A DNA stretch of 26,335 bases from a virus (lineage: Duplodnaviria; Caudoviricetes): positions 1 to 26,335 of the IMG/VR virus record IMGVR_UViG_3300046786_000151. One strand, given 5' to 3'. A model generated the notes under the pieces. That model did no database searches and was not told where the DNA came from. It worked only from the letters and a program-made list of their open reading frames with translations. A program made the translations under genes and the position numbers. The first letter of the stretch is position 1. Every line of letters starts with the position of its first letter. This document shows positions 1 to 26,335 of the stretch, piece after piece.

Positions 1-1562
1 GGAGGTTTGTTTCCAAAAACAGCAGCGGTTCCCCCACCAGTAATACCGCCCACAACAAGACCAGCGGCAGTGGCTTCGCCTACACCGGCCAAAGCTTCGC
101 GTCCCGGTTCCACTTGCTGCATGGCAAGGTTGGTACCTATTTGCTCACCGGCACTTTGGATGCCTTCAGTTATAGATTCTCCGGCAAAACCTTTAGTAAA
201 ACGCGGAATCAGTTTTCCGCCTTCGCCAATGACCCTACCTAAAATCCCGCCAAGGGCAAGGTTTGTTGCGGCATCAACGGCACCGCCGACTACACCGGAT
301 TCTTGCGATGCAGCAGTTGCAAGTTTTAACCGCGCAGCTTCTGGACTATAGCCTTGCCGTATAAGGTCTTTGTAATAGGGCGACTTTTCCAAGACATCTT
401 GCGGCACTGCCATCGCTTCTTGGAAAGTCTGATTTCTTTGGATACCGTAGCCAGCAGCACCTTCACTGACGGCACCCACTTTGGCCATTGTTTCCGCGCC
501 GGCTTTTATCGATGCGTTTCTAGCAGCAGTTCTAGCAGCTTCAGCAGTTGCACCATTGGCTAGGGCCGAAGCTTCAGCTTCGGAAGCAGCTTGAAGTGAG
601 CGGCCTCTCGTAAAGTACGCAGTAACCGCCAATGCAAGAGTGGTAGGCAGTGAGTTTAAAACGTCGCCTGCTATTCGAGTTGGCGATAGATACGCCGCTT
701 TATCTGGCGACAAGGTAGCGTACTCAAGCTTGCTTAAAGATCGTCCAGAAACAGCGCCACGCTCATCAGGTGATACCTGTTGCATTATCTCTGCCGCACG
801 CGCAGTCTGCTCATTGGCAAAACGCGAAAGCGCCATAGTGGCGCTTTTTTCTGTAAACGCTTTTAAAGTTTCGGGATCGTCTTTAAATAACGTCGCGGCA
901 TCACTTTCACTTAAAGTAAAAGGATTTAATTCGTCAATGATTCTGGCCCCTGCTGCCAGTAAAGAACGACCGCCTGATTCTGCTGAAGCGCCAATAAAAC
1001 TGCGAGGCTCAGTCTTTCTTACTTGTTCAGCAAGCCGCTCAGATTCCGTCACCCGATCAACAAGACCGCGAAGTGTCGGTTCCTTTTTCCGTTCTAAGGC
1101 TTCGACAGTACGCTGCACCAATGGAGACTGATCTTCTTTTTTTGCAATGCCTTCGCGAACATCGCGTGCTTTACGTAATGCTTCTTCGCTGATTGGACCT
1201 TGGCCAAGATCAAGCCGGCGATCAGGCGCAGGTTTGCGGGGAGGCTCTTTGTCCATCACACTGCCGGGACCGCTAATCAAATCTTTAATTGCACTGCTAA
1301 CACGGTCAACGATGCTTGGTTCTTCTTTGGCTACCTTGGCTTCAAACGTGGTTGGGCCGGCGTAGGCTTCTTTCTTTTGTTCAGGGGCAGGTGCTTCAGG
1401 CTTCTTAGGCTCATACGTAGCAAGGTGAGAAATGATATCTTCGTCAGAATACCCAGCTTTACGGGCACCTGCCGTATCAAATTTTTTCTGAGAAGCCAGA
1501 TAGTCAGCAATCTCGCGATTGCTGTATCCGGCTTTTCTAGCACCTTGGATGTCAAATGGCAT
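1..1562 (-). CDS. Large internal virion / DNA ejection protein (P22 gp16-like position), 3' truncated by the window edge
   Basis: Absent from the ORF track because it has no stop in the window. ATG at 1562 reads MPFDIQGARKAGYSNREIADYL..., and the same frame gives ...ESITEGIQSAGEQIGTNLAMQQ...GLVVGGITGGG near base 1. It is Ala/Gly-rich and helical and is the last visible gene of the ejection cluster. Confidence 0.75.
   Translation of the reverse strand, partial: MPFDIQGARKAGYSNREIADYLASQKKFDTAGARKAGYSDEDIISHLATYEPKKPEAPAPEQKKEAYAGPTTFEAKVAKEEPSIVDRVSSAIKDLISGPGSVMDKEPPRKPAPDRRLDLGQGPISEEALRKARDVREGIAKKEDQSPLVQRTVEALERKKEPTLRGLVDRVTESERLAEQVRKTEPRSFIGASAESGGRSLLAAGARIIDELNPFTLSESDAATLFKDDPETLKAFTEKSATMALSRFANEQTARAAEIMQQVSPDERGAVSGRSLSKLEYATLSPDKAAYLSPTRIAGDVLNSLPTTLALAVTAYFTRGRSLQAASEAEASALANGATAEAARTAARNASIKAGAETMAKVGAVSEGAAGYGIQRNQTFQEAMAVPQDVLEKSPYYKDLIRQGYSPEAARLKLATAASQESGVVGGAVDAATNLALGGILGRVIGEGGKLIPRFTKGFAGESITEGIQSAGEQIGTNLAMQQVEPGREALAGVGEATAAGLVVGGITGGGTAAVFGNKP
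1422..1556 (-). repeat. Two-copy 25-aa N-terminal repeat (FDxxGARKAGYSxxxIxxxL)
   Basis: FDIQGARKAGYSNREIADYL and FDTAGARKAGYSDEDIISHL, 75 nt apart. Confidence 0.85.
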
Positions 1563-1571
1563 TTGCTATCC

Positions 1572-2684
1572 TTACTTGTTAAACGATTCTAGGCTTGGCT
1601 TACCCTTACCGTTGCCGGATTTACTTTTATCTTCTTCAGGTTTGTCTCGCCAACTCTGCAAATCGTTACGACGTTTTCTAACATTGCTGCGCAAAGCTTC
1701 TACCTCTTCAAGTTTTTTCTTTGCGCTAGCATCACCGCTATCTGCTTTCTTTTGTAACGATTGAATCTTTTCGTTTATCTTACCTTTATCAGGTACGCCA
1801 AGAGCTTCGGCAAGATCGTCCTCGGCAGCTTCCAATTTACGATGAAGATCGGCGGTCGTTACTTTCTCTCCACCGGAAGAACCATTACCGGAAACAAAAT
1901 GTTTAGTAGCTGCAAGTTTTCTTTCGGCTGTAACAAACCCTTTATTGCCGGCTTTGGTAATAGCATCATTGATTTCATTCTGTGTCTTCTCAGCAGCCGC
2001 TTCGTCGCGTTGGGTTTTACCGGCTTTCCATTTAGCTGCCAACATTTTAGCTTCTGCTTCAGGAACACCTTGCGCAATCATCGCCTGAACTTTTGCCAGC
2101 TCTTGTTTTGCAAGGAGGTCAGCTTCTTCTTTAACTACGTTTTTCTCGACAAGAGCGCGTACATTTTCCAGTCTCTGAGTAGCATCTTTTTCTGCTTGAA
2201 GTTTAGGAATACCAGCGGTTTTTTCTTCTTCAAATTTTGCTTTCAAAGCGTTGGCCGTTCTTCGGGCTTCCTTAACGTCGTAACCTGATTTTTCTGCGGC
2301 ATCAATCTCTGCATTGAGAGCGTCGTATTTCGCTTTAGCCTGCTTATCATAGATGCCGCTCTTCGACATAGCGGTTAACTCGGCATCTATGCCAGCAACT
2401 TTATTTTGAGCTTCAAGGGCCGGCAGATTAGTTTTGCTACGTTCTTCAAGGGTTGTTACCTGACCAGCGACATTTGCTTTGGCAGTTGTTTGAGCTTCCG
2501 GAATCGCACGATTCTGTTTGCGCTGGAACATCACTTCATCAAGACGCAACTTCTCCTCGGATTCCATGTCCATCAATTCTTTGCGCAGCTTGGCTTCGTT
2601 CTGCTTCTTGGCTTCCATCTCCCCTATGCTGGAGAGAGCTTTGCCAAAACCGCCAAGTGCGGCAGCGATTAAACCCTCGGCCAT
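1572..2684 (-). CDS. Putative DNA ejection / internal virion protein (370 aa)
   Basis: Amphipathic Gly/Ala N-terminus (MAEGLIAAALGGFGKALS) followed by long A/K/E coiled coil. Sits between the gp7-like gene and the large ejection gene. Confidence 0.65.
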   Translation of the reverse strand: MAEGLIAAALGGFGKALSSIGEMEAKKQNEAKLRKELMDMESEEKLRLDEVMFQRKQNRAIPEAQTTAKANVAGQVTTLEERSKTNLPALEAQNKVAGIDAELTAMSKSGIYDKQAKAKYDALNAEIDAAEKSGYDVKEARRTANALKAKFEEEKTAGIPKLQAEKDATQRLENVRALVEKNVVKEEADLLAKQELAKVQAMIAQGVPEAEAKMLAAKWKAGKTQRDEAAAEKTQNEINDAITKAGNKGFVTAERKLAATKHFVSGNGSSGGEKVTTADLHRKLEAAEDDLAEALGVPDKGKINEKIQSLQKKADSGDASAKKKLEEVEALRSNVRKRRNDLQSWRDKPEEDKSKSGNGKGKPSLESFNK

Positions 2685-2685
2685 G

Positions 2686-3171
2686 TTAAGCCCCCATCTC
2701 AGTAGGAATATTTTCGTCGCTGTACTGGTTCAACATCTGATTCATCTTTTCGGTATCGACGCCAAACTTTTGCAGTATCGTTGACATGAATACTTGCATG
2801 GCGTCGCCTATATCTGCATTTGTAATTTTTTCAATTTCAGATTTACGAATGAAGTCGGCTGCGCGAGATATCAAATTGATGCCGGCAGGAATAATAACTT
2901 CGGGCGGTATAGTGCCGTTCGATTCTTTAATTAGCATCAGCATCAAACCAGCGATGCCTTTGCCAAGCTTGTCGCCAAGGGGGCCTTCCTTCTGAAGCTC
3001 ATCCAGCATAAGCTTGTGAGATTCTTTGGAGAACATAACCTTCATGCCAGCAATCACAACACGCTCATAAGCTTCTTGCAGCTCCGGCGGCATGTTAATG
3101 TTTTTCTTAATGGTTTCTGTATCAAGGTCATCGCCTTCAGGGCGTGCCATTTTGTCTTGGATGATTGCCAT
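2686..3171 (-). CDS. Hypothetical helical protein (161 aa) in the ejection operon
   Basis: AGGAG SD before the ATG, tight packing with neighbours. No motif recognised. Confidence 0.7.
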   Translation of the reverse strand: MAIIQDKMARPEGDDLDTETIKKNINMPPELQEAYERVVIAGMKVMFSKESHKLMLDELQKEGPLGDKLGKGIAGLMLMLIKESNGTIPPEVIIPAGINLISRAADFIRKSEIEKITNADIGDAMQVFMSTILQKFGVDTEKMNQMLNQYSDENIPTEMGA

Positions 3172-3181
3172 GTTTTTCTCC

Positions 3182-4279
3182 TTATGCTGCTGGCTGCATA
3201 GCGCCAGAGATCAAACCGCCGGCTTGTGCTTGACCAAGAACCGCAGGGTTGACGTTGATACCAGTATTAACTTGACCGTAACCCGCGTTCAGATTTGCGC
3301 GTCGTTGTTTTTCTCTGGCAATCTCTTCTTGCATCTGCATAGCTTTTGCATCAGCGTAACCGGTCTGCGCTTCAAGCGCAGCAATCTCTGCGTCCGTTTT
3401 ACCGGACAGGTAATCCGAAATCGGCGCGGCAATTTGGCCGATGGCCATGGCACCGTAGGGATTAGTTATCGGGTTAAGTCCCGATGCAATATTTTTCGTT
3501 CCTTCCCACGCCATGTTGGCGTAATCTTTTACGCCAAAACTACCGCCGGCTGCACCAGTTACTTGTTCGTTGTTTAAGAAATACCGGCCTGACGGATCGA
3601 TTGCTGCCGAATTACCGCTGGCATCTTTAAAGTATTGCCAATCACTTCCAGTCTGTCCGGCACCAGCGGGGTTAGTGATTTTTTGAAAACCACCGGCAGC
3701 AACATCGTCAACCGCATCGGCTGCGGAGGGAGTTAAACTACCTCCTGCATAAGAGTTTGCGTTTTGCGCACCACGACCAGTGGTTTCTATTCCGGTTGCG
3801 CGAGCTGCTGCGACGTTTTTTTCTACGTCGGCCATTTCTGCATTCCGAGCCAGTTGATCGGCTTGTGAAACATTGCCGGGTGCTTGGTTTGTAGGTGTTG
3901 CACTCAAAGCGGAAGTATTGGCTGTACTACCAAACGTTTCACCGAGTGTCGGGGTTTTTGTAATCCAGCCTTTTGCTTCAGCCAAAGAACCGATACCGCC
4001 AGCAACACCCGCGATCATACCTATCTTTGACAGTGTTTTATTTCCGGTCACATTACCGACAAGGCTCATTGCTGCGCCAGCAAAAGTGATCCCTTGCATG
4101 ACCGTCATTGCGGCAAAACTTCCAGCAGCCGAAAAAGTGCCGGCCATACTCGCGATAGAAATAGCCGCGCTGATTGGGTCATTCTTTTCGCCGTATGCCG
4201 CGCCGCCGGTCGGGTCACCCACAGGGTGGTCGGCGGACATGGTGCGGCTGATAGACCGCGAGAAGTAGATTTTAGACAT
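3182..4279 (-). CDS. Putative DNA ejection (pilot) protein, P22 gp7-like (365 aa)
   Basis: Hydrophobic Gly/Ala-rich N-terminal segments and a C-terminal coiled coil. Start overlaps the stop of the gp14-like gene (TGATG). Confidence 0.6.
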   Translation of the reverse strand: MSKIYFSRSISRTMSADHPVGDPTGGAAYGEKNDPISAAISIASMAGTFSAAGSFAAMTVMQGITFAGAAMSLVGNVTGNKTLSKIGMIAGVAGGIGSLAEAKGWITKTPTLGETFGSTANTSALSATPTNQAPGNVSQADQLARNAEMADVEKNVAAARATGIETTGRGAQNANSYAGGSLTPSAADAVDDVAAGGFQKITNPAGAGQTGSDWQYFKDASGNSAAIDPSGRYFLNNEQVTGAAGGSFGVKDYANMAWEGTKNIASGLNPITNPYGAMAIGQIAAPISDYLSGKTDAEIAALEAQTGYADAKAMQMQEEIAREKQRRANLNAGYGQVNTGINVNPAVLGQAQAGGLISGAMQPAA

Positions 4280-4668
4280 CAGTGTTTCCTTTCAAACGGC
4301 ATGCTGGCCAGCATGTAGTATTCAAAATTTTCGTCTTTCCACGTAGGCTTGAAACCTACACGCTGCACAAATATCTTTTGCTTCAACCGGTGGTGCGGTA
4401 CTCTGGTCGTTATGAATCCGTGCCGATCAAACAGCGGTTTCAAGAAACCGTGAATCACACGACGCTGAGATGTTTTTGGTCGATAACCTTCTACAGCCGC
4501 AATGTGAATCTCAGTACCTTTGGCAATTACCGTTGCTGCGTGCTGCCCTTCCATCTCAACCGGTATCAACTCCCAGTCTTCCAGATACTTCAGTATGTCC
4601 TGCTTTGCCAAGGGCAAGCCTTGGCGAATTGACGCAACGATAGGTTCCAGTAAAGCTTCTCGGTTCAT
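4279..4668 (-). CDS. GNAT-fold-like virion assembly protein (P22 gp14-like, 129 aa)
   Basis: EIHIA...ITTRV...FVQRVGFK pattern resembles degenerate phage GNAT proteins that precede ejection genes. Confidence 0.55.
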   Translation of the reverse strand: MNREALLEPIVASIRQGLPLAKQDILKYLEDWELIPVEMEGQHAATVIAKGTEIHIAAVEGYRPKTSQRRVIHGFLKPLFDRHGFITTRVPHHRLKQKIFVQRVGFKPTWKDENFEYYMLASMPFERKH

Positions 4669-5873
4669 CAGAACGTAATCAACTCTTTCAGACCTTGAAT
4701 ACCTGATGTCGCGCTGAGAATAGCCATAGAACCCTGCAAGTAGGATTTCTGGGTATCAACGGCTGCTTGTTTCGGGCTTACGATTTCTTTGTTATTCGCA
4801 TCATACAATTTACCGCCTACTATTTTTGTAGCGTTAGGCGGCCAGTTCTTCTTGTCTTCAGTAGGCGCTTTACCGTCAGTCGTTGAATAAGAAGACAGAT
4901 CAGGGTTCGCCATGATGTCAGCAATATTTTTTGTAGCTTGCTGGAATATCTCGTTGGCTGATGCTGACGCTTGCATTGCATTTTTGTATTGAGCTTCTGT
5001 AGCAGCCAAATCTTTGCGAGTCTGAGCATCAATGTTTTGCAGCTCAATCTTCGTGGCCGCGTCAGCGTTGGCAAGCGAAACCTTCATCGCTTGGTCCATC
5101 ATGTTCGCCACGTTGGCGTTGACGTTCTTGGCAAAGTCACTTGCCGAAATATTCTGCGCGGTAGCTTCAAACTTAGCTGCTTCGTTTTGAGCGGAAGCAT
5201 TAGCTAACGACGCAGCGTTTTCCGCGCTTGCGCCAAATCTCGATGCCTCATTGATCGCAGCTTGATTAGCGGCAGCAGCAACGTTCTCAGCAGTTGCGCC
5301 GAACTTTGCAGCCTCATTCTTGGCGGCAGTGTTTGAAGCGGCTATAACGTTCTGAGCATTAGCGCCGAACTCGGCTGCTTTGCTTTGAAGATTGGTGTTG
5401 AATTGCGCCATCGCGTTGGCGGTATCGGCATTTGTTTTTGCTGCCGAACCATACATTGCTGCGTCAGCTTGCGCGATCGGAAGCGCCTGTTTGATCACTG
5501 CTTCTTGACCAGCACCAACAGCCATACTGGAATTGATCAGGCCACGTCGATTCATCTGGGCCAGAGACTGCGCTCTGGCTTGCTGCATCAAAGGCGAATC
5601 GGCAGCGATCACACCTTCTAATTGGCCTTGAACTGTTTGTGGACTGGTGACATTCCAATTAGTACCGGTTGCGGTACCTGCGTTATATCCAGTAGCTTGT
5701 GCCTGTGCCGCGTCATAGCCCGACGACTTTTGCCCGACGGCATCGTAACCAGTAGCGCCGGCATTTGCCGCGTCATATCCAGTCGTGTCTGCTTGCATCG
5801 TGCCAGCCGCTGCTTGCTGTTGCAATTGAGCGGGGGTCTTAGTTGCAAAAGGGTTGTCTGCTGTAGCCATCAT
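4668..5873 (-). CDS. Ala/Gln/Asn-rich internal virion protein with internal repeats (about 400 aa)
   Basis: GGAG SD. MNRRGLINSSMAVGA motif, GYDA repeats with 10-aa period, and F-G-A-x-A-x-N repeats with 22-aa period. First gene after the 5884-5971 regulatory unit. Confidence 0.7.
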   Translation of the reverse strand: MMATADNPFATKTPAQLQQQAAAGTMQADTTGYDAANAGATGYDAVGQKSSGYDAAQAQATGYNAGTATGTNWNVTSPQTVQGQLEGVIAADSPLMQQARAQSLAQMNRRGLINSSMAVGAGQEAVIKQALPIAQADAAMYGSAAKTNADTANAMAQFNTNLQSKAAEFGANAQNVIAASNTAAKNEAAKFGATAENVAAAANQAAINEASRFGASAENAASLANASAQNEAAKFEATAQNISASDFAKNVNANVANMMDQAMKVSLANADAATKIELQNIDAQTRKDLAATEAQYKNAMQASASANEIFQQATKNIADIMANPDLSSYSTTDGKAPTEDKKNWPPNATKIVGGKLYDANNKEIVSPKQAAVDTQKSYLQGSMAILSATSGIQGLKELITF

Positions 5874-5883
5874 TTAACTCCAC

Positions 5884-5916
5884 AAAAATAAAAAGCCGCT
5901 TCAATGAGCGGCTTTT
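5884..5916 (-). terminator. Intrinsic terminator immediately before the ejection operon
   Basis: Plus-strand AAAAGCCGCT-TCAATG-AGCGGCTTTT, giving a minus-strand hairpin followed by TTTTTATTTTT. T-tracts on both sides make it potentially bidirectional. Confidence 0.85.
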
Positions 5917-5941
5917 TTCAGGGCGCAGGCCCTCTTCGAAA

Positions 5942-5971
5942 ATTCTACCATTAACATTTCCAAACGCGCAA
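5942..5971 (-). promoter_or_regulatory. Sigma70-type promoter (copy 1)
   Basis: TTGCGC (5971-5966), 18 nt, TAGAAT (5947-5942) with an extended -10 TG. Near-identical architecture to 21474-21503. Confidence 0.7.
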
Positions 5972-6196
5972 CGATTTATTGATGCGGCTGTTCGGATCAT
6001 TTGCCGTTTTGGCACTTGTCAATTTGGCTTTCATTCCCTTCATTCGGGCGCAAAAGCTTTTCTTTCTGGAACCACCTTCGGGTTGCGGCGGCTTCAGATC
6101 GCTGCCGGGATTATCCCGCTCGTAGCTTTTCCGGCCTGTCTCATTCAGGCCGCCGGCTTCGCTCTTGCCGGCCTTCTTTGTCCAAGCTGCTGTCAT
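5951..6196 (-). CDS. Small basic phage protein (DUF6321-like, 81 aa)
   Basis: ATG at 6196 overlaps the spanin stop (ATGA). The AW..K.GK...GGLN..GR.SY...RKKSFCARM.GMK...SRINKSLR.W.C pattern is recalled as DUF6321-type and was not verified by search. Confidence 0.65.
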   Translation of the reverse strand: MTAAWTKKAGKSEAGGLNETGRKSYERDNPGSDLKPPQPEGGSRKKSFCARMKGMKAKLTSAKTANDPNSRINKSLRVWKC

Positions 6197-6678
6197 GGGT
6201 TCACCCTCCTTACGGTTTCGTACTGGTCCCGGCACTGTCTGAGGAGGGCGCGGAGTTCGTCTGCTCTGGCAGCTTCCCTTGCAAGAAACTCTCCATCCGG
6301 GCGGTAAAGTTTTTCTCCAGTACATCCGGCGGGAGCGGGTCCAGCATTGGCGGTACTGGGCACGGTACTGGCTTCGGTGGTGGGGCGCTCCGCCCTGTCG
6401 CGCAAGCTGTTAGTAAGAGCGGTAGCCCGAGCATTAAGATTGCGAATCTCACGGTCTTTCTCCTGTCTGATTTGATCGGCGCTGGTTTGTAGCTGCTGTT
6501 CCTTCTCACGGGCGGCTGCCTGCGCTTGCGCGTAGGCGGACTCCTGTTCAGCGCGTTCCTTGTCCCAAGCCTGCTGGACCTTGGCTTGGCCGGCTTGATT
6601 ACCTTGGTAATATCCAGCGCCAGCCGCCCCGATCACCGCGATCACGAAACCGAGAATGATCCACGGGTTCGGAATCAT
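6193..6678 (-). CDS. i-spanin (Rz-like, 161 aa)
   Basis: Single N-terminal TM segment, long coiled coil, and C-terminal AARADELRALLRQC. Contains an out-of-frame lipoprotein gene. Confidence 0.8.
   Translation of the reverse strand: MIPNPWIILGFVIAVIGAAGAGYYQGNQAGQAKVQQAWDKERAEQESAYAQAQAAAREKEQQLQTSADQIRQEKDREIRNLNARATALTNSLRDRAERPTTEASTVPSTANAGPAPAGCTGEKLYRPDGEFLAREAARADELRALLRQCRDQYETVRRVNP
6210..6452 (-). CDS. o-spanin (Rz1-like lipoprotein, 80 aa) embedded in the i-spanin gene
   Basis: AGGAG SD before GTG at 6452. Signal peptide MRFAILMLGLPLLLTA-C with lipobox LTAC and a Pro-rich mature region. Confidence 0.8.
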   Translation of the reverse strand: MRFAILMLGLPLLLTACATGRSAPPPKPVPCPVPPMLDPLPPDVLEKNFTARMESFLQGKLPEQTNSAPSSDSAGTSTKP

Positions 6679-6839
6679 TTTGGCGGCACCTTAGTTCCGT
6701 CCAGCTTCTTGTGCATTTTGACCATCTTGCACACTTCGACCTCCTTACCTTTCTGCTTTTCTTTGTGGCAGACCTTCTTGGTCTCGGCAGCAAACAGGAC
6801 CAGTGGAACAAACGCAATAAGTGCAATCAGGTTTTTCAT
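6675..6839 (-). CDS. Small secreted Lys-rich protein (54 aa, below the ORF-track cutoff)
   Basis: MKNLIALIAFVPLVLFAAETKKVCHKEKQKGKEVEVCKMVKMHKKLDGTKVPPK. Has a signal peptide and two Cys. TGATG overlap upstream and ATGA overlap downstream fill the gap exactly. Confidence 0.75.
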   Translation of the reverse strand: MKNLIALIAFVPLVLFAAETKKVCHKEKQKGKEVEVCKMVKMHKKLDGTKVPPK

Positions 6840-7291
6840 CAGTTGATCTCCGGATGTGGTGGTTGAACAGGCGCTGGCTTGCCGCCGTAGCCTGCGATGG
6901 TTGTTGCATCTGCTACTACTGGGGCCGCGCTCGGCATGGGAGCCGGAGCTGCTGGGCTAGGTCTGGTCGGCGCTGGGTCTGACCGCTCTTTCTCAGTGGA
7001 CAGATTCGGCGGCACGAACTGCGGCAGCGCGTCCTTACCCTTGACTGCCAAGAGTGTGGCCAGCGATCCGAGGATGTATTTGCTCATGTCCGACAGGATC
7101 AGGAAGAACTGCTTGTCAGCCGGAGCCATGCCGTTCATTGGCTGGGTCACAAACACCACCGAGTACAGGCTGATGCCGACCATCATGACAACGGTGAAAC
7201 AGAAGGTGACAGCAATGCAGAACTTAATTACTGCATCGTGCTGTTCCTGCTGCATTGCAAGAAATTGGCTGATTAACTTTAGCGGGTTCAT
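6839..7291 (-). CDS. Two-TM membrane protein with Pro-rich C-terminal tail (holin candidate, 150 aa)
   Basis: GAGG SD, two hydrophobic segments (IKFCIAVTF...SVVFV; FFLIL...LATLLAV), located in the lysis cassette. Confidence 0.6.
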   Translation of the reverse strand: MNPLKLISQFLAMQQEQHDAVIKFCIAVTFCFTVVMMVGISLYSVVFVTQPMNGMAPADKQFFLILSDMSKYILGSLATLLAVKGKDALPQFVPPNLSTEKERSDPAPTRPSPAAPAPMPSAAPVVADATTIAGYGGKPAPVQPPHPEIN

Positions 7292-7460
7292 TTGTTTCCT
7301 CTGGCTTCATCAGTTGATCTGGACACGTACCGGTAGTGGTGCAGTACGGTTTTTTGCATTGCTTCGTTTCCCAGTTGTCTGGGTCTTGGCAAGGGTATCG
7401 GTAACGTTCACAGGCACTAAGCGCCCAGCACATGCAAAGCATGAGCGTAATGTTTTTCAC
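7224..7460 (-). CDS. Cys-rich small lipoprotein
   Basis: GTG at 7460 gives MKNITLMLCMCWALSA-C (lipobox LSAC) followed by RYRYPCQDPDNW...C...YC...GTC. Overlaps the endolysin 3' end. Confidence 0.7.
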   Translation of the reverse strand: MKNITLMLCMCWALSACERYRYPCQDPDNWETKQCKKPYCTTTGTCPDQLMKPEETNEPAKVNQPISCNAAGTARCSN

Positions 7461-8055
7461 GATCTGCGAGTCCAATGGTTCCTCCGTTAATCCGCTTAGT
7501 CATAGTCAGTATGTCGCCGGCATCTGCCAGCTTGTTCAAGCTTGTGTTCTCCCAATACCAGCATGCGCTCTGTGCCGCACCCTCGAAGGTCTGCATGTAC
7601 TCTGCCGCTTCTTCAGGCGTGATGTTCAGGGACGATGCAAACCAAAAATAATTATCCTTGCCTGTGACCTGAATCAACCCGCGCCCTTTGTACTTGGCCC
7701 CGTCGCCTGACGCCTCATCGCCGTTGCCCATACGGTTGGCGTAGACCTTGTTCGCAATTTTATCCGGCTGGCGTGCGTAGGCATTGGCTGTGGCTTGGTC
7801 GGGAAAGTATTTACCAAAGGTGCGCATCAAACCAGCGGCGCTGTAGTTTAGGTTTTCTGTCAAGAACACAAAACCACCTGATTCATGGCCGCATTGGGCC
7901 ATGAATGCGGCAATGCGTTTCGGGGTTGTGATCTCGTACTCATCCAGCAATGACTTGCCGCCAAGCTCGGTCTGCTTGCCGAACAAAGCGTCGTACCACG
8001 GCTGTGGGTATTTAGTGTTGGGAACTAGCTGCTTGAACTGCTGCATTGTGATCAT
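7417..8055 (-). CDS. Endolysin, glycoside hydrolase family 19 (chitinase-like)
   Basis: Motifs AAFMAQCGHESGG, ENLNYS, YANRMGNG, GDGAKYKGRGLIQVTGKDNY, TKRINGG. Confidence 0.93.
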   Translation of the reverse strand: MITMQQFKQLVPNTKYPQPWYDALFGKQTELGGKSLLDEYEITTPKRIAAFMAQCGHESGGFVFLTENLNYSAAGLMRTFGKYFPDQATANAYARQPDKIANKVYANRMGNGDEASGDGAKYKGRGLIQVTGKDNYFWFASSLNITPEEAAEYMQTFEGAAQSACWYWENTSLNKLADAGDILTMTKRINGGTIGLADREKHYAHALHVLGA

Positions 8056-8303
8056 TCTTCACCCCTCATTTCAAGTAGTATCTTTAGCCGCAGCTCTTTC
8101 ATCTTGCGTGTTTCTTCTGCTGCCCTGTGCAAAGCGTTGTTCATATCCATGTACATCACACCCATCACGGGCAGGGCAATCACTAGCACAAAACACAGGA
8201 CCACCACGGCGACAAGTAATGCCCACGGTACGTCTGGCTCGTTCGAAGAAGGAGGAGAACTCCGACGTACCACGTTACGACGAAAAGGATTGCTCCAACC
8301 CAT
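8052..8303 (-). CDS. Single-TM membrane protein (83 aa)
   Basis: Long hydrophobic stretch WALLVAVVVLCFVLVIALPVMGVMY then a short coiled coil. Stop overlaps the endolysin ATG (ATGA). Overlaps the upstream gene by 121 nt, so the start is uncertain. Confidence 0.6.
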   Translation of the reverse strand: MGWSNPFRRNVVRRSSPPSSNEPDVPWALLVAVVVLCFVLVIALPVMGVMYMDMNNALHRAAEETRKMKELRLKILLEMRGEE

Positions 8304-8893
8304 ACCGCTTCTTCCTTCCTTTTCCTTGCCAGCCTGCGTCGATGCAGGGTTTCTGTTTGAATCCTTTGCAATTCTTTCTTGTGTGCTTCATCCTGCTCGA
8401 TGACAATCTGGTGCCACATCTTTTCGTATTTACCCCACAGGTCGCCAAGTTCCGGCGGAGCTTTATAGACCATGGTCTCGCGCAGCTCCGCCAGCATCGC
8501 ATCCAGTCTTGACCTGATGATGACGCGGTTCAGTGCGCGTTTGCCAATTGACTCTGTGCCTGTATAGACTTGCTTTGCTTCAGCTTCTTGCTGGATAAAT
8601 GCTTTACCAATCGCATCATACGCATCCATCAATGCGCCGAGATCATTGCCGATGTTCAAGAACACATCGTTCGGATCAGCTTTGCCAATCTCTTGTACTC
8701 GCGCTACTTCTTCGTTGTACTGAATCTTCTGGGCGTTGCTCGGATTCGGTATTTTCTGAAACTGTTCCTTCAGGTCTTTCAGTACATCATTGACCTCACC
8801 CGCTGCGCCCTTGATGTCCTTGTATAGCTGGCATCCTTTCTTGACTGCGGCAACCGCTGCATTTGCAGCGGCTAGTAGAGTTAGCGGGTCCAC
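8183..8893 (-). CDS. Helical protein with C-terminal TM anchor (236 aa)
   Basis: GTG start, MDPLTLLAAANAAVAAVKKG N-terminus, coiled coil, basic patch, then TM segment AVWVGAILFVVTWYVGVLLLL. Confidence 0.7.
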   Translation of the reverse strand: MDPLTLLAAANAAVAAVKKGCQLYKDIKGAAGEVNDVLKDLKEQFQKIPNPSNAQKIQYNEEVARVQEIGKADPNDVFLNIGNDLGALMDAYDAIGKAFIQQEAEAKQVYTGTESIGKRALNRVIIRSRLDAMLAELRETMVYKAPPELGDLWGKYEKMWHQIVIEQDEAHKKELQRIQTETLHRRRLARKRKEEAVWVGAILFVVTWYVGVLLLLRTSQTYRGHYLSPWWSCVLC

Positions 8894-8896
8894 ATA

Positions 8897-9175
8897 TCAA
8901 TGCAAGTGCAATTGCTGTTTAAGACTAACTATCTCTTGGTGCAAAGAATCGTTTCTCTCTTCGCATTTACGGTTTTGCTCTTCAACCGCAGCTAGTCGAT
9001 CAGACAAGCGTGAGACCTCTTCACGCAGGGTAGCGATGACTTGTTGCCACGCGGCGTCAGTCACGTCAGCCGCTTTGTTGTTGCGGCTATCGGCCATAAT
9101 TTTCTGGTACATACCGTATGCACCAGCGCCAGCAGCAGCAATACCGACACCAAGGTTAGTCAACCAATCAGGCAT
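8897..9175 (-). CDS. N-terminal TM plus coiled-coil protein (holin/antiholin-like candidate, 92 aa)
   Basis: GGAG SD, Gly/Ala hydrophobic N-terminus, clear heptad C-terminus. First gene of the lysis cassette. Confidence 0.65.
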   Translation of the reverse strand: MPDWLTNLGVGIAAAGAGAYGMYQKIMADSRNNKAADVTDAAWQQVIATLREEVSRLSDRLAAVEEQNRKCEERNDSLHQEIVSLKQQLHLH

Positions 9176-9187
9176 TATCTATCTCCA

Positions 9188-9799
9188 CTACGGTTTAATA
9201 TTCATGAACTGCGTTATTGTGTATCTTCCGTCGCCGCCAAAAGGCGTGTACGGCGTATTCATTTGCACAGGAGTAACAGAATGTTCCAGATTTCCGGGGA
9301 ACAGTATGAGCATATTGTTTCGTTTCTCTATCACTAAATCGTATTCATGCAATACAAAATCTCCGCCAGAAAAACTAGCCGGGTCTTTCATAAAAATAGT
9401 AACCGCAGTAAATACGGAAACGTCCCTGTGTTTTTTGTACTCTCCGCCGCTTTCGTAATAATTCAATAAAGTATAATCAGAATTAATCCCGTTTAAAATA
9501 CAGTACAACGGGTTTATGTTTTTTGCAGTATCTGTAATTTCTTTAGAAAAAACTTTTCTGTTGCATTTCAATATGTCAGAAAAATCCCTGTCTGCATAAA
9601 CGCGATCAATCCACACTCCGGTAGCCGTTTTTAAATACTCTTCACCTTCTTGTGCCGTTCCGGTTTCTTTTGGCGGTTTAAGCTTATTACTGTCAGTCAG
9701 AAAATTAAATTCTTTCCACAACAAAGCAAGCTCTTCTTGGGTGTAAAAATCATCCCAGATAAGCACTGGCACATGGGCAGGCAATGGCAGCAGTCTCAT
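9188..9799 (-). CDS. Fe(II)/2-oxoglutarate dioxygenase, prolyl-4-hydroxylase-like
   Basis: YKKHRD (HxD), FSGGDF, FPGNLEHSVTPV (distal His), GRYTITQF (2OG-binding Arg). ATG at 9799 directly follows the upstream TAG. Confidence 0.88.
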   Translation of the reverse strand: MRLLPLPAHVPVLIWDDFYTQEELALLWKEFNFLTDSNKLKPPKETGTAQEGEEYLKTATGVWIDRVYADRDFSDILKCNRKVFSKEITDTAKNINPLYCILNGINSDYTLLNYYESGGEYKKHRDVSVFTAVTIFMKDPASFSGGDFVLHEYDLVIEKRNNMLILFPGNLEHSVTPVQMNTPYTPFGGDGRYTITQFMNIKP

Positions 9800-9800
9800 A

Positions 9801-10394
9801 CTATTTAAACGCAGGACCGCCAACCCACAACACCAAGGAACGACGCACGCCTTTTGTAACAGGCGTCACTCTGTGCAAAGTATAGGACGGAAAAAACCAC
9901 GCCCTGCCTTTTACTGTTTCCAAAGTTTGTACGATATCGGAATTAGTTTTTACTTGAAACTCTCCGCCTTCAAATTCAGACGGATCAGAAAGCAGCATAG
10001 CAAAAGAAAGTTTTCGTGGAACACCTTTGTCCGTTGGGGCAGCATCTGTGTGCCAGTCGTAATGGCCTTGTTGAGATTCAGTGTACAAGCCGAGTTGCAT
10101 AGGCTCATGAAACCCAGTCAAGTCAAAATGAAAAAACCGACTATTAACTTCGGCAACCGTGTTAGCAAGCTTTTCCCATAAATGTTGCAATTCCGGTTTT
10201 GCTCCAATCCAAGCAACTTGACTTGCACGAACACGTTCGTTTACTTCACCGGAACCACCGACACATCCGTTTTGAAGATGCAGCCATTCAGGTTGTGCAA
10301 GAAGTAAATTAATATCTTCGGAAGTAAAAAATCCTTCCCAGTAAGCCGTGTTATCTTTGCCGGGTATAGACCGTTGTGGTATTGGATAAATCAC
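9801..10394 (-). CDS. Fe(II)/2OG dioxygenase, PKHD-type hydroxylase-like
   Basis: YDWHTD, RKLS, FEGGEF, FFPSYTLHRVTPVTKGVRRSLVLW. Confidence 0.92.
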   Translation of the reverse strand: MIYPIPQRSIPGKDNTAYWEGFFTSEDINLLLAQPEWLHLQNGCVGGSGEVNERVRASQVAWIGAKPELQHLWEKLANTVAEVNSRFFHFDLTGFHEPMQLGLYTESQQGHYDWHTDAAPTDKGVPRKLSFAMLLSDPSEFEGGEFQVKTNSDIVQTLETVKGRAWFFPSYTLHRVTPVTKGVRRSLVLWVGGPAFK

Positions 10395-10981
10395 TTAGAC
10401 TCCATTACGTAAGCTCTATTTTTTCTATAAGAATACATGTCACGCGTAGTGTTATCGCCTACTTCCCCAGCGCACTGTCCATTCTTATAAACAAAATGAA
10501 GAAAGACTTGACCCGAGTAATAATCGTCAGGACCATCGCATTTGTTTCGCCAATGTTCTACATCACATCCCGGATAGATTACGCCGTCCCCTTCAGCTAA
10601 ATCAAATCGTTGGCCGCCCATATAAATAGGCCAAGCATAGTGGTGCGATCGGCCAAGTTGAATTGTAACGCTGACTTCACAAGCTGGCCGATCTTTATGA
10701 CGTTCTAATACATCACCGTTACTATAAAGCCGGGCATAAGCATAAGTTGGAATCAGTTCTTTGCCAACAGCTCGTTCAATAGCCGGCCACAAACTTTCGT
10801 GCAACGTCTCAAACATATACTCATGATCAAGAATAGCTTTTGCGTTAGGTATTTGGCTATCACCTTTCGGGTTTAAATCCGCCTGCCGCATAAGCACATG
10901 CGTAAAGAATTTACAAAACTCAATAGAAACAAGGTTCTTAACATACAACGCCGTCTGCGTTTTTAGCGTGTTGCTCAACAT
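10391..10981 (-). CDS. Fe(II)/2OG dioxygenase-like protein
   Basis: YARLYSNGDVLERHKDRPACEVSVT (HxD), GDGVIYPGCDVEHWR (distal His), QVFLHFV. Confidence 0.8.
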   Translation of the reverse strand: MLSNTLKTQTALYVKNLVSIEFCKFFTHVLMRQADLNPKGDSQIPNAKAILDHEYMFETLHESLWPAIERAVGKELIPTYAYARLYSNGDVLERHKDRPACEVSVTIQLGRSHHYAWPIYMGGQRFDLAEGDGVIYPGCDVEHWRNKCDGPDDYYSGQVFLHFVYKNGQCAGEVGDNTTRDMYSYRKNRAYVMESK

Positions 10982-11489
10982 AAGCTAACACCTCCCCAAA
11001 CGTTAATTGCGAGAACGAAAAAGTTAGCATCTTTCTCGCTTTATTTTTTATCAACAGCACTCCGTGGGGCACTGAAGTATCTAGTAACCAACAATCTCCC
11101 GGTTGCGCAACAAACTGTTCTACAACCGTACTAATTTTTGTTTTTGCATCCCAGCTATAGAACTGCGTGATTTCTCCTGAAGCTTCCAGATATACGTTTA
11201 ATCCACATAGTCGGCGATAGTCCACATGTGGCGGGATCACTGGCGCGTCTCCTTCCACCGCCGGTGCTTCCAATATAAACACATCAGGCACTTCTTGATC
11301 TAACAAACACTGAGGGAGGTACTGTAAGTACTGTTGTGCGTCTGTAAAATGTAAAGACCGAAAAGCAACTTTATGCCCAGTAGTTTTACGTGCGTATCTT
11401 TGGAGCTTTGTGTATTCCTTTACCTCGTCAACTTTGTCCGGCGCGAATAGCGGAGGCATTCTTATCGGAAGTTTGGCGTGGTACTTCAT
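10938..11489 (-). CDS. DSBH-fold Fe(II)/2OG oxygenase-like protein
   Basis: IPPHVD (HxD), CWLLDTSVPHGV (distal His), ARKMLTFSF (Arg). TGATG coupling at 11489. Confidence 0.72.
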   Translation of the reverse strand: MKYHAKLPIRMPPLFAPDKVDEVKEYTKLQRYARKTTGHKVAFRSLHFTDAQQYLQYLPQCLLDQEVPDVFILEAPAVEGDAPVIPPHVDYRRLCGLNVYLEASGEITQFYSWDAKTKISTVVEQFVAQPGDCWLLDTSVPHGVLLIKNKARKMLTFSFSQLTFGEVLAYVEQHAKNADGVVC

Positions 11490-12076
11490 CACTCCACCAT
11501 ACCAGCTTTGGCTAATTCATCCGCAATGAACACATACGGCTTATTAAAGTAAGCCTGTATGGCGTAGCGAGTAACACCTTCATCCGGCATAAAGTGTTGA
11601 TCTGACGGGAATGATTCATAGTCCCGACTAACAGAGTGCGGATGTTTTACATTTAGCAGCCATGCCTCCCCTGACTGCGCAATAAAAGATTCACTGGGGG
11701 CTAGGTTTTCATGGCTTATTGTGAAATAGTTATTTCCGTTATCAAAGGATTCGTTGTCATCAATTTTTATTTCGCCATCCCAGAAAGTGGTTTTCTCACC
11801 GTTGGCCTGCTGATAAAGATTAATAACCGCTTCATCAAGCGTATGGACATGCGCACGCAGCAGATGAATCTCAGAATAGCTAATAGTAATTAATGCGGCT
11901 TGCACTGACTCTGGGAGTGCTTGTTTAATCTGTTCAACATATTTATTCGGCATGTACTTTCTAACCAGCCGCCCATCCGGAAAATCAGTTGTTAACGCAT
12001 GTCTGGCAAGCACCTTCCCCGGTCTATTTAAGCTGGCAACATCCAAATTTAACTTGAGCTTTTTCGCATTAATCAT
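11489..12076 (-). CDS. DSBH-fold oxygenase-like protein with HxH...H triad
   Basis: LRAHVH, AWLLNVKHPHSV, TRYAIQAYF. Visibly similar to 10938-11489. ATGA coupling at 12073-12076. Confidence 0.65.
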   Translation of the reverse strand: MINAKKLKLNLDVASLNRPGKVLARHALTTDFPDGRLVRKYMPNKYVEQIKQALPESVQAALITISYSEIHLLRAHVHTLDEAVINLYQQANGEKTTFWDGEIKIDDNESFDNGNNYFTISHENLAPSESFIAQSGEAWLLNVKHPHSVSRDYESFPSDQHFMPDEGVTRYAIQAYFNKPYVFIADELAKAGMVE

Positions 12077-12549
12077 GGAAAAATTAATCCATAACAATCA
12101 GTAACAGCGGTCACCAATGTATTGCCTGAGCTAATACTTATTTGTGTTGGCTTATCAATGTTGTTGCCGTTAACCGTCAACGTTCCGCTGCACAGGAACA
12201 ATTTAGTGCCTACAGAAAGAATTGTTTCTGACCCACCGGGAAGAATCCACGGCGCTATATTGAGTGATTGACCGTCATTTAATCTTGAGTCATAACAAAA
12301 TACGTCCGACTTTTCAATAGCAGTATGCTCAAATATACCCGGCACTAAATCCCCCGGACGCAGAAACGTGCCTCTTGGAAAATCCATGAAGTCTGCATTT
12401 GCAGAGACGTGTTTGTTTTTGTAATGTCCTTTAGCCCAAAATATTGTGCATGGCGTATTCTCTTCAACAACAGCGGTATATACCTCACCCTCATCACATG
12501 AGTTGCAGATCAGCACATGCCCGAAAGCGGCAAAAGGTTTTTGAATCAT
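12073..12549 (-). CDS. Hypothetical beta-rich protein (158 aa), possibly a degenerate cupin
   Basis: Tightly packed ORF. LFLCSGTLTVNG and alternating beta patterns, with no intact metal triad seen. Confidence 0.55.
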   Translation of the reverse strand: MIQKPFAAFGHVLICNSCDEGEVYTAVVEENTPCTIFWAKGHYKNKHVSANADFMDFPRGTFLRPGDLVPGIFEHTAIEKSDVFCYDSRLNDGQSLNIAPWILPGGSETILSVGTKLFLCSGTLTVNGNNIDKPTQISISSGNTLVTAVTDCYGLIFP

Positions 12550-12551
12550 GG

Positions 12552-12893
12552 TTACACCACAAATACATTAGGTGCGGCAGATGAGGAAGTCAAGGCGCTT
12601 ACAGGATACGAATTCTCTTGACCTACCATATCTTTATACGCTTGAACTTTTGCAGGATCAGCAATAAATTTTTCTTCGCGCTCTTGTTGTTCAGCGTGAT
12701 AAATGCCGGCAACAGCTATACGTTTTTTAATTTCAACAGGGTCCGTTACATCTGGCCACATATTCATAGGTTGGTAAGCATAAGACGGATAGTCGTCAGG
12801 ATTTTGAGACAGGGTTGTGTCTGATGCAAAAGACACAATCAACGAATATGACGCTTCTTCAAATGCGTGAATTTTCATGTATAGCGTGTTCAT
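12552..12893 (-). CDS. Hypothetical acidic protein (113 aa), possible tail-fibre/adhesin assembly factor
   Basis: AGGAG SD before ATG at 12893. Directly follows the adhesin gene. Function inferred from position only. Confidence 0.55.
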   Translation of the reverse strand: MNTLYMKIHAFEEASYSLIVSFASDTTLSQNPDDYPSYAYQPMNMWPDVTDPVEIKKRIAVAGIYHAEQQEREEKFIADPAKVQAYKDMVGQENSYPVSALTSSSAAPNVFVV

Positions 12894-12904
12894 ACTAACT
12901 CCTA

Positions 12905-13663
12905 TTAAGCTACCCCGCCTTGGCGGGTGCCAGTAGCAGGCCAAGTGACAAATGGATTCCCCACGATATAGTTACCAGCACCGCCAGCACTTCCGCCCGA
13001 ACGCGCACCATTTGGAGCGCCGGCAGTTCCTGCTGCGCCACGACCCCCGCCGTTGCCGCCTGAACCCCCTGCCCCGCCTGTTGCACCAGCACCGCCAGCA
13101 GGCGACGTACCCGGAGACCCGGCAAATCCGGCTTGCACACCGGGAACAATTGACCCGGCAGCACCACCGGCACCGCCGTTAGTGCCTGCACCGCCGCCAC
13201 CGCCGTTACCGGCTGCCGGTTGTTGACCCTTTGCGCCTACGAAGTGTCCGCCACCGCCGCCGCCACCGCCGCCGCCAGCGATAGTGCCGTTGTTAGTAAT
13301 TGTGGTAGGGCGGTTTACATAGATGGCGTTTCCGCCAACACTGCCCGGAGAACCGTTGCCAGCCGGATAGTTACCGCCACGCCCACCATCACCTCCCATC
13401 GCTTGGATAAGTCCGTTGTTGATAACGGTAACAGTATCAAGAGGGCTAAAAGAAGAAGGCACCAGCAGGGCATACGTCGGTGCTGATGTACTACCTACAG
13501 TAACGCCGGGGTTTACGGTAACTGTAATATCGGAATTCCCGGCAACATACGTCAGACCTCGGTTTGTATACACATCATAGTTGTTGGTGCTTGCACTAAT
13601 CGTTAAAGGGATAGAAACGCGACCGGCTGTACCGCCAAGCAAAAAATGATGGATACCACTCAT
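12905..13663 (-). CDS. Receptor-binding adhesin, T2/S16 gp38-like polyglycine protein (252 aa)
   Basis: GGNAI...ITNNGTIAGGGGGGGGG, several Gly-rich strands, and C-terminal GGAGNYIVGNPFVTWPATGTRQG match the gp38 pattern (NNGAIAGGGGGG ... GNAPNWQNVGTIYG, recalled from T2). ATGA overlap with the fibre gene. Confidence 0.8.
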   Translation of the reverse strand: MSGIHHFLLGGTAGRVSIPLTISASTNNYDVYTNRGLTYVAGNSDITVTVNPGVTVGSTSAPTYALLVPSSFSPLDTVTVINNGLIQAMGGDGGRGGNYPAGNGSPGSVGGNAIYVNRPTTITNNGTIAGGGGGGGGGGHFVGAKGQQPAAGNGGGGGAGTNGGAGGAAGSIVPGVQAGFAGSPGTSPAGGAGATGGAGGSGGNGGGRGAAGTAGAPNGARSGGSAGGAGNYIVGNPFVTWPATGTRQGGVA

Positions 13664-15216
13664 GACACGTTCCCCGTAATAACGCAAACAGTTCCGGATA
13701 TAAAGAAGATGGTTGCAACGCCTCTTGTCGCTAAAGTTACCGTTGCTTTGTCTGCATCAGTTCCTGATATGTAAGCCGTCGTTATGGTACAAGTAATAGT
13801 TATAGTGCCGGCGGTATTATTGAAAACCGAAACAATATCGCCTTCAGCAAAGGTTGCGTCTGGAATTGTGATTGAACCGGCTGTGCCTACTTGTACATAC
13901 TTACCGACATCGGCAGTAGTTAAAGTATAAGAGCCGGTTTTAGTTCCAACGGCAGGCACGTTTCGGAAACCAACTTTGTATCCGTTGCCGGCTGCGTCCA
14001 TGAAGTTGAAATCGCCGGATGCCGAATACAATGAGATGCCGTTTGTCAGCGTACCGGCAGGTGCTGTGCCGTTAAACAGGTCGAGATGCGCAGAGCCTGC
14101 TGTTGTTCCACGGGCAGCGGTACCCCCTATAAGTACGTTGGCGGAAGAGCTAATCCGCATCGCTTCACTACCGCCTTCTGTAAATGCAATCGTGTCAGCA
14201 GCCGGGAAGAAAATACCTGTGTTGGTATCCCCAGACGTTGTAATAGCCGGGGCAGTTACAGTGCCAGCCTGAACAGTGGTTACACCTGTAGCAGACAGCG
14301 TAGTAAACGCGCCGGTAGTTGGGGTACTTGCACCCACCGTGCCATTGATGTTGATCGATGCGGTCCCGGTCAGGTTGGTCACTGTACCGCTGGAAGGCGT
14401 ACCTAATGCACCACCGTTAACGACGAACGCGCCAGCAGTTCCTACGCTAACGCCCAGAGCGGTTGCAACACCTGTGCCGAAACTTGTAATGCCTGTACCA
14501 CCATTGGCTACTGGCAAGGTTCCGGTCACACCCGTTGTGAGAGGAAGCCCGGTGGCATTGGTTAACGTACCAGAGGACGGCGTACCTAACGCACCACCGT
14601 TAACGACGAACGCGCCAGCAGTTCCTACGTTGACGGCAAGGGCTGTTGCAACACCTGTGCCCAAACCAGAAACACCCGTACTAATAGGCAACCCCGTGGC
14701 ATTGGTAAGCGTGCCAGAGGACGGCGTACCTAACGCACCACCGTTGACAACGAACGCGCCAGCGGACCCGACGTTAACGCCCAGAGCGGTTGCAACACCT
14801 GTGCCGAAACTCGTAATGCCAGTGCCGCCGTTGGCTACTGGCAAAGTCCCGCTTACGTGGGTCGTCAAACCGATCTTGCCCCAGCTTGGCGCTACACCCA
14901 CGCCGCCCGAGATCAGCGCATTGCCTGTGGCCACATCGGCCAGCTTCGACAAAGCCGTGCTTGTGCTGGCATAAAGAAGGTCGCCTACTGCATAAGATGC
15001 AAACCCTGTGCCGCCCGAGGTAGCCGGTAAAGTCGCTACTCTAGTCAGGGCCGTGGCGGTAGAGTTAACAACGATGACCGCATTGGCACTAGCCGTTAAA
15101 GTCGGCATCTTGTCAAAGCCGGCTGCAATAGAATCAAGTTCCGAACGCATGCTGGCTGATGTCGCAGCCGATCCCGTTGTCGGAAAACTACCGTGGTTAT
15201 AAAAATCGTTTGACAT
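13660..15216 (-). CDS. Tail fibre protein (518 aa)
   Basis: N-terminal anchor (SASMRSELDSIAAGFDKM), GTLPVANGGTG shaft repeats, GDTNTGIFFPAADTIAF knob, and a C-terminal SYTLTTADVGK domain. TAATG overlap with the nozzle gene. Confidence 0.88.
   Translation of the reverse strand: MSNDFYNHGSFPTTGSAATSASMRSELDSIAAGFDKMPTLTASANAVIVVNSTATALTRVATLPATSGGTGFASYAVGDLLYASTSTALSKLADVATGNALISGGVGVAPSWGKIGLTTHVSGTLPVANGGTGITSFGTGVATALGVNVGSAGAFVVNGGALGTPSSGTLTNATGLPISTGVSGLGTGVATALAVNVGTAGAFVVNGGALGTPSSGTLTNATGLPLTTGVTGTLPVANGGTGITSFGTGVATALGVSVGTAGAFVVNGGALGTPSSGTVTNLTGTASININGTVGASTPTTGAFTTLSATGVTTVQAGTVTAPAITTSGDTNTGIFFPAADTIAFTEGGSEAMRISSSANVLIGGTAARGTTAGSAHLDLFNGTAPAGTLTNGISLYSASGDFNFMDAAGNGYKVGFRNVPAVGTKTGSYTLTTADVGKYVQVGTAGSITIPDATFAEGDIVSVFNNTAGTITITCTITTAYISGTDADKATVTLATRGVATIFFISGTVCVITGNVS
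14384..14850 (-). repeat. Three imperfect direct repeats in the fibre shaft
   Basis: GTGVATAL(G/A)V(N/S)VG(S/T)AGAFVVNGGALGTPSSGT occurs three times, with plus-strand starts at about 14384, 14567 and 14711 (spacing 183 and 144 nt) and high DNA identity. Confidence 0.92.
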
Positions 15217-17264
15217 TATCGCAATCCTCTACGGGTGGTGTAGTGCAGTATCACGCTGTTTATAGTGAAGGGTTGATAGTATGGCGAATCAGATGCGATG
15301 CGAAGCAAGATGTTTTGCCCGGTGCCCTTTATCTCTACATCTGTCGGCGATAAGGTTCTGCCATCCCATACAAAAAAATCCCAATAAACAGAATCCCAAT
15401 AACTAGCAGCAAAACTGTTTGCGTAAGAAGCTGCTGCTTGTTGACCTATATAGGAGCTTGAATAACCAAGGTCATAAGAAAATTGAAATTCGCAATAACC
15501 ACTACCGGTGATTTCAAAAGAACCTCGACGGTAGCGTTTTAATAAACGCGGCGAATTTTCAGAGTTATAGTTAAGTTCAATTGAAGCATTGATGCTTTCG
15601 CCGTCGAATGAAGTGCCTACATCTAAAGCGTAAACATAACCATTGTCAGAACCAAAGAACATAGTCTCGGTTGTAAACGAATCTGTAGATTCGCAAGAAC
15701 AAGTGACCTTATTAGGAAAACGAACAGGCATGGCCCCAAGCATTTGACCATTAGCAATCGTTATGTAGAGGCCATAGCCATCTGAGAAGAATATACGGTA
15801 CTGCGATTTTTCTCGGTTTATCCCACTGGAACTTAAAAGATTGCGCCGAGACTGTGTGAATGGGCGGATGTTCAAAGTTACAGCAGCCGCATCAAAGTTA
15901 CCGTAGCTTAAAGTTGCCTGCAACGTTATGACGCCACGATTGTCAAAGGTATACGTCTGACTAAGATTTTGGCCGCTATAAGCTTTTGCTCCAGCGCCGG
16001 TGTTGTAGGCAGATAAAGTCCAATTCGCTGAATCAGTACCGTACAGAATGTATGTGTAGTTATCTGAGTAAACAGCCATCGCCCCGGTTGTCTGGTCACC
16101 GGGTTGGATAACAAGGGCTGTTATTGGTTCTGGCTGAACAATCTCTCCAGCGCCCAATAAAGGCGTCCATTGATACGGGGAACTGATAGCCGAATATTGA
16201 AGCGATGGTCCGAAAGAAAAAAATAAATATTGTTTATGAACAGCAACGTGATTTGGCGTATCTGTGGTCATGCCGGTTTTAATCGGAACGTATGTCGTGC
16301 CATCAAACTCAAAACCTCGATTGACGTTATCACAACCGTAGATTCTAAGATTTGAATCCGTTCCGCCAAAATTACCGGCTACTGTTTCGACTCGACCGTT
16401 GGGTGCAAGAGTGATTGCCGTTTGAGCGGCTACCACTTTTGCGTGATTGGTTCCGCCTACTTTTAAAAATTCAGCCGCGCTAAAAGTTCCTGTTACGGTT
16501 GCGAATATTATGCGTCCTGCTGCTGTTCCTGCTCCCCAGCTTCCGGTCTCAAAAACAATCCGCTTGACTGTACCCGTTGCGCCGCTGGCCGAACCGGTGA
16601 CTACATCACCATCAAATATTTCGGATGTACCGTTATTGAAACTTAATTCAAATCCAAGAGCTACATTGACCCAACCTGCACTGGTGGATTTATAAATAGC
16701 CATTGCAGTACCGCCAGCATTGTTTCGCCATGCGTAAACGGTACCGCCCAATTCAACTACGCCGCGTATGGGACCGCTGCCGGGAACTACCGTTATGTCG
16801 TTTCGATATAAATTGGCAGCAAGTCCTGTGTATTCAGCCTCTTGCGCCGCAGTTATGCTGGCCGTTGCCGCTATAGCGGCCACAGTACCTTTAGAAACAC
16901 CGAGAACGGTAAGCGTTTCGCCAACGGTAAAAGCCCCAGTGGCTTTTGTGTAGTAGATACTTCCGCCATTGACCGCGATAACAACTGCCGTTCTGCCTGA
17001 AGTAGCGCCTGTGATGGTATTACCTACGCTGATTGCGGCGGTTAAGTTAACTTGAAGGCTGCCATAAACAGCATTTGATGGCGCTGGTTGGCCATCAAAT
17101 CTTTCGTATCCAGCGATGCGAGTATAACCGCCTGTAATCGAAGCTTCAAAATTTACAGCGTCTCGGGCAACGCCGGCAGGGATGGCCAGCGTTGGAGTGA
17201 TGAGGTCAAGTCCGCCTTTAAGGTAGACCAGATCGTATTGAACTTGCGGCGCAGGCATTGGCAT
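15216..17264 (-). CDS. Tail nozzle / tail tubular protein (P22 gp10 / T7 gp12 analogue, 682 aa)
   Basis: N-terminal GGLDLITP, beta-propeller-like strands, FFGSDNGYVY, and C-terminal YWD..YWD...WD. Located after the adaptor. Confidence 0.75.
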   Translation of the reverse strand: MPMPAPQVQYDLVYLKGGLDLITPTLAIPAGVARDAVNFEASITGGYTRIAGYERFDGQPAPSNAVYGSLQVNLTAAISVGNTITGATSGRTAVVIAVNGGSIYYTKATGAFTVGETLTVLGVSKGTVAAIAATASITAAQEAEYTGLAANLYRNDITVVPGSGPIRGVVELGGTVYAWRNNAGGTAMAIYKSTSAGWVNVALGFELSFNNGTSEIFDGDVVTGSASGATGTVKRIVFETGSWGAGTAAGRIIFATVTGTFSAAEFLKVGGTNHAKVVAAQTAITLAPNGRVETVAGNFGGTDSNLRIYGCDNVNRGFEFDGTTYVPIKTGMTTDTPNHVAVHKQYLFFSFGPSLQYSAISSPYQWTPLLGAGEIVQPEPITALVIQPGDQTTGAMAVYSDNYTYILYGTDSANWTLSAYNTGAGAKAYSGQNLSQTYTFDNRGVITLQATLSYGNFDAAAVTLNIRPFTQSRRNLLSSSGINREKSQYRIFFSDGYGLYITIANGQMLGAMPVRFPNKVTCSCESTDSFTTETMFFGSDNGYVYALDVGTSFDGESINASIELNYNSENSPRLLKRYRRGSFEITGSGYCEFQFSYDLGYSSSYIGQQAAASYANSFAASYWDSVYWDFFVWDGRTLSPTDVEIKGTGQNILLRIASDSPYYQPFTINSVILHYTTRRGLR

Positions 17265-17276
17265 GGCTGCGTCTCC

Positions 17277-17966
17277 TTACGCCAAAGGCGGTCCGCTAAC
17301 TACGGTTGGAAGCTGGTCGATTTCGAGGCGTGAGTACAGTCGCTTGTATTCAAACTCGCCGCGTGACATGACCTCTGGCGCAGCCTCATAGCCTGCGTAG
17401 TACATCATCGCCCGGTAGACAATGACCATGTGGAAGCGACTTGGTAAAGCTGGCACATCAGCATCAACCGTCAGCTCAACCGGTTGAGTGTAATACTCAC
17501 CGTTAATCACATAAGGGATGTCGGGTATCGCGCCGAAGCCAAGGTTCTTGTGTGGATCGACAGTGACGACAACAGGGCGCGTGTAGGTGTAGCGCATGTT
17601 GGCGTAGATGTACAGGTTGCGGAACGTGGTCCACTCCATGTAATTCATCAACTGCTCGTCGGTGTAGTTTGACCCCACGCTCGAACACCGGAAACTATCA
17701 CGCTTCCAGTTTCCGAACGTGGCCGTGGTCAAACCGGCTTCCACCGGTGTGTAGATTTGTTGCTGCGCAACAGTGTTAAACACAATAGGTTCCCGCAAAA
17801 ACAGCCAGTCTTCCTTGCTCGTTTGGATGTCATTCCATGCGGTTTGAATCCATGTGACCATGCGTGCGTTTTCGCTGCCGGCAAGCTGGCCGGCAACGGT
17901 AGACAGCGGTGGTCCAGAGACGCCGCACTCAACGCGTAGCTGGTTGACTAGCTGTAGGAAGTTCAT
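17277..17966 (-). CDS. Head-tail adaptor protein (229 aa)
   Basis: MNFLQLVNQLRVECG N-terminal helix, W.FL motif, C-terminal LPSRFHMVIVYRAM, all typical of podovirus adaptors. Confidence 0.78.
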   Translation of the reverse strand: MNFLQLVNQLRVECGVSGPPLSTVAGQLAGSENARMVTWIQTAWNDIQTSKEDWLFLREPIVFNTVAQQQIYTPVEAGLTTATFGNWKRDSFRCSSVGSNYTDEQLMNYMEWTTFRNLYIYANMRYTYTRPVVVTVDPHKNLGFGAIPDIPYVINGEYYTQPVELTVDADVPALPSRFHMVIVYRAMMYYAGYEAAPEVMSRGEFEYKRLYSRLEIDQLPTVVSGPPLA

Positions 17967-18382
17967 GCAGGTTCAGCCAATATGTGATTGAGCCAAGCGC
18001 GGCCACGGGGGTTCTTGTCTTCCACCAGATCAAATGGGTATGACAAGCCGTGACGGGCACGCATCTCGATTTGATCAGGAGCCGCTGGGTTGTGTACGTG
18101 CTGGCTGTAACGTGTCTCTTTCATGCGTGCCAGAATCTCTACGTACTTTCTTTTTACGTCGGTCGGAACGCCACGGACGATCGGTTGATTCATACCGTTG
18201 CAGTTTACGATGACGTGAGGCGATTGGTTTTCGTCAGTTGTCGCGTGAACAAGAACGGTGACGATCTCGTTCATAAAAGATTCTTCTGCTGCCAACTCAC
18301 GAAAATCTTTAACAGCCGCTACAGGTTCAATTGTCGGGGTATCGTCGCTAATCTCGATCCCTGTCATTTTATTTTTACTCAT
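17963..18382 (-). CDS. Hypothetical protein (139 aa) between capsid and adaptor genes
   Basis: AAGGAG SD, VNCNG...IVRG...V...YVEILAR motif, ATGA overlap with the adaptor gene. Confidence 0.7.
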   Translation of the reverse strand: MSKNKMTGIEISDDTPTIEPVAAVKDFRELAAEESFMNEIVTVLVHATTDENQSPHVIVNCNGMNQPIVRGVPTDVKRKYVEILARMKETRYSQHVHNPAAPDQIEMRARHGLSYPFDLVEDKNPRGRAWLNHILAEPA

Positions 18383-18417
18383 TTGCCATTCTCCTTACGT
18401 TTAAAAAACAAGCCGTC

Positions 18418-18447
18418 AAAAAAGGAAGGCCACCGAAGTGGCCTTCC
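18418..18447 (-). terminator. Strong intrinsic terminator after the capsid/decoration genes
   Basis: Minus-strand GGAAGGCCAC-TTCG-GTGGCCTTCC-TTTTTT: a 10-bp stem with a cUUCGg tetraloop. Confidence 0.92.
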
Positions 18448-18478
18448 AAAGGGTCCCTCGGAGGAGGAGACGGCAATC

Positions 18479-18919
18479 TTACAGAGCCGAACCGGGCATG
18501 ACTGAGCAGTCGTAGTAGGTGTCAGTAACACCTGCTGCGCCCAAATCGGTGCTGCCCGGAGTGAAAGTGGTCGATGCATCGGTGACCACTTTGATCAGGC
18601 CAACCAGAGCTACGTTGTTGGTAGTCTGAGTAGGCACTGGGCAAGGATCAGCGGCGGCAACAACAGGGCCACGGGTGTTGCTGAGATTGCCGCTGGTGTC
18701 GATCCAGACAGCGTACAGGGCCGCGCTGGAAGGAGGAACGGTGCCAGCGGTCGAGGTCATGGCGATGTTGTCGGTAGCGCCTTTGGACTTGAACACACCG
18801 TTGATGGTGAAAGCCAAAGTAGCTGTGGTCTTGTAGGTGTTGGCATTGGTGCCTTCTGCAAGACCTGCTGCTGTCAGCGACTGAAAGCCACTGTTAATTT
18901 GCTCAATATTGTATGACAT
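18479..18919 (-). CDS. Putative capsid decoration / minor structural protein (146 aa)
   Basis: Thr/Ala/Gly-rich beta protein with AAGGAG SD, co-transcribed with the MCP ahead of the terminator. Confidence 0.6.
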   Translation of the reverse strand: MSYNIEQINSGFQSLTAAGLAEGTNANTYKTTATLAFTINGVFKSKGATDNIAMTSTAGTVPPSSAALYAVWIDTSGNLSNTRGPVVAAADPCPVPTQTTNNVALVGLIKVVTDASTTFTPGSTDLGAAGVTDTYYDCSVMPGSAL

Positions 18920-18930
18920 GGTGTTTCTCC

Positions 18931-19116
18931 TTAATCTACGATGTAGGTTGCAAACGTCGCCGCATAGTTGGTGTCACCGACACCGCTGTCTGCATCGAGT
19001 TTAGCCATAATGACTTGAAGACCGTCTACCAATGCTGCGACCAAAAGCTGCAATTCTTTCTTGGTCAGGCCATCGGTAACGCCGATCATTCTTTGCTGTA
19101 CTGATTCTGCTGGCAT
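18931..19116 (-). CDS. Small putative structural protein (61 aa)
   Basis: AAGGA SD, AKLDADSGVGDTNYAA motif, directly after the MCP. Confidence 0.6.
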   Translation of the reverse strand: MPAESVQQRMIGVTDGLTKKELQLLVAALVDGLQVIMAKLDADSGVGDTNYAATFATYIVD

Positions 19117-19138
19117 GATGTTTTCCTTTTCAATAGAC

Positions 19139-19158
19139 GCCGGGGCCGAAGCCCCGGC
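19139..19158 (-). other. GC-rich UUCG hairpin after the MCP stop (no U-tract; likely mRNA stabiliser or processing site)
   Basis: GCCGGGGC-TTCG-GCCCCGGC, perfect 8-bp stem. Confidence 0.75.
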
Positions 19159-19164
19159 TAATCA

Positions 19165-20223
19165 TTAGAGAGCGGTCACACCGGCTTCGATACGTGCCAT
19201 CCATGCGTCGTTCAGACGGACGGTAGCAAACCATGTCGAAGCACCAACGTAGCCGAACTGGCCCAGTGGGTTGGCGTGGTTAGTCTGCGATGCTTTCAGG
19301 ACGACAGGCTTGATAGCCTGCATGCCCTTCAGTGCAACCTGACCCCAAGCATCTTCACCGATGACGATGAACGGATACACGTCAACGGCAGAAGCGCCGA
19401 CCGACAGCATGCCATTCAGGGTACCGGAACCAGAGCCAGCGAAGCTGGTCAGCAGAGGCGAAGAGATGAAACGGAAGTCTTCGCAAGCACCGATCTCGCG
19501 ATCGTGGATTGGCTTGAATGAACCGTAGTCTTCAACGCGGGTAAAGCCGGGCAGGTTACGGATATCAGCAACAGCATCAGTGTGGCAGAACACGATGTAC
19601 GCAGGCTGCACAGCACGGGTTGCGAAGTTGACGCCGGGAGCCAGACGCGAAGTCACACGACGGCAACGGTTCGATTCCAGAGTACGTGCGGCTTTACGAA
19701 TAGCGTTCAGGCTGATCGCGGTGTTGACAGCAGAGCGGCTGGTGCCGTTTGCGTAGACAACAGTCGAGCCGGCTTTCAGAACACCGTAACGGACCAGTTC
19801 CATTACCTCGGCCAGAGTCTCGCCAGTCAGCTTAACCATTTCGCCGGGGATGTCGTCTTCGTACAGTTGCTCGACTTTCGAGCTGTACTTGAACAGAACG
19901 CCGTACTGTTGCAGGGTGACAGTCACGTCTTGGAAAGAGATCGTGTTGCTGTTAGGCGTGACGCCTTCAGCCAGCACGAAGTTCGAAGCTGTGATCTGTG
20001 GAGTGCCCTGATAACGTGCCGAGCCTTCAATCGTGGTACCAACAGTCGAAGCACCGAAAGGCAGTGTACGACGGAAGACCAGAGTGTCGGTCGAGTTCAT
20101 TGGCATCTCGCGCTGGGTACCGAAGTCGCCCAGAACGGTGATGGGTTGTGCATGCTCAAGCATGCCCTGTGCTGCACGGATTAGGTTACGCGAGGCAACT
20201 GTGCCGTAATTTTGAATAGCCAT
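19165..20223 (-). CDS. Major capsid protein, N4-gp56 family-like (352 aa)
   Basis: LAEGVTP, VTLQQYG, EIGACEDFRFISSP, VYPFIVIGEDAWG, NPLGQFGYVG motifs. AAGGA SD, follows the scaffold. Confidence 0.92.
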   Translation of the reverse strand: MAIQNYGTVASRNLIRAAQGMLEHAQPITVLGDFGTQREMPMNSTDTLVFRRTLPFGASTVGTTIEGSARYQGTPQITASNFVLAEGVTPNSNTISFQDVTVTLQQYGVLFKYSSKVEQLYEDDIPGEMVKLTGETLAEVMELVRYGVLKAGSTVVYANGTSRSAVNTAISLNAIRKAARTLESNRCRRVTSRLAPGVNFATRAVQPAYIVFCHTDAVADIRNLPGFTRVEDYGSFKPIHDREIGACEDFRFISSPLLTSFAGSGSGTLNGMLSVGASAVDVYPFIVIGEDAWGQVALKGMQAIKPVVLKASQTNHANPLGQFGYVGASTWFATVRLNDAWMARIEAGVTAL

Positions 20224-20246
20224 TGCTGTTCCTTTACATGATTAAG

Positions 20247-21152
20247 TTAAAACCCGCGCTGCGCTCTAGTTTTTTCGCGCTTTGCGGCTTCGTAGTTCCA
20301 AAGCTCTTCTGGCGACATGTCGTCCAATGTTTTGGGCGGCGGTGTCTGGCCGGGTCGAGTTGTCGCGGCAGCAGCAAGTCGCTGCCCACGCTCTTGCTTG
20401 ATATCCGACGCGGAACGTTTCTTCGTTTCGTGGAACAAGTCCAGCATACGAATTGCGTCTCGCGCTGAGTCGCTGTTTGCCAGAGACCGAATTTCCGGCG
20501 ACTGTACGGTGAACCATTGCGTGAACTCCAAAGTGTTCACGGTGTCCTTCCAGTTCTCGTACTTGCCATCCACACGCGCCTCTTCGATGGCTTGCCTCAT
20601 CTCTGCTTTGGTCTGGTCAACCTGCTGCTGCACGAATGCAGCAACCTGCTGGGGATCAAGCCCCTGCTGTGACTGAACGGACCCTAGCTTAGATGCGACG
20701 TACTCCTCCATCGCTCCAGCCCACTCGGGGAAATCTTCCTTGAGCTGCTCCCACTTCTCTGGGTTTTTGGCTGCATTCGCGATCTGTCCCTGAGACGGAG
20801 CTTCTTGCGGGGCAACTTGCTGTTGCGCCACTCGGGCTTGCTGGAACTCACGCTGCATCGCGGCCACACGACCCTCGGCAGTTTTTACATGGTGCAGCAG
20901 TTGAGCATTGGCCGTTGCCAGTTCGTCGATTTGAGCAAGCTTCGCTCTCACGGCTTCTGGTAAGCTGGCCAGTGGGTCTTCCGGCTCCTCACTCGGTGCG
21001 GCTTCTTCAGCTACGGGTTCATCTTCCAGCAGCGGCTCTTCCGGTGCTGTGGCCATTTGCTGGTTTGCGGACTGATCGTCAGCATCCAGTTTTGCGGCCT
21101 CTTCATCCCAAAGCTGTTGTGCTTCCTCCGGTGATAGTTGGTTTTCTTCCAC
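20247..21152 (-). CDS. Capsid scaffolding protein (about 301 aa)
   Basis: GGAG SD before GTG at 21152. Acidic N-terminus, coiled coil, C-terminal DDMSPEELW...basic tail. Directly upstream of the MCP. Confidence 0.8.
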   Translation of the reverse strand: MEENQLSPEEAQQLWDEEAAKLDADDQSANQQMATAPEEPLLEDEPVAEEAAPSEEPEDPLASLPEAVRAKLAQIDELATANAQLLHHVKTAEGRVAAMQREFQQARVAQQQVAPQEAPSQGQIANAAKNPEKWEQLKEDFPEWAGAMEEYVASKLGSVQSQQGLDPQQVAAFVQQQVDQTKAEMRQAIEEARVDGKYENWKDTVNTLEFTQWFTVQSPEIRSLANSDSARDAIRMLDLFHETKKRSASDIKQERGQRLAAAATTRPGQTPPPKTLDDMSPEELWNYEAAKREKTRAQRGF

Positions 21153-21162
21153 TTTGCTCTCC

Positions 21163-21190
21163 AATAAAAAAGCCATCTCTCGATGACTTT
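21163..21190 (-). terminator. Intrinsic terminator immediately before the scaffold gene
   Basis: Minus-strand AAAGTCATC-GAGA-GATGGCTTT-TTTATT: GNRA loop with one G-U pair. Confidence 0.7.
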
Positions 21191-21209
21191 GAACAACGGT
21201 TAAGCGGGA

Positions 21210-21413
21210 TTATTCGTCCGGCTCAACCACCACACCCCGAGTTACCTCATTCGGTAAGTCGAGAAATCTTTTTATGAATCGGATTTCACCCCGCAACAAC
21301 GCCGTCTCTATGTCGGAGAGATTGACGGCATCGTTTTTATCGCGGCATTTACGAAGCTGCTCTTCGGCCCACTTGCGTATGACATGCCACTCTGGCGAAC
21401 TGAAATTGATCAT
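21210..21413 (-). CDS. Small conserved-type head-region protein (67 aa)
   Basis: MINFSSPEW...ETALLRGEIRFIKRFLDLP resembles the small proteins found between portal and scaffold. Alternative GTG start at 21458. Confidence 0.7.
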   Translation of the reverse strand: MINFSSPEWHVIRKWAEEQLRKCRDKNDAVNLSDIETALLRGEIRFIKRFLDLPNEVTRGVVVEPDE

Positions 21414-21443
21414 AATAAAAAAGCCAGCGCGAGGCTGGCTTTT
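21414..21443 (-). terminator. Intrinsic terminator in the leader of the head operon
   Basis: Minus-strand AAAAGCCAGC-CTCGC-GCTGGCTTTT-TTATT. Confidence 0.85.
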
Positions 21444-21473
21444 GAAAATTTTGGACACAGGGTCTCTGCAAAA

Positions 21474-21503
21474 ATTCTACCTTTTATCATAGGATTTGTG
21501 CAA
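21474..21503 (-). promoter_or_regulatory. Sigma70-type promoter (copy 2)
   Basis: TTGCAC (21503-21498), 18 nt, TAGAAT (21479-21474), with an A-rich UP-like tract upstream. Intergenic. Confidence 0.75.
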
Positions 21504-21550
21504 CATTTTTATTTGCATAGCCCTGCATCGTTTTGCAGCGGTTTGCCGTA

Positions 21551-21916
21551 TCAAAGCGGCGATCTTGCATAACGATAGAAGACTGCGGCTGTAACTTTAA
21601 AACCAGAACCTGTGCCGCCAGTAATGTTTGGTCGAATAAAAGCCGGCATCTCTTGGGCAATCTGTACCGATGCAACGGTATAGGCCATGTTGGCTGTGCC
21701 GCCACGCTGGGTCAGCGGATGCCAGTTGGTACCGTCGTTCGATCCTTGGAACGTAACTGTCGATCCGCCGAACGTGCCTGTGACTTGAAAGGTCAAATCG
21801 GCTGCTGCGTTCAAACCAAACGGTGCCCCAGAGTCACCGGTCGCCATGGCGTCCCAAGTAACAAGGACAGCGCCTGCTGCGGTGTTGCGATCGGTTGTAG
21901 GTGTAATGGTTGCCAT
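21551..21916 (-). CDS. Putative small beta-sandwich virion protein (121 aa)
   Basis: AAGGA SD, FQVTGTFGGSTVTFQGSNDGTNW motif, Thr/Gly/Ala-rich. Confidence 0.65.
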   Translation of the reverse strand: MATITPTTDRNTAAGAVLVTWDAMATGDSGAPFGLNAAADLTFQVTGTFGGSTVTFQGSNDGTNWHPLTQRGGTANMAYTVASVQIAQEMPAFIRPNITGGTGSGFKVTAAVFYRYARSPL

Positions 21917-21927
21917 GCTGATTTCCT

Positions 21928-22380
21928 TTAGTATTTAAAAGCGTTGTTGATCAAACCGGAATCGCCGACTCGCTCTATGTCAGTCAGCGAAGGCTGGCTT
22001 AGTTTTGCCATTTGAGCTGCTGTCGCCGAAGGCCCTGCTCCCGGTGAAGTAGGCTGCTCCATGGTGAATTCGCCGGGGCTGGCTACGGGCTTGTCTTTGT
22101 ATTGAAAACCGTATTGATTATTGCCAAAACCGACCCGGTTGTATTGATTAGCCTGCGCAGTGGTCAGCCTTACGTTTGTGTTCGGTACGTAATAGCCACC
22201 TCTCGTTGAATAGAATACGGCCATCTCGCCTTTGTTGTCCGGCACAAATGACGCTCTGTACTCGTCAACCGCAGCGTCGTGCTGATTGGCTTGAGCTTTG
22301 TAGTGGCGTGCCTGCTGACGGTATTTGTCCAAAGCGTCATTGTATGCATCAATCTCACGCTGAAGAGCGATGGCGGCCAT
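21928..22380 (-). CDS. Hypothetical protein (150 aa)
   Basis: Starts 3 nt after the portal stop. N-terminal coiled coil and low-complexity C-terminus. Confidence 0.65.
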   Translation of the reverse strand: MAAIALQREIDAYNDALDKYRQQARHYKAQANQHDAAVDEYRASFVPDNKGEMAVFYSTRGGYYVPNTNVRLTTAQANQYNRVGFGNNQYGFQYKDKPVASPGEFTMEQPTSPGAGPSATAAQMAKLSQPSLTDIERVGDSGLINNAFKY

Positions 22381-22383
22381 AGT

Positions 22384-24804
22384 TTAAATTCCCGATCCCA
22401 TGCGTACCTTCAAGTCCTGTTCGGCTGCAAACAGTTCTTTGCGGCCACGCTCTTTGATCGCTGTGTCGGCCAGTTGCGCCTTGATCTTCTCAAGCGACAG
22501 GTTCTGTGCGTTCGACATCTTCAGCATCTCGATCTCACGGGTTAGCTCTAGCTCGGCCATCCTGATCTGGGCTTCCTGCTGCATCTTTTGCTGGCGTGCC
22601 TGAATCTCGGCCATGTCGCCCTGAGTCTCCATCTCCGCAAGCTTGAGGTCAGTCTGCGCACGCAGGTTCGCAGCTTCGATGCGTGGGTCAGGTGGCGGTG
22701 GCTGGTTGGCCATGGCCTTCTGCTGTTCCTTGATCTGCTCGATCTCTTCCTCGGATTTGAACACCTCGGCTGGATCGACGTGCTGGGCTTGCAGTGCTTT
22801 GCGGAACAGCTTCTCGGTGTCAAGGTACATGCCGTAGATCGGATTCGCGCCAGCGGCAAGCAGGTTCAAGAATGCTTGATTCTGGATGTCACGTATAAGC
22901 AAAGCAGAAGAGCCGCGTGCGTTGATACTGAAGTCGCCCTTGACCTCTTCGTCCTCGTTGTACAGCATGTTGTAGTCGTAGTACCGACGGATGTGCGGAC
23001 GTGTGACCATGTCGTCGAATTGCTTGACCAGTCTGCGCAGTACCACGTTGGCAGAGTTCATCAGCATCTGCATACCGCCAACGGTATCAGGCGCTGCGCC
23101 CTTCTCACCTTGCAGAATGGTTGGCACACCGGTCTCCTGATCGACCAGCTCGGTCGCCATCTTGATGATGCCGGACAGTTCGGCCTGATGGCTGTTGAAC
23201 TCGAACGTGGCAAAGGCTTTCGACACATCGTCCACGTCGTCGGTTGCGTACCATATCTTGCGGCTGGATAGCTGCCACTGCTTGTCAGCCGGCTGGATGA
23301 CGTTTGGCTTCATGACGATCTGCGGACCGCTGGACACGCCTGCGTTGTCCATCATCTGACGCCATGCAGCGTTCAGTACCTTCTGCTGCGAACGCATCAG
23401 GTAAGGGATTCCATAGCCCCAGACGCTGTTGGCGACCTTCTCCCAGACGTAGAAGTCATATGGCAAATCGCCGCCTTCCAGTGGGTTCAGGAACGCTTTG
23501 ACGACGGTGCTGTTGATAATGATCACGCAAGCACTGACGCTCTTCAGCTCATCCTTGTCACCCGCATGGACGCCGGCGGCGTCGAGGTCATCATGCTCGA
23601 CCTCACCCCAGTAGGTCCACATCTCGTACAGGTCACGCGCCACGTCGCGCTGGTCGTCATCGCGCAGCTCTTCCATGGTGTGCGACCGCTTCGGTCCTTC
23701 CTCCAGAACCTTGCGCAGTTGTGCCTTCATGAAACCCGGCTGCTTGGCCAGCTCACGAATCTGCTTTGCAGTGATCTGCTCACGCTCGTAGATGCCCTTG
23801 CCGTGGTGGATGTTCTCGCCGCATGCCGGGTCCGGCCACACGTTGTGCGGATCGACACGGAACGAAGCAGGGGCCAGCTCCTCGACGATCTCGATCTGGT
23901 GAACCTGCTGCCCTTGTGCATCGGTGTAAGGCTGCCACGCCTTGCGTGTGCGGTTGGTGACGATCGGGCCACGGATGACGCCTGTGCCGAACACGGCTGC
24001 GTCGTGAAGCATTTTGCGCAGTTCGCCGTTGTAGTCGCACTCGGTCAACTGATCGTCGATCTCGCGCTGCATCGCTTCGGCTTTCTTCTTGGCGAGGTTC
24101 ATCACCTCTCGCGCAATGTCCTTCATGCGCATCGGCTGACCGGCTTGGTCGGTGATTTGCTGGGGACCCTGTGGGCCCATAGCCATGCCTGCAAGCCCTG
24201 TAGGCGCTTCAGGAGCCATGCCCGGCTGTGGTGGTGCCGGAATACCCGGCGGTGCCATGGTGGGCTGTGGAGGTGCCATGCCGGCCTGCGGTGGCGGCAT
24301 CATGCCGCCTTGCGGCGCTGGCAGTCCCTGTTGCTGGCCCATTTGCTGACCCATGGGTCCGCCGTCCGTCGCTGGCCGCTCATCCTTCAGCATGTTCATC
24401 AGGTAAGGGTTTGGCGTTGGCGTGATACCCCAGTTCCTGTCGTCAGTCGGCAGAAGGATGTCGGCGACTCGCGCCTCTGCTGCGTTGGTCTTCTGGCGTG
24501 TCATGCCGATGAAGACGGTCGAACGATGGGGCTTGGCCATCTGCGTCGTCACCGGATAGCCCTGCTCGACAGAGGTCATCATCTGACTCGCTGCCTTGGC
24601 TATGTTGTCCTTGTTGTTGTACTGGTCTTCGTCCTCAAGCCAACGCTTGTCCACGCCATAGCTGTAGCGATCACGAACCCATTCGTCGCGTTGCTTGGAC
24701 AGGGTGCGGCCAAAGGCTTGCAGGCGCTCTTCTTTTTTCTCGCGCTCGACTTCTGGGTCGATCTCTTCGATCTCTACGTCAATTTGCTGTGGCTGTAATT
24801 CCAT
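22384..24804 (-). CDS. Portal protein (806 aa)
   Basis: DAAVFGTGV, WGYGIPYLMR..Q..LN, QETGVP...QG, GDFSINARGS motifs and a long C-terminal helical barrel as in P22-type portals. AAGGA SD. Confidence 0.9.
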   Translation of the reverse strand: MELQPQQIDVEIEEIDPEVEREKKEERLQAFGRTLSKQRDEWVRDRYSYGVDKRWLEDEDQYNNKDNIAKAASQMMTSVEQGYPVTTQMAKPHRSTVFIGMTRQKTNAAEARVADILLPTDDRNWGITPTPNPYLMNMLKDERPATDGGPMGQQMGQQQGLPAPQGGMMPPPQAGMAPPQPTMAPPGIPAPPQPGMAPEAPTGLAGMAMGPQGPQQITDQAGQPMRMKDIAREVMNLAKKKAEAMQREIDDQLTECDYNGELRKMLHDAAVFGTGVIRGPIVTNRTRKAWQPYTDAQGQQVHQIEIVEELAPASFRVDPHNVWPDPACGENIHHGKGIYEREQITAKQIRELAKQPGFMKAQLRKVLEEGPKRSHTMEELRDDDQRDVARDLYEMWTYWGEVEHDDLDAAGVHAGDKDELKSVSACVIIINSTVVKAFLNPLEGGDLPYDFYVWEKVANSVWGYGIPYLMRSQQKVLNAAWRQMMDNAGVSSGPQIVMKPNVIQPADKQWQLSSRKIWYATDDVDDVSKAFATFEFNSHQAELSGIIKMATELVDQETGVPTILQGEKGAAPDTVGGMQMLMNSANVVLRRLVKQFDDMVTRPHIRRYYDYNMLYNEDEEVKGDFSINARGSSALLIRDIQNQAFLNLLAAGANPIYGMYLDTEKLFRKALQAQHVDPAEVFKSEEEIEQIKEQQKAMANQPPPPDPRIEAANLRAQTDLKLAEMETQGDMAEIQARQQKMQQEAQIRMAELELTREIEMLKMSNAQNLSLEKIKAQLADTAIKERGRKELFAAEQDLKVRMGSGI

Positions 24805-24813
24805 CGTTGGTCC

Positions 24814-25200
24814 TTAGTAAACCGTCATCTTGGGCGAGGCATTGGCTGACGCCTGACCGGGTTGAATTCCTTTTTGCGGTTGCAGTTGCAAGCCTGATTT
24901 CTGTTGAGCGGCTGGCGCAACAGGGGCTGCACGCGATCGCATCTGACTGGCGATGATGCCTGACGTGCTGTTGCCATCCATCTGCGGAGCGCCATAGGTC
25001 ATTGGCTGCCCTGCCACACCGCCGGTGGCCTGCTGGTTCTGAATCGCTTGCTGGTTTTGCAGAGTCGAATAGGACGAAGTGAGCTGCGAAGTCTGCGGGT
25101 TGTTGCTGACCGGCATGACGTTCTGCGGAGAGGTCAAACCGTTGCCCATGGCGTTCGCCATCTGGTTCGGGTTCAGGTCGTAGGGATTGATGCCGGCCAT
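24814..25200 (-). CDS. Hypothetical Gln/Asn/Pro-rich low-complexity protein (128 aa)
   Basis: AAGGAG SD, TAATG overlap with the upstream gene, fills the gap before the portal. Confidence 0.65.
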   Translation of the reverse strand: MAGINPYDLNPNQMANAMGNGLTSPQNVMPVSNNPQTSQLTSSYSTLQNQQAIQNQQATGGVAGQPMTYGAPQMDGNSTSGIIASQMRSRAAPVAPAAQQKSGLQLQPQKGIQPGQASANASPKMTVY

Positions 25201-25535
25201 TACTTTGTCTCCTTGCGTTTAGCAGCTTCTTCGTCCCACATGCGTTTGTCGTTGGCCCACTTCTCAGGAACGGAGAAGTAGCGGTCGCCCATCTTGACGA
25301 TGGCAGCACCGCGTGCCTTCTCAGCCTCTTCGGCTTTGTCCCACGTTTCGTGGCCTCTGCCCTTCAAAACGATGTAGCTATCGGCAGGCAACTTGTACCG
25401 CTGCCGGTCCTGTTTGCTGGCACGGGTGACTGAACCCCAGTGGCCTTGATTCTCGCCTGTGCCGGTCGGGCCGAGACCGCCTGCTTTGGCGGTGTCGTAG
25501 TCGTAATCGGAACCTTCGGGATCGAACTTCGGCAT
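25200..25535 (-). CDS. Hypothetical protein (111 aa)
   Basis: ATG 1 nt after the terminase stop. YDYDTA...GHWGS...LKGRGHETW...RYFS. Confidence 0.65.
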   Translation of the reverse strand: MPKFDPEGSDYDYDTAKAGGLGPTGTGENQGHWGSVTRASKQDRQRYKLPADSYIVLKGRGHETWDKAEEAEKARGAAIVKMGDRYFSVPEKWANDKRMWDEEAAKRKETK

Positions 25536-25536
25536 T

Positions 25537-26335
25537 TCAATACCCCATCTCACTGTCAAGTATGCCGAACGACAGAACCGGTGCATTGCCTCGGGTCATC
25601 TTCGTTCTGGCTTCAGCCTCTGATTGCGTCTTGGCGTGACGACGCATCATCATGGCGTATCGGGTTGCAGACAGCAAGTCGTCGGTCATTTTGACGATCA
25701 TGCCGTCCTTGCGGTGGTACAGGCGGAACTCCTCGAACCACTCCTCCAGATGGGCGAACACGCGCAGGCGATGCGTCTGCATGCGTGACAGCATCTCGGC
25801 CACACCGGCCTCGACGCCATTGCTGCCATCCTCGAACGTGGCGCGATCCTTCAGCATGTTCAGGCCCTGTGCCTTGTACTGGGACGCAAGCTGTTCGCCG
25901 CTACCCTTATCACGTTGCAGGCCGTCATGCGGCCAAGCGACTGGCACCCAGTCGCCGCGTGCCTTGATGCTGGCACCGTGGATCACGATCGACTGGTCCT
26001 TCATTCGATAGCAGTCGGTCACGTACAGCACATCGGCGTCGCGGTCCCATGCCATCCAGACCACAGCGGTCGGGTGGTCGATACCGAAGTCCAGACCGAT
26101 GATGCGTGGCCAGTGCGGCGGGATCGGGAACGCGGTCACCTTGATCGCGTCTTCGGCGATCGGGAACACACGTCCACTGCCCAGAATCGGGATGCCCTTC
26201 GCACGCGCTTCGCGCTCATGCTCTGGGTAGCTGGCGATGATCGCATCGCGCTGCTCTTGCGTGTAATGCTCCGCATCGTTGATCGTCATCGTCGTGACGG
26301 TCGAACTCTCGGGCTTGTCCAGCAGGAACCGCTTC
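25537..26335 (-). CDS. terL: Terminase large subunit, C-terminal nuclease domain (P22 gp2-like), 5' truncated
   Basis: MTINDAEHYT..Q...IIASYPEHEREARAKGIP.LGSGR, GLDFGIDHPTA, VAWPHDG, EEFRLYHR, DDLLSATRY closely follow the P22 gp2 C-terminal pattern. The frame is open to the window edge. Confidence 0.95.
   Translation of the reverse strand, partial: KRFLLDKPESSTVTTMTINDAEHYTQEQRDAIIASYPEHEREARAKGIPILGSGRVFPIAEDAIKVTAFPIPPHWPRIIGLDFGIDHPTAVVWMAWDRDADVLYVTDCYRMKDQSIVIHGASIKARGDWVPVAWPHDGLQRDKGSGEQLASQYKAQGLNMLKDRATFEDGSNGVEAGVAEMLSRMQTHRLRVFAHLEEWFEEFRLYHRKDGMIVKMTDDLLSATRYAMMMRRHAKTQSEAEARTKMTRGNAPVLSFGILDSEMGY

Follow-up and report, generated by a model that had tools for sequence, protein, structure and literature searches.

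The DNA analysed here, referred to as the window, is a 26-kb virus record (26,335 nucleotides, 47% complete) whose minus strand carries the structural genes, about half the gene set, of a podovirus-like phage. Its gene content includes terminase, portal, capsid, adaptor, tail fibre and lysis genes as well as putative ejection genes. A short unit made up of promoter, leader, linker and intrinsic terminator occurs twice (Table 1).

Table 1. Positions of the two unit copies and of neighbouring genes and hairpins in the window
Feature	Position	Strand	Remarks
-35 hexamer TTGCAC, copy 2	21498..21503	-	head-operon promoter, class B; TTGC kept in homologues, partly by pattern construction
Spacer, copy 2	21480..21497	-	18 nt; AA at -17/-16
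-10 hexamer TAGAAT, copy 2	21474..21479	-	from sequence and homologue conservation
Leader AGAGACCCTGTGTCC, copy 2	21453..21467	-	15 nt, beginning at the 7th base after the -10; consensus elemental pause
Pause register, copy 2: G-10; putative pause pyrimidine (+11); G+1	21466; 21457; 21456	-	
A/T linker, copy 2	21444..21452	-	conserved only in class B; contains a -10-like nAnnnT hexamer
Intrinsic terminator 1	21414..21443	-	hairpin ending GGCTTTTTTATT at 21414; probably bidirectional
67-aa ORF	21210..21413	-	conserved; first gene past terminator 1
Intrinsic terminator 2	21165..21190	-	no promoter of its own; directly ahead of the putative scaffold gene
Putative scaffold gene	20247..21152	-	by position; GTG start after GGAG taken from relatives
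Major capsid protein	19165..20223	-	
Third terminator-like hairpin	18424..18447	-	after the capsid block, ahead of adaptor/tail genes
Copy 1, whole unit	5887..5971	-	class C; ahead of putative ejection-protein genes beginning at 5873
-35 hexamer TTGCGC, copy 1	5971-5966	-	
-10 hexamer TAGAAT, copy 1	5947-5942	-	
Predicted +1, copy 1	5935	-	
Leader, copy 1	5935-5921	-	
Terminator stem, copy 1	5912-5895	-	

The 67-aa ORF begins right behind the terminator U-tract. It has no obvious Shine-Dalgarno sequence, most of its homologues also lack one, and no Pfam or PHROG family was matched by it. Terminator 2 is found at the same position in four of five listed relatives; the terminator scan missed it in G001, a close relative, and in the window itself. 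A site similar to the third hairpin is present in two relatives (G005 and G009), and more promoter-less terminators, beyond those borne by the units, lie deeper inside the operons.

Other features of the window lie outside the head operon. A DUF6321 gene (5951-6325, minus strand) has a 3' end that overlaps the copy-1 promoter; in relatives, small basic homologues of this gene sit at varying places in the late region. Three tandem 2OG-Fe(II) oxygenase-like genes (9188-10981, minus strand) are found between the tail-fibre and lysis genes, and three degenerate repeats of ~155 nt (14375-14856) lie within a tail-fibre-like gene.

Conservation of the unit

The hexamers TTGCAC and TAGAAT alone are only modestly beyond chance (4/100 shuffles). 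A repeat finder run on the window missed the two unit copies among the repeat families listed, and Rfam gave 0 hits at gathering score for the whole window. In E-value mode it gave 7 sub-threshold hits, and both alignments among those listed are driven by the terminator. The unit is considered real because it is conserved in homologues.

These homologues belong to a large uncultured family. The 67-aa ORF was detected in 99 viral stretches and the capsid protein in 321, and 80 of each were kept. No close cultured relative was found, the best identities being 42.7% for the capsid and 39.3% for the portal protein. The closest relative that carries the Q-like gene described below is G001, which aligns to 78% of the window with 83.6% identity; the AA at -17/-16 of copy 2 is also present in all three of its promoters. 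RNA runs containing the stretch are mostly freshwater by record. Contigs from four of these runs cover mostly the scaffold and capsid genes. Among the matches listed, none lies at 21552-22571, those in X2 and X5 span terminator 2, and one in X5 spans the whole unit; such contigs carry no strand, start or transcription information and are not counted as evidence. Two genome-collection contigs in MAGs labelled Klebsiella and Prosthecobacter are probably mis-binned phage contigs and were not used to assign a host.

Promoter and leader are present in 83 of 86 distinct regions upstream of the orthologous small ORF, a set in which G+10, Y+11 and G+12 were part of the search pattern. One of the other three regions has the unit 270 nt further up, and two distant ones are without it. 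The promoter-leader-linker-terminator unit on the minus strand is real and conserved, as the preliminary description of this DNA had proposed for a repeated promoter-leader-terminator unit.

In 54 modally spaced class B promoters, a pyrimidine stands 6 nt past the -10 and a purine at the 7th base in every case (54/54 for both), with G+2 invariant. From this pattern of Y at -1 and R at +1 we infer that transcription of copy 2 starts at 21467. The terminated RNA is predicted to be ~52 nt long, in line with the ~50-nt RNA expected earlier from near this position.

Ten near-complete relatives have two or three units per genome. Class A units open the late region, class B units precede the head genes and class C units the ejection genes. 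The three classes have nothing in common downstream beyond the pause register, and paralogues are alike only in the first 15 nt. Natural deletions have also been found. Three members lack terminator 1 and keep the promoter and leader (deletion seen at loci L020-L023, L025-L027); terminator 2 is retained at all six terminator-1-deletion loci that have downstream sequence. Two distant members are without leader and without terminators.

The pause register and the leader hairpin

The published elemental-pause consensus is 5'-GGnnnnnntgYRccc (PMC9974457). The leader of copy 2 agrees with it at 7 of the 9 specified positions and that of copy 1 at 8, where the window background for a score of at least 7 is 0.36%; 56 of 57 unique leaders score 6-9 (L082 left out). 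T-3 N Y G, which the leaders match in register, is the consensus of initial-transcription or scrunched pauses as well (10.1101/2019.12.21.886044; PMC9191641). The difference from these known pauses is that here the sequence starts at +1 and that paralogous promoters have kept it as a regulatory module.

A scan blind to the leader, which covered all collected loci except lambda and asked for a promoter with a terminator lying 25-65 nt past +1, gave 127 distinct units, 112 of them from loci retrieved by protein homology and not by leader pattern. G-10/Y-1/G+1 occurs in 127/127 of these units, which are related (91 promoters fall into about 31 clusters), with the Y 16-19 nt after the -10, corresponding to an RNA of 10-11 nt. 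The background is 7.6% when two registers are allowed and 14.9% with four. For other promoter-like sites in the same genomes the register fits 3/39, and one of these is itself a unit. In class A, G-10 is likely the +1 base too, and start-site preference can therefore contribute. Five units have a broken GYG core but retain all three high-information pause positions, a pattern that points to a pause rather than to a word bound by a protein. The invariant feature of all classes is the pause register and not a hairpin.

The preliminary description had tentatively read the leader as an RNA element with a boxB-like hairpin, and GAC/GTC in copy 2 versus GGC/GCC in copy 1 as an apparent compensatory change. 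Covariation is indeed present in one group of leaders. In the 19 leaders that start with A, a 4-bp stem (3-6/12-15) is 88% paired with double changes at 3/4 pairs, and its covariation score is reached by 0/500 shuffles; this stem was chosen from the same related sequences, and a -2 slide equals it on covariation (0.237 vs 0.225). The comparison of the two window copies is less direct, as their stems have a 5-nt versus a 4-nt loop and align only with a one-base register shift. The 3-bp 5' hairpin of copy 2 is weak (-0.9 kcal/mol, z 0.13) compared with copy 1 (-8.3, z -2.4). When folding is set against permuted middle bases, the mean percentiles are 0.50, 0.19 and 0.28 for classes A, B and C. 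The class A stem is no better than its permuted controls, and the 21 leaders of that class yielded no consensus structure.

A boxB/nut-like RNA hairpin bound by an RNA-binding antiterminator, which could even be the HTH-less Q-like protein described below, would account for the covarying stem and for the better-than-permuted folding of classes B and C, and a similar motif is promoter-distal in the Dina-like prophages discussed later. Lambda N/nut boxB and HK022 put share with the units an RNA hairpin upstream of a terminator. N/nut systems have a conserved boxB stem-loop with a fixed loop, whereas in these leaders, only 15 nt long, loop size and pairing register slide between members, UGC falls in the loop in some and in the stem in others, and it is the distance of the leader from the -10 hexamer that is fixed. 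The antiterminator found in relatives is Q-like rather than N-like, and no conserved in-frame arginine-rich N-like gene was seen; the five candidates from a crude scan of conserved small ORFs resemble alternative-frame ORFs over structural genes. With the class A results and the selection of the stem from related sequences, these observations make a boxB function unlikely. Because the hairpin is partial, variable in register and weak in copy 2, it is regarded as accessory, and in classes B and C its likely use is 5'-end protection or as a stopper.

A Q-like protein in relatives

A gene for a Q-like protein of 152-157 aa stands right after an SNF2-type helicase gene in 10/10 near-complete relatives. 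It is absent from the window, a 47%-complete fragment, and its assignment to the window phage is made from relatives. The best PDB sequence match of the G001 protein is lambda Q (7ubm_Q, profile E 4e-5). An hhalign comparison with lambda Q gives a probability of 88 and E 2.9e-6, and PHROG 127 (Q-like) is matched at E 2.4e-5; Pfam PF03589 itself was not matched at E<=1. The AF2 model has a pLDDT of 83.7, with low values in the first 13 residues. Its top Foldseek rows are 7ubn_Q (probability 1.00, E 4.7e-3) and 7ubm_Q (E 0.2), and the top VIA row is AlpA (Z 6.8, rmsd 4.7, 111 aligned); with Foldseek E > 0.001 and VIA Z < 8, the structural matches are of intermediate strength. Among Atlas neighbours of the protein, CHP02642 occurs in 34% of members and Antiterm in 15%.

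The torus glycine (G34, aligned to lambda G39) is invariant in 32/32 Q-like proteins; lambda G39 is needed for antitermination (PMC9388147). Equally invariant (32/32) are the four Cys of the zinc ribbon arm (2 x CxxCxGxG), the strands of which are present in the model. The C-terminus is different. About 22 lambda residues (~171-192) are unmatched in the end-to-end alignment, and the model has one helix (131-156) after the zinc ribbon where lambda has HTH helices H4-H5. The tail past the second CxxCxGxG is 34-43 aa in 119/122 proteins, compared with 56 in lambda and 68 and 51 in outgroups. The relatives' protein is ~50 aa shorter than lambda Q and is predicted to be without the HTH recognition helix. 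Of the features of the Q-lambda family it has the homology, the torus with its G39 equivalent and the zinc arm, and the C-terminal HTH is the one predicted to be missing.

Burkholderia phage vB_E253 gave a weak Q match and was set aside, its genome layout being unrelated. In Pseudoalteromonas phage vB_Pun_Y3 a gene annotated 'molecular chaperone DnaJ' (L379:552-1136) resembles a lambda-Q-type antiterminator (hhalign E 1.3e-5), and VPAG_00015 of Vibrio phage douglas 12A4 is similar to it.

The likeness to lambda extends from the regulator, with its torus motif, zinc ribbon and C-terminal helix, to the DNA. Like the lambda PR' cassette (PF03589; 7UBM, 7UBN; PMC9388147), the units have by sequence a sigma70 promoter, a promoter-proximal elemental pause (G-10 Y-1 G+1) and an intrinsic terminator before late genes. 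The units are very probably Q-gated late promoters, and control of read-through, as suggested in the preliminary description, is judged likely.

Alternatively, the main role of the units could be as genes for small RNAs (~45-70 nt), or as 5'-stabilised leaders whose terminators are leaky, with no antiterminator involved. Each would yield a discrete RNA with a 5' hairpin, and one of the sub-threshold Rfam matches, on the right strand, is to a Betaproteobacteria toxic sRNA (RF02278; 16.4 bits vs 50, E 0.81). No match reaches gathering score, though, and an RNA product of this kind is hard to reconcile with paralogues that share only their first 15 nt, with a terminator 1 that some members have lost, with a conserved Q-like gene, and with units that always head late operons requiring read-through of at least two terminators. 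A role of this sort is considered very improbable.

Proposed loading of the Q-like protein

In the mechanism proposed for these Q-gated promoters, host RNA polymerase would start at 21467 from the sigma70-type promoter and be halted by the pause sequence once its RNA is 10-11 nt long, while still at the promoter or only beginning to leave it. When no phage factor is present, transcription would end at 21414 with release of the ~52-nt RNA. In the late phase of infection, the halted complex would be joined by the lambda-Q-like protein, whose torus closes over the exit channel ahead of the arriving RNA 5' end (by analogy with Q-lambda), and the loaded polymerase would be carried through terminator 1 and the downstream promoter-less terminators. 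Before threading, the Q-lambda torus has room for no more than 11-13 nt of RNA (PMC9388147), which fits a pause at 10-11 nt as the last point for closing ahead of the 5' end.

How the protein would be recruited is less obvious, as the usual DNA elements were not detected. For a -10-like SDPE at the transcript start, the 54 class B promoters have G at +2 in 54, T at +5 in 0, and A at -4/-5 in 0/1. A 13-bp QBE common to target promoters was not found, paralogous spacers being alike at best at 5-8/13 positions. Across spacer positions -29..-20, promoters of one genome resemble each other no more than those of different genomes do (p 0.11). For -19..-13 the within-genome likeness is 0.51 vs 0.32 between genomes (15 vs 90 pairs; 7 genomes, one per lineage), with a peak at -17/-16. 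At class A promoters, the long-subtype Q goes with AA at -17/-16 in 7/8 and the short-subtype Q with G at -16 in 11/12; this association is probably one phylogenetic switch and therefore only a lead. The zinc arm of lambda Q presumably contacts bases near -15..-13, and its HTH bases near -25..-22. Lambda Q contacts QBE positions 11-13 and 1-4, the latter read by the HTH (PMC9388147). A -35-like YTG 0-1 bp upstream of the -10 is found in 11.1 of 31 clusters vs 2.1 when shuffled, and the window is without it. It was rejected as a sigma4 re-binding site since TG at -17/-16, a known promoter element, explains it equally well.

With the HTH predicted to be missing, and with no -10-like element at +1 and no shared 13-bp QBE, loading probably relies on protein contacts and on the promoter's own -10, which may serve as the sigma anchor; the zinc arm perhaps contributes by recognising a few bases around -17/-16. 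The whole model, in which a Q-type antiterminator joins a polymerase paused at +10/+11 and the promoter -10 is the anchor, seems reasonably likely from the sequences compared. That loading is fully free of SDPE and QBE is put forward tentatively, as somewhat less probable than not. A -10-like element and a QBE are said to be required by every Q protein characterised (PMC9371919), and no precedent for an SDPE-free route was found. No description of an HTH-less Q or of the promoter-leader-terminator unit was found in the open-access literature searched.

Compared with lambda PR', there are up to three promoters per genome, and they lie 4-6 kb or more from the Q gene rather than directly downstream of it (Q-like 36097-36558 and first unit 41912 in G009; Q-like 45886-46359 and a unit at 41615 in G001). 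The pause is at +10/+11 instead of +16/+17 (PMC9388147), and the terminator is only 35-60 nt from +1. AlpA of Pseudomonas aeruginosa and BrrG of Bartonella (PMC9371919; 10.1101/2024.11.20.624540) resemble the system proposed here in that they load in a Q-like manner where a terminator follows the promoter. They differ in requiring a -10-like element past the promoter and in binding to the promoter region, which AlpA does via its C-terminal HTH.

A more canonical arrangement would be a lambda-like cassette displaced 14 bp downstream, with a -35-like hexamer at +8..+13, 1 bp, a -10-like pause hexamer at +15..+20, and loading near +30. The geometry mirrors that of lambda PR' (PMC9388147), and nAnnnT begins at Y+4 in 37/48 class B leaders, so that such a reading is allowed for that class. 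The hexamer occurs in only 1/22 class A and 0/10 class C leaders, however; the -35-like core is gone in five units that keep the pause positions, and the RNA would already be ~30 nt, beyond the torus limit. As an explanation for the units this is improbable.

An HTH plus small zinc-ribbon gene is convergent with the Q-like gene in 10/10 relatives (G009:36524-37048, minus strand; G001:45357-45896, plus strand) and is a candidate co-regulator. The leader might be a DNA site for its product, acting as a repressor or as a partner that recruits Q in a GafY/GafZ-like division of labour. Pfam HTH_23 is matched above the cut-off, the protein could provide the missing HTH in trans, and two-factor control exists in CcGTA (PMC11150451). 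This has a low probability: the gene sits in the early operon, and the conserved bases are exactly the polymerase pause consensus, while the core tolerates change elsewhere.

If loading at the +10/+11 pause is correct, these phages would provide a natural test of which Q-loading steps are essential and a biological use for pausing at promoter escape. The units would also be a compact, portable promoter-terminator switch with >50 natural leader variants. A widespread freshwater phage family seems to have dropped the QBE, the -10-like pause element and the HTH of Q, and to have fixed a near-perfect elemental pause at +1.

Ralstonia Dina-like prophages (L382:11900-12090; L383-L393) encode a Q-like protein that does bear an HTH, and their late leader of ~165 nt contains a long hairpin, for which no Rfam family was matched at threshold. 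A near-identical pause motif occurs there immediately ahead of the terminator, ~100 nt past +1, and the motif is therefore not always promoter-proximal. Consistent with a pause, a -10-like hexamer precedes the motif in lambda geometry in L392, one distant relative. In five relatives of the window phage (G004, G006, G007, G009 and G010), the spacer of the divergent early promoter is conserved and contains an inverted repeat, TGACAG…CTGTCA, that may be an operator.
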